Shown here: one piece after another, positions 1 to 64,000 of the stretch
How positions within the stretch are numbered: position 1 is the first letter of the stretch
Layout of the letters: every line of letters starts with the position of its first letter
Source of the DNA: Bacteroidales bacterium
GTDB lineage: Bacteria; Bacteroidota; Bacteroidia; Bacteroidales; UBA932
Reading direction: 5' to 3'
Length of the DNA: 64,000 nucleotides
Assembly (NCBI GenBank): GCA_024401855.1
Contig: JAKSKH010000002.1
Span: 31,589 to 95,588 of the forward strand
Position numbers and translations under genes: made by a program
The notes under the pieces: generated by a model
What the model was told of the DNA's origin: nothing
Seen by the model: only the letters and a program-made list of their open reading frames with translations
The model's database searches: none

Positions 1-606
1 CTTGAAACCTGAAGCGCGGGTATGGTATTGTTTTGCCTTGCTGCGCAGCCGCAGGCATCCGGGCAGTCTCCCGTCATTCTCCAGACCTTCCCTCACGCAG
101 TTCTGCATGGCCTCCCATGCGGTTTGGAGATACTCCCATATCCCTTCTTCGTGCGATTCGACATATTCCCAGAACGACAGGCCCTCCTTTTCGATGAACT
201 CCTGAATCTCTGTCATATGGTTTATGGGATAGACATCCTTTTCAATGTCGTTCCTGTCGGAGGGACCTTCGGACAGATTGCCCCCTCCTATACTGTAAAC
301 ACGCCATTCACCGATAAGACTGCCTTGAGAATCAAAAGCCTCGAACAGCATACCGTTGGTATGATATTCCGGAACCACATCCGCTCTCCACACTATCTCG
401 GTTTCGACCGGAGAAAGCGATTTCATGACAGCCTTGTCCGTCATGTGCCCTTTTCCTGTGGCGGCCAGACTTCCGTAAAGCGTCACCCTGAACCGCGAAG
501 CCGACGGGTGCCTCCCCTTGAATATATCCGCAGCCTTGCATGGACCCATGGTATGGCTGCTGGACGGTCCCATGCCTATTTTGTATATGGATTTTATGCT
601 GTCCAC
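1..606 (-). CDS. sdaA: L-serine ammonia-lyase (Fe-S L-serine dehydratase), 5' part; runs off the window edge
   Basis: Not in the ORF track. Manual translation from GTG at 606 gives MDSIKSIYKIGMGPSSSHTMGP...VTLYGSLAATGKGHMTD...GRLPGCLRL. The GPSSSHT and YGSLAATGKGH motifs are diagnostic. Confidence 0.92.
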   Translation of the reverse strand, partial: MDSIKSIYKIGMGPSSSHTMGPCKAADIFKGRHPSASRFRVTLYGSLAATGKGHMTDKAVMKSLSPVETEIVWRADVVPEYHTNGMLFEAFDSQGSLIGEWRVYSIGGGNLSEGPSDRNDIEKDVYPINHMTEIQEFIEKEGLSFWEYVESHEEGIWEYLQTAWEAMQNCVREGLENDGRLPGCLRLRSKAKQYHTRASGFK

Positions 607-607
607 A

Positions 608-1042
608 CTATTTCTCCTTCAATTCGGCCAGAATTCTTGCTGCACTGTAATCTGGCCAGGTGACGAGAACGTTGGACTGTCCGTCCTCTTTGTTGAGGAT
701 AATCTGGAACTTGGCTTCCTTGCCGTATCCTACCACAATGCCTTTGCCCTTGATGAGATATGACTGCGGGAAATTTTCAACGACGATGTCTTCATTTTTG
801 AAGGATATCTTGTTGTCGGCAATCTTTATTGTGTTGTTCTTGGTATTGATGTTGATCCTGTCGTTGACTTTCCCGTTTGAGAACTTCTTGTTTCCGGCTA
901 TTCCGTCTGCCGCTGACTTTCCCAAAACAGTTATCTTTGTGACGGTAAGGTCATAATTGGTTCTCCCGGACCAGTTGTCCTGCGAAAAAGCTGTGATTCC
1001 CGGAAGAAATGCAAGCAGGCAGAGAATTAACACTTTTTTCAT
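608..1042 (-). CDS. Hypothetical exported protein
   Basis: 144-aa ORF with a signal-peptide-like N-terminus (MKKVLILCLLAFLPGITAFS-Q). Its stop lies 1 bp from the sdaA start. Confidence 0.75.
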   Translation of the reverse strand: MKKVLILCLLAFLPGITAFSQDNWSGRTNYDLTVTKITVLGKSAADGIAGNKKFSNGKVNDRININTKNNTIKIADNKISFKNEDIVVENFPQSYLIKGKGIVVGYGKEAKFQIILNKEDGQSNVLVTWPDYSAARILAELKEK

Positions 1043-1118
1043 ATAGTCCCACGTTTGATTTTCAAATTGTAAATATACCGATTCTTTTTAATATCTTTAC
1101 AATCTCAAAGTGAATTAG

Positions 1119-1502
1119 ATGATAAAGAGCCACAAAATCATAGCCTGTTCATTTGCTGTATTGTTCATGCTGACGGCTGTGCTGACTTCTGAAGATTTTA
1201 ACTCCCTCTGGATTGTTCCAGCATCCATGCTGCTGGCCTTTGCCGTATATCTGACGGCGGGACGCAGAAGCCTGATAGGCTTTTCCATAAGTTTCATTCC
1301 TGCCCTTGTGTTGTGGCTGCTTGCCCGGAAATGTTCAGGATGTGCATGTTTTTGCACAGTCGCCGTACTTTCCTTTATGTGTGCCATTGCCGTACGGGTG
1401 CTGGGCCCGAAAATTCCTCAGGCCAGGGAGTCGACAAGGACTTGGATAGGCTGCGGCATCCTGCTCGTTATTCTTTCCATGATGCCGGCTGCTTTGATTT
1501 GA
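1119..1502 (+). CDS. Hypothetical small membrane protein
   Basis: 127 aa with several hydrophobic stretches; ends 4 bp before the next + strand gene. Confidence 0.55.
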   Translation: MIKSHKIIACSFAVLFMLTAVLTSEDFNSLWIVPASMLLAFAVYLTAGRRSLIGFSISFIPALVLWLLARKCSGCACFCTVAVLSFMCAIAVRVLGPKIPQARESTRTWIGCGILLVILSMMPAALI

Positions 1503-1506
1503 TGTT

Positions 1507-2454
1507 ATGAAGGAACTGCACGAAATACTTGAGGCACCGGATGTGCCCTCCCTTCTTGAACTTCAGAATTCTTTTCTGGAGATCTTCAAGGGATATGAGG
1601 TCTCTTTCAAAAGATATTTTCTCAGTTCCGCCGCTCAGCGTCGGGAATTTCCTGAGGAAACAGTTCCCGTATCGTATATTGTCCAGCCGCCGCTTGACGG
1701 CAATTCGGTTGCCGTTTGGATTTATCTTGTAAAGGACCCGGAAATTGAACTTGTATGGAAGTCCGGTGCTGTCAGTTCTCTTGACGGATCGGAAAACCAG
1801 ACACGTGAGATTCTTGAAGAATATGAGTCGGAACTTTTGTCGCGCGGTCTTTCATTCCGGGAGAACTGTGTACGTACCTGGTTCTTCGTCCACGACATAG
1901 ATAACAACTACGCCGGAATGGTGAAGGCCAGGCGTGAGAACTTCGAATCCGAGAACCTTATTCCGTCGACCCATTATATAGCGAGTACGGGAATATGCGG
2001 CAGCCCTGTGACGGAGGGAGCCCTTGTCCAGATGGATGCGCTGTCTGTATGCGGAGACTTCAGTCAGCGCTACCTGTATGCTCCCGCGTATCTGAATCCG
2101 ACCTATGAGTACGGGGTCACCTTCGAAAGGGGGGTTCGCCTCGACTTCGGAGGGAACAGAATGATCTTCATTTCGGGCACAGCCTCAATAGACAACCGGG
2201 GGCGTGTCGTGCACGTTGGGGATGTGGTGGCACAGACCTTCAGGATGTGGCAGAACGTAGAGGCCCTTCTGGCGGAGGGCGGAAGCGGATGGGAGGATGT
2301 ACAGATGATGCTCGTCTACCTCAGGAATGCCGAGGACTATTCTCTGGTTGCCCCTCTTTTCGAGGAAAGATTCCCCGGAGGGACATATGTGATACTTCAG
2401 GCTCCTGTCTGCAGACCCGACTGGCTTATAGAGATGGAGTGCATAGCCTGCTAG
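1507..2454 (+). CDS. Rid/YjgF-like family hydrolase with a duplicated domain (Hyg5/FkbO-like architecture)
   Basis: C-terminal FISGTASID...VCRPDWLIEMECIA and middle VRTWFFVHDID motifs. Confidence 0.75.
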   Translation: MKELHEILEAPDVPSLLELQNSFLEIFKGYEVSFKRYFLSSAAQRREFPEETVPVSYIVQPPLDGNSVAVWIYLVKDPEIELVWKSGAVSSLDGSENQTREILEEYESELLSRGLSFRENCVRTWFFVHDIDNNYAGMVKARRENFESENLIPSTHYIASTGICGSPVTEGALVQMDALSVCGDFSQRYLYAPAYLNPTYEYGVTFERGVRLDFGGNRMIFISGTASIDNRGRVVHVGDVVAQTFRMWQNVEALLAEGGSGWEDVQMMLVYLRNAEDYSLVAPLFEERFPGGTYVILQAPVCRPDWLIEMECIAC

Positions 2455-4711
2455 CCTTTCCGGCAACCAGATCCACTGTCTTCTCCGTATTTCCGCATTT
2501 TACTACAATTTCTTGAGAAACAGGACTTTGCAGCGTGATTTCAACTTTGTTGCAGTCCCATTTGCAGTTAACTGTAATGTTGCCGCGAGCCTTGAGACCC
2601 TTGAACGAGCCTTCTTCCCAGCAGTCGGGTATCGCCGGAAGCAGTTCAACGATTCTGAGGCCGTTCCCGTTTCTGCGGTGGCTTTGCAGAAGCATTTCCA
2701 TTACACCCGCGCTTCCGCCGAAGTTGCCGTCTATCTGGAAAGGCGGATGTGCGCAGAACAGGTTGGGATAGGAACCTGCCTCGTCTCCATTGTATTTTTC
2801 GTGCAGGCCTTCCGTGTAAACCGGTGCCAGCAGCTGCTTGAGCATATAATAGGCATGGTTGCCGTCGCCGATGCGGGCCCAGAAGTTGATTTTCCAAGCG
2901 CGTGACCAGCCGGTGCCGCCATCGCCCCTTCTTTCCAGAGTCTTCCTGCAGGCTTCGATGAGCTCGGGACTGTCTATCGTCGTCCCGGGGTGCAGACCGA
3001 ACAAGTGGCTTACGTGGCGGTGTTGGATGTCTATCTCCTCGTAGTCTTCCAGCCATTCCTGAAGATATCCTCCTTCCGCTATTTTCATGTCCGGCATTCT
3101 TGATGCCGTAACCATAAGATTGTCTGCAAATGCACTGTCCTCGCCAAGAATGTCGGAGGCTTGCTTCACTGCGCCGAATATCTCCTTGCATATCTGGGTA
3201 TCCATAGTGGGCCCTGCGCAAATCTGACATGCTTCTCCGTTGATGAAAAAGCCGTTTTCCGGCGAAGAGCTCGGGCCCGTGACGAGATGACCGTCCATCT
3301 CGAACAGGCTGGCCTGCAGGAACTCGGCGGCACCGCGCAGGGTAGGGTAGACTCTGCGCAGGTAGTCCTCATCCAAGGTGAACTGATAGTGCTCCCACAT
3401 CTGCAGTGCGGCCCAGGCTCCACCGGTAAGGGAGGCGCCCCACATCGGATTTTCTGCCGGTGCGGTGAAGTGCCATACGTTTGCAAGTACGTTTGCCGTC
3501 CATCCCGGGATGCCTCCGTAGAAGTCCCTGGCTGTTTTTTCTCCGGACGGAACCAGACCTTCGATGTATGATGTGAACGGTAGGTCGGCTTCCGGAAGAT
3601 TGCCTGCCTGTGCCGGCCAGTGGTTCATCTCCACGTTGATGTTCATATGGTAGTCGCCGTTCCATGGCGTACTGCATCCGTCAGCCCAGATGCCCTGAAG
3701 GTTGGGGGGCAGGGTGGCGCGTGCGGTGGATGCTATCAGAAGGTACCTGCCGTATTGGGCATACAGGGCCGCACTGTCCCTGATGTCCAGTTCCACACGG
3801 TCGAAGAGTTCCCTGTGCGCGGCTGTCTGCCTGCTCTTCAGGCTTTCAAAGGAATGTCTGGAAGCATTGTCCAGCGTGCTGTCTACCGCAGCTTCCGGAT
3901 CTGCATGATTGTAGGATGTGGCGGCTGCTATGAGAATGACGGTTCGGGAGGCATCATCGACGATTATGCTGTCGGCCTCCGCACTGATGTGACCGTTGCC
4001 GCATACAAGTGCCTTGCATACATAATGTACCCCGTTGTTCGGCTGTCCCGGCTGTTCCTTTCCAGATGCCAGTGTGCCCTGCATCGTAATGGTGTTGCCT
4101 TCGGCCGTAACGCATGCATCCTTTTCCCTTGTCAGCCTGATGCCCATTGAGCCGCGTTTGCTTCCGCACAGGCTGATTGCCACTACGTCATCCGGTATTG
4201 ACGCCAGGTATTCACGTTCCACTGTTCCTTTCCCGAGCTTGAATCCGGTTCTTGCAATGCTGTTGCGAAGGCTCAGGTTGCGATGGTATTCAGTTACCGG
4301 TTCAACTATGTCATGATGCGTGATTTCAACGGCTCCAAGAGTCTGGTACTGGCCGTATTGCGGGTTCTCGCCTCCGCCGCCCGCACATACGAAATGCTTC
4401 CACATCAGTTGCTGCGCCTCCACATTCTTTCCCTCAATCAGTTTGCGGCGTATTTCGGGGAGCCACTCCGATGCTTCCGGATTGACGGGGTCCCACTCGC
4501 TGCCGCTCCACATACTCTCCTCGTTGAGCACTATGTGTTCCTTTGTGATCCCCCCGTCCGGCATGGCTCCTATGCGTCCGTTGCCGAGGGGAAGCGTTTC
4601 CTCCCATATTTCTGCGGGTCTGTCGATTGTAACTGCCAGTCTGTCATTCGGTGTACCGGTTGAACATGAGATTACTGTGAGAACGGAAATCAGGAGTGCG
4701 GCTTTTTTCAT
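2426..4711 (-). CDS. Glycoside hydrolase family 95 (alpha-1,2-L-fucosidase-like), probable lipoprotein
   Basis: LPLGNGRIGAM, NLQGIW, WNGDYHMNINVEMNHW, HRHVSHL, GTGWSRAW and PPFQIDGNFG motifs. Likely start MKKAALL at 4711 with a lipobox Cys; the ORF track starts at 4759. Confidence 0.93.
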   Translation of the reverse strand: MKKAALLISVLTVISCSTGTPNDRLAVTIDRPAEIWEETLPLGNGRIGAMPDGGITKEHIVLNEESMWSGSEWDPVNPEASEWLPEIRRKLIEGKNVEAQQLMWKHFVCAGGGGENPQYGQYQTLGAVEITHHDIVEPVTEYHRNLSLRNSIARTGFKLGKGTVEREYLASIPDDVVAISLCGSKRGSMGIRLTREKDACVTAEGNTITMQGTLASGKEQPGQPNNGVHYVCKALVCGNGHISAEADSIIVDDASRTVILIAAATSYNHADPEAAVDSTLDNASRHSFESLKSRQTAAHRELFDRVELDIRDSAALYAQYGRYLLIASTARATLPPNLQGIWADGCSTPWNGDYHMNINVEMNHWPAQAGNLPEADLPFTSYIEGLVPSGEKTARDFYGGIPGWTANVLANVWHFTAPAENPMWGASLTGGAWAALQMWEHYQFTLDEDYLRRVYPTLRGAAEFLQASLFEMDGHLVTGPSSSPENGFFINGEACQICAGPTMDTQICKEIFGAVKQASDILGEDSAFADNLMVTASRMPDMKIAEGGYLQEWLEDYEEIDIQHRHVSHLFGLHPGTTIDSPELIEACRKTLERRGDGGTGWSRAWKINFWARIGDGNHAYYMLKQLLAPVYTEGLHEKYNGDEAGSYPNLFCAHPPFQIDGNFGGSAGVMEMLLQSHRRNGNGLRIVELLPAIPDCWEEGSFKGLKARGNITVNCKWDCNKVEITLQSPVSQEIVVKCGNTEKTVDLVAGKASRLCTPSL

Positions 4712-4736
4712 GTATGTCTTTGATTTGTTTTGCAAA

Positions 4737-4770
4737 TATAAAAAAATCCGGCTCATCAAGAACCGGATTC
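4737..4770 (-). terminator. Intrinsic terminator of the rpsF-rpsR-rplI operon
   Basis: AATCCGG...CCGGATT stem followed on the minus strand by a T-run, just downstream of rplI. Confidence 0.65.
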
Positions 4771-4794
4771 CTTTATTTTACAGTTGGATGTGAG

Positions 4795-5235
4795 CTATTC
4801 GGCGACAACTTCCACGTTAACTGTTGCGAACACGCCTTTGTAGCACTTTACTTTTGCCTCGTAATTGCCGAGTTCCTTGATTTCAGGAACAGTGACGTTC
4901 TTCTTGTCAACGTCTGCTCCCTTTGCTGCAAGGGCCTCTGCCACCTGTGCTGCTGTAACGGAACCGTAGAGCTTGCCTTCTTCGCCAACTTTTGCTGCGA
5001 TCTTGACTTCGATTGCGGCAATCTTTGCTGCAAGGGCCTCTGCATCTGCTACGAGCTTAGCCTCTTTATGTGCTCTCTGACGAACGGTCTCCTCATGCTG
5101 CTTGAGCGCTGACTTCGTAGCCACTGTAGCAAAACCCTGAGGAACGAGATAATTGAGAGCGTAACCTGTCTTGACTTCTACCACTTCTCCGGCCTCGCCG
5201 AGATTGGCAACTTCTTTCTTAAGGATGATCTTCAT
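4795..5235 (-). CDS. rplI: 50S ribosomal protein L9
   Basis: MKIILKKEVANLG...VKTGYALNYLVP, GKLYGSVT; operon context. Confidence 0.97.
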   Translation of the reverse strand: MKIILKKEVANLGEAGEVVEVKTGYALNYLVPQGFATVATKSALKQHEETVRQRAHKEAKLVADAEALAAKIAAIEVKIAAKVGEEGKLYGSVTAAQVAEALAAKGADVDKKNVTVPEIKELGNYEAKVKCYKGVFATVNVEVVAE

Positions 5236-5244
5236 AACTCTCGA

Positions 5245-5517
5245 TTATTTAAGGAGGTCAGTAACATAAGGAAGGAGGGCGATTGAGCGGGCGCGCTTAA
5301 TTGCCTGAGCGACTTTGCGCTGGAACTTGAGGGAAGTACCGGTGATGCGGCGAGGGAGAATCTTGCCCTGCTCGTTGAGGAACTTCTTAAGGAACTCCGG
5401 ATCCTTATAGTCGATATACTTGATGCCTGCTTTCTTGAAACGGCAGTATTTTTTCTTGCGAACCTCTACGGTAGGAGGATTCAGATAACGGATTTCGTTG
5501 TTCTCTATGTTTGCCAT
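5245..5517 (-). CDS. rpsR: 30S ribosomal protein S18
   Basis: [26 protein letters not shown]...AIKRAR. Confidence 0.98.
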
Positions 5518-5520
5518 AAT

Positions 5521-5919
5521 TTATTTCTCCTCATCTGCTTTAGGTTCAACTTCTGCCTTGGGCTCTTCCTTGGGTGCAGCGGCCTTTTCAGCCTTCTTTG
5601 CACGGCGATGCTCTGCATATGCAACGGCATTCTTGTCAAGAGCGACTGTGATGAAGCGGATGATGCGCTCGTCACGGTGATACTGGGTCTCGAGTGTTGC
5701 GACAAACTCGGGATTTGCCTTGAATTCAATCAGGTGGTAAAATCCTGATGTCTTGTGCTGGATGGGGTATGCAAGCTGCTTGAGACCCCAGTCCTCCTGG
5801 TACACGATTTCTCCACCGTTGTCGGTGATGAGGCTTGTGTACTTGGCAACCGCTTCCTTCATCTGAGCTTCAGACAAAACGGGAGTTGCAATGAAAACGG
5901 TTTCGTACTGTTTGATCAT
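5521..5919 (-). CDS. rpsF: 30S ribosomal protein S6
   Basis: YETVFIATP, WGLKQLAYPI, GFYHL motifs. Confidence 0.97.
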   Translation of the reverse strand: MIKQYETVFIATPVLSEAQMKEAVAKYTSLITDNGGEIVYQEDWGLKQLAYPIQHKTSGFYHLIEFKANPEFVATLETQYHRDERIIRFITVALDKNAVAYAEHRRAKKAEKAAAPKEEPKAEVEPKADEEK

Positions 5920-5969
5920 TTTTTTGAAAATTTATTTAAAATAAAAGCCCCTTTTTACATAAGGGGCTG

Positions 5970-6001
5970 CAAATATACTAAATATATTTAATGTGTGCAA
6001 A
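5970..6001 (-). promoter_or_regulatory. Bacteroidetes sigmaA promoter of rpsF
   Basis: Minus strand reads TTTG-N20-TATATTTG (-33/-7 consensus). Confidence 0.65.
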
Positions 6002-6548
6002 ATTTCTCGGGATGCCTTGCTGTATAACCCTTTGCTTCATAATGTGCCTGGATTTTTTCCGTGTCTTCCCTGGCATTGTCCGATGTGTCGAATCTCTCGC
6101 CTCTTCCTATATGTTTCGTTTTCCAGTCAAAGTATCCGAGATATACGGGGCAGTTCAGGGCTTTCGCTATCAGGTGGTAGCCCGTCTTCCATTTGTGCAC
6201 CGGCTTGCGTGTGCCTTCCGGAGCAATGCAGATATGAAATTCCCCCTTGGACTCTTCCGCGGCGCTGATTACGCTTCTTACGACGGTGGCCCCGTTGCTG
6301 CGGTCTACGGGAATGCATCCGACCTTCTTCAGGAGAGGGCCGACGGGCCAGAAGAAGAATTCCTTCTTAATCATGATATGCGCCGTATGGCCGATCCCGG
6401 TATAATACAGATAGGATACGAAAAAATCCCCTATGCTTGTGTGCGGTACTCCGAGTATCACGCATTTCTCCTCGGGAGCCGCTCCGTAGTCTACTGTCCA
6501 TCCCATTTTCTTAAGGAGATGGGCGCAGAATTTCTGCCAGTGTGTCAT
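5988..6548 (-). CDS. 1-acyl-sn-glycerol-3-phosphate acyltransferase (PlsC family)
   Basis: HTSIGD (HX4D) and APEGTR motifs. Confidence 0.88.
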   Translation of the reverse strand: MTHWQKFCAHLLKKMGWTVDYGAAPEEKCVILGVPHTSIGDFFVSYLYYTGIGHTAHIMIKKEFFFWPVGPLLKKVGCIPVDRSNGATVVRSVISAAEESKGEFHICIAPEGTRKPVHKWKTGYHLIAKALNCPVYLGYFDWKTKHIGRGERFDTSDNAREDTEKIQAHYEAKGYTARHPEKFCTH

Positions 6549-6549
6549 G

Positions 6550-8439
6550 TCATTGAATGTTTATGTCTTCGAGCTCTTCTTCCGAACGCAGGTTGGCGCG
6601 GATGAAATTCTGTCTTTCTATGGTGTTGTCGCCCATATAGAAGGCCATTATGTCGGATATTGACTCCTCATCTGCCAGTTTGACGATGTCCAGCCTCATG
6701 TTCTCTCCGATGAAGTCGGCGAATTCGTTGGACGAGATTTCTCCCAGACCCTTGAAGCGTGTTATTTCCACGCCGTTCTTAAGGTCTTTGACAGCTTTCT
6801 CCTTTTCATCTATGGAATAGCAGTATCTGTTTTCCTTTTTGTTGCGAACACGGAAGAGGGGCGTCTGAAGGATGTGCACGTGGCCGCGTCTGATGAGGTC
6901 GGGGTAGTATTTCATGAAGAAGGTGAGCACCAGCATTCTGATGTGCATTCCGTCATCATCGGCATCGGTGGCCACGATGATGTTGTTGTACCTGAGGTTC
7001 TCCAGGTCATCCTCTACGCCGAGCGCCGATACCAGCAGGTTCAGCTCTTCGTTTTCCGCGACCTTCCTATGGCTCTCCTTATAGCAGTTTATGGGCTTTC
7101 CGCGCAGGGAGAACACTGCCTGATTATTGGCGTTGCGGGCCTTGGTGATGGTTCCGCTCGCGGAATCTCCCTCAGTGATGAATATGCTTGAGGCCTCAAT
7201 GTCTTCCTGTGTCTTTTCCGTTACCTTGTCATTGAAATGATAGCGGCAGTCGCGGAGCTTCCGGTTATAGACGTTTGCCTTCTTGTTGCGCTCGCGCGTC
7301 TTTTTCTGGATTCCGGAGATTTCCTCGCGCTCCTGCTGGCTTGATTTGATTTTCTCTTCTATCACCGGTACCAGTTCCTTGTGTACCGTGAGATAGTCGT
7401 CAAGTGCTTTGGATACGAAATCATTCACGAATGAACGTATGGTCTGCCCGTGCTCTCCGGTGGCCGGTTTCTCCCACATATAGGTTGAACCGAGCTTCAT
7501 CTTGGTCTGCGCCTCGAATGTGGGTTCCTGTATCTGTATGCTTATAGCTCCCACGACTCCCTGACGGCAGTCTTCCGGAGCGTAGTTCTTCTTGAAGAAT
7601 TCCTTGAGAGTCTTTGCTATGGCTTCCCTGTATGCGGCGAGGTGGGTGCCTCCGTCCCTGGTGTTCTGACCGTTGACGAAGGATGAAATGTTCTCTCCAT
7701 AGGAATTGCCGTGGGTGAGTACTATTTCTATGTCTTCACCTTCAAGATGTACAGGAGGGTATAGCGGCTCTTCGCTGATGTTTTCGTTGACGAGGTCAAG
7801 CAGACCGTTTTCAGACTTGTAGGAGACTCCGTTGAAGACCAGAGTCAGCCCTTTCTTGAGGTAGGAGTAGTTCTTTACCATAGTCTCCACGAAGTCCATG
7901 TTGAAACTGAAATCCTTGAAAAGGGCGGCATCCGGGAAGAATTCCACGAGCGTTCCGTTCTTCTCCCTGGTGGATTCGCGTCCGCTCTCTTTCAGCTCGC
8001 CTCTCTCAAAGCGGGCCCATGCGCATTCCCCGTCACGATGGGAGCATACATAGAAACTTTCTGACAGGGCATTGACCGCCTTGGTTCCCACACCGTTCAG
8101 ACCTACTGATTTCTTGAAGACCTTGTCGTCGAACTTGCCTCCGGTGTTGAGTATGCTGACGGCCCTGACAACGGCATCGAGAGGAATGCCGCGTCCGAAA
8201 TCACGCACGCGCACGTGGTTGTCCTCGATTCCTATCTGTATCTGCTTGCCGAAACCCATTGCGAACTCATCTATGGAGTTGTCGACGATTTCCTTCAGGA
8301 GCACATATATGCCGTCGCTTGGATTGCGACCGTCTCCAAGCCGTCCGATGTACATTCCCGGACGCATCCTGATATGCTGGACCCCTTCCAGCGTGCGGAT
8401 GGTTTCACCGGTATAGTTGGTCTGAACTTCTTCTGCCAT
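6550..8439 (-). CDS. parE: DNA topoisomerase IV subunit B
   Basis: EIVDNSIDE, GLNGVG, ITEGDSA, SLRGK, ATDADDDG, TRFKGLGEI; Bacteroidetes ParE type. Confidence 0.92.
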   Translation of the reverse strand: MAEEVQTNYTGETIRTLEGVQHIRMRPGMYIGRLGDGRNPSDGIYVLLKEIVDNSIDEFAMGFGKQIQIGIEDNHVRVRDFGRGIPLDAVVRAVSILNTGGKFDDKVFKKSVGLNGVGTKAVNALSESFYVCSHRDGECAWARFERGELKESGRESTREKNGTLVEFFPDAALFKDFSFNMDFVETMVKNYSYLKKGLTLVFNGVSYKSENGLLDLVNENISEEPLYPPVHLEGEDIEIVLTHGNSYGENISSFVNGQNTRDGGTHLAAYREAIAKTLKEFFKKNYAPEDCRQGVVGAISIQIQEPTFEAQTKMKLGSTYMWEKPATGEHGQTIRSFVNDFVSKALDDYLTVHKELVPVIEEKIKSSQQEREEISGIQKKTRERNKKANVYNRKLRDCRYHFNDKVTEKTQEDIEASSIFITEGDSASGTITKARNANNQAVFSLRGKPINCYKESHRKVAENEELNLLVSALGVEDDLENLRYNNIIVATDADDDGMHIRMLVLTFFMKYYPDLIRRGHVHILQTPLFRVRNKKENRYCYSIDEKEKAVKDLKNGVEITRFKGLGEISSNEFADFIGENMRLDIVKLADEESISDIMAFYMGDNTIERQNFIRANLRSEEELEDINIQ

Positions 8440-8443
8440 TTCG

Positions 8444-8797
8444 CTATTTTTTTGTCACGTTCCCCTTGATGTGGAGAATCGTCGGTTTCTTGGTGTCCGT
8501 GGTGTAGACTGTCAGGGTTTTGTCGAACGGGTATGGACCGTCATTGTTGGTAAATGTCACATTGATGGTCCCGCTGCCTCCCTGAGGGATGCTTTCCTTG
8601 GTCCACTTGGCATTTGTGCATCCACAGGATGTTATTACCGTCAGAATGGTCACGGGCTCCTCTCCCGTATTCTTCAGGGTGAAACAACAGGTCTGCGGAC
8701 CGTCGGACTCCTTGATTGTCCCGAAGTCGTGGACTGTCTTGTCGAACTGGATATGGGCAGCCGCCATAATGGCAAGCGCCATAAGTAATGCTTTCAT
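8444..8797 (-). CDS. DUF1573-like Ig-fold exported protein
   Basis: FDKTVHDFG...NTG...TSCGCT...I.PG pattern. Confidence 0.8.
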   Translation of the reverse strand: MKALLMALAIMAAAHIQFDKTVHDFGTIKESDGPQTCCFTLKNTGEEPVTILTVITSCGCTNAKWTKESIPQGGSGTINVTFTNNDGPYPFDKTLTVYTTDTKKPTILHIKGNVTKK

Positions 8798-8836
8798 AAC
8801 TTCACAAAGTTACTACAAATTTCTTTCAGCGGAAAT

Positions 8837-8868
8837 TTTGATTATTGTTATTTTTACTATTAAATTTG
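8837..8868 (+). promoter_or_regulatory. Bacteroidetes sigmaA promoter of the ferredoxin gene
   Basis: TTTG(8837-8840)-N20-TAAATTTG(8861-8868). Confidence 0.65.
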
Positions 8869-8891
8869 TGAACAAATAACATTTTAAGATT

Positions 8892-9065
8892 ATGGCATAT
8901 AAAATTTCTCCAGACATCTGTGTGGCATGTGGAACTTGCCAGGGTGAGTGCCCTTCAGGCGCTATCAAGGAAGGTGACGTTTATTCAATTGATCCCGAAG
9001 TCTGCATCAGCTGCGGTACCTGCGCTGACGCCTGCCCTATGGGAGCCATCTCACCGGAAGAATAA
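8892..9065 (+). CDS. 2[4Fe-4S] ferredoxin, 57 aa
   Basis: Below the ORF-track cutoff. Translates as MAYKISPDICVACGTCQGECPSGAIKEGDVYSIDPEVCISCGTCADACPMGAISPEE, with two CxxCxxCxxxCP motifs. Confidence 0.96.
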   Translation: MAYKISPDICVACGTCQGECPSGAIKEGDVYSIDPEVCISCGTCADACPMGAISPEE

Positions 9066-9077
9066 GAATACCACAAG

Positions 9078-9127
9078 ATAATTCAACAGGGGTGACATCA
9101 AAGTTGATGCCACCCCTGTTGAATTAT
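9078..9127. terminator. Long inverted repeat, probable bidirectional terminator
   Basis: ATAATTCAACAGGGGTGACATCAA and TTGATGCCACCCCTGTTGAATTAT form a 24-bp stem with one mismatch, between convergent genes. Confidence 0.7.
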
Positions 9128-9142
9128 ACCTCCGCCGGTCTG

Positions 9143-11947
9143 CTATTGCTCCGGTCTCATTACAAGCTCGATGAAGTTTCCGGATTCGATCAGTTCGGTG
9201 GCGGCAGCCTTGACTTTCTCGGGAGTCAGTTCTGCAACAGCCTTTTCGTATTGCTCCACATAATCGTTGATTCCGTACTTTGTGCTCATCTCAATGGCAT
9301 TGGTCCAGAAAGCATTCCTCAATTTGCTTTCAGGGATGTTCTTCTCAAGATTCTTTACGGTCTTGTCGAATTTCTCTGCGTCAGGACCGTTCTCCGCAAC
9401 CCCCTTGAGTCCTTCGACGGCAAGTTCGCGCAGTCTGCCTGACTGCTCTTCGTTGGTCTCGAAAGCCACCTGAAGGAATCTTGTCTCGTACGGAGCATTG
9501 CTGACAACCGCTGATGAGCTGGCTCCGTAGGTTCCGCCTTCCTCTTCCCTGAGGGTCTCGGTATAAATCATATTGAGAATATATGACAGCGCGTCATATG
9601 AAACCTTTGCATCTACAGAGTACGGTTTGTCTGATTTGTAGACATGAACTACGGTAACCTTCGGGGCTTCCATCTTAGTGCGGAAATCGTTAATTTTCTT
9701 TCCGCTTACCATTCCGTCGTTGCAGTATTTCCAGTCGGTGGCTTTCTTTCCTTTGTCAAGTGAGCCGATATATTTCTGCACGAGAGGCAGAATGTCCTCC
9801 TTCTTGAAATCTCCGACGATGACGGCGGTAGCGCCTGCGGCATCCTTGAAGAGCTCCCTGTAAACGCGTTCAAGTGTCTGGAGATTTGCCTTTGCAAGAT
9901 TTTCCTCGTTGATGAGAATGCGGCGTCCGGAGTTATAGACGGTCTTGTAGATTTCTTCCTGAAGCCTGAAATTGGACTGCTTTACAATGTTGGGGAGAAC
10001 TGCCTGAATCTGCTTGATTCCCTGATTGTATTCATCGGCGTCGAAACGGGGGGCGGTGAAATACAGATATGCAAGCTGGAATGCTGTCTCTATGTCCTTT
10101 ACCGTAGAACTTGCACTTACTCCGTGCGTGTATGAAGAAATGAAAGGGGAAGCGTAAACCTGCTTTCCGGCAAGCATCTTGCTTACTGTAGTTGCAGGGA
10201 ATTCACCGATTCCGCTATTGTTTACATAAAGACCCCATACGTTGTCTTCAAATGAGAAGAGGTCCGCATCTGCGATGAGGCTCTTTCCTCCCTTCTTGTA
10301 TATTTCTATGCTGATCTTGTCTTTCTCGCAATCTGTGGGGAGAAGTACGACTTTGACTCCATTCTTGAGAATGATTTCCTCTGAACCGTAAACGGAGGGC
10401 TTTGCAGATTTCACAGCGCTTCCCTTGAGGGTTGCGGGGTCAAGGAAGGCAGTGGGGATTTTTTCTCCTTCCACCTGCTCTATTTCAGCGTTGCTTACCT
10501 TATTGATAACAGCGGCGATCTGCTCTTCTGTAGGGTTCACGAGACCTTCTTTGGCCGGTCCGAAATAAACGGCCACCATATTGTCCGGAGTGATGATGGA
10601 CTGGGCTACCTGGTTTACCATGGCGGTCTGGAGCTGAGGCATTATCATCTGCACAACCTGAAGCTTGGTGGCAGGCTCCATAAATGACTTGTTGTCGAAG
10701 AAGTTATAGATCATGGGATAAATGAACTCGGGGTTCTTGCGTGTCTCAGCCTTGTTGGCTGCACTTTCATAGCGGGATACGAGTTCCGTCTTTGCACGCT
10801 CCACCTCATCCTCGGAGAAACCGAAACGCTTCATCTTCTCGATTTCCGTCATGAGTGCCTCGAATGCTGAAAGGATGTTTTCGTCCTTGTCGGATACGGA
10901 ACCTTCTGCGCAGTCAAGTGTCTCAATCTCATTGGAAATTCCGAAATCTGCGCTGATGAAAGGCGCATCAGGTCTTGCGGCAAGGTCTGAAAGACGTTCG
11001 TTCATCACGTGGCCTATGATTTCCTTGAGAAGATCGGTCATAAGGCCTACGGCTGTGCTGTTGTATGCCTCCGGCTGCGCTTCGCTCTTCCAGAATACGT
11101 TGATGCTTGAACTTGTGGTCTCGGGATCGGTGATGACGCCTATGATGGGCTCGGCGTTGTCCGGAACCTTTATTACGTCTTTCGGTTTGGGATTGACGGG
11201 TGCCGGGATGTCTGCGAATATCTCCTTGATGCTTGCCTCCACCTTGTCCACGTCTATGTCTCCCACGACGAGAAGGGCCTGGTTGTCGGGACGGTACCAT
11301 GTCCGGTAGAAGTTGGTGAGACTCTCATATTTGAAGTTCTCCAGCTGCTCCTGACTTCCTATGAGGGAAACGCTTTCATACGGAGTGCCCTTGAAGAGAT
11401 ATTTCTTGAGTTCCATGTAGTTGCGCCATCCGGCAGTGTTGCGTGAGCGCTTTTCTTCAATTATGACTCCTCTTTCAGCGTCTATTTCCTTGGGATCGCA
11501 AGTGACGAAGTGTGAGTAGTCGTGCATGATGAGGATGCAGGTGTCAACTACGCCGGGACGGGTCAGCGGAATGTTGTTGAGCATATATATTGTCTGCTCT
11601 ATTCCGGTGGAAGCGTTGACGTTCCCTCCGAAGCTGGCTCCAATGCTTTCAAGCCAGTTCAGAATACCTTTCCCCGGGAAGTTCTTTGTTCCGTTGAAGC
11701 ACATGTGCTCCAGAAAATGTGCAAGTCCGTCCTGATCCGGAGCTTCCTGAATGGCTCCGACGTTTGTTGCAAGATAGAATTCTGCACGCTGGGCCGGTTT
11801 GTCGTTATGACGGATGTAATACGTCATTCCGTTGTCGAGTCTGCCGATTTTTGTTGCAGGGTCATTGGGCAGGTTCTGGAGCTGCTGTCCGGAAACTGCA
11901 CCGGCGGCGCAGAACAGCGCCGCAAAAACTAAAACTAACCTTTTCAT
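9143..11947 (-). CDS. M16 family zinc metallopeptidase (PqqL-like)
   Basis: Inverted zinc motif HFLEH, NASTG, ERGVIIEE, LREEEGGTYG; signal peptide. Confidence 0.93.
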   Translation of the reverse strand: MKRLVLVFAALFCAAGAVSGQQLQNLPNDPATKIGRLDNGMTYYIRHNDKPAQRAEFYLATNVGAIQEAPDQDGLAHFLEHMCFNGTKNFPGKGILNWLESIGASFGGNVNASTGIEQTIYMLNNIPLTRPGVVDTCILIMHDYSHFVTCDPKEIDAERGVIIEEKRSRNTAGWRNYMELKKYLFKGTPYESVSLIGSQEQLENFKYESLTNFYRTWYRPDNQALLVVGDIDVDKVEASIKEIFADIPAPVNPKPKDVIKVPDNAEPIIGVITDPETTSSSINVFWKSEAQPEAYNSTAVGLMTDLLKEIIGHVMNERLSDLAARPDAPFISADFGISNEIETLDCAEGSVSDKDENILSAFEALMTEIEKMKRFGFSEDEVERAKTELVSRYESAANKAETRKNPEFIYPMIYNFFDNKSFMEPATKLQVVQMIMPQLQTAMVNQVAQSIITPDNMVAVYFGPAKEGLVNPTEEQIAAVINKVSNAEIEQVEGEKIPTAFLDPATLKGSAVKSAKPSVYGSEEIILKNGVKVVLLPTDCEKDKISIEIYKKGGKSLIADADLFSFEDNVWGLYVNNSGIGEFPATTVSKMLAGKQVYASPFISSYTHGVSASSTVKDIETAFQLAYLYFTAPRFDADEYNQGIKQIQAVLPNIVKQSNFRLQEEIYKTVYNSGRRILINEENLAKANLQTLERVYRELFKDAAGATAVIVGDFKKEDILPLVQKYIGSLDKGKKATDWKYCNDGMVSGKKINDFRTKMEAPKVTVVHVYKSDKPYSVDAKVSYDALSYILNMIYTETLREEEGGTYGASSSAVVSNAPYETRFLQVAFETNEEQSGRLRELAVEGLKGVAENGPDAEKFDKTVKNLEKNIPESKLRNAFWTNAIEMSTKYGINDYVEQYEKAVAELTPEKVKAAATELIESGNFIELVMRPEQ

Positions 11948-12035
11948 ATAAAATGAATCTATTTACAGTATAAGACGCAATGTAGCAATAATTACTACAA
12001 TAATTATACATTTTTAGTATATATTTGCGGCAATT

Positions 12036-12389
12036 ATGTTTGAAGATTTCAGACTGAAGGTTTTTGTGAAGGTGGCGGAACTTGGCAGTTTCACTGCTGC
12101 CGCTCGTGCGCTTGGGGTTAGTCAACCTGCTGTGAGCCAAAATATTGCTGAGCTGGAAAAGACTTTGAACACCACACTTTTCGAGCGGACGAAGGGACAG
12201 GTGATACTGTCCGGACAGGGCAGGCTTATGGAGGACTACGCCAGGCAGATCCTCCACTGGTACTCGGTTGCGGAGGATGCTCTGCGAAACGGACCGTGCA
12301 GTCCTCTTGTCTTGCCCGTCGATGAACTCTCCGATGCGCAGATATGGTCTTCGAACGGTGACCTGCATATTACATTCAAGAAAAAATGA
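12036..12389 (+). CDS. Short LysR-family regulator (HTH plus linker only)
   Basis: FVKVAELGSFTAAARALGVSQPAVSQNIAELEKTLNTTLFER; 117 aa, no effector domain. Confidence 0.85.
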   Translation: MFEDFRLKVFVKVAELGSFTAAARALGVSQPAVSQNIAELEKTLNTTLFERTKGQVILSGQGRLMEDYARQILHWYSVAEDALRNGPCSPLVLPVDELSDAQIWSSNGDLHITFKKK

Positions 12390-13552
12390 ACAGTATTCTT
12401 ATTAAAAACGTCCTGCTCGACGGCCGCAGGACTAACGTTCTCGTTGAAGGAAACAGATTCGCAAATCTCGATGCCCCGGCGGAATGCTGTGCGGAGGAGG
12501 TTTATGATGCAGAGGGCCTGGCCATTGTCCCTGCTCTCTACAACACCCACAATCATGCTGCGATGACCTTGTTGAGAGGCTATGGAGATGACAAGCCTCT
12601 CAAGGTCTGGCTTGAAGAATATGTATGGCCTTATGAAGACAAACTTACGGCTGAGGATATCCAGCGTGGAAGCGCCTTGGCTGTCAAGGAAATGAAAGCT
12701 TCCGGAAGTGTGTTCTTCTCCGATATGTATTTCGATATAGAGGGAACCATAGAAGAAGTCGCAAAATCCGGGATGAGGGCTGCGATAGGCATAACATTCC
12801 TTGATTATCACAGCAAGAGCCAGAGAGATGAGAAACTGGCCCGGATCAAGGAATGGAAAGACCCGACAGGAGGACGTATCCAGCTGGCAGTCTGCCCGCA
12901 TGCCATATATACTGCCGGAGAGGAAACCTTCCGCAAGGCGGTGAGTGCCGCCCGGGAGAACGGGTTGAAGATTCATACTCACCTGAGCGAGACACGTCAG
13001 GAGGTGGAGGACTGTCTCAAGGCTCACGGTACAACTCCCGTCCGATATCTGGACAGTCTCGGCGTTCTCGGCCCCGATGTGATTGCCGCTCATTGTGTCC
13101 ACGTGGATAAGGAGGAGTGGGACATTCTTGCCGAAAGGGGAGTCACTGTAGCTCATTGCCCCTGTTCCAACATGAAGCTCGGCAGCGGTCGTTTCCCGTA
13201 TGAGCTTGCCGTGGCTTCCGGATGCAGAATCACTCTCGGTACTGACGGCCCGTCATCGAACAATAATCTGGATTTGAGAGAGGAGATGAAGTTTGCCGCT
13301 CTTCTGGCAAAGGTTGCAGGCGATCCATCCCTCGTTCCTGCCGCTGAGGTATTCAAATGGGCGACTGTTAACGGGGCCCGGGCTTTCGGCATTGACGGAG
13401 GTGAGATAAAGGTTGGAAAACTTGCCGATGCAATCCTGCTCGACATGAAAAAAGAGAGGTTGCAGCCGTGCCACAACCTCATCTCCAACTGGGTTTATTC
13501 CGCCGACAGCAGTTGCATTTCTGCAACGCTGTGCGACGGCAAATTCATTTAG
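12386..13552 (+). CDS. mtaD: Amidohydrolase, 5'-methylthioadenosine/S-adenosylhomocysteine deaminase-like
   Basis: NTHNH, PHAIYT, HTHLSET, AHCVH, HCPCSNMKL and LGTDG..SNN motifs. Confidence 0.8.
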   Translation: MNSILIKNVLLDGRRTNVLVEGNRFANLDAPAECCAEEVYDAEGLAIVPALYNTHNHAAMTLLRGYGDDKPLKVWLEEYVWPYEDKLTAEDIQRGSALAVKEMKASGSVFFSDMYFDIEGTIEEVAKSGMRAAIGITFLDYHSKSQRDEKLARIKEWKDPTGGRIQLAVCPHAIYTAGEETFRKAVSAARENGLKIHTHLSETRQEVEDCLKAHGTTPVRYLDSLGVLGPDVIAAHCVHVDKEEWDILAERGVTVAHCPCSNMKLGSGRFPYELAVASGCRITLGTDGPSSNNNLDLREEMKFAALLAKVAGDPSLVPAAEVFKWATVNGARAFGIDGGEIKVGKLADAILLDMKKERLQPCHNLISNWVYSADSSCISATLCDGKFI

Positions 13553-16500
13553 TCTGCAAGTTTCTTGTAAGTCTCCAGCCTTATCTTTGCAAACTCCTCT
13601 GTCTTCTGCAGAAGTTCCTCCGCCTTGTCGGGGAAGAGTTTGTAAAGAGATGCGAACCTGACTTCTCCCTTGAGGAAATCCTGGAACTTGGTCCAGTCGG
13701 GTTCCTTGGAGTCGAGTGAGAACGGGTTCTTGCCCTGCTCCGCGAGATCGGGGTTGAAGCGGTACAGATGCCAGTATCCGCAATCTACTGCAAGTTTTTC
13801 CTCTTTCTGGCTGAGTCCCATGCCGGCCTTGAGTCCGTGGTTGATGCAGGGGGCGTATGCAATGATGAGAGAAGGTCCGTCATAGGCTTCCGCCTCTTTT
13901 ATGGCGTTCATATACTGAACCGGACTTGCTCCCATTGCCACCTGTGCAACGTAGACGTATCCGTAGCTCATGGCCATCATTCCGAGGTCCTTCTTGCGGA
14001 TCTTCTTGCCTGATGCTGCGAATTTTGCGATTGCTCCGGCGGGAGTAGCCTTCGATGACTGTCCTCCGGTGTTGGAATACACTTCCGTGTCAAGTACAAG
14101 TATGTTGACGTTCTCTCCGCTGGCGAGCACGTGGTCGAGTCCGCCGTAACCTATATCGTAGCTTGCGCCGTCACCGCCGAATATCCACTGGCTGCGTGCA
14201 GGTATGTACTGCTTGAGTGCCAGAATGGACTTGCAGGTGTCGCATCCGCATTTCTCCATCATGGGAACGAGGGCGTCGCAGACTTCACGGGTGACCGCAT
14301 AGTTGTTGCGGTTGTCGAGCCACTTCTGGAAGAGGGCCTTCATCTCGTCTGAGCAGCACTCGCATTCGAGACCTTTCTGCATGAAGGATGCGACAGTTTC
14401 GCGTATGCGGTCTGAACCGAGGTGCATTCCGAGTCCGAATTCGCAGAAGTCCTCGAATAGAGAGTTCTGCCAGGCGGGGCCGTGTCCGTTCGCGTTCGTG
14501 CAGTAAGGAGATGCGGGGAATGACGCTCCGTATATTGAAGAACAGCCGGTAGCGTTGGAAATCATCATGTGGTCACCGAAAAGCTGGGTGATGTTCTTGA
14601 TGTACGGGGTCTCGCCGCAGCCTGCACATGCTCCGCTGAATTCGAAGAGGGGCTGTGCGAACTGTGCGTTCTTCATGTTTGACTTGGGATCGAAGAGATT
14701 CTTGTATCCAACCTTTGAGTTGAGATAGTCGAAGTTTGCCTGTTCTGCGGCATTGCTTTCGTATGAAACCATTGTAAGGGCCTTGTCCTTGGCAAGACAT
14801 ACGTCAACGCAGTTGCCGCATCCGGTACAGTCGGCCACTGATGTGGCGAGGGCGTATTTGTAACCCTTGAGCGTTGCCTTTCCTTCAGCGAACTTGAGTC
14901 CGGCGGGAACGGCTTCGGCTTCCTCTGATGTGAGTATGAACGGGCGGATGGCTGCGTGAGGGCAGACGAATGCGCAGGTGTTGCACTGGATACATTTCTC
15001 CGCATCCCATACGGGAACCGATACGGCCACACCGCGTTTTTCATAAGCGGCTGTACCTGCCGGCATGGAACCGTCCTGATACGGAAGGAATGCACTTACG
15101 GGGAGGGTGTCTCCGCACTGTGAGTTGACGATGTCTGCAATATCCTTTACGAAAGGAGTTGCAAGACGGTTGGCGTTGGGGTTGGTGAACCTGGCGTTGA
15201 TGTTCTCCCATTCCGCGGGAACCTTCACCTCTATGTATTCACCTCCACGGTCAATGGCCGCATAGTTCATGTTGACGACGTTCTCGCCCTTTTTGCCATA
15301 TGACTTGAGCGCGGCATCCTTCATGTATTTGACGGCCTCCTCTGCGGGGATGATTCCTGAGATGCGGAAGAATGCGCTCTGGAGAATGGTGTTGGTACGT
15401 CCTCCCAGTCCTATCTCAGCCGCAATCTTGGTTGCATTGATGATATAGAGCCTGATATGCTTGCGGCCGATGATGGCCTTGACGTTGTCGGGGATGCGCT
15501 TGAGGGTCTCCTCTTCGTCCCAGAGGGAGTTGAGAAGGAGGCTTCCTCCGTCCTTGATGCCCTTGAGAACGTCATATTTCTCAAGATAGGAAGGAACGTG
15601 GCAGGCGACGAAGTCGGGTGTGTTCACAAGGTAGGGGGCCTTGATGGGCTCGTCCCCGAAACGGAGGTGTGAACAGGTGTATCCGCCGGACTTCTTTGAA
15701 TCATAGTCGAAGTAAGCCTGGCAGTATTTGTCCGTGTGGGTTCCGATGATCTTGATGGAATTCTTGTTGGCTCCCACCGTACCGTCGGAACCGAGTCCGA
15801 AGAACTTGCATTCTGTCGTTCCCTTCTTTACGATGGAAATCTCTCCCTTGGTGGGAAGGCTCTTGAAGGTGACGTCATCGACTATGCCGATCGTGAAGTC
15901 TGACTTGGGAGCCTTGCGCTCAAGATTGTCGAATACCGCGATAATCTGTGCGGGTGTAGTGTCCTTTGATGAAAGACCGTAGCGTCCTCCTACTATGACG
16001 GGAGCGTTCTCCTTTCCCTGGAACAGGCCCTTGATATCGAGGAAGAGGGGCTCTCCGAGGGCTCCGGGCTCCTTGGTGCGGTCGAGGACTGCAATCTTCC
16101 TGACCGTCTTGGGAAGCACCTTGAGGAAGTATTTCTCCGAGAACGGACGGTAGAGGTGAACGGAAACGACACCGTATTTGCGTCCGTGCTCTGAAAGATA
16201 GTCGATTGTTTCCTTGATGGTTTCGGTGACCGAACCCATGGCTACGATGACGCATTCCGCCTTGGAGCTTCCGTAGTATTCGAAAGGACGGTATTTGCGT
16301 CCTGTGAGTTCGCTTATCTCTCCCATGTAGCGTGCCACGATGTCGGGAACAGCCTCATATACCTGGTTGCGTGACTCCACGGCCTGGAAATAGACATCTC
16401 CGTTCTGGGCTGTACCGCGTGTTACAGGCGTTTCGGGTGTAAGAGCGCGCTTGCGGAAATTCTCAAGACCCTTTTCGCTTATCATCTCCTTGAGAGCGCC

Positions 16501-17070
16501 TTCATCTATGGCTTCGATTTTCTGGATTTCGTGCGAAGTGCGGAATCCGTCAAAGAAATGGAGGAAAGGAAGGCTGGCCTTGATGGCTGAAAGGTGAGCG
16601 ACTGCCGCAAGGTCCTGGGCTTCCTGCACCGAACCGGATGCCAGCATGCAGAATCCTGTCTGACGGCAGGCCATTACGTCCTGGTGGTCTCCGAAGATGG
16701 AGAGCGCGTGGGATGCGAGGGCGCGTGCGGAAACGTGGAAGACTGCGGGAAGCAGCTCGCCGGCAATCTTGTACATATTGGGAATCATCAGGAGGAGTCC
16801 CTGTGATGCTGTGAATGTTGTGGTGAGAGCTCCGGCCTGCAGTGATCCGTGGACTGCACCGGCAGCACCGGCTTCACTCTGCATTTCGGTTACCTTGACG
16901 GTTTCTCCCCAGAGGTTCTTTTTTCCGTGGGCCGCCCACTCGTCAACATTCTCCGCCATTGTCGAAGACGGCGTGATAGGGTAGATGGCCGCGTGCTCGC
17001 TGAACAGGTATGCGATATTCGACGCAGCCTGATTACCATCACAGGTGATGAATTTCTTTTCTTTAGCCAT
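13549..17070 (-). CDS. nifJ: Pyruvate:ferredoxin (flavodoxin) oxidoreductase
   Basis: YPITPS, MQSEAGAAG, two CxxCxxCxxxC clusters, FEFSGACAGCGET, GGDG TPP motif, YSNTGGQ. Confidence 0.97.
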   Translation of the reverse strand: MAKEKKFITCDGNQAASNIAYLFSEHAAIYPITPSSTMAENVDEWAAHGKKNLWGETVKVTEMQSEAGAAGAVHGSLQAGALTTTFTASQGLLLMIPNMYKIAGELLPAVFHVSARALASHALSIFGDHQDVMACRQTGFCMLASGSVQEAQDLAAVAHLSAIKASLPFLHFFDGFRTSHEIQKIEAIDEGALKEMISEKGLENFRKRALTPETPVTRGTAQNGDVYFQAVESRNQVYEAVPDIVARYMGEISELTGRKYRPFEYYGSSKAECVIVAMGSVTETIKETIDYLSEHGRKYGVVSVHLYRPFSEKYFLKVLPKTVRKIAVLDRTKEPGALGEPLFLDIKGLFQGKENAPVIVGGRYGLSSKDTTPAQIIAVFDNLERKAPKSDFTIGIVDDVTFKSLPTKGEISIVKKGTTECKFFGLGSDGTVGANKNSIKIIGTHTDKYCQAYFDYDSKKSGGYTCSHLRFGDEPIKAPYLVNTPDFVACHVPSYLEKYDVLKGIKDGGSLLLNSLWDEEETLKRIPDNVKAIIGRKHIRLYIINATKIAAEIGLGGRTNTILQSAFFRISGIIPAEEAVKYMKDAALKSYGKKGENVVNMNYAAIDRGGEYIEVKVPAEWENINARFTNPNANRLATPFVKDIADIVNSQCGDTLPVSAFLPYQDGSMPAGTAAYEKRGVAVSVPVWDAEKCIQCNTCAFVCPHAAIRPFILTSEEAEAVPAGLKFAEGKATLKGYKYALATSVADCTGCGNCVDVCLAKDKALTMVSYESNAAEQANFDYLNSKVGYKNLFDPKSNMKNAQFAQPLFEFSGACAGCGETPYIKNITQLFGDHMMISNATGCSSIYGASFPASPYCTNANGHGPAWQNSLFEDFCEFGLGMHLGSDRIRETVASFMQKGLECECCSDEMKALFQKWLDNRNNYAVTREVCDALVPMMEKCGCDTCKSILALKQYIPARSQWIFGGDGASYDIGYGGLDHVLASGENVNILVLDTEVYSNTGGQSSKATPAGAIAKFAASGKKIRKKDLGMMAMSYGYVYVAQVAMGASPVQYMNAIKEAEAYDGPSLIIAYAPCINHGLKAGMGLSQKEEKLAVDCGYWHLYRFNPDLAEQGKNPFSLDSKEPDWTKFQDFLKGEVRFASLYKLFPDKAEELLQKTEEFAKIRLETYKKLAD

Positions 17071-17154
17071 AGTGTTTGATATTGTTTTTACGATTTAATC
17101 CAAAAATGTTCAATCAAACAAAAATAAGCAAAAATTTAATATATTTGACACATT

Positions 17155-18537
17155 ATGTTGAATTACGACTTAGCAATCATAGGGGCGGGTCCCGGCGGAT
17201 ATGTTGCCGCCGAGCGCGCCGGAGCCGCAGGACTCAAGGTTGTCCTGTTCGAGAAGAAATCTCTTGGTGGTGTATGCCTCAATGAAGGGTGCATCCCTAC
17301 CAAGACTCTCCTTTACGGAGCCAAGGTTTTCAATTATGCAAAGACGGGGGAGCATTACGGCGTCCACGCCGATAATCCTTCATTCGATTATGCCGCATTC
17401 CTGAAGCGCAAGGACAAGGTTGTCAAGAAGCTTACCGGGGGAGTGAGGCTCGCGATGAAGAACAACAGCGTTGAGGTTGTGTATTCCGCCGCCACGATAA
17501 CCGGGAAGAGTTCTGAAGGAATAGGAATAGAGGCCGACGGACAGGATTATATGTGCCGGAACCTGCTGATCTGCACAGGCTCCGAGGCTGTTGTCCCTCC
17601 GATCCCCGGGCTTGAGCAGGCCGGAGATACAATAGTGACTAACAGGGAGATTCTGGCTCTTGAAAACAGACCGGATGAACTGGTGGTCATTGGAGGAGGC
17701 GTTATAGGAATGGAGTTCGCCGCATTCTTCAATGCCCTGGGGACGAAAGTGACGGTAGTTGAGATGCTCCCGAAGATTCTCGGCCCCATGGATGCCGAAA
17801 CCAGCCGCCTGCTTCAGGACGTATATGCCAAACGTGGCGTTGACTTCCGCCTGAACTGCAGGGTTACCGCCATTGAAGGGAATACGGTGGTCTTCGAGGA
17901 TGCGGAAGGCAATGTCAACCGGGTCGGAGGGGACAGGATTCTCGTAAGTGTCGGGCGCCGTGCAAATCTTGACGGCTTCGGTCTTGAAAAACTCGGTGTC
18001 GAACTGGCATTGAACAGATCCGGAAAACCTTGTGGCATCAAGGTGGACGGGCATATGCGTACGAATGTTCCGGGAGTGTATGCCGCCGGTGACGTGACCG
18101 GCTTTTCCATGCTGGCGCACACCGCCAGCCGTGAGGGCGAGGTGGCCGTGAACGATATCCTTGGCATTGAGGACACCATGTCCTACAAGGCCATACCCGG
18201 AGTCGTCTACACCAATCCCGAGGTGGCGGGAGTGGGGCTCACCGAAGAGGAAGCCAGCTGCCGCGGCATTGATTTCAAGGTGCTGAAACTGCCTATGGCA
18301 TATTCCGGCCGCTTCGTTGCCGAGAATGAGGGCGGCACAGGATTGTGCAAGATGATTGTCGGGCCGGGAAATGAGGTTCTAGGGCTCCATATGGCAGGCA
18401 ATCCATGTTCTGAAATCCTTCAGACAGGATGTCTGGCAATAGAAAACAATATGACCGTCAACGAGTTGAAAAAGATTGTCTTCCCTCATCCCACCGTTTC
18501 GGAAATCATCAGGGAGACCGCTTTCCAACTGGATTGA
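17155..18537 (+). CDS. lpdA: Dihydrolipoyl dehydrogenase
   Basis: GAGPGG, GGVCLNEGCIPTK, GGGVIG, HPTVSE. Confidence 0.95.
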   Translation: MLNYDLAIIGAGPGGYVAAERAGAAGLKVVLFEKKSLGGVCLNEGCIPTKTLLYGAKVFNYAKTGEHYGVHADNPSFDYAAFLKRKDKVVKKLTGGVRLAMKNNSVEVVYSAATITGKSSEGIGIEADGQDYMCRNLLICTGSEAVVPPIPGLEQAGDTIVTNREILALENRPDELVVIGGGVIGMEFAAFFNALGTKVTVVEMLPKILGPMDAETSRLLQDVYAKRGVDFRLNCRVTAIEGNTVVFEDAEGNVNRVGGDRILVSVGRRANLDGFGLEKLGVELALNRSGKPCGIKVDGHMRTNVPGVYAAGDVTGFSMLAHTASREGEVAVNDILGIEDTMSYKAIPGVVYTNPEVAGVGLTEEEASCRGIDFKVLKLPMAYSGRFVAENEGGTGLCKMIVGPGNEVLGLHMAGNPCSEILQTGCLAIENNMTVNELKKIVFPHPTVSEIIRETAFQLD

Positions 18538-18553
18538 CGGTCATGCTGGACAG

Positions 18554-19858
18554 CTATTCACCTACATGGAACGCTATCCTCAAATCTTCAATCTGAGCAT
18601 CTGTAATGGGGTTGAGTGTTCCTATGGGCTTGGCCAGAATGAGTGATCTCGCTGCAAAGTCGGCAACCTCAATCCTGTCGAATGCGTTTACAAGAGAATC
18701 GGAGGCCGCCACTATATAGTCGTTTGCAAGCATTGCGCACGGCTTTGACCTGAAGGTTCCGGCGACTTTGTCAGGGTCTGTATACTGGGATCCGAACGGG
18801 AATTTGGGTACGTCCTGCAGGAAAATCCAGCTTTCCGGAATCGTACGCACGTCAAATACCGCATCTGAAGCGCAGAATCCCATAAGAGCCGCACTCTGTG
18901 CGGTGACTATTGCATTTACTCCGGGGTTCAGGCGGTATATTTCCTGATGCAGCGCGAATGATTTGTCCGGAGTCTTTCCGGCCTCGACCTTTCCGTCCCG
19001 TACCTGAATGATGTCTTCCGCGTCGATGTCCCATCTCTGAACGTCTGCAGGCGTTATCAGGAAGTCGTTACCTTCCAGTCTGGCAGATACGGTACCGAAA
19101 GCGCTGTTCATCAGCCCCTGATTGCAGGCTCTGCGCATGAGTTTGCAGATTTCAGTCCGCAGCGACCTCTCTGCGGACGTATGCCTTGCATCGTTGAATT
19201 CCGGGAATGTCACTGCAGTGTTGTTCTCATGTATTTTCAGCTGCTCCGCGCTGAGATAAACCGGATTTCCTATAGTGGAGGCGTTGAGGATAACGCGGGC
19301 GCACAATTCAAGGGTCTCGAATCTTCTATATGCTTCTCCTATGTCCTTTCCGCAAAGAACCACTCCGTGGTTTTCCATTATCACGGCCTTGTATTCCGGG
19401 TTCTTCTCAAATTCGGCTGCAATCTTTTCCCCGAGGCCTTCGCTTCCGGGAACATCATATGCCGCGAAACCGATGGGGCCGCAGATGTCCCTGGCCTGGG
19501 GAATCACGCTTGTGTCCGGTATCTTGTGGACAATGCTGAAGGTCACCAGTCCGGGAGGGTGAGCATGAATGACGGAGTGCATTTCCGGACGCATTCTGTA
19601 CATCGCCTTGTGAAAAGGATATTCTGAAGACGGCCTGTGCGGCCCTTTGATTGTTCCGTCAGCCTTCACGCACATTATGTCGGAGGGCCTGAGTGTACCC
19701 TTGTCTATTCCGGCAGGTGTAATCCACATATCTCCGTTTTCATCCATTATGGAAAGATTTCCTCCGGAAGTCGTGGTCATTCCGTTGCGGTAAATCCGGC
19801 TTATGATCAGAACGAGCTGTTCTGCCGGATGCATCAGTTTTGTATTCAGTTGTTTCAT
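18554..19858 (-). CDS. Class II aldolase/adducin family protein with two tandem domains (fuculose/rhamnulose-phosphate aldolase-like)
   Basis: GGNLS, ITPAG, PSSEYPFH, IHAH and MENHG in domain 1; degenerate second copy (GTVSAR, LITP). Confidence 0.85.
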   Translation of the reverse strand: MKQLNTKLMHPAEQLVLIISRIYRNGMTTTSGGNLSIMDENGDMWITPAGIDKGTLRPSDIMCVKADGTIKGPHRPSSEYPFHKAMYRMRPEMHSVIHAHPPGLVTFSIVHKIPDTSVIPQARDICGPIGFAAYDVPGSEGLGEKIAAEFEKNPEYKAVIMENHGVVLCGKDIGEAYRRFETLELCARVILNASTIGNPVYLSAEQLKIHENNTAVTFPEFNDARHTSAERSLRTEICKLMRRACNQGLMNSAFGTVSARLEGNDFLITPADVQRWDIDAEDIIQVRDGKVEAGKTPDKSFALHQEIYRLNPGVNAIVTAQSAALMGFCASDAVFDVRTIPESWIFLQDVPKFPFGSQYTDPDKVAGTFRSKPCAMLANDYIVAASDSLVNAFDRIEVADFAARSLILAKPIGTLNPITDAQIEDLRIAFHVGE

Positions 19859-19872
19859 ATCTTGAAAGTTGT

Positions 19873-20598
19873 TTACATTTCATCTCCGTGTCCGGACCTG
19901 TCCGCCACCTTCCTGAACAACCATTCCCTTGTGGAGAACTTGGAATCGGACAGTGCCCTGATTTCTTTTATGTCATTTTCCCCGAGGACAATTTCCGTAT
20001 CATTTCCCGCCATTATCTCATGAAGGGCGTTCTGCAGTTCGTCGAGGTTACGGAACTGCGGCAGGTAGTCCTTGAGGTTGGTCACCCGGCTTCTGACCGA
20101 GGCTATCCCTTTCTGCGTGAGTTTGCTTGAAGGCGTGTCCAGAGCTTTTGTAAGAGTCTCTATGTCCACATCGTACATCAGCGTTCCATGCACTATCTCC
20201 CTGTCTTTCCATATCCGCCTGGCATAACCCGAGACCTTCTTCCCATCTACGAAAATATCGTTGCGCCCGCTGAGCCGCGCATCAACTCCGAGGGTTCGCA
20301 GCGCATTCACGAAAGGAGTGCTGTCCGCATTGTGGCCTATGATGCTGTAGTTCATGTTCTGCAGGTCGTGATAAACAGCTCCACCCCCGGTGACTCTTCT
20401 GGCCAGGGTTATTCCGTGTTTCTCTATGTATTCTATGTTGACTTCTGCCTCGGCGTCCTGATTCAATCCTATTATTACGGATGGCCTGTTTCTCCACAGG
20501 TAGAATACGGGCACGCTGACATCCAGATGCTCAAGGCACCATTCGTCAAGTGCCATATTGAAATGCGGATCGGTGGAATTGTTGATCAGGTATCTCAT
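19873..20598 (-). CDS. lplA: Lipoate-protein ligase A family (catalytic domain only)
   Basis: FNMALDE, RRVTGGGAVYHD, GRNDI, KKVSG, HGTL, SVRSRVTN. Confidence 0.9.
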   Translation of the reverse strand: MRYLINNSTDPHFNMALDEWCLEHLDVSVPVFYLWRNRPSVIIGLNQDAEAEVNIEYIEKHGITLARRVTGGGAVYHDLQNMNYSIIGHNADSTPFVNALRTLGVDARLSGRNDIFVDGKKVSGYARRIWKDREIVHGTLMYDVDIETLTKALDTPSSKLTQKGIASVRSRVTNLKDYLPQFRNLDELQNALHEIMAGNDTEIVLGENDIKEIRALSDSKFSTREWLFRKVADRSGHGDEM

Positions 20599-21710
20599 TA
20601 CAGGTTTACAGTCAGTTCGGTGTCAAACATATAGCTTGGATCGTTCCGTTCTTGAAGGGTTTTCCTCAGAGTTTCCGCTTTCCGTCTCAATCTGCCCTTG
20701 AACAGTGTTTTTTCTCCATATTTCACCGTTACTTCCTTGTTAAGGTTCAATATCTTGTCATTCAAATAAATTGTTAACGAAGTATAGTTACATTCAGAGA
20801 TATTTATTGTGTTTCCTTTGACTTCCAGACAAAGTTTCTTTCCTTTGACCGCCTCGTTTTCCGGAACCTTCAGCCAGTAGAACATAGTACGTCCGACCTC
20901 TTCCTGACGCCATACTATTTTTGTTGGGTATGGGTTCCTGATATACTGAGCCATCCATGGCAATGCCACGCTGTCCCGGAGTTCCATCCAATGACCTTTC
21001 CCTTCCACGACATGCCAGTCGTGCACGTATCCTTCCGGGTCATCGGTCTGCAGCTTGTCCAGTTCCTTACCCCTTGCCGCCACCTCATGGTTTCTGTTGT
21101 ATGCGCCATCATTCTCTCCAACCCATATGGTGAAGGGCATATTCCTGACATTCAGCAGAGAAACGTCCCCCGGGTGCCCGGCCATCATTGCCGCGGATGC
21201 CCAATGGTCAGCCATGCGCGGCGCGAGTCTCCACACCCCGTCTCCTCCTGCGGAGTAGCCCATGATATAAACCCTGTCAGGATTGACATCGTGCAGAACT
21301 ACCATGGTCTCTATCAATTTTTCGAACAGGTCGTCTATCGGGGCTTGAAACCACATGTCCCAGGTATTCCAGGGAGCCCGCGGGCAGAGATAGATTCCTT
21401 CGGACGGTCTGTAAAGTTTCTTCTGGTTTTCCCACTGGGAATCGTTCATCTGCGCTGTGGTGCCGCCACCTCCGTGCAGCGAAATCCACAGACTCCTTCC
21501 TCCTTCGGGCCTGGCTCCGAAAACGGTGAAGGTATATTTCAATGTATCGCCGTTTATGCTGATCTCGGAATTTTCATCAATTTCCCGCAGTTCCGCCGCT
21601 TTGGCCGAACGCCATTCCTTTATTATCTCCTCTCTTGATTTCATGTAATCCTGAGCGCCGGAAACAAGGCAGACAGCAAGCAGAAGGACTGAAGTGCAGA
21701 TTCTTTTCAT
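20598..21710 (-). CDS. Exported alpha/beta hydrolase (esterase/peptidase)
   Basis: LHGGG, GYSAGG nucleophile elbow, GEND, GKGH. Signal peptide from MKRICT at 21710; the ORF track starts at 21731. Confidence 0.8.
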   Translation of the reverse strand: MKRICTSVLLLAVCLVSGAQDYMKSREEIIKEWRSAKAAELREIDENSEISINGDTLKYTFTVFGARPEGGRSLWISLHGGGGTTAQMNDSQWENQKKLYRPSEGIYLCPRAPWNTWDMWFQAPIDDLFEKLIETMVVLHDVNPDRVYIMGYSAGGDGVWRLAPRMADHWASAAMMAGHPGDVSLLNVRNMPFTIWVGENDGAYNRNHEVAARGKELDKLQTDDPEGYVHDWHVVEGKGHWMELRDSVALPWMAQYIRNPYPTKIVWRQEEVGRTMFYWLKVPENEAVKGKKLCLEVKGNTINISECNYTSLTIYLNDKILNLNKEVTVKYGEKTLFKGRLRRKAETLRKTLQERNDPSYMFDTELTVNL

Positions 21711-21791
21711 ATCCGAAGTTTTTATTGTCATACAAATTTAATAAGATTTTAATTGTATATTCGCTCCTGATAGAAAATATAACATCAGCTT

Positions 21792-24700
21792 ATGAAGAGA
21801 TTCCTTTTATTTGTTTTTCTGTTTTGTTCCGTTGTCCTGGGCGCTCAGGAAAGGGAAAGTGTCTGGCCCGCAGGCAGGATGCCTGATGCCCAAAGACATC
21901 AGATAGCTGCAATGACTTATGAGGCGGATGCACCCGGTTTTGATGCCGACGCCCACCGTATTGCTTATCTGGAGTGGTATGAAGCCCCGTCAGAACCGAA
22001 TGGAGGGTGTATGATTCTGATCTCGGGCGGCAGCTATCAATGTTGTTGCGATGACAGGTTGATCAAACTGTGGCGCGATACTTTCACCGGGCTTGGATTC
22101 CAATGCGTCAATTTTGTATACCGCACTCCCCGTCCGGAGGGACTTCCGATCTACCAGACAGCATGGGAAGACGGTCAGAGAGCTGTAAGGATGGTCCGCA
22201 GCGAGGCGGAACGCAGGGGTTTCGACCCGGAGAAGATAGGCACGATTTCCATGTCTGCCGGATCCCACCTTGCCCTTCTGCTTGCTACGAGTTCCCAGAC
22301 TCCTGCATATGGAAAGATAGATGCCATTGATGAAGTGCCCTGTCACATAAACTGGGCGATAGTCAACGCTCCGGCCTACGTGACTACCGACGGGCAGAAC
22401 GGGGACCCGGCTGAAAGGCTCGGTGTAGGGCCTGACGTAAAAATATCGGATGTCTTCAAGTTTGATGAAAAGACCTGTCCGGTCAGCCTTCACCATGGTG
22501 GAGAGGATCCGTACACCCCTATGGGTTCCACGCTCGTATACCGTCAGCTCCGCAAGATGGGGGTGCCTGCCGAACTCCATCTGTATCCTGGAAAGGGACA
22601 CGGTGCCTTCGGTCTTGAAAGAGGAATAGAATTCATAAATCAGATGGAGTTCGTGAAGCCCCTTGAACCTGAGGTTGCCATTGTTGAGCGTTATGCCGAT
22701 GACTGGGACAGGATAGACAAGATTACCGAGGACATATGGCCCGAAGGCAGGATGCCCTATGCAGATGAGGATCAGTGCCACCCCTATATAGAATGGAACA
22801 TACCGAGAGGCCGCAAGACAGATGCCGTGCAGATAATCTGGTCCGGCGGCTCCTATATGGGCAACGATCCCGACGGTTTTGAAGTGGCTCCTGCAAGACG
22901 CTACCTCAATGCACGGGGAATGACTGTCGTGACTTTGAAATACCGTACCCCCCGTCCTTCCGGAGAGAGCGGACTTGCCAAGCACGTGACGGCATGGCAG
23001 GATATCCAGCGAGCTGTCCGCCTGGTCCGCAGCGAGGCGCGCTCGCACGGGTGCGACCCGAATCAGATCGGCATTATGGGAAGCTCCGCCGGCGGTCATC
23101 TTGCAATGATGGGCGTCACTTCCTCCATGCAGCAGTCGTATGCCCCCATAGACGAGATAGACAAACTTCCCTGCAATGTGCAGTGGGGAATAGGCATTTA
23201 CCCCGCTTATGTCCTTTCAGACGGTTTTGACGATGTGAATGCCGGCAAGGGAAACAGCGATGAATACTACATCGCACCCGAATTCAATTTCGACAAGGCT
23301 ACGGCTCCCATGCTTTTCATTCACGGCGATTCTGACGGCTATTCTTCAATGGGCTCCGTCCGGGCGTGGGAAAAAATGCGCAATATGGGCGTACAGAGCG
23401 AACTGCATACGCTTGCAACACGCAACCACTGCTTTCAGAGAATCGCTTCTCCCGGAACGGGAAGTTACAGCTGGCTTGACCGTATAGGTGAATTCCTGGA
23501 CGAAAGGCTTGACGACTGGTGGGGGCACTATACTGCTCCCGAAGACCCTGCGGTACTGGCCAAACTGGATAAATGGCAGGACCTTAAGTTCGGTGTGATA
23601 TTCCATTGGGGCCTGTATTCGATTCCGGGAATTCTGGAATCATGGGCGCTATGTTCGGAAGAATGGACGTGGTCCGGGCGTGCAAATACAGGAATGCCTA
23701 TTGACCGGTTCAGAACCTGGTACTGGGGTTTGAAGGATGAGATGAATCCGACGGAATTCGATCCTGCGGCATGGGCTGACATAATGAAGGATGCAGGGAT
23801 GAAATACATGGTGTTCACAACCAAGCATCATGACGGTTTCTGTATGTTTGACTCCAAATATACAGACTTCAAGATTACAGAAAGTCCTTTTGGAAAGGAT
23901 CCGAGGAGCAATGTGTCGAAGGAAGTGTTCAATGCGTTCCGTGACAGGGGTTTCATGATTGGAGCCTATTTCTCCAAGCCGGACTGGCATTGCACTGATT
24001 TCTGGAATCCCCGTTTCTCGGCTCCGGACAGATTCCAGAATTATGACAGGAATCTACATCCGGACTGGTGGCGTTCATATGTTGATTACACAAAGAACCA
24101 GATGAACGAAATCACTTCCGATTATGGCAATATAGACATAATGTGGCTGGATGGAGGTTGGATTCCGGGCACAGACGTTGAACTCGGAGATGTTGTCAAG
24201 GGAGCCCGTGAGCGTAATCCCGGTATCATTTTCGTGGACAGGGCCTGCCGCGGTGAGTTTGAGAACTATCAGACCCCCGAGTGCACCATCCCTCCGTGCC
24301 AGTTTGATTTCCCTTGGGAGACCTGTGACGTGCTGGCAAGCTGGGGATGGGTGAACGATCCCGTTTACAAGAGTGCGGACAAAGTTATTTCCAACCTGAT
24401 AGAGGTCGTCGCCAAGGGTGGAAACTACCTTCTTGGCATAGGCCCCAGACCTGACGGGACAATTGATGAAGGGGCCCGGACTATTCTCTCCGCAGTCGGT
24501 GACTGGATGAGGAAATACGGCAAGGCCATATATAATACCCGTATTGCCAGGAATTACAATGACGGCAAGGTATGGTTCAATGCAGATAAGGATGGCAGGA
24601 CCCTTTACGCCCTGTACTCCTATGACGGAAGCGGAAGCATGCCTTCCACCATCGAGTGGACAGGAAATGTCCCCGCAGGAAAGATGATCCTGCTCTCTAC

Positions 24701-24803
24701 CGGTAAAACCGTCCGGTACAAGGTTTCAGGGGATAAAGTGAAAGTGACTCTGCCCGCTGGAATGCCGGCAGAGTCATTCGCGCTCTCTTTCTGCACACGC
24801 TGA
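21792..24803 (+). CDS. Fusion of two alpha/beta-hydrolase (carbohydrate-esterase-like) domains and a GH29 alpha-L-fucosidase
   Basis: Two homologous esterase units (SMSAGSHL; GSSAGGHL), then GH29 motifs KFGVIFHWGLYS, TTKHHDGF, WLDGGW; signal peptide. Confidence 0.88.
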   Translation: MKRFLLFVFLFCSVVLGAQERESVWPAGRMPDAQRHQIAAMTYEADAPGFDADAHRIAYLEWYEAPSEPNGGCMILISGGSYQCCCDDRLIKLWRDTFTGLGFQCVNFVYRTPRPEGLPIYQTAWEDGQRAVRMVRSEAERRGFDPEKIGTISMSAGSHLALLLATSSQTPAYGKIDAIDEVPCHINWAIVNAPAYVTTDGQNGDPAERLGVGPDVKISDVFKFDEKTCPVSLHHGGEDPYTPMGSTLVYRQLRKMGVPAELHLYPGKGHGAFGLERGIEFINQMEFVKPLEPEVAIVERYADDWDRIDKITEDIWPEGRMPYADEDQCHPYIEWNIPRGRKTDAVQIIWSGGSYMGNDPDGFEVAPARRYLNARGMTVVTLKYRTPRPSGESGLAKHVTAWQDIQRAVRLVRSEARSHGCDPNQIGIMGSSAGGHLAMMGVTSSMQQSYAPIDEIDKLPCNVQWGIGIYPAYVLSDGFDDVNAGKGNSDEYYIAPEFNFDKATAPMLFIHGDSDGYSSMGSVRAWEKMRNMGVQSELHTLATRNHCFQRIASPGTGSYSWLDRIGEFLDERLDDWWGHYTAPEDPAVLAKLDKWQDLKFGVIFHWGLYSIPGILESWALCSEEWTWSGRANTGMPIDRFRTWYWGLKDEMNPTEFDPAAWADIMKDAGMKYMVFTTKHHDGFCMFDSKYTDFKITESPFGKDPRSNVSKEVFNAFRDRGFMIGAYFSKPDWHCTDFWNPRFSAPDRFQNYDRNLHPDWWRSYVDYTKNQMNEITSDYGNIDIMWLDGGWIPGTDVELGDVVKGARERNPGIIFVDRACRGEFENYQTPECTIPPCQFDFPWETCDVLASWGWVNDPVYKSADKVISNLIEVVAKGGNYLLGIGPRPDGTIDEGARTILSAVGDWMRKYGKAIYNTRIARNYNDGKVWFNADKDGRTLYALYSYDGSGSMPSTIEWTGNVPAGKMILLSTGKTVRYKVSGDKVKVTLPAGMPAESFALSFCTR

Positions 24804-24807
24804 CCTG

Positions 24808-27795
24808 TTACAGCAATTTGAGTGAAATCAGGAATTCGCCCTGCTTGAGGCCGTTGCCCCAGGCACGGGCGTATCCCAATGACAAGGTGGTCTTCATGTG
24901 TGTGAAGAACACCATCTGTATATTCATCTGCGCCCCCGCTCCCAGATAGTTGCCTCCATCTGTAAGAAGGTCGTTGCAGAACATGCAGAATTGAATGTAG
25001 TTGGGATAGCATTGCAGGAAACCTATATTCTGGAACCTGATGGGGCAGAAGTCGAGTTCTCCTGTGAACTTTCCGAAACTGTGAGCCTTGATCTGGTCTA
25101 TCCTTACACCGGGGAATGCATTTGATGCGCGGAAACGGTTGATTGTGCCGCAGTCCACATAGTTGTTCCGGAATCCACCGAAGTAATAGTTTCCCAGTGC
25201 TGAGTTGGCGTCTCCGAAAGAATGCCCCGCCGCAGTCCTCAGCCAGAATGAATTATGCTGACCGACGGGAAGAAGGAACCCGAAGTCTCCGCTGAAGTCT
25301 ATGGATGGATATAATCTTCCGTCTGCAAGATATGTATAGGCATTGGCTGATAAAGTGTATCCCTGCTCTCCATCGACAAAGCCTATGGTTCTTCTCACTT
25401 TTTCAAGACCTGCATAAACGTTCGCTGTCTGGAACGAGGTTATTCCTTTGTCAACTTCAATCTCCTGATAAAGGGGGAGGGCGTCCATGTCTCCGTAATG
25501 TGCCAGGGAGGCACCCCAGTTCCAAGTGAATGGAGCCTGAATCTTATTGGTGTAATCGTATGCCAGCGAAACCTGATATCCTTTTCTTGAACTTCTCCTC
25601 GGACCGAACAGATCGTAGAAGTTGGTCGGGTTCCAGGCGGCTTTCAAAGTCCAGAATCTGTATTTTACATCTGCGCTTACGTGGAATCTGTTTTTCCATG
25701 CATTGTTGCTCCATGGGGAGGTGCCGACAAACAGATTTGCGGAAAACATGGAAAGGGGATCATAAAAAGACATCCTCGCTCCTAGAACCGGAGTCATGCT
25801 GTTCCATGCATTCTTGTCGGTAAAGCCGCTGATGTCCGGGTAGATTCCCTGAAAACCGGCTTCTTTCAAGGGTTTGTAGACTGAAATGGAATCATAAACC
25901 TCTCCGAAGGAAATGTGGTTCGGTTTGTTTTCATCATTGGCCAGCCCGGCAAGCCCGGGGTTGGCCTCAAAGGCTTTCTGACCAAGAAATTCCACACTGT
26001 TGGCATCGTGCAGTTCCTTGTATCCGAATGTGACAGGAGTCATACCTTCTGAAGAATATTCAAGGGCATATACTCTGTTGTCGGAAGCCAGGTAAGGTGC
26101 GAATATTCCCGTCTGGACGTTGGTGACCAGATTCAAATCTCCGGATTGGATGTCATATGACCATACGTTGGGAACACCGGTGTAATAGCTGAATCCAACA
26201 AGTTTGCTGTCATCCGCACTGAATCGGAACTGGCTCAGGTTGGAGTCTTCGAAACTGTTCAGGACAGTGTATTCCCCTGTTTCGTTTTCAAGGTCTTCGG
26301 TGTTGAACATCACCAGAGTATGCTCTCCTTTGAATCCCTGAACAGCAACTGTCAGATGCCTTCCGTCGTGCGAAACATCAAGGTCGCTCACACTCGTCCC
26401 GAACGGGAAAGTGTGGATTACGGTCTTGTTTTCAAGGTCTCTGTCATATTTTACCAGCAGACAAATGCCCTGATTGCTCATAAGTCCGTACAGACAGTCA
26501 TTCACGTTGTCGTAGCAGATGTCACCCACTCTCTGATACTTCATCCTTTTGACAACCTTTCCCTTGTCGAGATCATACACCACCAGACCTCTTATCTTTC
26601 CATTGCGGTCTGTCCATATCAGCCTCTGCCCTTTTTTGTCATATGCAAGATAGGCAGGATGATACATACGGCTGCCATCGATGTATGAGAGCCTTTTCCT
26701 GTCAGTTATCGTTTTTCCGTCCGTACTCAGTTCCAGCCTGTCTATCTGAGGGAAATCTCCCATTTGTGAAACAGCCGCGTACATGACGTGATTGTCTTCG
26801 TCCAGAATCATCGGAGAAACCGAGCCGAGATTTTCTTCAGTAAGTTTTGCGGTCTCTGTCAGGGGATATTCCGCAATTTTCTCAAGATTCTGACTTTGAT
26901 GCTCTTTCTCGAACTGCCCCCATTGTGTCCAGACATCGCGAAGCTTGCTCCCGTAGATATTCTCAAACTGGTTTACGTAGGATCTTCTGCTGTCGTCGGT
27001 CCTGTTGTAGAATTGAATGAGCTTGTCGTAGCCGTATTCGTAGGCAAGGTAGTTGATGAAACGTGTTCCGTACAGGTATGCCGTTGAACCCTGTTCCACA
27101 TCGGAAGTGGTGCCTTCCGTTTCAAGTCCAACTACGGAGAAGAAATCTTTTCCGTCTTTAACCCGGGTCCTGAAATATGCTTCGTCGTATCCGCCAAGTG
27201 CCCGGCCCACTCCTCCGCTGAGCCAGGTTTCCATAAAACAGGCTATTCCCTCCTGGTACCACCTTGGTGCATACCACCTTGGCGCATCCAGGTAACTCCA
27301 AAGTGCGCTTAAAGGGTATTGCGGATTCACAACCACTTTGTTCCTTGTGAAATTCCTCCACCGTCTGTCTTCCGCTCCGGCTTTATCTGTAGCGACAATA
27401 TGGGTATATTCGTGCTTGAACAGAAAATCGAACTTTTCCGTTGACGCAGATGGAAAATATGATTTGTTGATAGGTGCAAGGCTTATCTGCAAGGCTGTGT
27501 GCGGAATGGCTATAACTCCCGCATTGCCGTCATCGGCGAAATCCGTCAGAAGCATGTACGGAATCTCCGTAGGCAAACCTCCCCATATCTGTCTGTGCAA
27601 CGACCTGGCCTGATCATATTTCCGGATGAGGTTCGGAATATAATGAGACTGGTTCTTGTCTACGAAACATACATAAGCGCTGTCGCTTTTGTACTTGTAG
27701 ATTGTCTGCGCGCCAATACACGTGCTGTGGGCCATGGATATTATCCACAGCCCACAGACAAGTGTTATGATTCCTGATGTTCTAGTTTTCAGCAT
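24808..27795 (-). CDS. Exported zinc metallopeptidase (HExxH) + beta-propeller + probable outer-membrane beta-barrel (Omp85-like)
   Basis: Signal peptide; HEYTH at aa 128-132 and PRWYQEGIA (E182, gluzincin-type third ligand); TolB/WD40-like repeats (VSHDG, FSADDS); C-terminal third made of amphipathic beta-strands. Confidence 0.75.
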   Translation of the reverse strand: MLKTRTSGIITLVCGLWIISMAHSTCIGAQTIYKYKSDSAYVCFVDKNQSHYIPNLIRKYDQARSLHRQIWGGLPTEIPYMLLTDFADDGNAGVIAIPHTALQISLAPINKSYFPSASTEKFDFLFKHEYTHIVATDKAGAEDRRWRNFTRNKVVVNPQYPLSALWSYLDAPRWYAPRWYQEGIACFMETWLSGGVGRALGGYDEAYFRTRVKDGKDFFSVVGLETEGTTSDVEQGSTAYLYGTRFINYLAYEYGYDKLIQFYNRTDDSRRSYVNQFENIYGSKLRDVWTQWGQFEKEHQSQNLEKIAEYPLTETAKLTEENLGSVSPMILDEDNHVMYAAVSQMGDFPQIDRLELSTDGKTITDRKRLSYIDGSRMYHPAYLAYDKKGQRLIWTDRNGKIRGLVVYDLDKGKVVKRMKYQRVGDICYDNVNDCLYGLMSNQGICLLVKYDRDLENKTVIHTFPFGTSVSDLDVSHDGRHLTVAVQGFKGEHTLVMFNTEDLENETGEYTVLNSFEDSNLSQFRFSADDSKLVGFSYYTGVPNVWSYDIQSGDLNLVTNVQTGIFAPYLASDNRVYALEYSSEGMTPVTFGYKELHDANSVEFLGQKAFEANPGLAGLANDENKPNHISFGEVYDSISVYKPLKEAGFQGIYPDISGFTDKNAWNSMTPVLGARMSFYDPLSMFSANLFVGTSPWSNNAWKNRFHVSADVKYRFWTLKAAWNPTNFYDLFGPRRSSRKGYQVSLAYDYTNKIQAPFTWNWGASLAHYGDMDALPLYQEIEVDKGITSFQTANVYAGLEKVRRTIGFVDGEQGYTLSANAYTYLADGRLYPSIDFSGDFGFLLPVGQHNSFWLRTAAGHSFGDANSALGNYYFGGFRNNYVDCGTINRFRASNAFPGVRIDQIKAHSFGKFTGELDFCPIRFQNIGFLQCYPNYIQFCMFCNDLLTDGGNYLGAGAQMNIQMVFFTHMKTTLSLGYARAWGNGLKQGEFLISLKLL

Positions 27796-28879
27796 TGTTG
27801 AAGCCGTTTACTGATCCTTCGAAACCGTTTACTGCTCCACCGAAGCCGTTGACTGCACCGCCGAAGCCATTTACTGATTCTTCAAAACCGTTTACTGCTC
27901 CACCGAATCCGCAGATGATATCGCATACCACGTTGATTGCTCCACCAAATCCGTTTACTGATTCCTCAAAACCATTGACTGCACCGCCGAATCCATTGAC
28001 TGCGCCGCCGAAACCGTTTACTGCTCCACCGAAGCCATTGACTGCTCCGCCGAAACCATTTACTGACTCCTCAAAACCGTTGACTGATCCTTCGAAACCG
28101 TTTACTGCACCACCGAAGCCATTTACTGACTCCTCAAAACCGTTTACTGCACCACCGAAGCCGTTGACTGCACCGCCAAAGCCGTTAACTGCTCCACCGA
28201 ATCCGTTTACTGACTCCTCAAAACCGGCAAGTTTCTCTCCCCAGAATTCCATTTCGCTCTTGGAATTGTTCAGAACTGCATCCTGCATGCAATATACTGA
28301 CCATTCCGCAATCAGTTTTGCTACAGAAGCGCTTTCTTCTTCTGATTTTCCATTGATGTATGATGTGGCATTTTCTACGAATGCCTTGCCAATGGCAAGC
28401 TGGTTCTCAATTTTCTTGAATCCGACGAAAACGTTGTTTGACACCTGCTCATATTCCGGGGCCTTTTTTCCTTCCGCAAGTTTCTCAACACCCGAAACCG
28501 CTTTGTTGATAGAGTTCATGGTATTTGCAGCTTTTGCGTTGAGAGATTTCACCGGAGCGATTGCAGACTCAAGCTCGGGAATTCCGGCACAGACCTCAAG
28601 AGTCCTTGCAGTGAGGTTTTCCAGATTCTCCACACGGTTTTCAAGCAATGCATAGGCGTTCTTGGTAAGATGCAGGAAAGCTGTGTCATTCTGAATCTTT
28701 TCCTCGAGAGCGGATACCTCGGGATCTTCCTTTACATTATTATAGCGGGTCGCTTTTGAAATGTCTCCGCTGAGAAGGTCGCTCTGTGAATTGTTAGCGT
28801 TGAAGAGAAAACTGGCTCCGAATCCTACCAGTGCCGCAAGCACAAGGTAAATTGCAAAATTTGAATTTTTAACGTACAT
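27782..28879 (-). CDS. Exported/membrane-anchored protein with 21 C-terminal tandem heptapeptides (GFGGAVN/GFEESVN/GFEGSVN)
   Basis: Hydrophobic N-terminal segment, helical middle region, 147-aa repeat tail. Likely start ATG 28879 downstream of a -7 box (track start 28924). Stop overlaps the next gene by 14 nt. Confidence 0.85.
   Translation of the reverse strand: MYVKNSNFAIYLVLAALVGFGASFLFNANNSQSDLLSGDISKATRYNNVKEDPEVSALEEKIQNDTAFLHLTKNAYALLENRVENLENLTARTLEVCAGIPELESAIAPVKSLNAKAANTMNSINKAVSGVEKLAEGKKAPEYEQVSNNVFVGFKKIENQLAIGKAFVENATSYINGKSEEESASVAKLIAEWSVYCMQDAVLNNSKSEMEFWGEKLAGFEESVNGFGGAVNGFGGAVNGFGGAVNGFEESVNGFGGAVNGFEGSVNGFEESVNGFGGAVNGFGGAVNGFGGAVNGFGGAVNGFEESVNGFGGAINVVCDIICGFGGAVNGFEESVNGFGGAVNGFGGAVNGFEGSVNGFNNAEN
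27785..28225 (-). repeat. 21-bp-period tandem repeat, 21 units, protein-coding
   Basis: Units such as CCGTTTACTGCTCCACCGAAG, CCGTTGACTGCACCGCCGAAG and CCATTGACTGCGCCGCCGAAA. Differences among same-peptide units are synonymous on the minus strand. Confidence 0.95.
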
Positions 28880-28921
28880 GATATAAAATGTTTTTTTGTT
28901 TTTTGTTGTCCGATGACAATG

Positions 28922-29010
28922 CAAAGGTAGGCAAATGCAAATCTCTTTTCCTAATAAATTGTGGCGTTGGGAAGTATTTTTGTGAACTTGTTATCTTTTT
29001 TGTAGTTTTG
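28922..29010. promoter_or_regulatory. Divergent promoter pair for the repeat-protein operon (minus) and the AraC gene (plus)
   Basis: Plus strand: TTTG(28979-82)-N20-TAGTTTTG(29003-10). Minus strand: TACCTTTG at 28929-28922 with a degenerate TTAG -33 box 21 nt upstream. Confidence 0.6.
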
Positions 29011-29039
29011 GGAAACGGTTTGTTGGTTTGTGAATCATT

Positions 29040-30011
29040 ATGGACAGGTATCTTGACATACTTCCTGCTGCTGTAACTTTATTCTGGATTATCAGAATCT
29101 TTTTTCTCGGAAATGTGAATAAGGTTCAACTGTACATTGTATGGGGTATGATAATGGCCGTTCTCACCATCTTCTACGGCAGGTTCTTCGTTCTTTTCGT
29201 TTTCCCTCTTTTCCATATGGCTGTAAGGCAAAAAACCTGTTCCGGCGGTGTGACCAAGTGGGATTGGGCGGTTCTGCTTCCCTCGTTCCTGCTGGAGCCG
29301 TATACCGACACCCGTTTTTTCGTCGTTTTTCTGTGCCTGCAGATAGCCTTTATTACTGTATGGTCAGTGATGTCGGTCAGGAAATATGAGCACAGGTTTG
29401 CAGAATTGTATGATTCCGGGGGCGAAATGTCTGCGGAGGATATCGGCCAGGTGCTTACTTTCATGATTATCACAGTGCTTGTTTTTGTGATAGAGATGAT
29501 ACTCCCGGCATACGTGGCATCCTATTTCTGGGTGCGGCTCTTCCTGGCCTCATTCGTGGCCCTGTTGCAGTTCATGATAGGATATTATACCTTCAGGATG
29601 AAGGATACTTCGCTTATTGCCGAAGAATTGTCCGATGACAGCATGCTGGCAGACGGAAAACAGGAGGCTCTCTCCACTGATGATGAACTGATAAGAAAGG
29701 CTGTGGATGACGAACTTTTCCTTGACCCGACGATCTCCCTGGTTTCCATGGCCGAGAAACTCGGCACTAACCGTACATACCTTTCCAACAGCATTCATTC
29801 CTGCAGAGGTATGAATTTCTCGGATTTTGTCAACAGCCTTCGAATAGAATATTTCACACGCATTGTCGGTGAACTTGGGCCCGAGGCGAACATCAAGGAA
29901 GCTGCCATGCGCTCCGGATACAGCAATCTGCAATCGTTCTACCGGAATTTCTCCGAAATAATGAAGGTGACTCCTGCGGTGTGGATAAGGGAAAACCTGA
30001 AAGAAAAATAA
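29040..30011 (+). CDS. Membrane-anchored AraC-family transcriptional regulator
   Basis: About 6 hydrophobic segments in the N-terminal 185 aa; C-terminal FLDPTISL..MAEKLGTNRTYLS...NFSDFVNSLRIE...SGYSNLQSFYRNF. Confidence 0.92.
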   Translation: MDRYLDILPAAVTLFWIIRIFFLGNVNKVQLYIVWGMIMAVLTIFYGRFFVLFVFPLFHMAVRQKTCSGGVTKWDWAVLLPSFLLEPYTDTRFFVVFLCLQIAFITVWSVMSVRKYEHRFAELYDSGGEMSAEDIGQVLTFMIITVLVFVIEMILPAYVASYFWVRLFLASFVALLQFMIGYYTFRMKDTSLIAEELSDDSMLADGKQEALSTDDELIRKAVDDELFLDPTISLVSMAEKLGTNRTYLSNSIHSCRGMNFSDFVNSLRIEYFTRIVGELGPEANIKEAAMRSGYSNLQSFYRNFSEIMKVTPAVWIRENLKEK

Positions 30012-30016
30012 ATTTG

Positions 30017-30088
30017 TACCCCCTAGGCGAATCGAACGCCTATCGTAGGAACCGGAATCCTAAATTTTATCCATTAAACTAAGGGGGC
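30017..30088 (-). tRNA. tRNA-Arg(CCG)
   Basis: GCCCCCTTAGTTTAATGGATAAAATTTAGGATTCCGGTTCCTACGATAGGCGTTCGATTCGCCTAGGGGGTA. Acceptor stem, TAGGA/TCCTA anticodon stem with CCG, GTTCGA T-loop; CCA not encoded. Confidence 0.95.
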
Positions 30089-30144
30089 GTATTCCAGGGA
30101 CAAATATACGCGACTTTTTTGAATTTTGTTTAATTTTGCGGCTT

Positions 30145-31503
30145 ATGAAACAGAAACGATTTTTTCTGAGCGAGGATCAGATACCTGAAAAATGGTACAA
30201 TATTGCCGCGGACATGCCCAACAAGCCCGCCCCAATGCTCAATCCCAAGACAAAAGAGCCGGTGACGGAAGATGAACTCAGTGAGATTTTCTGCCGCGAA
30301 TGTTCAAGGCAGGAGCTCAACGTCACAGACAGATGGATAGATATACCCGGGGAGGTCCGGGAAAAGTACTGTTATTACAGGAGCACACCTCTGGTACGTG
30401 CCTATGGTCTTGAGGAGGCCTTGGGCACTCCCGCCCATATATACTTCAAGAACGAGAGTGTAAGCCCTGTCGGCTCTCACAAGCTCAATTCCGCCCTTGC
30501 CCAGGCCTGGTACTGCAAACAGGAGGGTGTGCGCAACGTCACGACTGAGACGGGAGCGGGACAATGGGGGACGGCCCTTTCTTATGCGGCGCGTATATTC
30601 GGAATGGAAGCCGCCGTGTATCAGGTGAAAATAAGTTATGAGCAGAAACCTTACAGGCGCTCGATAATGCAGGTTTTCGGTGCCCAGGTCACCCCTTCGC
30701 CGTCTATGTCGACCCGTGCCGGAAAGGACATACTTACTGTCAATCCCAATCATCAGGGGTCTTTGGGTACGGCTATCTCCGAGGCGGTGGAACTGGCAAG
30801 GATGACCCCGGACTGCAAGTATACCCTAGGCTCCACGATGAGCCACGTCTCACTGCACCAGACCGTAATCGGGTTGGAAGCGGAGAAGCAGATGGAAATG
30901 GCCGGGGAATATCCTGATGAGGTGATAGCCTGCTTTGGCGGCGGCTCCAATTTCAGCGGTATCGCCTTCCCGTTCATGAGACACAACATCAGCGGAAAGA
31001 CTCATACAAGATTCATTGCCGCAGAGCCGGCGTCCTGCCCCAAACTTACCAGGGGAGTCCTGGCATACGATTATGGTGACGAGGCAGGATATACACCCCT
31101 GATTCCCATGTATACGCTCGGACATGAATTCATGCCTGCAAACATACACGCCGGGGGACTGCGTTATCACGGAGCCGGAGCCATAGTCACCCAACTCCTT
31201 AAAGACGGATTGATGGAAGGTATGGACATCAATCAGATAGAGGCCTTCGAGGCCGGGGTGCTTTTTGCCAAGGCTGAAGGAATCATCCCGGCACCTGAAT
31301 CATCCCATGCCATAGCCGCCACTGTCAGAAGGGCGCTTGAATGCAAGGAGACCGGGGAAAGCAAAGTTCTTCTTTTCAACCTTACCGGTCATGGCCTTAT
31401 GGATATGAGTTCATACGATCAATATCTTCGTGGCAACCTCATCAATTATTCTCTTACTGATGAAGAAATAAGAAAATCCGTTAAAAATGTTGTCGGGATA
31501 TAA
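30145..31503 (+). CDS. trpB2: TrpB-like PLP enzyme (tryptophan synthase beta chain, TrpB2 type)
   Basis: GSHKLN, TTETGAGQWG, GGGSNF, IHAGGLRYHG, PAPESSHA; no trpA adjacent. Confidence 0.9.
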   Translation: MKQKRFFLSEDQIPEKWYNIAADMPNKPAPMLNPKTKEPVTEDELSEIFCRECSRQELNVTDRWIDIPGEVREKYCYYRSTPLVRAYGLEEALGTPAHIYFKNESVSPVGSHKLNSALAQAWYCKQEGVRNVTTETGAGQWGTALSYAARIFGMEAAVYQVKISYEQKPYRRSIMQVFGAQVTPSPSMSTRAGKDILTVNPNHQGSLGTAISEAVELARMTPDCKYTLGSTMSHVSLHQTVIGLEAEKQMEMAGEYPDEVIACFGGGSNFSGIAFPFMRHNISGKTHTRFIAAEPASCPKLTRGVLAYDYGDEAGYTPLIPMYTLGHEFMPANIHAGGLRYHGAGAIVTQLLKDGLMEGMDINQIEAFEAGVLFAKAEGIIPAPESSHAIAATVRRALECKETGESKVLLFNLTGHGLMDMSSYDQYLRGNLINYSLTDEEIRKSVKNVVGI

Positions 31504-31519
31504 AAAATTATTAAATTAG

Positions 31520-31598
31520 CGACGAAGTTTTTCATAGTTTAAGTTTAGGTTAAGTAGCGGGGTATACGCAGTGATGCATATACCCCGTGAAATTTTTA
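31520..31598 (+). ncRNA. Candidate intergenic small RNA with terminal hairpin
   Basis: TAAATTAG -7-like box at 31512-19, U-rich 5' part (GAAGTTTTTCATAGTTTAAGTTTAGGTT), then CGGGGTATACGCA-GTGA-TGCATATACCCCG hairpin. Confidence 0.45.
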
Positions 31599-31715
31599 AT
31601 CATTTTCATGAAGAAACGGCAGAACGGATAAGTTTTATATTTCTTAATGCAGTAACAGACTTTTCCATGGTTGCAAACTGCCGCGCTTCCTTATTTTTGT
31701 GAAAAAACTTCAACT

Positions 31716-32762
31716 ATGAAAAAATGTCTTTTAATTCTGAGCCTTCTGGCTTTTGTTTCCTGCCGTGATTTTCTGTCCGGAGGAAAGGAAGGCGAATTGT
31801 TCGTAAGTATTGAAAATGAAGACGGATACGGAACGAGGTCAGGACTTCCTGTCCCGTCGGTCGATGATTTTATCCTTGTCGTCGAGGACTCGCGCGGAAA
31901 GGAATATTACCGGGGGCTGTTCAAGGATTCTCCTGAAACCATATCCGTCCCTGCCGGAACTTATACTGTGTCCGCCTTTTCTTCGGATTTCGATACACCA
32001 CAATATGATTGTCCCCAATATGGAGATACGCAGGTGGTTGTAGTGCAGGCAGGCTCTTCCGTTGCCGCAAAATTGTCATGCTCCCAGATTAACAGCGGTA
32101 TCCGTTTGAATATTCATCCAGATTTCAGGACACTTTTCCCGAATGCGCTGTTATATCTCAAGTCGGACGACGGAATGATTATGTTCGCATATACCGAGAC
32201 GAGAATCGCCTTTTTCAATCCGGGGCAGGTAAGTGTAGTGATGAAGGACGGGGGAGTCGAATATCCGCTTTTCAACCGTGTTCTGGAAGCCGGACGCATT
32301 CTTGAAGTGAACCTTACCGCAAGTTCGGATCTTTCCGCTTCGGGAGGTGTGTCGGTCCGGCTTGACACAACGAGAACCTGGATTTCCGAATCGGTTGTTT
32401 ACGGTTCCGGAGGTGGTACGTATGAGGATGCCTTAAGTGTTCCCGAAGCACGCGAACTTGGAGAAATGAATGATGTATGGGTGTACGGATTCATCGTCGG
32501 TTCCTTTGCATCGACAGGAAAGGCGGAATTCAATCCCCCGTTCTCCAAAAGCACAAATATCCTCCTTTCTTCAAGGTCTTCTGTTTCGGACAGCAGGAAT
32601 TGTATTTCAGTTGAATTGAAGTCAGGAGAAATCAGGGATGCCCTGAATCTCGTGGACCATCCTGAAAATCTGGGCGGAAAAGTTTGTCTGCACGGTAATT
32701 TGGTTTCTTCCTATTATGGTCTTCCGGGACTGAAGAGTCTGTCGGGATACGAGTGGAAGTGA
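31716..32762 (+). CDS. Lipoprotein, DUF4493-like N-terminal and DUF6359-like C-terminal domains
   Basis: MKKCLLILSLLAFVS-C lipobox; P.YG..., VWVYGFIVG, IRDALNLVDHPENLG...YYGLPGLK. Confidence 0.7.
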   Translation: MKKCLLILSLLAFVSCRDFLSGGKEGELFVSIENEDGYGTRSGLPVPSVDDFILVVEDSRGKEYYRGLFKDSPETISVPAGTYTVSAFSSDFDTPQYDCPQYGDTQVVVVQAGSSVAAKLSCSQINSGIRLNIHPDFRTLFPNALLYLKSDDGMIMFAYTETRIAFFNPGQVSVVMKDGGVEYPLFNRVLEAGRILEVNLTASSDLSASGGVSVRLDTTRTWISESVVYGSGGGTYEDALSVPEARELGEMNDVWVYGFIVGSFASTGKAEFNPPFSKSTNILLSSRSSVSDSRNCISVELKSGEIRDALNLVDHPENLGGKVCLHGNLVSSYYGLPGLKSLSGYEWK

Positions 32763-34339
32763 AAGGTGTACTGTAACTTGGCTTCGAACTGTGCAGGCTT
32801 CGGACTTCTGTTCCATGGATATGCCACGCAGCTGAACCGCGCGTTAAGGGAATGTGACCGTCCGGCTTTCAGTCTGGCGGTCACAGATGCGCTCAGTCCT
32901 CTCCCGTAGTAGGCCGGAACGTTGAAAGTCCCGGGGGCGTCCCTCTCGTAGACGTATATTCTGTCATCCCAATTGTCTATACAGAAGATTGAAAAACGCG
33001 CAAAGGTTTTCAGCAATTCCGAGGCATATCCGGATTCAATATACCAGAGCCAGGCGAATCCGCGGTACCACAGGACATTGTAGCGTCCGTTGAACTGCCA
33101 TCTGCCGTTTTCATAACCGATGTCTCCTCTCAGGTCAAGACGAAGGCCGGGAGATTCCGACGGCCTCCATCGCACCGAGGCCCTTAATTCCGGATGAATC
33201 CTGTTGAATTCCGGATGAATCAGTATAATTGATTTAAGCTGACGCTTGTCGTTTGCAATGTGGTATGCCGCATCTGCCGTTAAAGTCATCCAACTGTTTT
33301 CATAGGCGGCGGCTATTCCGCTCCAATCTTTCTTGTATGCCGGCGAGAGGTATCTTGCCTGAACTGCGAAACCGGAGCTGTTGTCTGTATGAAATAAAGC
33401 ACCTATGATTGCAGCTGGCCCGCTCCGGTAAGTCAGCTCTCCGAAAACGGAAGTCTTTCTGAGTCCGGCCCTCCAGTCCAGCCCAATTCCGTTTCCCGAT
33501 GAGGTCAGCCCCAGAGAAGAGCTTTTCCCCGTCCAGGATATATTGCAGATCTGCTTGAATCCGTCGTTGAAAGACGCTGAGGCGGTAAAATTGAACCGGC
33601 TTATGTTCATCTCGATTCCGGCTCCGAGCAGCTCCGAAGAAAATGAGCTTGTTGCGGTGAGGCCTCCACCGGTCTTCCTGAAGGAATTCAGTGACGTGAA
33701 ACCGCTGAGGGAAAAACCGCTCCATTGGGTAAGACCCTGGCCGAACCGTGCGGAATAATTGCCCAGAACCACTTTGGAAACCGCCCTTTTTCCGTACCAT
33801 GCTCCGCTTAGTGTACCGAGTCTGAAAGTTTTGTCGGTGTATGTGGTTCTTGAAGCCCAGCGCATGTCTATGGAACTGCCTATGGACACGTCTGTCTTTA
33901 GTCCGTATGAATATTGTACTGTATTTCCTTCAGTCGCCTTTACTGCGCCGCGTAACGTGATGTTTCCGTCAACGGATCTTGAATCATGCTTCTGCCCTGG
34001 AGGAGAGGAACTTTTCAGAACAACGAATTCCTGCAGAGCCTTGCAGTATTCTTCGCTGAATCCGCTGATCAAGGCCAGTTCGTTGAAAGAAAGTATGTCC
34101 CCGTATTCATTTCTGTAAGCAACGATTGAAAGAATCTGTAATTTGTCAAACAACCCTGAAGAAGACAGCCGGGCTCTTCCTGCCATATTCAAGTCCAGAG
34201 GGTGCGCGTGCATATGCTCGAACCGTTCCATTTCATCCTCTTCCAGTTCCTCCATGCAGGATGCTCCTGTTATCCTGAGCATCGCATCGGTCCAGGGTTC
34301 GACAGAAATGATGAGAAGTAAAAGAATGAAGTTTTTCAT
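32714..34339 (-). CDS. ComEA-like helix-hairpin-helix protein with C-terminal beta-barrel
   Basis: HPLDLNMA...IVAYRNEYG.ILS..EL..ISGF, LGNYSARFGQGL, RIYVYERD. Confidence 0.75.
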   Translation of the reverse strand: MKNFILLLLIISVEPWTDAMLRITGASCMEELEEDEMERFEHMHAHPLDLNMAGRARLSSSGLFDKLQILSIVAYRNEYGDILSFNELALISGFSEEYCKALQEFVVLKSSSPPGQKHDSRSVDGNITLRGAVKATEGNTVQYSYGLKTDVSIGSSIDMRWASRTTYTDKTFRLGTLSGAWYGKRAVSKVVLGNYSARFGQGLTQWSGFSLSGFTSLNSFRKTGGGLTATSSFSSELLGAGIEMNISRFNFTASASFNDGFKQICNISWTGKSSSLGLTSSGNGIGLDWRAGLRKTSVFGELTYRSGPAAIIGALFHTDNSSGFAVQARYLSPAYKKDWSGIAAAYENSWMTLTADAAYHIANDKRQLKSIILIHPEFNRIHPELRASVRWRPSESPGLRLDLRGDIGYENGRWQFNGRYNVLWYRGFAWLWYIESGYASELLKTFARFSIFCIDNWDDRIYVYERDAPGTFNVPAYYGRGLSASVTARLKAGRSHSLNARFSCVAYPWNRSPKPAQFEAKLQYTFHFHSYPDRLFSPGRP

Positions 34340-34431
34340 AAGACGGTTTTTCTCAAAATTCAGCCTATTAAACGTAACAAACGAAAAGTTTTATCTTTTT
34401 TTGTTAAATTTGTGAACGTAAAGAAAAAAGT

Positions 34432-34977
34432 ATGAAAGACAGGATAGAACTTCACGGCAAGTTTTTCAAACCGTTCATGAGCAACGCCCAGGTTGAAAAA
34501 ATCATAGATGGGGTGGCCGAAAAGCTTAACAGGGACTTTGCATCCGGAGATGAGGTTCCAATGTTCCTTTGTGTCCTGAACGGTGCGATAATGTTTACGG
34601 CCGCAGTGATGAAACGTGTGCATTTCAATGCGGAGCTGGTTTCAATCAAGATGAGTTCCTATCAGGGAACGACTTCAACCGGTACGGTTCTGGTCCCGCT
34701 AGGGCTTACCGGCAGTGTCAAGGGACGTAATGTCATTGTATTTGAGGATATTGTCGATACAGGAAACACAATCATTGCTCTCAAGGAACTTCTTTTAAGC
34801 AAGGGGGCCAGGGATGTACGCATCTGCACAATGCTCATGAAACCCGAGGTTTATAACAAGCCCGAAAAGCTTGATTATGTCGGCGCTGAAATCCCCAACG
34901 CATTCATCGTTGGCTATGGCCTCGATTATGACGAGCTGGGACGCAATTATGACAAGATTTACGTTTTAGATGAATAA
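34432..34977 (+). CDS. hpt: Hypoxanthine phosphoribosyltransferase
   Basis: VLNGA, SSYQG, FEDIVDTG, FIVGYGLDY. Confidence 0.94.
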   Translation: MKDRIELHGKFFKPFMSNAQVEKIIDGVAEKLNRDFASGDEVPMFLCVLNGAIMFTAAVMKRVHFNAELVSIKMSSYQGTTSTGTVLVPLGLTGSVKGRNVIVFEDIVDTGNTIIALKELLLSKGARDVRICTMLMKPEVYNKPEKLDYVGAEIPNAFIVGYGLDYDELGRNYDKIYVLDE

Positions 34978-35557
34978 TATGAAATATTACATTCTTTTTG
35001 GCCCTCCGGGAGCCGGCAAGGGAACACACGCTGTTGCAATTGCTGAAAAGTACAATTTCAAGCATCTGTCCACGGGAGAACTGCTCAGGAACGAGATTGC
35101 CGCCGGAACGGAACTTGGGATCAAGGCAAAGAAACTGATTGAGGCAGGCTCTCTTGTCCCCGATGAAGTTGTTGAAGGCATGATAGAGTCCGCTTTCGAG
35201 TCAATCAAGGGGGTGAACGGTTTCCTTCTTGACGGGTTTCCGCGCACGCTTGCCCAGGCCGAGGCCTTGGATAAGATGCTTGCCAGGAAAGGTGAAGCAA
35301 TCAGCGCGGTCATATCAATAATGATTCCTGATGAGATAGTCAAGGTTCGTATCGCTCACAGGGCCACGGTTGAAGGTCGAGCCGATGATGCCAGCGATGA
35401 AGTTATAAACAACAGAATCCGTACTTATCATTCCCAGACCGAGCCATTGATAGATTTCTATAAGAAGGCGGGTAAATATCACGAGGTCGCCGGGCATCCC
35501 GGTACGGTTGAGGAGAATCAGGCCAGAGTTCTCAGGATGGTTGACGGCATAGTATGA
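34970..35557 (+). CDS. adk: Adenylate kinase
   Basis: GPPGAGKGT, STGELLR, LVPD, LLDGFPRT, GRADD. Confidence 0.95.
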   Translation: MNNMKYYILFGPPGAGKGTHAVAIAEKYNFKHLSTGELLRNEIAAGTELGIKAKKLIEAGSLVPDEVVEGMIESAFESIKGVNGFLLDGFPRTLAQAEALDKMLARKGEAISAVISIMIPDEIVKVRIAHRATVEGRADDASDEVINNRIRTYHSQTEPLIDFYKKAGKYHEVAGHPGTVEENQARVLRMVDGIV

Positions 35558-36219
35558 AAAAATTACTGATAGCATTATTTGCATGTGCGCTTGCTGTGGC
35601 ATCATGCAGCCCCTTGAGAATCGTTTACAATTCAACCGCGGCAAATGGTGACAGGACGGTTTTTACTTCCAGTCAGAGTCTGTTCGGATATGGTAAGGGA
35701 AGGATGGATATCGCCCTCGGCTCGAAGGTATCTGAAAAAGACACTCTCCTTGCAGTGCTTATCACATCCAATCAGGATTCCGACCATGGTATCTTTGACA
35801 AGGGTGACAGGTTGCTGATAAGGCTTAAGGACGATTCCGTCATAACCCTCGTCAACATGTATGACAAGGAATACGATACCGAAATCAACGAAGGAGTCAC
35901 CCATGAGCCCGTTATGGCATACGGTTATGACTATGTTTACTCCCCCTGGGCGGACGGCGTGTTCATCACTCCTTATGAGGTTACTGCCATGGTTCCCAGG
36001 AGATACATTACGAAGACCACGAATTCCTATGCCCTGTATCTTATTTCGAAGGCGGATATTCTCAACATCATCAACAAGGGTGTGAAGAAACTCCGCGTTG
36101 AGGATGAGAACGAAGAATTCGACATGGAAAATCCCGAGTATGCGGCAGAGATAATAGGTAAGGAATTCGATTGCCTTGTTGAAGGGATACTTGCAGGCAA
36201 GAACCGCAGCGAATTCTAA
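35554..36219 (+). CDS. Hypothetical lipoprotein
   Basis: MKKLLIALFACALAVAS-C lipobox; overlaps the adk stop. Confidence 0.75.
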   Translation: MKKLLIALFACALAVASCSPLRIVYNSTAANGDRTVFTSSQSLFGYGKGRMDIALGSKVSEKDTLLAVLITSNQDSDHGIFDKGDRLLIRLKDDSVITLVNMYDKEYDTEINEGVTHEPVMAYGYDYVYSPWADGVFITPYEVTAMVPRRYITKTTNSYALYLISKADILNIINKGVKKLRVEDENEEFDMENPEYAAEIIGKEFDCLVEGILAGKNRSEF

Positions 36220-36231
36220 CGGGAAGTACTT

Positions 36232-37470
36232 TTATTTTCCTGCCCGGCGTATGCTGATGGGAATAGCCTCCTGATGAACCTTGCAGAAAACTCCGGAGTC
36301 CTTGACCACAAGCGCCAGATAGCCTCCACCGCCGGCTCCGGCCAGTTTGAGGGCGAGGACATCGTCCATGGAAGAATATTCGTCAATATAAGGTTGAACG
36401 CTTGCCTCCGGGCAGGCGTTTCCTTTTATGACCGGATTGACCATTGCGGGGAACATCGCAACCTGGGCGTTGAACGAATCTGCATAGCTGCGTGCAAAGT
36501 CCTCAAGATTCTTGCTTATGATTGCGTTCCAGCACCTCTCGGCGGCATCTGCGAGAGCCTTGACTTTTGACTTTGTGATATCTTTCCCTTCAACTACCGA
36601 ACACCCGGGACGCCTTGGCTCCAGGGGAACGAGTACTATGTGCTCTTCGAGGAACCGCAGTGTCATTTCGTCTTCGCAGGTTTCGAGCTTTTCCGGCCAG
36701 AAGTGGTTGTCGTACCAGTGACGGACAAGCCCCGGAACGCATATCCCTATCGAATCCTGTGCTCCCGATATGTGGCCTCCGTCACGCTCCGGATGATTCT
36801 CGAAACAGAATACCAGCCTTGCAAGTGTCTCAGGCTCCATTGTGGGAAGTTTGTATGGCCAGATTTTCTTAATAAGGTTTCTGGTGCTTGTGGATAAACC
36901 GCATCTGTCCCTTATGTCGAAGGTAGGGTCAAGTGAAATTGTCAATGCCCATCCGGGACAGTATTGTGAAACATATGGCTGGTCTATCCATGTTCCGGCC
37001 AGATCGAGTCTGGTTGGAATTTCGCAGCTGGAAGATTTCTCGCTTTCTTTCCTGTTGAGCAACTGACCCTTGATTGAAGTAGAACTTCTTGCTTCCAGGC
37101 CTTCGTGCGGCGTGCGTTGCAGCTCAATGTATTCAATGCCGCGTTCCTCGCAGATTCTGCGCTTCTCTTCGCTCCCTCCTTCCGCATTGACCACGAAAAA
37201 GTCCGGTTTGACTATGTCCAGAGTTGGCAGGAAGTCTATGATACCATGCCCCTGATTAACGAAAGCATCCTTTACGTAGCGCACAGCCTTTACCATAAAC
37301 AGCCTTTCGCTTTCGGGGAACATCGGGCTGTGATGCTTGTAGTCGAGAATGGTGGCATCAGAACCGATGCCCACGTACAATTCTCCGTATTCGGCCGCCT
37401 GGCGGAAAAATTCTATGTGTCCGCTGTGAAGCAGATCGTAACATCCTGTAACAAATACTTTTTTAGCCAT
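36232..37470 (-). CDS. Cytidylyltransferase-like domain fused to a GHMP-superfamily sugar kinase
   Basis: N-terminal GCYDLLHSGH (HxGH) and RT...SSTSIK; C-terminal PTRLDLAG, CGLSTS, GAQD, KLAGAGGGG. Confidence 0.8.
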   Translation of the reverse strand: MAKKVFVTGCYDLLHSGHIEFFRQAAEYGELYVGIGSDATILDYKHHSPMFPESERLFMVKAVRYVKDAFVNQGHGIIDFLPTLDIVKPDFFVVNAEGGSEEKRRICEERGIEYIELQRTPHEGLEARSSTSIKGQLLNRKESEKSSSCEIPTRLDLAGTWIDQPYVSQYCPGWALTISLDPTFDIRDRCGLSTSTRNLIKKIWPYKLPTMEPETLARLVFCFENHPERDGGHISGAQDSIGICVPGLVRHWYDNHFWPEKLETCEDEMTLRFLEEHIVLVPLEPRRPGCSVVEGKDITKSKVKALADAAERCWNAIISKNLEDFARSYADSFNAQVAMFPAMVNPVIKGNACPEASVQPYIDEYSSMDDVLALKLAGAGGGGYLALVVKDSGVFCKVHQEAIPISIRRAGK

Positions 37471-37486
37471 ACCGCAAAGTTACCGC

Positions 37487-37822
37487 TTATTTCTCACTGT
37501 CGAAAATCTTATCCATAAGTTTCCACTTCTCGTCGCTTCTTGCTGTTGAGGAGCATCCCTGAAACTTGGATACATAAGCCTCCCATTCCGCCTGGCGCGG
37601 AAGTTTTGAAAGCCTTAGCATATCCCTCTCCCAATCAAAATCATCCACGGTGTCCACAATCATGAACAAATTGCGTCCGAGATTGTATATCTCCATGGAG
37701 AGAATTCCAACCTGATGCTGGCCTTCAATGATTTCCGGCCATACATGTCTGTGAACCTCCAGATATTTTTCTATCAGTTCAGGCTCGTTAGCGAGTTCAA
37801 GTGTCTGGCAGTAGCGTTTCAT
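37487..37822 (-). CDS. L-rhamnose mutarotase family protein
   Basis: YLEVHRHVWPEI, GI..MEIY, QAEWEAYVSKFQ, WKLMDKIF. Confidence 0.85.
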   Translation of the reverse strand: MKRYCQTLELANEPELIEKYLEVHRHVWPEIIEGQHQVGILSMEIYNLGRNLFMIVDTVDDFDWERDMLRLSKLPRQAEWEAYVSKFQGCSSTARSDEKWKLMDKIFDSEK

Positions 37823-38079
37823 GACAGATTTGTTTGTTCCGTTGACAAAGATAGAAAAAGAGGATGGATTATTAGCCTTATTCCCCTTTTTTTGATATAT
37901 TTGCTTTCGTTGTGAAGAAGTTGTCCCATGGTTGTGTGTGCGGGCCTCTCAATGTGACCTGTTATTACAAATTTCACCCATTTTCATGTTGATTGTTTTG
38001 CTTCTTCTGGAATTTGGTGCTTTTGATAAGGATGGCTTGTCCACTCGTAGTGGAACATTTGCATAATTTATTTTAGTAT

Positions 38080-38637
38080 ATGGAAGTAATCAAGACAGAC
38101 ATAGATGGTATTCTGATTATCGAGCCTCATGTCTTCGGCGATAGCCGCGGATACTTCTTTGAGAGCTTCAACGCCAAGGAATTCAAGGAAAAAACAGGTT
38201 TGGACATCAATTTTGTTCAGGATAATGAATCAATGTCCACTTACGGCGTAATGCGTGGTTTGCATTTCCAGCGTCCTCCGTTTACCCAGAGCAAACTTGT
38301 ACGTTGTGTCAGTGGATCTGTCCTTGATGTTGCAGTTGATATTCGAAAAGGAAGTCCCACTTATGGGAAGCATGTTGCAGTAGAACTTTCTGAACACAAT
38401 CACCGTCAGTTTTTTATATCAAAAGGTTTTGCGCACGGTTTTTCAGTGCTTAGCGAAAAAGCCGTCTTTCAGTACAAGTGTGATGAATTCTATCACCCTG
38501 AGGCTGATAGCGGAATCAGTATTCTTGACTCATCTCTTGGAATTGACTGGAAAGTTCCTGTTGACAATGCTTTATTGAGTGAAAAGGATGCACGCCACTC
38601 TTTGCTCAAAGATTTCAACAGTCCTTTTCATCTATAG
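38080..38637 (+). CDS. rfbC: dTDP-4-dehydrorhamnose 3,5-epimerase
   Basis: FGDSRGYFFE, FVQDNES, RGLHFQ, DVAVDIR.GSPT, GFAHGF, YKCD. Confidence 0.96.
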   Translation: MEVIKTDIDGILIIEPHVFGDSRGYFFESFNAKEFKEKTGLDINFVQDNESMSTYGVMRGLHFQRPPFTQSKLVRCVSGSVLDVAVDIRKGSPTYGKHVAVELSEHNHRQFFISKGFAHGFSVLSEKAVFQYKCDEFYHPEADSGISILDSSLGIDWKVPVDNALLSEKDARHSLLKDFNSPFHL

Positions 38638-38653
38638 AAGCTGTATGTCGCCA

Positions 38654-39130
38654 AGTGGTGGTTTCAACGGTCCTGCCTGCGGCATCCTTTACGGAAAGCA
38701 GCGGAGCATCGTTCCATCTGGAGGGTTATCTGCGAGAAGAGCCTGTGCTCAACGGGATTGTATTTGGAACAGTAAGTAGGATAATGCATAACGAGCAGAT
38801 TCATATCAAGTCTGGAAGCGAGTTTCATAAGGTCTTGCGTCATAATGTGATGGGAGCCGGAGTTGGAACTGCTGGCGCCAACAAATTGACTGACTTTGTC
38901 TACGCCGCGACTACCACGAGCAAGGGCCTTGGTAGCGAGAAAGCGTCCTTTTTGGTGTTCTTTGTGCGTAGACATAAACGACAGTTTTTCTGTAATAAGC
39001 ACTTATGGAGGAGGCTTCGTAAGCATTTTGAAGAGTATCGGTATTATCTTCAAGTTACGGTATTTTTTCTTTTTTTGCAAAAATATTTAATTGATAATCA
39101 AATATTTAATTCTAATTTTGCGATAGTTCT
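38654..39130 (-). mobile_element. Internally deleted ISAzo13-family transposase remnant, copy 1
   Basis: HYPTYCSKYNPVEHRLFSQIT (ISAzo13 DDE C-terminal motif) joined directly to an N-terminal-like segment FLATKALARGSRGVDKVS. Right limit is approximate. Confidence 0.7.
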
Positions 39131-39234
39131 GAGGCTTGTAAAATGGCCAGTTCTACTTCTGTTTTCAAGGGGATTCCTGAGTGCTACATATGCTTCAAAA
39201 CTGTCACGGGTTATTTTTAAAAATTTTACTAAAT

Positions 39235-40254
39235 ATGATTAAAATATGCCTTGTTGGGGGTGGTAATTTAACCCACGCAACTTTAGGTGTTTTATCTTTA
39301 TCTCAAGATTTAACAATTAATCTCCTTACGCGAAAACCGAATTTATGGAATCATACAATTAAGGTGAATATTCCCGATGGAAAATCGATTTATGGCCATC
39401 TTAATATTATCACATCAGATCCTTCACGAGTGATACCTGAAGCTGATATCATATTATTGTGTTTGCCTGCTTTTGCAATCGAAGAAACAATAATTAATAT
39501 CAAGCCATATTTACAAAAAGATTCAATTGTTGGTACTATCGTTTCAAATACCGGATTTTTCATATATTGCCATAAGCTTCTGTCTAGAAATACAAAATTA
39601 TTTGGATTCCAGCGGGTTCCGTATGTTTCAAGAATCGTAGAGTATGGTAAGGAGACGAATTTATTGGGATATCGTGATGAGTTATTTATGGCAACAGAAA
39701 ACATTGACAATAAAGAGGAATTCAAAAATTTCATAGCGGGAGCTTTCCAAGAAAAAACCACACTGGTAGAATCATTTTATGAAGTAACCTTAAGTAATTC
39801 AAATCCAATACTTCATACTGGAAGGCTATACACTATGTGGAAAGATTGGAATGGGAAACCATTTGACAAGTGCTCACTATTTTATAGAGAGTGGACGGAT
39901 GAAGCATCAGAACTTGAAGTAAAGATGGATGAAGAGTTTTTTAAGTTATTGAAGGCTCTTAATGTCAACACTTCAAATATAGAAACGTTATTGACACATT
40001 ATGAGTCATCGAGCCCACATGAGATGACGGAAAAAATTAAGAGTATTAAATCTTTGGAAACCATTCTATCTCCAATGAAACAAGTTGAAGGAGGGTGGGT
40101 ACCTGATATTGGTAGCAGGTACTTTACTGAAGATTTCCCATATGGACTTAGTTTTATTTGCAATACGGCTAAACAAATTAACGTTAGTGTTCCGCATCTT
40201 GATATGGTGTTAGATTGGGGATTGAATTTTGCAGAGTTCTGTACTTTTAATTAA
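39235..40254 (+). CDS. NAD/NADP-dependent opine (octopine/nopaline) dehydrogenase family protein
   Basis: GGGN Rossmann start, LSNSNPILHTGRLY, SRYFTEDFPYGL. Confidence 0.85.
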   Translation: MIKICLVGGGNLTHATLGVLSLSQDLTINLLTRKPNLWNHTIKVNIPDGKSIYGHLNIITSDPSRVIPEADIILLCLPAFAIEETIINIKPYLQKDSIVGTIVSNTGFFIYCHKLLSRNTKLFGFQRVPYVSRIVEYGKETNLLGYRDELFMATENIDNKEEFKNFIAGAFQEKTTLVESFYEVTLSNSNPILHTGRLYTMWKDWNGKPFDKCSLFYREWTDEASELEVKMDEEFFKLLKALNVNTSNIETLLTHYESSSPHEMTEKIKSIKSLETILSPMKQVEGGWVPDIGSRYFTEDFPYGLSFICNTAKQINVSVPHLDMVLDWGLNFAEFCTFN

Positions 40255-40327
40255 AGGTCTTATCGTCTCTTATCAACTAGTTTCATAAGTTCGATCTGTC
40301 CAGTATTTATATATCAAATTTAGTTAT

Positions 40328-41557
40328 ATGAGTTTACGTGGAATAATTATGGCGATATATGCCAAATCTTTGTATAAGGTTAGATACTTTATCAAACTGA
40401 AATCATATAGACATAAATTGCCATTGCGAGTTGCTGAAATCAGAAAAAAAGAGTCGATAAAGGTTTTGTTTGTTTTGTCGGACTTGAGTACATGGAAAAC
40501 TGAATATCTGTTTCAGTCTATGGTTCTTCATCCCAGGTTTTTACCGGTGATAGGTTTGAGCACAAACAAACAATTGCCTGAGGCTAAGAGCCAATTACTT
40601 TCTTATGTTCAAAGTATGGGGTACAAGTATATTGATTTGGATTATTCAAAAGACAGCATTAAAGATATAAATCCAGACTTAATCACATACCATAAACCCT
40701 ATGACATTTATAGCGAAGGCCATTCCTTTAAGAATAATCTAAACTTTGTCTTCTGGGGTATGGGATATTGCTTCAACATAACTAAGCGTGCCGTTCATCA
40801 GAGTCACGCAATGTATGATTATTGTTGGCAATATTTTGTCGAGAATGACGAAGTAGCACAAGTAAAGAAATCAATACTCGGTTTTCGTGGAGAAAATATC
40901 AAGGTTACCGGTGTTCCAATGCAAGATATTCTTTGCCTTCCGAAAGAAAAATTCTCTGATCCTTGGAAAGATAAAACAGGGAAAAAGCGCATTATATATG
41001 CCCCTCACCATTCTATTAAAGGAACGAACGGAGAAGGTATAGAGTTCGCAACATTTCTTGATTTTGGAGAGACTATTCTTCAACTTGCCGAGAAATACAA
41101 TGATAGTATAACAATCGCATTCAAACCGCACCCTCATTTATACAATAAATTAGTTGACATTTGGGGGAAAGAGCGTACAGATGAGTATTATAATTCTTGG
41201 CGAAATTTGGAAAACACTCAACTGGAGACAGGCGAATATGTGGATTTATTCAAGTATTCAGATGCCATTATTCATGACAGTGCCTCCTTTATTCTAGAAT
41301 ACCTATATATGGATAATCCGGCAATGTACCTTCTATCGGAATCAAATTCCATAGATGATATGTATGATTTTGTGCAGAAAGGATTCTATTGTTATGAACA
41401 CGGAAATAGTGTTGATGATATAGAAAATTTTATCATGCGCGTAATAGAAGGTGTAGATATAATGGAAAATAAGAGAAAAGAATATATCAGACAATATTTA
41501 CTTCCACCGGGTGGAAAAACTGCAAGCGAGAATATCATCAATTCAATCTTAGGATAA
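40328..41557 (+). CDS. CDP-glycerol glycerophosphotransferase (TagB/TagF-like) family protein
   Basis: VTG.P..D, IIYAPH, FKPHP, SDAIIHDSASFILEYL. Confidence 0.72.
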   Translation: MSLRGIIMAIYAKSLYKVRYFIKLKSYRHKLPLRVAEIRKKESIKVLFVLSDLSTWKTEYLFQSMVLHPRFLPVIGLSTNKQLPEAKSQLLSYVQSMGYKYIDLDYSKDSIKDINPDLITYHKPYDIYSEGHSFKNNLNFVFWGMGYCFNITKRAVHQSHAMYDYCWQYFVENDEVAQVKKSILGFRGENIKVTGVPMQDILCLPKEKFSDPWKDKTGKKRIIYAPHHSIKGTNGEGIEFATFLDFGETILQLAEKYNDSITIAFKPHPHLYNKLVDIWGKERTDEYYNSWRNLENTQLETGEYVDLFKYSDAIIHDSASFILEYLYMDNPAMYLLSESNSIDDMYDFVQKGFYCYEHGNSVDDIENFIMRVIEGVDIMENKRKEYIRQYLLPPGGKTASENIINSILG

Positions 41558-41580
41558 TAGGATAAGTTATAGTATTTCTG

Positions 41581-43107
41581 ATGGAATCTATTACAACCGA
41601 CAATAAGCGCATAGCAAAGAATACGGTATATATGTATATCCGTATGTTCATAACGATGCTGATAGGCCTTTATACTTCAAGGGTCGTTTTGGCATCTCTT
41701 GGTTTTGATGATTATGGTTTATACAATGTCGTTGGTGGAGTCATTGCAATGTTCTCCTTCATTAATGGAGCATTGTCTCAAACCACATCCCGTTACATTA
41801 CCTTTTACCTTGGAAAGAAAGATATTCCTCGTTTGCGAGAGGTCTTTTCTACTGGTTTTTATATACACGTCCTTCTCGCTCTGATTATAGTACTTCTAGG
41901 AGAGACAGTAGGGTTGTGGTATGTCAACAATAAACTGGTTGTTCCAGATGGACGTTTTCAAGCTGCTTTTTGGTTGTACCAATTTACTGTGCTTACTGCC
42001 GCTGCTAATATTATCAGTGTCCCATTTAACGCATCAATTATTTCCCATGAGAAAATTTCAGCGTATGCAATAATTACCATTGCAGAATCTGTTCTTAAAT
42101 TGATGCTCGCAATTTCTTTGGTGCACGTCCCTTTTGATCGTCTGATTTATTATGGAGCTGCAATTCTATTGATACAGTTATCATATAATGCTTTTGGTTG
42201 GATTTATAGCACAAAGAAGTTTGAAGGGATAAAAATAATACGGGTTTTCGACAAGAGTATGTTCAAAGAGATGTTTGGTTTCACAGGATGGAATCTTTTG
42301 GGCAACTTCTCTTATATGTTCTTTACTCAAGGTCTAAACCTGATGCTTAACTCATTTTTCGGAACCGCAGTCAATGCAGCGAGAGGTATAGCCGTTCAGG
42401 TTGAAGGTGTAGTACGAGGTTTTGCTACAAATGTCCAGACGGCAATTAATCCTCAAATAGTAAAATCGTATGCCCAAGGTGAAATAGAGCGGATGTTTTC
42501 TTTGGTATTCGCTAGTTCGAGATATTGTTTCTATTTATTGTTCCTCATAGCATTACCATTAATTCTTGAAGCTGGGTTTGTTCTTAATATCTGGCTCGGT
42601 GAATATCCAGAACATACTATCAATTTCATAAGAATAACACTAATAAATCTAACTTTTGAGGCCCTTTCGACACCAATGTTTATGTCAAACCTTGCTTCAG
42701 GCAAAGTGAAGATTTACCAGATTTGTATGGGTGTCACTTCCCTGGTATTTATACCGCTTACGTATTTTGCTCTAAAGTTATCATTGTTGCCTGAGATGGT
42801 ATTCATCTGTCTTTTTGTATTAAAGGTCGTTGAAATGATAGAAAGAATCTTCATTATCCATGCTCAAACTGGAATGTCAAGAATGTTATATGTTAAAAAG
42901 GTTCTTCTCAATATTTGCCTTGTGGTAGTAATAAGTTCAGTGGCTCCAACTGTATTACATTCTGTTATGTGCCCGGGAATCATTAGATTTTTAGTTGTTG
43001 GCCTTACTTGTATATTGTCAATTGGCTTAACCGTTTTCTTGCTTGGTATTAATAAAGAAGAGAGAGTTATCTTTGTAAATTATTTGAAAAATAAGTGCCG
43101 TCGTTAA
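41581..43107 (+). CDS. wzx: Polysaccharide flippase
   Basis: NKRIAKNT..MYIRM, DYGLYNVVGG, NAARGIA, AINPQIVKSYA; many TM segments. Confidence 0.9.
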   Translation: MESITTDNKRIAKNTVYMYIRMFITMLIGLYTSRVVLASLGFDDYGLYNVVGGVIAMFSFINGALSQTTSRYITFYLGKKDIPRLREVFSTGFYIHVLLALIIVLLGETVGLWYVNNKLVVPDGRFQAAFWLYQFTVLTAAANIISVPFNASIISHEKISAYAIITIAESVLKLMLAISLVHVPFDRLIYYGAAILLIQLSYNAFGWIYSTKKFEGIKIIRVFDKSMFKEMFGFTGWNLLGNFSYMFFTQGLNLMLNSFFGTAVNAARGIAVQVEGVVRGFATNVQTAINPQIVKSYAQGEIERMFSLVFASSRYCFYLLFLIALPLILEAGFVLNIWLGEYPEHTINFIRITLINLTFEALSTPMFMSNLASGKVKIYQICMGVTSLVFIPLTYFALKLSLLPEMVFICLFVLKVVEMIERIFIIHAQTGMSRMLYVKKVLLNICLVVVISSVAPTVLHSVMCPGIIRFLVVGLTCILSIGLTVFLLGINKEERVIFVNYLKNKCRR

Positions 43108-43110
43108 TGA

Positions 43111-43230
43111 ATGCATATATTAAGAAATGATGGCATAATTGCAAAACTGGACGAATACCAGAGAAGATGCTATTTCGCAACCGAGGCCCTTGCCCTTGAG
43201 AGACGTGGCCTTTCCTGTACAAGGTCATGA
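43111..43230 (+). pseudogene. ISAzo13-like transposase N-terminal fragment
   Basis: Manual translation MHILRNDGIIAKLDEYQRRCYFATEALALERRGLSCTRS*, which resembles the N-terminal segment of the remnant at 38.9 kb. Confidence 0.55.
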
Positions 43231-43260
43231 ACTATTTTAATCATTTCTAATTTGATTTTC

Positions 43261-43968
43261 TTATCTTATGTCAATGTTTCTCTCTGCATAAGATAAGTCC
43301 GCTTCATCATCGATTTCATACCATTGGAGGTTCTCGAGTTTCAGCACATGCATAGGCAATATCTTTTTGGAAATTTCCAGCAATTGATATTCATATCCTA
43401 GCTTAGGCTGTTCGTCTGCATTATATTCTCGGATGCAAGTTTTATAGAAGTTGTTTGAAAGTTTATGTATTCCGACTAATTCACCCGACGGATTGATTGC
43501 ATTCCTATCGGTTGAACAATCAGTGAGTTCGAATTTTTCATTCATTTCCACATAGTACTGATCCTGAAATTTGGTCACCGGAGTGATGAGCATAGCGGAA
43601 TTGAATTGACATCTGATTAATTCTTCTATTGCTTTCTTTTCAAATACAAGATCTGATTCAAGTAGAAGAAAGTCATCACCAGCTATTTCTTCCCTACAGT
43701 TGTATAGTGTATACATACTGTTGGTTTCGGCATAACGTGGACTGAACACGCACTTGATCTGAGGATACCTTTCCATCAGAGATTCGTATTTTTCTTTGTG
43801 ATATCCTGTCCCGATGATGATTTTTTCAATTCCACATTCCAGTAACGTTTCAATACTCCGGATTACCATTGCTTTCCCTTTGAATTCAACGAATCCTTTA
43901 GGAATCATTTCTGTATATTTTCCGAAACGCGTTCCCATGCCGGCGGCCATAATTACAGCTGTTTTCAT
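43261..43968 (-). CDS. Phosphocholine cytidylyltransferase (LicC-like) family protein
   Basis: IMAAGMGTRF...PKG, Y.ETNSMYTL, LLESDL, GELVGI, WYEIDD..DL. Confidence 0.85.
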   Translation of the reverse strand: MKTAVIMAAGMGTRFGKYTEMIPKGFVEFKGKAMVIRSIETLLECGIEKIIIGTGYHKEKYESLMERYPQIKCVFSPRYAETNSMYTLYNCREEIAGDDFLLLESDLVFEKKAIEELIRCQFNSAMLITPVTKFQDQYYVEMNEKFELTDCSTDRNAINPSGELVGIHKLSNNFYKTCIREYNADEQPKLGYEYQLLEISKKILPMHVLKLENLQWYEIDDEADLSYAERNIDIR

Positions 43969-43974
43969 AATATA

Positions 43975-45429
43975 TCAGTCGTTAATAAAATACTTTCGTT
44001 GCTTGATAAAAAATGCAAAACCAATCAGGCACCAGATTGCAAACATTAAGTAAGACTGTTTGCAGAAATGAACACCTTTCATGCCTTCTATCGGTACCAG
44101 TTGCAATTCAATGAAAGCAAGAGAAAACAGACAACCCAATGCGGCAAGACACTTATAACGGAATCTGCTGTCTTCATCTCTATTCATTGTCACTATGGTG
44201 GATGCGCAAGTAAAGAAAAATCCTATAGATGCACCAATGGCGCTCATATCTACAAACCATCCCAGGGCCTCTCTCCCAAGAACAGGTCCGCTCAAAGAAA
44301 TTACTATGCAGAAAAGCATAGCATTTACCGGAGTGCCGTTCTTCTTACTTATTTTGCTGAATGACTTAGGAAGATATCCATCACGTGCCATGGCATACAT
44401 CAAGCGGCTTGATGCAAGATAAAAGCCCATGATTCCCGAAAGAACTGCACAACTTACAGCTATCCCCAGGAGAATCTTTCCAAAAATGCCAAGCATTTCT
44501 TCTGCAGCTATCAGTAGAACCCACTCCCCGTTCATGACTCGGTCGGGCCAGTTGTTGACTGCTATGGCCGCCACGGTGTTGTTTGCAATGTAAACGAATG
44601 CTCCGAACAGAATTGCTATGCCCATAATCAGCATTACCTTGTTGTGGGAAAATTTGAATTCTTCTGCAACTTGAGGAATAGTCTCGAAGCCTACAAACGC
44701 CCATGGTGCTATTGCAAATGTTGCCATTATTGCTGACAGGATACCCTGTGGCCCGGTTTTGGCAAACTCCTTCAACGCTTCTCCAGAAACCGAAGCTTCA
44801 AGCGCTGCAGCCCGGTCAAAACCCCATGGCATCTGAATGTTACACCACTGGGCCTTTGAACTGAATATAGCAGCAATAGTTAAAGTGAAGACAGAAATGG
44901 CCAGCAAACTTGTCAGAATTGTTTGTATGAATCCGGCTTTTTTAACCCCTATAATATTCAACCATCCGAAAATAATCAGAATAGCTGATGCGAAGATTGC
45001 TTCACCGGCCCATACGTCAAAACCAGCAATGGAATAATGGAATCCCCATTTAAGAATGTCAGCTGTGCCGTCAAGACCATCGACAATCAGTCCGATTGCA
45101 GTTGAATTCATTGGAACGTTTGTCAGATATGCTGCAATAAGGAACCATCCACACAGGTATGCAGGTGCTTTTCCGAAGCATTTTTTTGTGTAGTTGAATT
45201 CTCCTCCTGCTATCGGGTTTTTAGGAACCATATATGCATATGCATATGCGATTATAAACATTACCATCGCACCCAGCGCCATAGCTATTGCTGTTCCAAA
45301 GACTCCGGAGTTGGGCAGGAACTTTTTCCCGGGATTGACGAAAGCACCCCATCCGATAATACATCCGAATGCAATTGCCCAGACGTGGGTAGGAGACAGT
45401 TTTTTTTGTAGTTTTTTATTGTTTTCCAT
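43975..45429 (-). CDS. APC-family amino acid/amine permease
   Basis: AFGCIIGWG, AGGE, WAFVGFE...AEE, SRLMYAMARDG.LP..F; multiple TMs. Confidence 0.9.
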   Translation of the reverse strand: MENNKKLQKKLSPTHVWAIAFGCIIGWGAFVNPGKKFLPNSGVFGTAIAMALGAMVMFIIAYAYAYMVPKNPIAGGEFNYTKKCFGKAPAYLCGWFLIAAYLTNVPMNSTAIGLIVDGLDGTADILKWGFHYSIAGFDVWAGEAIFASAILIIFGWLNIIGVKKAGFIQTILTSLLAISVFTLTIAAIFSSKAQWCNIQMPWGFDRAAALEASVSGEALKEFAKTGPQGILSAIMATFAIAPWAFVGFETIPQVAEEFKFSHNKVMLIMGIAILFGAFVYIANNTVAAIAVNNWPDRVMNGEWVLLIAAEEMLGIFGKILLGIAVSCAVLSGIMGFYLASSRLMYAMARDGYLPKSFSKISKKNGTPVNAMLFCIVISLSGPVLGREALGWFVDMSAIGASIGFFFTCASTIVTMNRDEDSRFRYKCLAALGCLFSLAFIELQLVPIEGMKGVHFCKQSYLMFAIWCLIGFAFFIKQRKYFIND

Positions 45430-45432
45430 AAA

Positions 45433-46593
45433 TTACTCTTTCATTATTGTTGATTGGATATGAGTAATCCGTTTGATTTCTTTTACACTTATATACTCGT
45501 TGTTGTCGTTTCTATTAATCTTGTCCTTCAAAACCTGTATTTCGTATCTCAGGCCGTCAGCTTCATAAGGGAAATAATATTTTTTGTTGTCAGCAGGATT
45601 TTCGAATCTGATTTCGAAATAATCCGGTTTCCACCAGGGCGCTGGAACATATAGATATCCTTTTGTTCCCGAAATTATCATGCTTCCCTCGCTTTTTACC
45701 CCGACTCCAACTTTGAAACTCCCTATTCCACCTTCAAATTCAACACTTGTATTCGTGTATTTCAATTTGTCGCCATCCCATTTCCTGAAGGAGTGTATGC
45801 GCTTGACATCGGTTCCGAATAATTTGAAGAAAACCAACAGAGGATAGGACATGTTTTCCATCATTCTTTCATTGGAAAATTCCTTAGGAAAGAAGTCTGG
45901 GAGGAGATTCGTAACCGAGGCTGAAATGTCAACGACATCACCTATAATTCCTGATTTTGCAAGCATTATCATTTGTTGGAAAGATGGACAATATGCTGTT
46001 TTGATTGCGTTCATTAGAATCAGTCCGTTGTTCCTGGACAGATTGATTAATTCCAATGCTTCCTTATTACTCGATACAAACGGAATTTCGCAAAGAACAT
46101 GACATCCATGAATTAAAGCCTGTGCTGCATACGAATAGTGAGAACTTACCGGGGATGCAACATATACAGCATCAGAAACCGAAAACAGGTCTTCCACCGT
46201 ACAGCAAACCTTTGAAATGCCGAATTTTTCACAGAATGAAATTGCCTCGTTTATGTTGGGGTTGAAAACGGCAATGATATTGATTCCTTTTACATTCCTT
46301 GATTCAGCAACAAATCTCCCGGCAATATTCCCGGTGCCGATAATCCCAATATTAATTATATCATTCGTCCGTTTGAAAGTAGAATCTTTTGTAATCGGTT
46401 CTCCCAATGCTTCCTCAATTTTGCGCCGACTTCTTTTTGATATGACTACAGCTCCGGAAAGCCATCGACTTACTTCGGGCTCTTTTTTTTTGAGCAGACG
46501 AGCAAGGTCGCATTGTTTCATTCCCCTGTGTTTCAGAATCGCCTTAATGTTGGTGATGAGTTCCGAATTTATGTTTTTGAGTTCTGTATCCAT
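45433..46593 (-). CDS. XRE-type HTH domain fused to a Gfo/Idh/MocA oxidoreductase
   Basis: N-terminal GMKQCDLARLLKKKEPEVSRWLSG, then GIIGTGNIA, DAVYVASP, HVLCE, GTKGYLYVPAPWWK. Confidence 0.8.
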   Translation of the reverse strand: MDTELKNINSELITNIKAILKHRGMKQCDLARLLKKKEPEVSRWLSGAVVISKRSRRKIEEALGEPITKDSTFKRTNDIINIGIIGTGNIAGRFVAESRNVKGINIIAVFNPNINEAISFCEKFGISKVCCTVEDLFSVSDAVYVASPVSSHYSYAAQALIHGCHVLCEIPFVSSNKEALELINLSRNNGLILMNAIKTAYCPSFQQMIMLAKSGIIGDVVDISASVTNLLPDFFPKEFSNERMMENMSYPLLVFFKLFGTDVKRIHSFRKWDGDKLKYTNTSVEFEGGIGSFKVGVGVKSEGSMIISGTKGYLYVPAPWWKPDYFEIRFENPADNKKYYFPYEADGLRYEIQVLKDKINRNDNNEYISVKEIKRITHIQSTIMKE

Positions 46594-46825
46594 TATTTAT
46601 ATCGGCAAAATTACTTAACTTTTTTTAAAGAATCTGTTAATATTATACATAATTATGATTTCTTTATTTAATATCGTGGAAGATATGTTAATTTATGTGA
46701 AAAATATTATGTGTTGATTCGCCTCATGTTAAGATTCTTCTTTGCGAGGTTGATTTGGAAATGAGCTTCTTTATCTTTAAATTTGAAAATATTGATGTGG
46801 TGGTTAAAAAATAACATAGTAAAGT

Positions 46826-47138
46826 TCATGGCCTTTTGACGAGATAATATCATTTGGGTAAGGCTTCCATTGAAATGATGCGTTGGAAGTATTCCCTTTC
46901 GCTATATTCGTCAATCGCTCTTTGAATATTATCGGCTTTGGTATTGATGTCAACATGTACGGTCAGTCCTTATGTAGTGGTGGTTTCAACGGTCCTGTCT
47001 GCGGTATCCTTAACGGAAAGCAGCGGAGCATCGTTCCACCTGGGGGTTATCTGCGAGAGGAGCCTGTGCTCAACGGGATTGTATTTGTAACCGCTGGCGC
47101 CAACAAATTGACTGACTTTGTCCACGCCGCGACTACCA
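46826..47138 (-). mobile_element. ISAzo13-family transposase remnant, copy 2
   Basis: 46976-47138 is a near copy of 38654-38916 lacking 99 nt. It continues leftward as TTTT*GLTVHVDIN...LPK*YYLVKR, a degenerate ISAzo13 C-terminus. Confidence 0.75.
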
Positions 47139-47139
47139 A

Positions 47140-47277
47140 GATGATAGTTCCATTAATATTTCAGATGTAGTTAATTTTTATAAAAGTGTAAATCTGAGCC
47201 CTTCTGACATAAGAAGAACTGTTTCCGATTTATCTTGGGATAGACAAATTTCTAGTATCGTAGAGCACCTGAAGTAA
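47140..47277 (+). pseudogene. 3' remnant of a gene, probably a glycosyltransferase, truncated at the IS remnant
   Basis: Open frame with no start, DDSSINISDVVNFYKSVNLSPSDIRRTVSDLSWDRQISSIVEHLK*, ending 2 bp before the next GT gene. Confidence 0.5.
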
Positions 47278-47279
47278 TT

Positions 47280-48515
47280 ATGAGGATACTTTTGTTTTCA
47301 TATATTTCATTTGATTCATCCGAGTATGCCGGAGGAAACTGGATCAAGTCGTTGCTTTCATCTTTATCAAAGGATAATTCTGTGGGTGTGGTATATCTCT
47401 CTCATGAATCTTCAAGTAAGTGGTTTATGGATAATGTTTGTTTTTATCCCATACTCCGCAGAGAATCCATTTTAGTTAAATTCTTTGGACGTTACTTTAT
47501 ACGTCGTGAAGATGTGATTGCAAGAAAGCAGGTTGATGCCATTATAGAAAATTTCAAGCCGGATATTATCCAATTATTTGGTCTGGAAACTTTTTGGGGG
47601 AGTATTGTAAGCCATGTAAAGAAAATACCTGTTGCAGTGCATATTCAGGGGATAGCCAAAGCTTGTCATGACGCCTGGTTTCCCAATAGATATACTCGCT
47701 CAAGTATTTTGAAGTACAGTTCTTTAAAAGAGATTCTTTTGCGACAGACACCGTTTGACAATTACTGCCGATTTGGAAAGAAGGTTGAAGCTGAAGCTGA
47801 AAATTATTTATTATACCGTTATTTTATGGGTAGAACAGAATGGGATAAGGAATGGTGCAAAAGACTAAATCCTGATTCTGTATATTTTCATTGCGATGAA
47901 CTGATCAGGGAAGATTTTTACACCAGAAGGTGGAAATACTCATCCGGAAAAGTTTTAATTTCAAGCATTGCAAATGGAGAAATATATAAGGGATTTGACA
48001 CAATCCTGAAAACGGCCCATGTTCTTAAACTGTCAAATCTTGATTTTGAATGGAATGTATATGGCGTGAACGAGGATTTTAGTGCCAGGAAAATCTTTGA
48101 AAAAACCGAACGTATTTTATTTTCTGACTGCAATGTTTTTTTTCGTGGCAAAAAAGTCGCTTCTGAATTGGCCGATGCATTGGAACAAAGTACTTTCTAT
48201 ATTCATTGCTCTCATGTTGATAACAGTCCCAACTCTTTATGTGAAGCGATGCTTGTAGGTGTACCTTGTATTTCTTCAAATGTTGGAGGAATCCCATCAT
48301 TGATTACAGACGGAAAAGATGGTGTGTTGTGCCCTGATAATGATGTTAATGCTTTTGCACATGCAATCATGGCTTTGCATAATGATGAGGCCAAAATGAT
48401 GTCTCTGTCCGAAGCAGCTCATAATACGGCATCGTTAAGGCATGATAGTTCGTCTGTCATTAGCTCATTATACAAAATATATAGTTCAATCATTGAGTTA
48501 GCAGATTACAAATAA
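47280..48515 (+). CDS. Glycosyltransferase family 4
   Basis: YKGFD, DNSPNSLCEAM..G.P.ISSNVGGI. Confidence 0.9.
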   Translation: MRILLFSYISFDSSEYAGGNWIKSLLSSLSKDNSVGVVYLSHESSSKWFMDNVCFYPILRRESILVKFFGRYFIRREDVIARKQVDAIIENFKPDIIQLFGLETFWGSIVSHVKKIPVAVHIQGIAKACHDAWFPNRYTRSSILKYSSLKEILLRQTPFDNYCRFGKKVEAEAENYLLYRYFMGRTEWDKEWCKRLNPDSVYFHCDELIREDFYTRRWKYSSGKVLISSIANGEIYKGFDTILKTAHVLKLSNLDFEWNVYGVNEDFSARKIFEKTERILFSDCNVFFRGKKVASELADALEQSTFYIHCSHVDNSPNSLCEAMLVGVPCISSNVGGIPSLITDGKDGVLCPDNDVNAFAHAIMALHNDEAKMMSLSEAAHNTASLRHDSSSVISSLYKIYSSIIELADYK

Positions 48516-49684
48516 TGACCCTGAAAAAAATAAGAGGCACTCTTATATTTGTTTTGTCAGTACTTTCGGTACTGGCTTTTGACCCTTACATTTTTTATAC
48601 TTTCCTTTCTTCATGGATTTATAAAATTATTTATCTGCTGTCATTTGCCATCGTCATTTTTTTTCTTTTGTGGCATCGCAATATCAAATTGCCACCATTA
48701 AAATTTTGTCTGGTTATAGGTATTCAGTTTGTTGCTTGGACAATTTATTCGGCGGTTCATTTAGATACTGCGTATTGGTCCAGATGTTTTTATCTTGCAT
48801 TTACCTTTCTTGTTTTCTTAGCTCTTTATAATTTTTCAGATATTCATTCTTTTGTCAAAGTTAACGTCATTCTCGTCACTATTCAGGCGGCTATGGCCGC
48901 TATTGCTTTTTTCCTTGTTCTTTCCGGAATCCTCGAGCCCTTATTTGAATACTCAAACCTTGATGGACGTACCGGCTATTGTTATGGCCTTACTTGTTCA
49001 AACTTTGTTTTAGGCAATATTATTCGGGCTGCCGGGTATTTCGATGAACCCGGAGCCTTAGCCTTTTGGGGAGTATACTCATTGATCATCAATAAAATGT
49101 TCATTAAAAACAGAGTAATTGAAATAACACTGATTATCGGTTTGATATTCACTTTATCAATGGCCTATTTCATACAATTAGCCCTGTATCTTCTGTTTTT
49201 CTATTCAAAAAAACCCCAGGTTATTATTCCTATCTGTTTGTTGCTCGTTACAGGGGGTATTATTGTCGCCGGGCAAGGTCGGGACTCTGAGATTTATACT
49301 CTTACCATTCGTAGATTTGAACGTGGCTCTTCAGGTAAAATTGAATCTTCGCGTGATGATTTGACACATATGGCTAAGGAACAGTTTAAAGTTCATCCTA
49401 TTCTTGGAACTGGAGTAAAAGAAATGGAAAAACTTCCATATATGGCAGATAATCCTTTTGAGACTCTTGCTACGGATGGCATTGTAGGAACATTTATCAT
49501 ATATCTGCCTTTGCTGTTCGTTCTTGCAGACAAGAAAAGCTTTTCTAAAGAAATGTTTATTTCCGTCATGATTCTGATGGCCGGTTATCTGCAAAGGCCA
49601 TTCCATGTCCGGTTAATTCATTATATATTTTTATTTTCTTTTTGTTATCTGGCTTTATCTCAGAAGAATAAACAATCATCATAA
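48515..49684 (+). CDS. wzy: Probable polysaccharide polymerase
   Basis: Multi-TM; RAAGYFDEPG and PILGTG motifs; locus context. Confidence 0.72.
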   Translation: MTLKKIRGTLIFVLSVLSVLAFDPYIFYTFLSSWIYKIIYLLSFAIVIFFLLWHRNIKLPPLKFCLVIGIQFVAWTIYSAVHLDTAYWSRCFYLAFTFLVFLALYNFSDIHSFVKVNVILVTIQAAMAAIAFFLVLSGILEPLFEYSNLDGRTGYCYGLTCSNFVLGNIIRAAGYFDEPGALAFWGVYSLIINKMFIKNRVIEITLIIGLIFTLSMAYFIQLALYLLFFYSKKPQVIIPICLLLVTGGIIVAGQGRDSEIYTLTIRRFERGSSGKIESSRDDLTHMAKEQFKVHPILGTGVKEMEKLPYMADNPFETLATDGIVGTFIIYLPLLFVLADKKSFSKEMFISVMILMAGYLQRPFHVRLIHYIFLFSFCYLALSQKNKQSS

Positions 49685-49697
49685 ATATCATCGGAAA

Positions 49698-50597
49698 ATG
49701 TTGAAAATAGCAGTAATTATTACGTGTCACAATAGAAAGCACTATACTCTTGATTGCCTGGCACATTTGTTCAAAGCGCGCGAAGAGTATAATGTCGCTG
49801 ATCAAAAAATGAAGTTGTTCATTTTCCTTACTGATGACGGATGTACAGATGGCACATCAACTGCCGTGAATAGAACATTTCTCAATGAAAGTATCGAGAT
49901 TCTTAACGGTAATGGAAATTTATATTGGGCGGGGGGAATGCGCATGGCTTGGAGTTATGCTTTGAACACCTCTATGTGTTTTGATTATTTCCTTCTTTTG
50001 AATGATGATACTATGATGGAACATAATGCTTTTGAAGAACTGTTCCGTACTCAGGAATATTGTATTCGAGAATACGGTAAATCAGGAATTATCACAGGTC
50101 TTATTGCTGCCAACGATGATCGTAATGTTATTACGTATGGAGGCAAATTATTTGACAGCCGTTTTAAAGGGACAGATTTTGGGGTGGGAGAATCTTCTGT
50201 TCCACAATTATGTGATATGGCTAATTCAAATATAATGCTTGTTCCTGCTGAAGTCGTGAGTAAAATTGGTATTTTTTATAGTGGGTACGTGCACGCTGCC
50301 GCCGATTATGATTATTCCATCAGGGCAAGGCGAAAGAGGATACCTGTTCTGGCTACATGTAAAATTTGCGGAAGATGTGACTATGATCATCCGGATGAGA
50401 TATCAAAAGCTAATACAGTCATATCTATGACCCTTTCAGAAAGAAAGAATTATTTTAAAAATCCTGTTCATTTAAGGGTGGATTATTTGACGTATATTAG
50501 AAGGACGGCCGTTTTAAGGTATCCGGGTGCTGTTATTCTGAATTATTTGAATATATATTTCCCAAAGTGCTATTATATCTTAAAAGGTATCATTTGA
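49698..50597 (+). CDS. Glycosyltransferase family 2
   Basis: IITCHNRK, DDGCTDG, GNLYWAGGM, LLNDD, ADYDY. Confidence 0.9.
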   Translation: MLKIAVIITCHNRKHYTLDCLAHLFKAREEYNVADQKMKLFIFLTDDGCTDGTSTAVNRTFLNESIEILNGNGNLYWAGGMRMAWSYALNTSMCFDYFLLLNDDTMMEHNAFEELFRTQEYCIREYGKSGIITGLIAANDDRNVITYGGKLFDSRFKGTDFGVGESSVPQLCDMANSNIMLVPAEVVSKIGIFYSGYVHAAADYDYSIRARRKRIPVLATCKICGRCDYDHPDEISKANTVISMTLSERKNYFKNPVHLRVDYLTYIRRTAVLRYPGAVILNYLNIYFPKCYYILKGII

Positions 50598-50728
50598 CCA
50601 CAGTATAGTCTTTCATGTAAACCTTTCCAGTATGCAGAATGAAAAATCAGGCGAAATGTTAACACAATATGCGTTACGAAAGGCAGGAGAGGACTAAGAA
50701 ACGAAAACACCAAACGACAGTCACTGAA

Positions 50729-51745
50729 TTAATCCACGAACGCTTTAATTATATTATCTTCTCTTTCTTCAAAATTCATTTTAGAAATATATTTGCGCAT
50801 TCCGTTATACCTGTTGAGGTCACATATTTCCTTCAATTTCATTTCAAAACTCTCAATATCATTAGACTGGAAAATTACCCCGGTTTTATCTGGAATTGCA
50901 AGGTCATCTGCGGCACCAACCATATGGCTTAGCATTACTGGTGTGCCATTATTAAGTGCTTCTTCTACTACCAGCCCCCAAGTTTCGGATACAGATGGCA
51001 ATATAAACACATCTGCATATTGATAATATTCAGCCAAATCCTCGTTATTAATTGCTCCTACCATATTGATATTCGGAGAACAGATATGCGATTTAAGTTG
51101 ACCTTCAAGTTCACCAAAGCCAACTATTGTCAGGTTGAGTTCCGGATGTTCAGTAAAACGATCAATCAACCACATCAGATTCTTTTGCCATATTAAACGA
51201 CCAACAAATAGAAAATTCCGGACTATTGTTCTTGGTGCATATGCGGGTTGACTTACTAAATTAATAAGTCCTACACTGTGCCAGTACTTACATTCTCCCT
51301 TGAATCCAAACATACGTGTCAACTTTTCATGTGGCGATCCACAAACATATACCCGATGGAGTCTTGAGAAAAAGAACTTTTTCATAATAACGGCGGCACC
51401 CTTAATCTTAGTTTCTCGGAAGGTTGATTCCAACAGCATTGCATTCCTTTTTTTTGAAGAGAATAAAATCGGCATCCAGGATGCCAATGATACATAGCCG
51501 CCAACAATAATTTCGTCAAAACCACCACTGATCATGCTCTTAATGATTTGGTAACATTGGGAACACTTACTGCCTGATAGCTGGATGTAAGGATAATTTC
51601 TCTGCCCTTTTAAGAAATCATCATTGCGAGAAGTGGCATCGTACCCTGTAGTATATATCACTAAAAGATTGATTTTTTTTGATAATTCGTTAAGTAATTT
51701 TGTTTTATAAAAACCTGGAGATAAATCTATAAATAGTTTTTTCAT
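50729..51745 (-). CDS. Glycosyltransferase family 4, inverted relative to the locus
   Basis: FVGRL...KN, DVFILPS..ETWGLVVEEAL..G.P. Confidence 0.9.
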   Translation of the reverse strand: MKKLFIDLSPGFYKTKLLNELSKKINLLVIYTTGYDATSRNDDFLKGQRNYPYIQLSGSKCSQCYQIIKSMISGGFDEIIVGGYVSLASWMPILFSSKKRNAMLLESTFRETKIKGAAVIMKKFFFSRLHRVYVCGSPHEKLTRMFGFKGECKYWHSVGLINLVSQPAYAPRTIVRNFLFVGRLIWQKNLMWLIDRFTEHPELNLTIVGFGELEGQLKSHICSPNINMVGAINNEDLAEYYQYADVFILPSVSETWGLVVEEALNNGTPVMLSHMVGAADDLAIPDKTGVIFQSNDIESFEMKLKEICDLNRYNGMRKYISKMNFEEREDNIIKAFVD

Positions 51746-52554
51746 ACTATGAGCGGTTTTTTTGTTTCACATACTTTTGATACATTATCATTTTTGTCCA
51801 TTTATGGATACACAAAACAGGTTTTGAATTCCATATACTGCCCGGTCCTGCGATTCTAGTAATTAACAACTACTCCTTTTTCAATATCCATGATGAGACG
51901 TAATTCAATATTGTCAAATGGTAATGGATATTTGCTATGTTTAAGTTTCGCAAGTAAATATAAAAACGGGTCCAAGATTTAAAATATTAGGTTATTCTAT
52001 TGATTTTCAGTATATCGAGAGCGACTAAACAAAAATCTACAACTAACATGAACAAAGATAGGCAAATAGTTTCGGAGTTGCATAATGTTTTCACAGAAAG
52101 TGGCTGTATGCTTAGTTAATAGAGGATAATAAACGTTCTGTCGTATTCTTGCCAATGATAGGATTGCCTGGCGTCCCATACGTCTGGATTAAACTTGACG
52201 GTTGCATCGGAAGATTTATCTGAAACATATGTGGCCCCGCTTTAATTATCAATTGACAGAGCTTTCTTCAAAAAAAAGAAATCTCCACTTTCGTCATAAA
52301 ACGCTACATTCTTTTTTAACGGATATGTTTATCAGAAGATTAATTATGGACTGTTTAGAAAATTTTTATATCTTTGATATAGTTTAAAATCTGGTAGAAA
52401 TACTGGAATGATATATATAGTGTTTTATGTGTCCGAAGCAGAAAGAGGGAGAGATTGGTTGTTGTTTCGCTCAGACTGAAAACATAAACGATAATCCATA
52501 ATGTAGGAGATACACATCTCAATATATGTTTTTAACGAAAATATTTGGCGATAG

Positions 52555-53259
52555 ATGCTTTTATGTATGAATACTATAAAGACGACCACGGGGGAAATAA
52601 TTAAAATCTCTAATCATCCTGTTTATTCCGGAATAAAACCAATTGATAAAAATCAGGCTTCCGAAAACATTGCAATCATGAAAGATGTTTTGGAGAAAAA
52701 TGGCGTTTTATATTTTTTGAGTTATGGAACATTGCTAGGAGCTGTAAGGGAGCATGACTTTATAAGTCATGATGAAGATATAGATATAGTCATAAAGGAT
52801 GAATTTAGACAGGCATTCATTGACATTCTACCTCAATTCGGCGATAATGGTTTTTATGTTGTAAGATATGATGCTCGAGGTCTCCTGTCACTGATGAGAA
52901 ATAACGAGTATATCGATTTTTATTTCTTCAAGAAGTATGAATCCGGACTTCGTTATTGTTGTGGATATTTAATCCCGGAAGATTTCATGCAGGAAGGGAT
53001 GTGTGTTGAACTTTTAGGAGATACGTATCCCGTTCACAGCAGGTATGAAGATTTCCTGCGTTTTCAATATGGCGACGACTGGAGAACTCCAGTAAAATAT
53101 TTCGACTTCAATAAGTCCGGGTTTTCTATACTGGTTGCCAAACTGAAGTTTCTTGTCAAATCATTTATTCCCCTGCCCCTTCTTGCATTCATTATTTCCA
53201 AAAAGGAAAGAAGGATTCTTGAAGAAAATATACAGATGCTTGAAAAATATCGTAAATAA
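52555..53259 (+). CDS. LicD-family phosphotransferase
   Basis: GTLLGAVREHDFI.HDEDID, YG.DW.TP. Confidence 0.9.
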   Translation: MLLCMNTIKTTTGEIIKISNHPVYSGIKPIDKNQASENIAIMKDVLEKNGVLYFLSYGTLLGAVREHDFISHDEDIDIVIKDEFRQAFIDILPQFGDNGFYVVRYDARGLLSLMRNNEYIDFYFFKKYESGLRYCCGYLIPEDFMQEGMCVELLGDTYPVHSRYEDFLRFQYGDDWRTPVKYFDFNKSGFSILVAKLKFLVKSFIPLPLLAFIISKKERRILEENIQMLEKYRK

Positions 53260-53266
53260 GGAATTT

Positions 53267-54022
53267 ATGAAAATATCTGTAATAGTGGCCACCTACAATA
53301 GCAATTCTACGATTTCGAATACTCTTGACAGTATTTTATCACAGACATATAGTGATTATGAGGTTGTAGTAAAAGATGGCGGATCAACTGACGGTACTAT
53401 TGATACATTAAGGTACTACTCAAATAAATTTGAAGGTAAATTAAAGCTTCTTTGTTGTAAGGATTCTGGTATCTATGATGCTATGAATCAAGCTATTTCC
53501 GCATCTAACGGAGATGTTATAGGATTTCTGAATTCTGACGACTTCTTCACATCCTGCAGAGTTTTATCCACTATTGCACAGAAATTCTCCTCAAATGATA
53601 AACTGGATGCTGTGTATGCTGATGTTCATTATGTGGATTCAAGGGACTTGACCAGAGTCGTCCGCTATTATTCCTCAAGACTCTTTACTCCGGAAAAAAT
53701 AAGAGCGGGGTATATGCCTGCACATCCGACTTTTTATGCAAAAAAATCCTGTTATGAGAAATTTGGCGTGTTTGATCCTTCATATAAAGTTGCCGGTGAT
53801 TTTGATATCATTTCAAGATTTATTTACATAAACGGCATTAAAACAGAATACATCCCGGAAGATTTCGTTACAATGAGAACAGGTGGAGTTTCTTCGTCAG
53901 GATTTAAAAGTTATCTTACAATAGTTAGAGAGCATAGCGCTTCCATGAAAAAAAATGGTATCAGAATGTTCTATTGGGGTTATATTTGCCGTTATATTAA
54001 AAAAATCGCGGAATTTAAATAA
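53267..54022 (+). CDS. Glycosyltransferase family 2 (WcaE-like)
   Basis: KISVIVATYN, DGGSTDG, D.GIYDAMN, FLNSDD, P.HP, MRTGGVS. Confidence 0.9.
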   Translation: MKISVIVATYNSNSTISNTLDSILSQTYSDYEVVVKDGGSTDGTIDTLRYYSNKFEGKLKLLCCKDSGIYDAMNQAISASNGDVIGFLNSDDFFTSCRVLSTIAQKFSSNDKLDAVYADVHYVDSRDLTRVVRYYSSRLFTPEKIRAGYMPAHPTFYAKKSCYEKFGVFDPSYKVAGDFDIISRFIYINGIKTEYIPEDFVTMRTGGVSSSGFKSYLTIVREHSASMKKNGIRMFYWGYICRYIKKIAEFK

Positions 54023-54823
54023 ATGAATCGTAAAATATATTCTTGCCTTTTGTCTGTTTTTACTTTATGTCAGTTTGCCAATGCACAGTTTACAGATTGT
54101 TCCACAGGTCTTATGCTTTGTCCATCGGCCGATATGCAGAAAGACGGAACTTTCATGATTACCAATAACTGGCTTAATAAGAATTGCCTGCCCCCTGGAA
54201 AACCTAGTGGGCTTGGTTGGGGGTATGATACTTTCTCATATGGTTTCAGCATAACATTTCTATCCAGAGTTGAAATTGAATATATAGGTACGATATTCGA
54301 CGGAAAGAAAGTTCCCAGTAAGGAAGCTGATGATTATTGGAAGATTATGTTTAATCAGGATCGTCATTTTTCTGTCAAGTTCCTGGTTTTGAAAGAAGGA
54401 AAATTGCGAAGTTGGGTCCCTTCCCTTGCCATAGGTATTTGTGACCCTGTAACCGGAGCCGGAACCGGAGATTATATAGGTTCGGATGTTTCGTATGGTA
54501 ACGGGTACTTTAACAGATTTTATGTTGTGGCGACAAAACATTTTTCCACTTCATTTGGAGAGCTGGGTGTTCATGCGGGGTATCAATACAGTCTTCGCAA
54601 CGACTATAAAATCAATGCTCCCTGTGTGGGAGTGAACTGGAAACCTGTATGGTTGGAAAACAGATATTTCTTCCCGAATTTTATTTTGGAATTTGATTCA
54701 AGAACATGCAATTTCGGCTTTGTTTCTTCAATATGGGATGATAGATTTGAAGTCATGTTTTTATTGCAAAATATGCAGTGGATCTCTGCCGGATTACGTT
54801 TCAAGGTATGTTTGTCTAAATAA
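54023..54823 (+). CDS. YjbH-like outer-membrane protein
   Basis: TGL...PSADM..DG, NQDR...K, PSLAIG..DP; beta-strand-rich; polysaccharide context. Confidence 0.65.
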   Translation: MNRKIYSCLLSVFTLCQFANAQFTDCSTGLMLCPSADMQKDGTFMITNNWLNKNCLPPGKPSGLGWGYDTFSYGFSITFLSRVEIEYIGTIFDGKKVPSKEADDYWKIMFNQDRHFSVKFLVLKEGKLRSWVPSLAIGICDPVTGAGTGDYIGSDVSYGNGYFNRFYVVATKHFSTSFGELGVHAGYQYSLRNDYKINAPCVGVNWKPVWLENRYFFPNFILEFDSRTCNFGFVSSIWDDRFEVMFLLQNMQWISAGLRFKVCLSK

Positions 54824-54855
54824 AAATTAATTATATTTGTAAATAAAAATAGTAT

Positions 54856-56034
54856 ATGGAAAAAATAGAGATGTGGATGATAGTTTTCTTATGCATTTTT
54901 GCGTTTCTCGTTTCATTTCTTTTATTTCCATTGGTGATACGCTATGCAAGGGCGCACAATATTTATGACAATCCCAATGTCCGGAAACTTCAAAGAGAGC
55001 CGGTCCCTGTCATGGGGGGTGTGGCTGTATATTTCGGCATAATATCTGCATCTATTGTTGGCGTTTTTCTTTTCCGATACCATATCTTGGGATATGTGCT
55101 TTTGGCAATGTCAATAATGATGATTGTGGGATTGGTTGATGATGTCAAGGATGTTCCCGCTAATCTGCGTTTTATTCTGGAATTGGTTATTGTCTGGCTC
55201 ATGATGATATTGAGCGATAACTATATTGATGATTTTCATGGAGTATGGAATATTGGGAGGGTGTCATTTTGGTGGGGTATGCCCTTGAGCATTATTTCAG
55301 GCGTTGGAATTATAAACTCAATCAATTTGATGGATGGTGTTGATGGTTATTCATCTGCTTTTGGCATTATTGCATGTTCTATTCTTTCCATCCCTCTGTT
55401 TGTCGTTGGGGAAATTCCCATGGCAAGTTTTTCTTTAATCTGTTCTCTGGCCTTATTGCCGTTTTTTATGCACAATGTTTTCGGAAAGACATCCAAGATG
55501 TTCATTGGTGATTCCGGGACTTTGATGATAGGGACGGCCCTTACTGCTGTAATATTCAGGATACTTTCCTCAAACTCCCCGTGCAGTATTCTTGAGTATT
55601 CCCACAATCTTTGCCTGTTCGCTTTCACTTTAAGTGTGATGAGTGTTCCTGTTTTTGATACGTTAAGAGTCATGTTTGCACGAATTATCAATAATAAATC
55701 TCCGTTTGAACCTGACAAGACCCATTTGCATCATTTATTCATTGAGATGGGTTTCTCTCATATTGGAACTACATTTACGATATTGTCTGCAAATCTTTTC
55801 GTCGTATTCTGCTGGTGGTTGAGCTGGAAATTAAATGCTTCAATTTCTGTTCAATTATATGTTGTATTATTGATGGGATTGTTTTTTACTTGCGGGTTTT
55901 ATTATTTTATGAAATATCAGCAGAAAAAAGATTCTGCCATTTACAGATTTGCCTGTCACTTGGGAACCTTATCCCATTTTGAGCGTGGCCGCATTTGGAA
56001 ATGGATGACATCAACAATTGATAAATTGGGATAA
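54856..56034 (+). CDS. MraY/WecA-family undecaprenyl-phosphate HexNAc-1-phosphate transferase
   Basis: P.MGG, GLVDD, NSINLMDGVDG, FIGDSG, PDKTHLHH. Confidence 0.92.
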   Translation: MEKIEMWMIVFLCIFAFLVSFLLFPLVIRYARAHNIYDNPNVRKLQREPVPVMGGVAVYFGIISASIVGVFLFRYHILGYVLLAMSIMMIVGLVDDVKDVPANLRFILELVIVWLMMILSDNYIDDFHGVWNIGRVSFWWGMPLSIISGVGIINSINLMDGVDGYSSAFGIIACSILSIPLFVVGEIPMASFSLICSLALLPFFMHNVFGKTSKMFIGDSGTLMIGTALTAVIFRILSSNSPCSILEYSHNLCLFAFTLSVMSVPVFDTLRVMFARIINNKSPFEPDKTHLHHLFIEMGFSHIGTTFTILSANLFVVFCWWLSWKLNASISVQLYVVLLMGLFFTCGFYYFMKYQQKKDSAIYRFACHLGTLSHFERGRIWKWMTSTIDKLG

Positions 56035-58548
56035 ATGAATATCTGGAATATGCGTAAAACGTTATTGTTTTTTTTGTTCTTTTCTTTCTTTTTCTCTTGG
56101 CCGGTTTTGGGCCAAATGACAGATGAACAGGTTATAGAATATGTTAAAGGGGCGAATGCATCCGGTAAGAGCGAAACTGAGATTTCACGTGAGCTGCTTT
56201 CCAAAGGTGTAACTGTCGATCAGGTAAACAGATTGAAAAAGAAATATTCTGAAAATAATGAAAATTTAAAATCCGAAGATAAATTCGTATCCAAACAAAG
56301 GAGACAGCCCAACAGATATTCAAATTCACATTCTGTTACCGATACTGTTGGAATGAAGCAGAATGAAAGGCAGATTAAAGGGCAGCCTCTTGAAGACCAG
56401 CCTTATAATCCGGATTATTTTTATCCTGAACAAAATTATTCGGAGATATATGGACATGATATCTTTTTTAGAAAAGATGAAGTTGTATCATTTGAGCCTA
56501 ATGAAAATGTCGCAACACCCGTCAATTATAAATTAGGTTCAGGGGATGAGGTCGTAATTGAAATTTGGGGAAGCAGTGAAGCAACCATAAGAGAAACTAT
56601 TACCCCGGAGGGAAAAATAAACATCTCTCAAGTTGGTCCGATATATCTTTCAGGTCTGTCAATTAAAGATGCAGAGGCAAAAGTCAAGCGAGTCCTTGCA
56701 ACAAAATATTCAAGTCTTGACAATTTGAATTCCAGCAACGTCAGTGTCTCACTGGGAGCAATAAGAACCGTTCTGGTTAATGTTATGGGTGATGTCAATT
56801 ATCCGGGTTCATATAGATTGTCTTCATTCAGTACTGTTTTTTCTGCTTTATATAATGCCGGCGGTGTTACTGAAATCGGATCATTGCGTGCAGTACAACT
56901 TGTTCGAGGAGGGGAAAAAGTGGCGACTGTGGATATTTATGAATATATTATTGAAGGAAAGTCTTCTTCTGACATGTTTCTTCAAGATGGTGATGTGATT
57001 ATTGTACCTTCCTATATCAATGTTGTTGAAGTTAAAGGTGGGGTAAAACGTCCTATGAAATATGAAATGGCTGATGGCGAGACTGTTTCAGATTTAATTA
57101 GATATGCAGGCGGTATGTCAGGACGTGCATTTAAGGATAATGTTAGTGTTCTGCGCCTTTCATCTGATAGTCGGAATATCTTGACTGCGTCAAAGTCCGA
57201 TGGGTATAATGTTCCTCTTGAAGATGGAGATGTTGTGACAGTCGGTGTCAACGACCAGCATTTCGATAACCGTTTGGAAATACAAGGATATGTCGTCAAC
57301 CCTGGAGAGTATCAATACGGCGATGGTATTTCCACTGTAAAGGAATTAGTTTACGCTGCAGGTGGTCTCAAGGCCGATGCATTTATGAATAGGGCTGTTC
57401 TGCATCGTGAGAATCGGGATAAGTCTTTCGAAACATTATCTGTCAATATCGGGGGGATAATGGACGGCACTTGTCCGGATATCAAGTTGAGGAAGGGTGA
57501 TATTCTCACTGTGTCCGGAATCTTTGAGATAAGCGACAGGGGTATCCTGACAATTAATGGAATGGTTGCAAATCCCGGGATTTTCGATTTCTCGGAAAAT
57601 ACTACTATCGAAGATCTTATAATGATGGCCGGAGGATTGAAAGATGGTGCATCCATGTCCAAGGTTGATGTGTCGCGAAGGGTAATGGATTCTCATTCGA
57701 CGCAATCAAGGGATACGGTCGGTCTTTCATACTCATTCTCAATTAAGGATGGTCTTGTCGTTGATGGTGGCGACAGCTTCTATCTCCAGCCATATGATGT
57801 TGTTTCCGTAAGGAGCAATCCTACTTTCCACCCCCAGAAGTTTGTTAAAATTCAGGGTGAAGTCACATTCCCCGGAGACTACGTCCTCCAATATAAGGGA
57901 GAGCGGGTATCAAGTCTCATAAAAAGAGCGGGAGGCTTGAACAGCATTGCATATTTGAGAGGTGCAAAATTGACCAGAAAGATGTCTGAGGAAGAAATTT
58001 ATGTAGCCAAAGAGTATAAACGTCAGGAATATCGTCATCTCCAGAAACAGAAGGAGAAAACTCTTGGTACCCAGGCAATGGAAAATGATCTTGATACTCT
58101 GGATATGAATGATATTGTGATACCTGATACATATGTCGTTGCAGTTGATTTTGAAAAAGCACTCGCGAATCCAGGCTCTATTTCAGATTTGACGCTTCGT
58201 GAAAATGACGTGATTTCAATCCCTTATGATACAGGAACTGTAAGCATTAAAGGTGAAGTATTGTATCCTAACACTGTTGTGTTCGTCAAAGGTAAACCTC
58301 TTAAATATTATATAAATCAATCAGGAGGTTTCAATAATGAAGCCAAGTCATCCAAGGTTTATGTCATTTATATGAACGGTTCCGTCAATGAGGGGCTGGG
58401 TTCTTCAATCGAACCCGGATGTGAAATAATTGTTCCCAAAAAGCGTGAAACAAAACCGCTAAGCGCTACGGAGATTATGAGTCTTGGTACATCCACGGCT
58501 TCTTTATCTACAATGGTGGTATCGCTTGTGAATATGTTAAAGAAATAG
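56035..58548 (+). CDS. Polysaccharide export protein with multiple SLBB domains (Wza/KpsD-like)
   Basis: Y.LG.GDE, repeated G.V..PG and AGG units, PG..I.VP.K C-terminus. Confidence 0.9.
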   Translation: MNIWNMRKTLLFFLFFSFFFSWPVLGQMTDEQVIEYVKGANASGKSETEISRELLSKGVTVDQVNRLKKKYSENNENLKSEDKFVSKQRRQPNRYSNSHSVTDTVGMKQNERQIKGQPLEDQPYNPDYFYPEQNYSEIYGHDIFFRKDEVVSFEPNENVATPVNYKLGSGDEVVIEIWGSSEATIRETITPEGKINISQVGPIYLSGLSIKDAEAKVKRVLATKYSSLDNLNSSNVSVSLGAIRTVLVNVMGDVNYPGSYRLSSFSTVFSALYNAGGVTEIGSLRAVQLVRGGEKVATVDIYEYIIEGKSSSDMFLQDGDVIIVPSYINVVEVKGGVKRPMKYEMADGETVSDLIRYAGGMSGRAFKDNVSVLRLSSDSRNILTASKSDGYNVPLEDGDVVTVGVNDQHFDNRLEIQGYVVNPGEYQYGDGISTVKELVYAAGGLKADAFMNRAVLHRENRDKSFETLSVNIGGIMDGTCPDIKLRKGDILTVSGIFEISDRGILTINGMVANPGIFDFSENTTIEDLIMMAGGLKDGASMSKVDVSRRVMDSHSTQSRDTVGLSYSFSIKDGLVVDGGDSFYLQPYDVVSVRSNPTFHPQKFVKIQGEVTFPGDYVLQYKGERVSSLIKRAGGLNSIAYLRGAKLTRKMSEEEIYVAKEYKRQEYRHLQKQKEKTLGTQAMENDLDTLDMNDIVIPDTYVVAVDFEKALANPGSISDLTLRENDVISIPYDTGTVSIKGEVLYPNTVVFVKGKPLKYYINQSGGFNNEAKSSKVYVIYMNGSVNEGLGSSIEPGCEIIVPKKRETKPLSATEIMSLGTSTASLSTMVVSLVNMLKK

Positions 58549-58551
58549 TTT

Positions 58552-59631
58552 ATGATTGAAGAAAATGTTCAAGATATAAACAGGTATGATGAAATAGATT
58601 TATCTGTTCTATTCCGCAGATTTTTTGTAAACTGGAAAACTATTTTATTATGGTGCACTGTAGGAGTAGCTCTGGGGCTTATGGTATTCCTGTGCACTCC
58701 TAAGGAGTTTGTGGCTTCGTGTAGCCTTGCTCCTGAGAATTCAAATTCTTCTTCTGGCGCGAATTATGCTTCTTTAGCAGCAATGGCCGGAATCAATATC
58801 TCGGCTAACAGTACATCGGATGCCATATCCCCGACAATTTATCCTCAGGTTGTTTCTTCCAATCCTTTTATTGCAGAGCTATTTTCAATGCCGGTTGAAT
58901 TGCACTCTGACGGACAAGTCCTCCATATGGATTTATACGAGTATATGGGGCTTCATACCAAATATCCTTGGTGGAAGAAAATATTCAGGAAATATCCGAC
59001 GTCATTGAAAGGATACGATAGCCTTGATATCTCAAGAATAAACAAAGAACAGGCTTTTGTCATTAAACTTATCAAGGAAAGCATTGTCGTTGAAAAGGAC
59101 AAGAAATCAGGCTTGATAACAGCAACGACTACTGCTCAAAATCCTGTTGTCGCTTCAGATTTAAATAAGGAAGTCATAAACCATTTACAAACGTATGTGG
59201 TAAACTATAAAACCCAGAAAGCCCGAAAAGATCTGATTTATTATCAGGAGGTTTTTGAAGAAGCACAAAAAAATTATTATGATTTACAGCAGAAGTATGC
59301 AAAGTACGTTGACTCAAACAATGGTGTGGTATTGGAGCGTGTAAGAATTGAGCGGGACCGTTTGCAGAATGATGTACAACTGGCTTATCAACTGTATAAT
59401 CAAAGTTCTATTCAGGTGCAGAATGCTAAAGCGAAGTTGCAGCAGGAAACTCCTGTGTTTACTATGATCGAACCTGCATCTGTCCCGTTATGGACATCCA
59501 GTTATTCTTTTGTTTTTTATTTCCTTATATTCGGATTCCTTGGATTTGTTTTGTCCTTTGCCTGGATTTTATTTTTGCGAGACTATTTTACAAATAGGAA
59601 AACGGATGATGATAACATATCCCATCTTTAA
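58552..59631 (+). CDS. Chain-length determinant (Wzz-like)
   Basis: EIDL, N- and C-terminal TMs, coiled coil, PVF..IEPA.VP. Confidence 0.85.
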
Positions 59632-59636
59632 TTATT

Positions 59637-62393
59637 TTGAATAATATCAAAATAAAATCCGCCAGGGTCAACAACCTCAAGAATGTGACCTTGGAGATTC
59701 CCCGGGGGAAATTCATTGTGATAACAGGAATTTCCGGCTCGGGGAAATCTTCTCTTGCCTTCGACACATTGTTCGCCGAGGGCCAGAGGCGCTTTGCCGA
59801 GAGCCTTTCTTCCTATGCGCGTCAGTTTCTGGGACGCATGAGCAAGCCGGACGTGGATTCCATAGAGGGGATTCCTCCGGCAATTGCAATAGAACAGAAG
59901 GTATCTACCAAGAATCCTCGGTCCACCGTTGCCACCACCACTGAAATCTATGATTTCCTCCGACTCATATTCGCCCGTGCCGGACATACTTTCTCTCCTG
60001 TTTCGGGACGGGAAGTCAGAAAGGACAGTGTCTCTGACGTGCTGGAATACATCACAGGCTGCGAAGGCGTCTGCTATGTGCTGTCCGACGTCCAGTGGGG
60101 CTCGCGTGAAGACAGGACAGAACTTCTGCTATCCTTGAAGGAGGATGGTTTCAACCGTCTTTTTGTTGATGGGAATCCGGTAAGAATAGATGACGTCCTG
60201 CAGCTTGCGGAATATCCTGCAGACGCTTTTCTGCTTGTGGACAGGGCCCGGGCGCCCTTCGACAGGACAAGGCTCATATCTTCCATCAATGATGCCTTTT
60301 CCCGCGGGAACGGAAGAATGTCTGTTGAATGCAACGGCAGTATCAAAGAATTCTGCAACCGTTTTGAATTGGACGGAATCAGTTTCCGAGAGCCTGATGA
60401 GTACCTATTTTCCTTCAACAGTCCGCTCGGGGCCTGCCCGACCTGCGAAGGCTTGGGAAAGATTATCGGGATAAGTGAGGACCTTGTTGTTCCGGACAAG
60501 ACCAAGAGTCTGTATGACGGAGCGATAGCCTGCTGGCGTGGAGAGAAGATGGGATGGTTCAAGGACCATCTTGTAGAGGTGGCATCGAGATACGGGATTC
60601 CCATCTTTGAGCCTTATTGCAATCTTTCACAGGAAGTCCGGGACCTTGTATGGCAGGGTGACCCTCCGAAAGAAGGTGAGGAATATGACGATAATCCCAA
60701 CCGTCTTGTAGGGATAAACGAGTTTTTCGAGTGGGTGGAGACCCAGCGGTACAAGATACAGTTCAAGTACATGCTCAGCCGTTTCAGCGGCAGGGCCACC
60801 TGTCATGATTGTCACGGCAGCCGTCTGAGGAAGGAAGCCTTGTACGTAAGGCTCTGCGGCAAGACTATCGATGACGTTCTCTGCATGAATGTGGAAGAGG
60901 CTCTGGGATTTTTCAGAAGCCTTGATGTGAGCCCTGCGGAGCGCGAAATCATTGCCGAACCTCTGTCCGAGGTCCTGAACCGCCTTGAGTGCATTCAGAA
61001 TGTCGGACTTGGATATCTGACACTGAACCGTGCCTGCAACACACTGTCAGGAGGAGAGAGCCAGCGCGTGAATCTTGTCACAGCACTGGGTTCCAGCCTT
61101 GTTGGCTCAATGTACATTCTGGATGAGCCTTCAATCGGACTCCATCCGCGTGATACCGAAAGGCTCATCAAGGTTCTCAGGCAGCTGAGGGACATAGGAA
61201 ACACTGTAATTGTCGTTGAGCACGACGAAGATATAATCAGGGCGGCGGACCTTACCATAGAGATGGGACCCGGTGCCGGAGTGAACGGAGGTTACGTTGT
61301 TCCTCCCGAAGAGTCCCTGACAATGAAGTATATAAGCGGGCAGATAGGGCGCTACACCAGAAGCGTAAGGCCGTGGCAGTACAGCATAACGGTTGAAGGC
61401 GCTATGGAGCACAACCTTAAGGACATCAGCGTGAAATTCCCTCTGGGCGTACTTACCGTTGTTACCGGCGTAAGCGGTTCCGGTAAATCGAGTCTTGTGG
61501 GAGATATACTTTTCCCGGCCCTGTACAGGCGGCTGAACGATTCCGGAGACCTGCCGGGAGTATACCGCGGCCTTAAGGGAAACCTTGACAGGATAACACG
61601 GGTTGAGTACGTTGACCAGAATCCGATAGGCCGCAGCAGCCGTTCGAACGCAGTTACCTACCTGAAGGCATACGATGATATAAGGAAGTTGCTCGCGGAC
61701 CAGCAGTACGCCAGGATCAACGGTTTCGGACCGAATCATTTCAGCTTCAACACCGATGGCGGACGATGTCCTGAATGTCAGGGAGAGGGTATCGTAAAAA
61801 TAGAGATGCAGTTCATGGCGGATGTGACCATGGTCTGCGAAGAATGCGGCGGCAGGCGTTTCAAGCCTGACGTGCTTGAAGTAAGATATCGGGGAAAGAA
61901 TGTCGACGACATTCTCAACATGAGCATAGACGAGGCGATTTCTTTCTTCTCCGAAGGCGCTGAAGACGAAGCCGGGAGTATCGTCCGGAAACTCAAGCCC
62001 CTTCAGGACGTGGGCCTTGGATACATCAAGCTGGGTCAGAGCAGTTCAACTCTGTCCGGAGGCGAGAGTCAGCGCATCAAGCTTGCCTATTTCCTGTCCA
62101 TGAGTGTAAGGGACAGGAAAGCTGAGCGTATAATGTTCATATTTGACGAGCCCACGACCGGCCTTCATTTCTACGATGTGGAGAAGTTGCTCAAGGCGTT
62201 CGATATCCTTCTCAATGCCGGTCACAGCCTGGTGGTGGTTGAACATAATCCGGACGTGATACGCAATGCGGACTGGATCATTGACCTTGGCCCGGATGCC
62301 GGAGACCGTGGTGGGGAGATAGTATTCGAGGGTACTCCCGAAGAACTTAAATCAGCCGATACTTTTACATCAAAGTACATATATGGAAATTGA
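59637..62393 (+). CDS. uvrA: Excinuclease ABC subunit A
   Basis: Two GSGKSS/LSGGE/DEP ABC cassettes and zinc fingers; TTG start. Confidence 0.95.
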
Positions 62394-63417
62394 ATATTTG
62401 AACGAGGCCAATGCCGCACAGTGGGATGATTTTGCGGAAAAATCTTCTTCCGCATGGTTCCGGCATACGATAGCATGGCAGAAGTATTCCTCCTGCTGCA
62501 GGTTCGACTCCGATACACGCAATTTCTCCTTCATGGTAAAGCAGGGAGGAAAGATACAGGCCATTGTGCCTCTTCTGATGGAGTACAGTTACCCGGAGAG
62601 GGATATAGATGCCTTCTCAATGTATGGAGACTATACACCCATGCCCGCCTATGCCGACAACGGAGAGGTGAGCCGGACAAGTGTCTTTGAAGTCATTCAG
62701 GAAGAGATTGCCCGTATTTCTGCTGAAAACCCCAAGCTCTCCTATGGCAAATTCATGGTGGATCCTCTCATACGCTATCCTTATTTCTCCGATTTCGCTC
62801 CGTTTGACCTTCTTGGCGCCGGAACCGGAATTTCCGTTACCACCACAAATGTCATTGACCTGACGAATGACCTGGATGAAATTCTCAGACGGATGCGCAA
62901 GGGTCATAAGGCGGCAATAAAGCAGGTAATGAAAGAACCGGGATTCCGCGTTGACGTGTTCGATAAAAACAATGCGGACAAGGATGTGCTCCTGCGTTTC
63001 AAGTATATCCATAGGATGGACGCCGGACGTCAGACGCGCACGGATGCATCCTGGGACTGCATGTACGAGTGGATTGAATCGGGCAATGCAAGCCTGGTGA
63101 TGCTATGGATGGATGAAGTGGGTGACTATGCCGCCGGAGCTCTCATCATGCATTATAAAACGGGGGCTTATTACGCATCCTATGCAACTCTGGACTCAAT
63201 GTATCTGAACGGGCATTGCGGATACATCATCCAGTGGGAGGCTGTCAGACACCTGAAGTCCATAGGGATCGAGACCTACGAGACCGGGGAGAACCATATC
63301 TCCCTTTCCGACTCGGCGGAAGAGCGCAAGCTGGCTGAAATCTCCAAATACAAGAAGGGATTCCGTACATACGAAATCCCCAAGATCACTTTCCGGAAGG
63401 ATTATTCATCCAGATAA
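62383..63417 (+). CDS. FemAB/GNAT-like acyltransferase
   Basis: IDL...DEIL..MRKGH, IIQWEAVR.LK..G...YE.G, KYKKGF. Confidence 0.65.
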   Translation: MEIEYLNEANAAQWDDFAEKSSSAWFRHTIAWQKYSSCCRFDSDTRNFSFMVKQGGKIQAIVPLLMEYSYPERDIDAFSMYGDYTPMPAYADNGEVSRTSVFEVIQEEIARISAENPKLSYGKFMVDPLIRYPYFSDFAPFDLLGAGTGISVTTTNVIDLTNDLDEILRRMRKGHKAAIKQVMKEPGFRVDVFDKNNADKDVLLRFKYIHRMDAGRQTRTDASWDCMYEWIESGNASLVMLWMDEVGDYAAGALIMHYKTGAYYASYATLDSMYLNGHCGYIIQWEAVRHLKSIGIETYETGENHISLSDSAEERKLAEISKYKKGFRTYEIPKITFRKDYSSR

Positions 63418-64000
63418 TCCAGAGAGAAGCGCGTCCCTTTCTCAAGATCTCTGCAGACCTTCCTGCCAAGTATTGACTTGAGATATTTTGGATGGAGACC
63501 GTAACCCGGCCTGACTGACCGTACGTTGTCTTCAGTGACAGTGTCTCCGGCTTTCATATCCTCTGCAACATATAATGAGCGGCTGAACTGACGGCCGCTT
63601 ATTTTATTTGTATCATCCGGGTAAAATACTTCCCCCATTGCCGATTCGACGTTCCTGATGGATGCCACCATTGCCTTGAACTCTTCGCAGGTCATTGAGA
63701 ATGCTGCGTCCGGACCTCCGATCGAGCGGTCCAGGATAAAGTGCTTCTCAATCACCTCCGCTCCCGTTGCCACTGCGGCAAGGACCACATCATTCCCCAT
63801 ACAGTGGTCTGACAGGCCCACCTTGGTCCCGAAGCGCCCCGCCATATCCTTCATGGTGCGGAGATTTGCGGCTGAGACAGGGGCAGGGTAGGCTGAAGTG
63901 CACTTGAGCAGGGTGATATCGTTGTTTCCGGCCTTACGGCATGTTTCAACCGCAAGCCTTATGTCCTCTTCTGTAGCGATACCCGTGGATATTATCATGG
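63402..64000 (-). CDS. pseI: Pseudaminic acid synthase (NeuB family), 3' part; starts beyond the window
   Basis: IISTG.A, LLKCTSAYP, GLSDH, IEKHF, D.AFS, RSLY, SVRPGYGLHP (SAF domain). Confidence 0.88.
   Translation of the reverse strand, partial: MIISTGIATEEDIRLAVETCRKAGNNDITLLKCTSAYPAPVSAANLRTMKDMAGRFGTKVGLSDHCMGNDVVLAAVATGAEVIEKHFILDRSIGGPDAAFSMTCEEFKAMVASIRNVESAMGEVFYPDDTNKISGRQFSRSLYVAEDMKAGDTVTEDNVRSVRPGYGLHPKYLKSILGRKVCRDLEKGTRFSLDYLDE

Follow-up and report, generated by a model that had tools for sequence, protein, structure and literature searches.

A three-gene block in a Bacteroidales genome is a reduced local version of a widespread envelope module

The three genes lying between a GH29 gene and a tRNA-Arg gene in the analysed stretch of Bacteroidales DNA (64,000 nucleotides, hereafter the window) are one conserved unit, a reduced local version of a widespread envelope module for which no published description was found. 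The block consists of a 365-aa membrane-anchored protein with a heptad-repeat tail, a 995-aa outer-membrane protein and a divergent multi-TM AraC regulator; it had been singled out in the original prediction, and the genes and their features were found in the window as described there. The tail-protein gene (stop at 27782-27784) and the 995-aa gene (start at 27795) share 14 nt, and the GH29 stop (24803) and the tRNA-Arg (30016-30088) are each 4 nt from the block. We tentatively read the block as a lineage-specific version of an envelope proteolysis module with no PrsW or sigma gene of its own, in which the tail protein would be the substrate; we regard this reading as plausible, somewhat short of probable.

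The unity of the three genes is supported by comparison with related loci. The tail-protein (partner) gene, traced by an iterative HMM search with its periplasmic domain, adjoins the barrel gene in 18/19 loci, in three different orientations. A further 80 loci, spanning Rikenellaceae to Prolixibacteraceae, include 69 with the partner, 68 with a PrsW gene and 61 with both, and at least seven of the 11 loci that lack the partner are cut by a contig end. One cultivable species with such a locus (L101) is Xylanibacter ruminicola D31d. The predicted neighbour of the barrel gene, with a helical N-domain and a variable repeat tail, is thus indeed found beside it in both sets. In three protein clusters, PrsW forms the N-terminal part of a fusion with the barrel protein. 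A further chimera carries the N-domain of an anti-sigma factor followed by the partner ectodomain and a D-A-E-K-L-G tail; its gene lies next to a truncated sigma gene, and it may have arisen by accidental recombination. That the three genes are only chance neighbours without a common function appears very improbable given linkage in at least 80 loci with varied gene orders, natural fusions, the position of the AraC orthologues and the intergenic motif described below. The three-gene system as proposed is nevertheless incomplete, since the near-universal core gene PrsW is absent from the window locus and encoded elsewhere in the genome. An intact copy is G000:C66, and the second module locus of the genome has a broken PrsW. 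The module may therefore be able to do without PrsW, or may use the C66 copy in trans. The genome also encodes an M50 site-2 protease.

The 995-aa protein (24808-27795, minus strand, as for all of its features below) comprises a signal peptide, a zinc peptidase, a propeller and a barrel (AF2 model, pLDDT 86.5, pTM 0.84), and each of its more than 2300 homologues is named 'hypothetical'. The signal peptide (aa 1-29, 27709-27795), an N-terminal helix in the model, is predicted to be cleaved just before Q30, which is invariant across 26 homologues. The following domain is a clan-MA zinc peptidase (aa 30-312, 26860-27708); Peptidase_MA_2 matches 12/15 family members with a best E of 3.8e-8, the window protein falling below the Pfam cut-off, and a PDB sequence search returned no relative. 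It carries the zinc-binding and catalytic motif HEYTH (aa 128-132, 27400-27414) and, in the motif E-G-I-A (27241-27252), the candidate third ligand E182; H128, E129, H132, E182 and E189 are invariant in 26 homologues spanning 37-85% identity. The repeats that had been called propeller-like do form a propeller, more precisely a six-bladed TolB-like beta-propeller (aa 313-600, 25996-26859). Its best match in VIA-align is E. coli TolB (1c5k_A, Z 22.5, rmsd 3.0 Å, 242 aligned), and Foldseek lists TolB and WD40 propellers. A short linker, helical in the secondary structure of both models (aa 601-646, 25858-25995), leads to the C-terminal domain, and no POTRA domain was matched in the protein by Pfam. 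The C-terminus, predicted as barrel-like, can likewise be specified as a 16-stranded Omp85-type beta-barrel (aa 647-995, 24811-25857; domain model pLDDT 81). The top 17 VIA matches of the barrel are all Omp85 members, including CdiB, TamA, Sam50 and Toc75. The best scores belong to BamA (8xnb_B, Z 20.4, rmsd 3.8 Å, 286 aligned), FhaC (Z 17.1) and CdiB (Z 16.9), other porins reach Z values of at most 14.5, and Foldseek also gives Omp85. Between strands 11 and 12, as counted in the model, lies a long conserved loop (aa 860-901, 25093-25218) with the motif Y-F-G-G-F-R-N-N-Y-V-D, of which Y871, F872, G873, G874, F875, N877, N878 and D881 are invariant in the 26 homologues. Judged by its position only, this loop would be the equivalent of Omp85 loop L6.

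A protein of this kind might serve envelope quality control, the Omp85-anchored peptidase-propeller degrading misassembled outer-membrane or periplasmic proteins like BepA/DegP, with the tail protein as regulator, inhibitor or adaptor and the regulators inducing the module under envelope stress. Non-POTRA Omp85 proteins have been discussed around the BAM complex and periplasmic proteolytic quality control (Heinz & Lithgow 2014, PMC4104836). A paralogous peptidase-propeller-barrel family of the same bacterial family stands in a housekeeping context without partner or PrsW, a contrast that also shows the linkage of these two genes to be specific to the module, and the ECF sigma cassettes of some relatives are typical stress modules. 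However, the distribution of the protein is patchy, with matches in 37/201 genomes of the same bacterial family and in 0/13 other genomes of the same genus, which argues against general housekeeping. Selection on exact short repeat units, the lineage turnover of these units and the tandem partner paralogues, all described below, would also go unexplained, and we consider quality control quite unlikely.

The tail protein (27782-28879, minus strand; likely start ATG 28879 within the ORF 27782-28924) belongs to a family of 685 clusters at 50% identity (E up to 0.001), and searches of Pfam and PDB gave no relative. The original prediction had described it as exported; an inner-membrane anchored protein fits better, with the hydrophobic segment and the juxtamembrane motif that follows it both being conserved features of the family. 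The hydrophobic segment F8-F26 (28802-28858, minus strand) has a conserved G-F/Y-x-x-G, with G19 nearly invariant in 21-24 family members, and is probably an inner-membrane anchor rather than a cleaved signal peptide. The motif L-S-G-D-I-S-K (aa 36-50, 28730-28774, minus strand) is the best-conserved part of the family, G38 being invariant and I40 nearly so. It is a candidate PrsW site with a presumed role in cleavage, and a similar [SA]-G-[TS]-[ILM] motif is found right after the TM helix in the anti-sigma factors of the module. The periplasmic domain of ~170 aa that comes next (28226-28729, minus strand) reads as helical from its sequence and had no match in Pfam, PDB sequences or the ESM Atlas.

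The last 147 aa (27785-28225, minus strand) parse into an array of 21 heptads of the GFGGAVN and GFEESVN types: GFGGAVN 11 times, GFEESVN five times, GFEGSVN twice, and GFGGAIN, VVCDIIC and GFNNAEN once each. Tandem Repeats Finder gave a DNA identity of only 74% for the array, and nine different DNA sequences encode the 11 identical GFGGAVN units, differing on average at 3.1 synonymous positions per 21 nt. Identical peptides with diverged synonymous codons indicate that the units are conserved as peptides and did not arise by fresh slippage. The Cys unit VVCDIIC (27911-27931, minus strand) lies in register within the array and is present in both strain variants. These have 8 and 9 units before it, compared with 14 in the window, and after it they equal the window except for the last unit, GFSNAEN in place of GFNNAEN. 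Locus L058, where the barrel protein shares 85% identity with that of the window, also encodes a C-x-x-x-C equivalent of this unit in its tail protein. Across relatives the ancestral unit [FT]-D-[AS]-E-K-L-G is replaced by lineage-specific units of 6-10 residues, and many tails are degenerate rather than exact repeats. Tail-protein paralogues with hypervariable tails stand in tandem, in 1 to 4 copies, in 10/80 loci; their appearance fits cargo or precursors no less well than a sensor.

Such a tail could be the multi-core precursor of a peptide signal, in which case the zinc peptidase would cut it, the heptapeptides would leave through the Omp85 barrel, and the membrane domain of the AraC protein (the anti-sigma ectodomain in relatives) would sense them, resulting in autoinduction. 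The selection for identical units despite synonymous drift, the lineage-specific units beside a conserved N-domain and the precursor-like paralogues are in line with this, as is the presence of membrane or extracytoplasmic parts in every adjacent regulator. A match to the multi-core RiPP precursor TigB (E 2e-5) points the same way, although it is weak, repeat-driven and well below the cut-off. On the other hand, no modifying enzyme or dedicated ABC exporter is present within ~10 kb, 52/80 loci have no adjacent sensor-regulator, and tails are degenerate in many relatives. Moreover, a domain of 170 aa and a membrane anchor far exceed the needs of a leader peptide, and to our knowledge Omp85 barrels handle proteins and are not used for small-peptide release. 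We therefore regard peptide signalling as an unlikely role.

Alternatively, given its kinship with TpsB and PlpD, the Omp85 barrel could serve to export the tail protein or to expose the peptidase on the cell surface. In a two-partner style of export, PrsW would free the tail protein, the barrel would translocate it, and the repeats would form a fibre, an adhesin or a variable coat, with the peptidase trimming it or removing its helical pro-domain. The TpsB transporters FhaC and CdiB are among the structural neighbours of the barrel, the adjacent partner gene is often translationally coupled, as in the 14-nt overlap here, and hypervariable tails with strain polymorphism in unit number are typical of surface-exposed repeats. 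Release of exported proteins has also been proposed for PrsW domains (Zhang et al. 2012, PMC3482391). However, the barrel protein lacks POTRA domains, the partner lacks a TPS domain, and no beta-signal or aromatic end common to the partner C-termini was found. The components also show no likeness to those of Fap or curli, and export seems a rather unlikely function.

The AraC-family regulator of 323 aa (29040-30011, plus strand) has ~5 N-terminal TM segments in a hydropathy scan (aa 1-200) and a C-terminal HTH (aa 216-323, 29685-30008, plus strand; HTH_18 E 6.3e-13). As expected from the prediction of a nearby TM-AraC, full-length orthologues with 59, 40 and 37% identity across the TM and HTH parts are encoded divergently upstream in related loci, orthologues holding this position in L059, L060 and L061 and also in L062, L064, L066, L067, L070 and L073. 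The divergent control region in the window is a 160-bp intergenic region (28880-29039). It contains three exact TTCNCAA-N4-ACAA direct repeats (28959-29034, minus strand; 28959-28973, 29000-29014 and 29020-29034), a candidate AraC operator, and these are the only exact matches in the 64-kb window. In nine orthologous loci (178 kb), all 10 exact matches fall in AraC-to-partner intergenic regions, the same regions from which the motif was derived. The ACAA cores are invariant in an 8-locus alignment. The repeats lie upstream of TACCTTTG (28922-28929, minus strand), a candidate Bacteroidota-type -7 promoter box ~43 nt upstream of the tail-protein ATG; it is assigned by consensus match only, and its TA..TTTG is invariant in the same alignment.

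A membrane-linked regulator is attached in about 28 of the 80 loci, and with 52 loci having none adjacent, the link to transcription does not belong to the core of the module. Where a regulator is present, it is a multi-TM AraC protein in 14 loci of gut relatives, from two separate AraC clades, or an ECF sigma and anti-sigma pair within the cassette in 12-14 loci of environmental relatives. The presence of this pair in the place of AraC speaks for a coupling of envelope proteolysis to transcription, and less for a pheromone circuit in particular.

The proteolysis module that we favour would have three core components: the inner-membrane-anchored tail protein with its helical-reading domain and a disordered array of one short motif; the Omp85-type barrel, holding the zinc peptidase and propeller most likely in the periplasm, as with other Omp85 N-terminal domains; and the inner-membrane protease PrsW, here encoded at G000:C66. 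On this view, the repeats of the tail would dock onto the propeller and be cleaved by the neighbouring zinc peptidase. PrsW, which in B. subtilis makes the site-1 cut of the anti-sigma factor RsiW, would cut at the juxtamembrane L-S-G-D/T-I-x-K, a motif also carried by the anti-sigma factors of the module; this pairing of each protease with its cut is one that we infer. Cleavage of the tail protein cannot by itself carry a signal inward, as hardly any of this protein lies in the cytoplasm. The membrane AraC protein would replace the ECF sigma/anti-sigma pair of relatives, bind the TTCNCAA-N4-ACAA repeats and thereby regulate the transcription of the operon, perhaps according to the condition of the module, a stimulus and a direction of information flow that are likewise presumed.

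In order to place the module among known systems, the fusion protein has to be separated from the gene module. The original prediction held that no such layout had been described. A literature search found no published account of the gene module, but the fusion architecture was catalogued in 2014 as the 'WD40-like Omp85' subfamily of the Omp85/TpsB superfamily (Heinz & Lithgow 2014, Front Microbiol 5:370, PMC4104836). In Table S3 of that paper the cluster has a BamA/TamA-type barrel, a TolB-type propeller and an M1 aminopeptidase-like N-terminal region, the same three-part architecture as the 995-aa protein. The paper, which gathered the cluster via Pfam PF01103 and PF07676, gives no function, and the tail protein, PrsW and regulators go unmentioned. 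The window protein matches neither PF01103 nor PF07676 and thus represents a divergent branch of this subfamily.

TpsB/TpsA systems (FhaC/FHA, CdiB/CdiA) and type Vd PlpD share with the module a 16-stranded Omp85 barrel beside a dedicated repeat-rich partner; the module differs in having no POTRA and TPS domains, a membrane-anchored partner, and an enzyme and propeller as the N-terminal part of the barrel protein. Fap and curli also have a repeat protein encoded next to an outer-membrane barrel and a peptidase, and the original prediction had drawn an analogy to Fap amyloid. This analogy does not hold: the module has an Omp85-type barrel in place of FapF or CsgG and a clan-MA metallopeptidase in place of the C39-type FapD, and its repeats are 6 to 10 residues long and differ between lineages. 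A functional-amyloid reading is therefore unsupported. TolB is the best structural match of the propeller, and the E. coli TolB propeller binds a disordered Gly/Ser-rich epitope of colicin E9, the type of binding that we propose here. In the module, however, the propeller is part of a larger polypeptide, with a peptidase on one side and an outer-membrane barrel on the other, the TolB N-terminal domain is absent, and the locus lacks the TolA, TolQ, TolR and Pal genes of Tol-Pal. The sigma-W/RsiW/PrsW/RasP pathway of B. subtilis resembles the module in tying a PrsW-family protease (PF13367) to membrane-bound transcription control, with an ECF sigma and anti-sigma factor in relatives. The window locus has a multi-TM AraC regulator instead of sigma, anti-sigma and PrsW genes; the tail protein, unlike RsiW, has no cytoplasmic anti-sigma domain; and the Bacillus pathway, with its single membrane, has nothing that corresponds to the outer-membrane peptidase. 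In contrast to the sigma-W system, the PrsW of the module stays with the other two core genes even in the loci without an adjacent regulator.

The three genes of the original prediction are present as it described them: a 995-aa ORF (24808-27795, minus strand), the gene of a tail protein (27782-28879, minus strand; 365 aa from the likely ATG start at 28879) and a 323-aa AraC ORF (29040-30011, plus strand). The tail-protein gene runs 14 nt into the 995-aa gene, the heptad array is found in the tail protein, and gaps of 4 nt separate the block from the stop codon of the GH29 gene on one flank and from a tRNA-Arg(CCG) gene (30016-30088) on the other. Genes on both sides are metabolic and unrelated to the module; they encode PFOR, an aldolase, LplA, a trimodular esterase-GH29 protein, a PLP enzyme and a pyridine nucleotide-disulphide oxidoreductase (dihydrolipoyl dehydrogenase-like). 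The 1003-aa product of the adjoining gene (21792-24803) combines in one chain alpha/beta-hydrolase (esterase) regions, with best matches at aa 222-573, and a complete GH29 alpha-L-fucosidase domain at aa 579-911. The block 24804-30015 abuts the tRNA-Arg gene, and no homologue of the 995-aa protein was found in any of 13 other genomes of its genus; lateral acquisition of the block is plausible.

We aligned 26 homologues of the 995-aa protein (37-85% identity). Residues H128, E129, H132, E182 and E189 are invariant in this alignment, and the Pfam family Peptidase_MA_2 is matched by 12 of 15 family members (best E 3.8e-8). As judged from sequence, the zinc peptidase is likely to be active. The AlphaFold2 model, built with the homologue alignment (pLDDT 86.5, pTM 0.84), consists of an N-terminal signal peptide, a peptidase domain (aa 30-312) and a propeller (aa 313-600), which are followed by a short helical linker (aa 601-646) and a 16-stranded barrel (aa 647-995) that were also obtained when the barrel was folded alone (pLDDT 81). 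The closest structural match of the propeller is TolB (1c5k_A; VIA Z 22.5, rmsd 3.0 A, 242 residues aligned). Fold searches with the whole protein returned propellers only, and the barrel signal came from folding the barrel separately. The first 17 rows of its VIA matches are all Omp85 members (Z 15.9-20.4), led by BamA of D. radiodurans (Z 20.4) and followed by Sam50, FhaC, CdiB, TamA and Toc75, whereas barrels outside Omp85 (Occ porins, AlgE) reach at most Z 14.5. Foldseek concurs, with BamA as the top matches (E 3.6e-7). The predicted structure thus firmly places this outer-membrane protein in the Omp85 superfamily.

Omp85 proteins are the central machinery by which bacterial outer membranes are built and crossed. 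Omp85/TpsB proteins are recognized by a 16-stranded barrel of BamA/FhaC type, at least one periplasmic POTRA domain, and a loop L6 that carries VRGY/F and is folded into the barrel. In the 995-aa protein a 42-residue loop between strands 11 and 12 occupies the position of L6; it carries an invariant Y-F-G-G-F-R-N-N-Y-V-D, and the canonical VRGY/F motif is absent. The Pfam search found no POTRA domain, the residues before the barrel (601-646) being short helices, and no match to Bac_surface_Ag (PF01103) at E up to 0.1. Profiles of the peptidase domain and of the barrel found no relative among PDB sequences.

The tail protein, which we also call the partner, ends in 147 residues that form 21 exact heptads. 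The DNA of the array is no more than 74% self-identical, and 11 identical GFGGAVN peptides are encoded by 9 distinct DNA versions. Identical peptides from diverged DNA mean that selection acts on the amino-acid sequence of the unit. Members of the partner family (685 clusters at 50% identity) have in common an N-terminal hydrophobic segment with G-F/Y-x-x-G, a juxtamembrane motif L-S-G-D/T-I-x-K in which G38 does not vary, and, ahead of the repeat tail, a domain of some 170 residues whose sequence looks helical. This domain has no known relatives by Pfam search or by profile against PDB sequences, and a feature search of the ESM Atlas with the N-domain gave no usable match. Only about 7 residues of the window's tail protein are cytoplasmic. 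The anti-sigma factors found in related modules have a similar motif, [SA]-G-[TS]-[ILM], directly after their TM helix. Partners are not in general anti-sigma factors with an N-terminal extension, since their domain starts at residue 1 in the top 150 representatives, bar one chimera. An Omp85 beta-signal with an aromatic last residue was likewise ruled out for the partner C-termini, where the last residues are mixed and N is the commonest. Matches of the tail to MINT_RAM7, SlaB and TigB lie far below cut-offs and were dismissed as low-complexity artefacts.

The tails differ between clades. Environmental relatives have degenerate [FT]-D-[AS]-E-K-L-G motifs, one per 8 to 12 residues, and in their place the gut and rumen clades have near-perfect arrays built from 6- to 10-residue units that are lineage-specific, such as NAPGLN, GLLNEINQN, DQQMGRV, SGLNLDGVN, NSVSEQVK and NVQKMS, and GFGGAVN/GFEESVN in the window. 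The relative nearest to the window has a barrel protein of 85% identity; its partner has 8-residue units that have V-N-G-F in common with the window heptads, and retains an in-register C-x-x-x-C unit. Two strain-level variants (94% identity) have 8 and 9 units ahead of the Cys unit compared to 14 in the window; after it they are the same as the window except for the final unit (GFSNAEN vs GFNNAEN). Read by eye, strain variants of the tail protein (P0125 and P0126) appear identical to that of the window through the helical domain, but their first ~40 residues (membrane segment and linker; 28760-28879 in the window) are markedly different, a pattern that points to recombination, or to diversifying change, in the anchor alone.

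The 995-aa protein has matches in 37 of 201 genomes of the same GTDB family, about 24 of them strong. The original prediction had proposed looking for a repeat-tail gene beside homologues of the barrel gene; an iterative HMM built on the N-domain of the tail protein found a partner adjoining it in 18 of 19 complete loci searched; the partner gene may be convergent or divergent, or may lie upstream with the same orientation. At least 563 carriers, rumen and gut Bacteroidales among them, came out of a scan of species genomes, and the best 80 loci were analysed (from Rikenellaceae, Cryptobacteroides, Prevotella, Xylanibacter and Muribaculaceae to Paludibacter, Prolixibacteraceae and Lentimicrobiaceae). 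The partner is present in 69/80 of these further loci, with two to four tandem paralogues in 10/80, and at least 7 of the 11 loci that have no partner end at a contig edge. Precomputed Pfam matches drew our attention to a protease of the PrsW family (PF13367), which HMM and Pfam searches confirmed in 68/80 loci; partner and PrsW occur together in 61/80. In Xylanibacter ruminicola D31d, a cultivable carrier, the genes for partner, barrel protein and PrsW follow one another directly (locus L101). In three protein clusters the barrel protein has PrsW fused to its N-terminus, with the former signal peptide joining the two. One chimera joins an anti-sigma N-domain to a partner ectodomain and a D-A-E-K-L-G tail. 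It lies in a locus (L148:5678-12704) made up of PrsW, a sigma gene truncated to 66 aa, the chimera itself (P0197), and then a normal partner and barrel gene, and it looks like the product of recombination between homologous TM/juxtamembrane segments of an anti-sigma factor and a partner.

A paralogous peptidase-propeller-barrel family (six loci, L142-L147; 940-990 aa) is found in other genera of the same GTDB family. It has HE..H at residues 123-131, the same position as the HExxH, followed by a propeller of PD40 type and, at the C-terminus, a presumed barrel. Its genes lie in a conserved housekeeping context beside uvrC-like and groEL-like genes, where partner, PrsW and AraC are all missing, so that the association is a specific feature of the window's subfamily. 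The module is firmly established as real and conserved, with PrsW, partner and barrel protein as its invariant core, and chance adjacency of the three genes, which would leave no such recurrence across loci, can for practical purposes be excluded. As for the original prediction as a whole, the conserved three-gene unit stands, but the locus as it was described lacks the PrsW of the module core and the amyloid analogy that accompanied it fails.

No PrsW gene was found in the window locus. Elsewhere in the source genome (G000), contig C66 encodes an intact 335-aa PrsW of the module type (G000:C66:33812-34816, locus L056; E 4e-91 to the family HMM), which stands alone between large glycosidase-like genes and is a candidate trans-acting partner for the window locus. 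Contig C56 has a more distant 239-aa ORF of the PrsW family with a weaker match to the PrsW profile of the module. An M50 site-2 protease is also present in this genome. A second, paralogous locus is split over two contig ends (G000:C8:1-1973 and G000:C34:85880-88816; L031 and L057), its assembly probably broken at the repeat tail. The start of C8 holds N-terminal fragments of a partner and, at 846-1973, a multi-TM paralogue of the window AraC with 26% identity over 221 aa. The end of C34 holds a barrel gene without its first 230 aa, then a PrsW gene that has lost about 128 internal residues.

The regulators attached to the core are interchangeable and always membrane-linked. In 12-14 of the 80 loci, from environmental relatives, an ECF sigma gene (Sigma70_r2 and r4_2) lies between PrsW and partner together with the gene of a transmembrane anti-sigma factor of about 250 aa; another 14/80, from the gut and rumen, have a multi-TM AraC. 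These AraC proteins form two distinct clades, one divergent from the partner as in the window and the other downstream of PrsW on the same strand. At a further locus (L124:3497-4274), STAS-like and RsbW-like proteins, identified by eye from N-terminal sequences, lie between the PrsW and partner genes with no sigma/anti-sigma genes, and suggest a putative partner-switching pair. The window AraC has HTH_18 at aa 237-317 (E 6.3e-13, above the cut-off), the C-terminal double helix-turn-helix of AraC/XylS. Its full-length orthologues (59, 40 and 37% identity over TM and HTH parts) keep the divergent position next to barrel proteins 69, 64 and 59% identical to that of the window. The AraC gene firmly belongs to the module unit in the clade of the window. 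A loop motif, S-x-x-G-[IVT]-x-[KR]-[WF]-D, follows its second hydrophobic stretch (29235-29264; AraC aa 66-75); it is conserved in this clade, absent from the second one, and resembles the partner juxtamembrane S-G-D-I-S-K, a likeness that could be chance or could reflect a shared protease site.

Promoters of Bacteroidota differ from the sigma-70 type and have TAnnTTTG as their -7 element, so we searched for this box rather than for a sigma-70 consensus. Over the whole window it occurs 65 times compared to 41 expected, a count reached by none of 100 shuffles, and many copies lie just upstream of gene starts. In an alignment of eight AraC-partner intergenic regions a TA..TTTG box is invariant, which in the window precedes the ATG of the partner by about 43 nt, and an array of TTCNCAA-N4-ACAA repeats lies upstream of this box. 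The exact repeat occurs only three times in the 64-kb window, all within 28959-29034 and with starts 20 and 41 bp apart. In nine orthologous loci (178 kb), each of the 10 exact copies lies in a spacer between AraC and partner (2.1 kb of spacer in all), a count that is descriptive and not an independent test because the motif was derived from these same regions. Its absence outside these spacers is striking. We read the array as a candidate AraC operator of the partner-barrel operon; on the opposite strand it overlaps the candidate -7 boxes of the AraC gene itself (28975-28982 and 29003-29010).

We tentatively favour reading these genes as a proteolytic module, an explanation that may well hold while falling a little short of probable. 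The partner would be the substrate of both proteases, PrsW and the zinc peptidase, by cleavage steps that are proposed here, and the propeller would bind the repeated motifs of the tail, much as TolB binds disordered epitopes. AraC, or the sigma/anti-sigma pair, would control operon transcription and might do so according to the state of the module. A rival reading, a quality-control protease for which the partner acts as adaptor, is quite unlikely. The proteolytic reading is favoured because the partner is the only core protein anchored in the inner membrane and its juxtamembrane motif is shared with the anti-sigma factors. Complex prediction that paired the tail protein with the peptidase and propeller (aa 29-600) scored 0.00, the partner fold being uncertain, and speaks neither in favour of binding nor against it.

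A more speculative and improbable reading is a new kind of trans-envelope device, in which an Omp85 barrel has exchanged its POTRA domains for a protease and a peptide-binding propeller and would convert a membrane-anchored precursor with lineage-specific repeats into short peptides or a surface-exposed tail, read by a membrane AraC or anti-sigma factor. If true, this would be peptide-based communication or self-recognition native to Bacteroidota and possibly other phyla. Were the tail cut into lineage-specific peptides, a major gut phylum would have a new way of making peptides or of signalling at the envelope. The window locus and its relatives in any case give an Omp85 branch without assigned function a fixed gene context of repeat partner, PrsW and interchangeable membrane-linked regulators, by which an orphan architecture becomes a testable pathway, and the AraC version is a compact regulator-operator-operon unit that is easy to use in reporter tests. 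New in the window are the AraC-regulated form without PrsW or sigma factor and with conserved operator-like repeats, the evidence of selection on the repeat unit, the polymorphism of unit number between strains, and the contrast with the partner-less paralogous family.

Among known systems, a sigma-W-type system would have PrsW as site-1 protease and an ECF sigma factor with a transmembrane anti-sigma factor whose anti-sigma domain is cytoplasmic; both are absent at the window locus, and the related loci have the former in 68 and the pair in 12-14 of 80. The barrel matches to FhaC and CdiB are what TpsB-like export of the tail protein to the surface would lead one to see, but the partner differs from two-partner secretion substrates in having no N-terminal TPS domain (no Pfam domain at all) and, where those have a cleavable signal peptide, a conserved, membrane-anchor-like N-terminus, and this explanation is rather unlikely. 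The analogy to Fap amyloid, and with it curli, was rejected, since the peptidase is an HExxH enzyme of clan MA with no Pfam match to C39, the type of FapD, and the best matches of the barrel are Omp85 proteins; that FapF and CsgG are missing from its match list is no exclusion in itself. Lineage-specific units under selection would suit repeat peptides produced and exported as signals. We consider this unlikely; no dedicated modifying enzyme or transporter was found among the neighbours within ~10 kb, and the likeness to multi-core RiPP precursors comes down to the weak, repeat-driven TigB match of the tail. PrsW domains are discussed by Zhang et al. 2012 (PMC3482391) as N-terminal releasing peptidases of exported toxins, which is a useful parallel from a different system. 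The nearest known relative is the 'WD40-like Omp85' cluster defined by Heinz & Lithgow 2014 (PMC4104836), which combines a BamA/TamA-type barrel with a TolB-type propeller and whose authors admitted non-POTRA subfamilies into the Omp85 superfamily. Their Table S3 lists M1-type Phyre matches for an aminopeptidase-like N-terminal region. The 995-aa protein likewise has a TolB-like propeller N-terminal to its barrel and, with an invariant HExxH and downstream Glu and its match to Peptidase_MA_2, a clan MA aminopeptidase-like N-terminus. The architecture is the same, so the fusion was already on record in 2014, with neither a function nor a gene context assigned to it. Literature searches found no later functional work on WD40-like Omp85 proteins with an aminopeptidase, and no description of the module under PrsW with ECF/Bacteroidetes, under PrsW with Bacteroides, or in the ECF reclassification paper. 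The original suggestion of an undescribed system therefore holds for the gene module but not for the fusion: the module is undescribed and built around a catalogued but unstudied Omp85 subfamily, and the window is a new regulatory variant of it.

Follow-up and report, generated by a model that had tools for sequence, protein, structure and literature searches.

A heptapeptide array under peptide-level selection in a Bacteroidales membrane protein: the local form of a hypervariable tail, and a possible target of the neighbouring peptidase-barrel protein

Two overlapping genes, here called TAIL and BIG, and a divergent regulator gene are considered within the window (the whole stretch of 64,000 nucleotides that was analysed). 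Their features, with the basis of each, are:

24808-27795, minus strand: BIG gene, 995 aa (AF2 with structure and profile matches)
27400-27414, minus strand: HEYTH zinc motif, BIG aa 128-132 (alignment A1)
27782-27795, minus strand: TAIL/BIG overlap of 14 nt, GFNNAEN and stop against MLKT... (sequence read)
27782-28879, minus strand: TAIL gene, 365 aa, ATG at 28879 and stop at 27782-27784 (ORF and translation)
27785-28225, minus strand: 21-unit heptapeptide array, TAIL aa 219-365
27911-27931, minus strand: odd unit 15, VVCDIIC, hydrophobic, C-x-x-x-C (unit count)
28226-28723, minus strand: conserved helical-bundle domain, TAIL aa 53-218 (AF2 pLDDT >90)
28742-28771, minus strand: membrane-adjacent motif S-G-D-I-S-K-A-T-R-Y, TAIL aa 37-46 (alignments A2 and A3)
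28799-28867, minus strand: N-terminal hydrophobic helix, TAIL aa 5-27 (AF2 helix 5-27)
28922-28929, minus strand: TAccTTTG, putative promoter -7 element, 43 nt upstream of the TAIL ATG (sequence read)
29040-30011, plus strand: membrane AraC-type regulator, multi-TM N-terminal half and HTH_18 (Pfam HTH_18 6.3e-13; synteny)

The TAIL gene, whose minus-strand orientation can be added to the sequence-only reading of this DNA, encodes a membrane-anchored protein with a repeat tail, presumably located in the periplasm. The N-terminal helix would be an uncleaved signal anchor; no A-x-A type cleavage site was seen in the N-terminal sequence, and in some distant homologues (L021, L023 and L026) a lipobox replaces the helix. 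The motif beside the membrane is the most conserved element family-wide (G38 never varies and K42 hardly ever does in alignments A2 and A3) and sits in a low-confidence linker (aa 30-48, pLDDT <50 in AF2), where it may be a candidate protease or docking site. The helical bundle matched no Pfam family and, by structure, only generic helical bundles (Z <10). The -7 consensus of Bacteroides promoters is TAnnTTTG, which the TAccTTTG upstream of TAIL fits.

BIG consists of a signal peptide, an HExxH peptidase-like domain (aa 33-307), a six-bladed TolB-like propeller (aa 320-596) and a beta-barrel (aa 647-994), modelled by AF2 with a pLDDT of 80.7 and a pTM of 0.81. The propeller matched TolB with a Z of 21.4 and an rmsd of 2.9 over 242 residues, a match also found by Foldseek, and BIG had an Atlas TM of 0.94 to clusters of ~1000 aa; related clusters carry PD40, Omp85 and Peptidase_MA_2. 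Members of alignment A1 had weak Pfam matches to PD40, Peptidase_MA_2 and Omp85_2, the last in 3 of 25 BIG homologues and, for the window BIG itself, under the curated level. The catalytic motif is intact, as H128, E129, H132 and E182 were invariant in 25 homologues of 33-71% identity (A1), and BIG is therefore probably an active peptidase.

The last 147 aa of TAIL form exactly 21 heptads in a single register: GFGGAVN eleven times, GFEESVN five times, GFEGSVN twice, and GFGGAIN, VVCDIIC and the terminal GFNNAEN once each. Translation of the ORF reproduced the unit classes that had been read from the sequence, up to the C-terminus, and the claim that nearly every junction is Asn-Gly (18/20); the autocorrelation of the tail was 0.68 at lag 14 (z = 29 vs shuffles). 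The terminal unit is dual-coding, its last codons and stop overlapping the BIG ATG, so the 14-nt overlap constrains the flush end of the register, which had been taken to favour discrete units; a flush end is not general either, as other family members finish in non-repeat sequence. The overlap suggests translational coupling of TAIL and BIG.

At the DNA level, TRF gave matches of only 73-74%, at periods of 42, 63 and 84, and the 11 GFGGAVN units comprise 9 distinct 21-mers with a mean pairwise identity of 17.9/21 nt. Between units, Nei-Gojobori estimates were pS 0.56 and pN 0.011 for the GFGGAVN/GFGGAIN class and pS 0.55 and pN 0.029 for the GFEESVN/GFEGSVN class (pN/pS 0.02-0.05 inside classes, and a ratio of 0.22 for all 20 GF units pooled), with pN biased somewhat downward by the picking of units for their likeness to the consensus. 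Seven unrelated arrays of the family gave pS 0.29-0.74 vs pN 0.03-0.13, so the earlier claim of synonymous-codon variation holds beyond the window. The array is maintained by selection at the peptide level; purifying selection acts on the peptide of every single unit, so each copy matters. A young slippage VNTR was rejected on the pS of ~0.55, the TRF matches and the presence of 24 distinct 21-mers among the 76 units of four alleles. Constraint on each unit is what would be expected of repeated binding or cleavage motifs.

The number of units is nonetheless polymorphic among alleles (15, 16, 21 and 24). An identical 21-unit tail is present in an independent ENA assembly, P0066, and single 21-mers can be recognised, in unchanged order, across the 24-, 16- and 15-unit alleles; independent assemblies agree, which rules out the assembly artefact that the sequence-only reading had raised as a doubt. 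VVCDIIC holds a constant position in every allele compared, and its counterpart in P0006, a relative with a period of eight residues, is GVCMVVC. The expectation that orthologues would share the array was borne out only at close range: those at least 94% identical carry the same units, whereas at greater distance the units are unrelated or the tails non-periodic. A 99%-identical strain is tail-less: a single deletion took out its tail along with the initial two thirds of BIG, so what this allele has lost is the module as a whole, not just a dispensable tail. Such an allele, the gain and loss of whole units by strains, and the hypervariability of tails, many of them non-periodic, could be explained by a fast-evolving, functionally unimportant appendix produced by repeat expansion. 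This is very unlikely given the low pN/pS in the window classes and in seven other arrays, the stable orthology of unit DNA 'barcodes' across alleles, the joint loss of BIG and the finding that virtually every full-length member of the family carries a tail (60-330 aa).

TAIL belongs to an unnamed, unstudied family of Bacteroidota/Bacteroidales membrane proteins, whose hypervariable C-terminal tail here takes the form of the heptapeptide array. A profile search with the N-domain, which is always N-terminal, gave 748 representative clusters (50% identity); TAIL itself has 59 close homologues. The family layout, which the window TAIL fits, is a membrane anchor, a G-x-I-x-K beside the membrane, a helical bundle of ~170 aa and the hypervariable tail. 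Tails were periodic in 27/76 and 24/124 of the members sampled (~20-35%), with periods of 5-13 and lineage-specific peptides in the tandem arrays. About 65-80% of family tails have no clear periodicity, so periodicity itself is unnecessary. An acidic-x-hydrophobic-Gly/Asn core recurs across units (DAEKLG, ESVNGF, DGVNSGL), and the sister lineage P0006 keeps the VNGF core in a unit of eight residues. Free change of period and sequence around a recurrent core would be easier to reconcile with a short linear motif than with a fixed fold.

Two of the folds proposed earlier for the array are affected by this. In a cross-beta or beta-solenoid polymer, units of GFGG/FG type would form a kinked-sheet, hydrogel-like or solenoid assembly after export by the Omp85 barrel, in loose analogy to functional amyloids that have their own outer-membrane channel. 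The Gly/Asn/Phe-rich composition (tails are enriched in Gly 1.9-fold and in Asn 1.26-fold), the dedicated barrel gene next door and the likeness of NGFGG-type segments to FG repeats and to kinked low-complexity segments rich in aromatics were counted in its favour. However, such a polymer needs a fixed geometry, and the period varies from 5 to 13, and sister lineages sharing VNGF differ in it (7 vs 8); in other lineages many units are charged and helix-favouring (DAEKLG, AEQVRNSA), and TAIL is anchored by its N-terminus. AF2 gave the tail no confident fold (pLDDT ~30, vs >90 for the N-domain) and no beta structure, with helices only at pLDDT ~30, in a model that leaves room for assembly-dependent folding. 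Taken together, we consider a self-assembling polymer highly improbable. A Gly-rich pseudo-coiled coil was likewise disfavoured, since its heptad geometry is not conserved (period 8 in P0006, 5-13 family-wide) and 3/7 of GFGGAVN is Gly.

The genes around TAIL were compared in 80 related loci retrieved through BIG. BIG was present in 80/80, TAIL in 69/80 and a PrsW gene in 67/80, most of the loci without TAIL being cut at contig ends. The TAIL gene lies directly upstream of the peptidase/PD40/Omp85 gene, in the window locus included, and in 10 loci two to three tandem TAIL genes precede a single BIG. Such loci often encode, in addition, an ECF sigma/anti-sigma pair or a membrane regulator of AraC type. 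Some 20 loci from environmental Bacteroidota are arranged as PrsW, ECF sigma, a putative single-pass anti-sigma of ~250 aa, TAIL and BIG, and gut lineages retain PrsW even without the sigma/anti-sigma genes. No PrsW gene was found adjacent to the window's own TAIL/BIG locus, where the AraC gene is divergent from TAIL and is module-linked in closer relatives. By Pfam, the window neighbours are AraC, PLP enzyme, esterase/fucosidase, lipoate ligase and aldolase genes; the loci of relatives contain PrsW, AraC, ECF sigma, HATPase_c_2, NMT1 and ABC genes. PrsW is known as the site-1 protease of the single-pass anti-sigma factor RsiW (PMC3482391).

As TAIL is tightly linked to BIG and usually to PrsW, its tail is probably bound or cut by that machine. 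The reading that we prefer, which we put a little short of an even chance, is that the tail is a disordered, many-copy array of short motifs that BIG binds and probably cuts. TAIL would be anchored in the inner membrane, or in some lineages through a lipid, with its helical bundle facing the periplasm and trailing a flexible, Gly/Asn-rich, mostly acidic string in which each unit offers one or two hydrophobic residues beside Gly/Asn. Made together with BIG, it would probably act on the periplasmic face of BIG, whose propeller and peptidase could capture and cut the tail motifs, while PrsW might release TAIL at the membrane-adjacent motif. Such a module would serve envelope proteolysis, with TAIL as its substrate or bait arm and transcription possibly switched by the membrane AraC in the window and by the ECF sigma/anti-sigma pair of environmental lineages. 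TAIL-BIG linkage, the invariant residues of BIG, tail disorder and per-unit selection were counted for binding or cutting by BIG, as were the joint deletion of tail and BIG and the role of PrsW on RsiW together with its retention. Non-periodic tails, the lack of a PrsW gene adjoining the window locus and the failure to derive a consensus cleavage site from the unrelated tail units were counted against it.

A non-cleaving regulatory or steric role would suit the same gene linkage. The tail could be an uncleaved tether or pseudo-substrate, a 'sensing arm' that occupies or positions BIG or PrsW, with its sequence relevant only to solubility, length and weak multivalent contacts. The fact that environmental lineages carry the module within a sigma/anti-sigma/PrsW cassette, the modelled disorder and the polymorphic tail length among close strains agree with this. 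We regard it as fairly unlikely, because the very low pN and near-saturated pS in eight independent arrays exceed the needs of a spacer, and the invariant catalytic residues of BIG mean that some substrate must exist.

The multi-core precursor, an option of the sequence-only reading, gains from the two proteases encoded in the module (HExxH...E in BIG, and PrsW in most related loci). In it, BIG with or without PrsW would cut every junction and free two to three short linear peptides in many copies each, such as the neutral GFGGAVN and the acidic GFEESVN, as strain-specific signals or bioactives, perhaps exported by the Omp85 barrel and sensed by AraC or the anti-sigma. Units of the same peptide that differ only by synonymous codons, the uniform Asn-Gly junctions, lineage-specific unit types with varying unit number, a membrane-bound regulator and a weak likeness to the repeat RiPP TigB can all be cited for it. 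However, the 'leader' would be an anchored, folded domain of 218 aa, and the likeness to TigB is a low-complexity match over aa 208-271 (NCBIfam NF047709 RiPP_TigB, 24.8 bits vs a cut-off of 70). No RiPP modification enzyme (such as radical SAM, YcaO, ATP-grasp or lanthionine synthetase) and no peptide-export transporter of known type was found among the window neighbours or in the loci of relatives. Most tails are degenerate or non-periodic and would therefore yield heterogeneous fragments, and the regulator may be ECF/anti-sigma, AraC or none. For these reasons a multi-core precursor appears unlikely. Distinctly unlikely is also a cassette of short strain-specific linear peptides, each repeated many times, that PrsW and the Omp85-barrel zinc peptidase excise and export and that the module's own membrane regulator reads back; if true, it would represent Omp85-based signalling or kin discrimination by unmodified peptides in Gram-negative gut bacteria.

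Among known systems, the sigma-W/RsiW/PrsW (site-1)/RasP pathway of Bacillus subtilis resembles the module in its PrsW-family protease, encoded in 67/80 related loci, and in that TAIL and RsiW are both single-pass proteins with an extracytoplasmic domain. However, the cytoplasmic part of TAIL is ~4 residues, which rules TAIL out as an anti-sigma factor; an outer-membrane peptidase barrel comes in addition, in a diderm setting, and in the window a membrane AraC replaces sigma/anti-sigma and no PrsW is adjacent.

BIG fits the layout of the 'WD40-Omp85' subfamily of the Omp85/TpsB superfamily, a beta-propeller N-terminal to an Omp85-type barrel, to which no function was assigned and for which no repeat-tailed partner protein is mentioned (Heinz & Lithgow 2014, PMC4104836). 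BIG differs by its extra N-terminal HExxH peptidase-like domain, and the likeness concerns BIG and not the tail. In two-partner secretion (TpsA/TpsB, FhaB/FhaC), too, an Omp85-superfamily barrel adjoins a partner with a conserved N-terminal and a variable C-terminal part; TAIL, in contrast, is membrane-anchored and helical instead of a beta-helix, its export is putative, and Pfam detected no POTRA or TPS domain in the window proteins or BIG homologues.

Multi-core ribosomal peptide precursors include the cyanobactin precursor PatE, TigB and the Kex2-processed repeat precursors of fungi. TAIL shares with them many identical short units, uniform junctions, varied codons and a co-encoded peptidase, but it has no modifying enzyme, its N-terminal region is not a short leader, it falls below the TigB cut-off and the tails of most of its relatives are degenerate. 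Finally, colicins carry TolB-box epitopes in disordered translocation domains that bind the TolB propeller, and PDB 2ivz and 3iax were among the matches of the BIG propeller. Although TAIL has no TolB-box sequence and the likeness is purely one of analogy, here too a linear motif within Gly/Asn/Ser-rich disorder would meet a six-bladed propeller.

The repeat array forms the C-terminal tail of a minus-strand protein, here called TAIL, whose gene is followed by that of a large neighbour, BIG. The features around the array are:

27782-28879, minus strand: TAIL ORF, 365 aa, ATG at 28879
24808-27795, minus strand: BIG gene, 995 aa, downstream neighbour whose start is overlapped by 14 nt by the end of TAIL
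29040-30011: membrane AraC gene, divergent from TAIL
28922-28929: TAccTTTG, promoter-like, a consensus match only

Translation of the minus-strand ORF gave the C-terminal 147 residues as 21 heptads in a single register, with the same classes and counts as had been parsed in the sequence-only reading: GFGGAVN (11), GFEESVN (5), GFEGSVN (2), and GFGGAIN, VVCDIIC and the terminal GFNNAEN once each. Asn-Gly is present at 18 of the 20 unit junctions, and the periodicity of the tail is well above chance (autocorrelation 0.68, z = 29 against shuffles). In the DNA, Tandem Repeats Finder reported only 73-74% matches, and nine distinct 21-mers were found among the 11 GFGGAVN units. When units were compared with each other by the Nei-Gojobori method, synonymous differences (pS) far exceeded nonsynonymous ones (pN) in both the neutral class (pS 0.56, pN 0.011) and the acidic class (pS 0.55, pN 0.029), with a pN/pS ratio of 0.22 across all 20 GF units. 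The array is therefore conserved as peptide and not as DNA, as had been claimed from the sequence. Seven further arrays with unrelated units also had pS (0.29-0.74) well above pN (0.03-0.13), so unit-by-unit peptide selection is a property of the family. With selection of this kind, neutral junk is an improbable explanation.

Comparison with close alleles showed the same units in different numbers. An independent assembly (P0066, in the same 90% cluster as TAIL) has an identical 21-unit tail, another member of the cluster (P0065) has 24 units, and two relatives with 94% identity to TAIL have 16 and 15. Labelling of each distinct 21-mer, of which there are 24 in the 76 units of this series, showed that units are individually orthologous between alleles; the final eight are stable, and gain or loss of whole units occurs in the middle of the array. 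The independent assemblies and the common unit order rule out an assembly artefact as its source. Five other members of the 90% cluster are tail-less proteins of 213 aa. Their locus, L123, shares 99% identity with the window and lacks 25788-28253, which is the array together with the first two thirds of BIG, as well as 24945-25360, with 12-nt overlaps at both deletion junctions. As the deletion spans the array and BIG, tail and BIG were lost together, leaving the 213-aa TAIL and a 150-aa remnant of BIG, most of which is gone. At the other end of the gene, nearly all residue differences between TAIL and the near-identical alleles P0002 and P0003 fall in the anchor and linker (aa 1-37, 28769-28879), and this region of P0002 looks like that of more distant family members. 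The pattern suggests that the 5' end of the TAIL gene is a recombined mosaic.

Beyond these alleles, relatives have units of unrelated sequence and other periods. Examples, with the period in brackets, are:

GLNLDGVNS (9), GFNEAAVN (8), GENLKSVA (8), LNQEFTQN (8) and ESAANLFG (8)
MDNLTQN (7), VDQQMGR (7, about 20 copies) and PGLNNT (6, about 30 copies)
ITNETVSN and then SSDVMRN, within the same tail
x-x-DAEKLG-x-x (8-10), common to many environmental lineages

Strong periodicity, with periods of 5-13, was found in 27 of 76 and 24 of 124 family members, the remaining tails being degenerate or non-periodic. The expectation of shared units thus held at 94% identity and failed across the wider family: the tail is the family trait and the heptad is not. 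The sister-lineage protein P0006 keeps the A/S-V-N-G-F core but in 8-residue units, so the period is unconstrained; it also has a hydrophobic unit of C-x-x-x-C form, GVCMVVC, comparable to VVCDIIC in the window. Gly (1.9x), Met and Asn are over-represented in family tails and Tyr, Lys, Arg and Glu under-represented, the net charge of the tail is negative in 75% of members, and a loose acidic-x-hydrophobic-Gly/Asn core recurs among lineages.

TAIL was modelled with AlphaFold2 on the basis of an alignment with 38 relatives. Residues 5-27 form a helix, the membrane anchor, followed by a low-confidence linker and a helical bundle (aa 53-222, pLDDT above 90), while the repeat tail has no confident structure (pLDDT about 30). 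A coiled coil or fixed solenoid, two of the options raised earlier for the regular heptads, is disfavoured, as the period changes freely, the Gly content is high and no confident fold was predicted. A self-assembling polymer is very improbable. Against 48,161 PDB representatives the TAIL model matched generic helical bundles only (Z <= 9.9, below a meaningful level for helical proteins and too low to assign a family). Pfam and NCBIfam gave only low-complexity matches below threshold for TAIL, excluding membership of MINT_RAM7 (25.6 bits, threshold 108) and TigB (24.8 bits, threshold 70); Pfam gave nothing above threshold for ten distant TAIL proteins, and a Protein Atlas feature search with the N-domain gave no usable match. 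Among metagenome genomes of Bacteroidales the N-domain search found 59 close relatives. A profile of the N-domain retrieved 748 clusters (50% identity level), of which 616 had E <= 1e-10. Conservation across the family is highest in a G-x-I-x-K motif that lies immediately outside the membrane, and a lipobox replaces the anchor in some distant members. Judged by its sequence, TAIL is probably periplasmic with an uncleaved anchor. It has no cytoplasmic domain, which rules out an anti-sigma role.

Three parts can be told apart in the BIG model (pLDDT 80.7, pTM 0.81): a peptidase-like domain, a propeller of six blades and, at the C-terminus, a barrel. The propeller, which dominated the matches in whole-model fold searches, resembles that of TolB (Z 21.4, rmsd 2.9 over 242 residues), in agreement with Foldseek. 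The whole chain matched Atlas clusters of about 1000 aa from several phyla at TM 0.94; related clusters bear PD40, Omp85 and Peptidase_MA_2, and weak Pfam matches are consistent with these. In the HExxH peptidase domain, H128, E129, H132 and E182 are invariant among 25 homologues. A BIG profile against PDB sequences found only YncE (E = 0.2). BIG is of the 'WD40-Omp85' type, catalogued in 2014 by Heinz and Lithgow without a function (PMC4104836); the literature searched held one further paper that uses the term, and no description of the module or the tail family. Convergent with BIG lies a gene for a 1003-aa fusion (21792-24803, plus strand) of two alpha/beta-hydrolase (esterase) domains and a GH29 alpha-L-fucosidase (Pfam Alpha_L_fucos 8.3e-82, BD-FAE 3.3e-27).

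Eighty genome loci were retrieved via BIG and their neighbours clustered; BIG was present in all 80, TAIL in 69 and the membrane protease PrsW in 67. Ten loci (L079, L081, L086, L090, L092, L101, L104, L112, L114 and L116) have two or three tandem TAIL copies upstream of a single BIG gene, with a DAEKLG-type motif in common and tails of different length and order. About 20 loci have the order PrsW, ECF sigma factor, a single-pass protein of about 250 aa, TAIL, BIG. This order is that of environmental Bacteroidota (L081-L118), where HATPase_c_2 (anti-sigma-kinase-like) and NMT1/THI5-like genes are frequently nearby; the single-pass protein, which has no Pfam match, is likely the anti-sigma factor. 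In gut and rumen lineages the order is TAIL, BIG, PrsW, and a membrane AraC regulator frequently takes the place of the sigma/anti-sigma pair. Among them is the cultured rumen isolate Xylanibacter ruminicola D31d (L073, NZ_FNRF01000003.1), whose tail is non-periodic. No PrsW gene is adjacent at the window locus; PrsW genes occur elsewhere in the same 2.03-Mb draft genome, which also carries a second, paralogous module split over two contig ends:

C8:1-1939 (L009): membrane AraC, a 90-aa mini-TAIL (anchor and ADISKAAKF motif only), then a TAIL paralogue cut by the contig end
C34:84675-88814 (L007): cut BIG paralogue (50% identity, aa 231-995), then PrsW

The part absent from both contigs is probably the repeat tail of the TAIL paralogue, left unassembled.

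The module combines a membrane-tethered protein whose disordered tail is under unit-level selection, an outer-membrane neighbour (BIG) with an intact zinc site and a propeller of peptide-binding type, the regular presence of the protease PrsW, and a transcription switch. The 14-nt overlap suggests translational coupling of TAIL and BIG. Our tentative reading, which we hold at a little under an even chance, is that BIG engages the tail as a short motif in many copies, binding and probably cutting it, and that PrsW may release TAIL at the conserved membrane-adjacent motif. A narrower form, in which the tail is a multi-core precursor releasing discrete peptides, is rather unlikely. The array ending flush with the stop codon had been taken to favour discrete units; the flush end is seen in the window, where the last unit and stop lie in the overlap with BIG, but it is a local feature, since other family tails finish in non-repeat sequence. 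The tail could also be an uncleaved tether or pseudo-substrate, which we regard as unlikely.

Should the tail be cut into peptides of defined sequence, gut and rumen Bacteroidales would have a new route of peptide production or signalling; should it serve as bait, diderm bacteria would have a new means of relaying envelope events to transcription. The natural alleles (15, 16, 21 and 24 units, and the deletion of tail and BIG) are ready experimental material, and X. ruminicola D31d is a possible host for the module. PrsW is known as a membrane protease that cuts the single-pass membrane protein RsiW (PMC3482391). Outer-membrane biology depends centrally on the Omp85 superfamily, and its propeller-bearing branch, which had lacked both a function and a partner since 2014, now has a constant partner in TAIL, where unit-by-unit selection on a variable tail makes the target of this barrel-peptidase a testable question.
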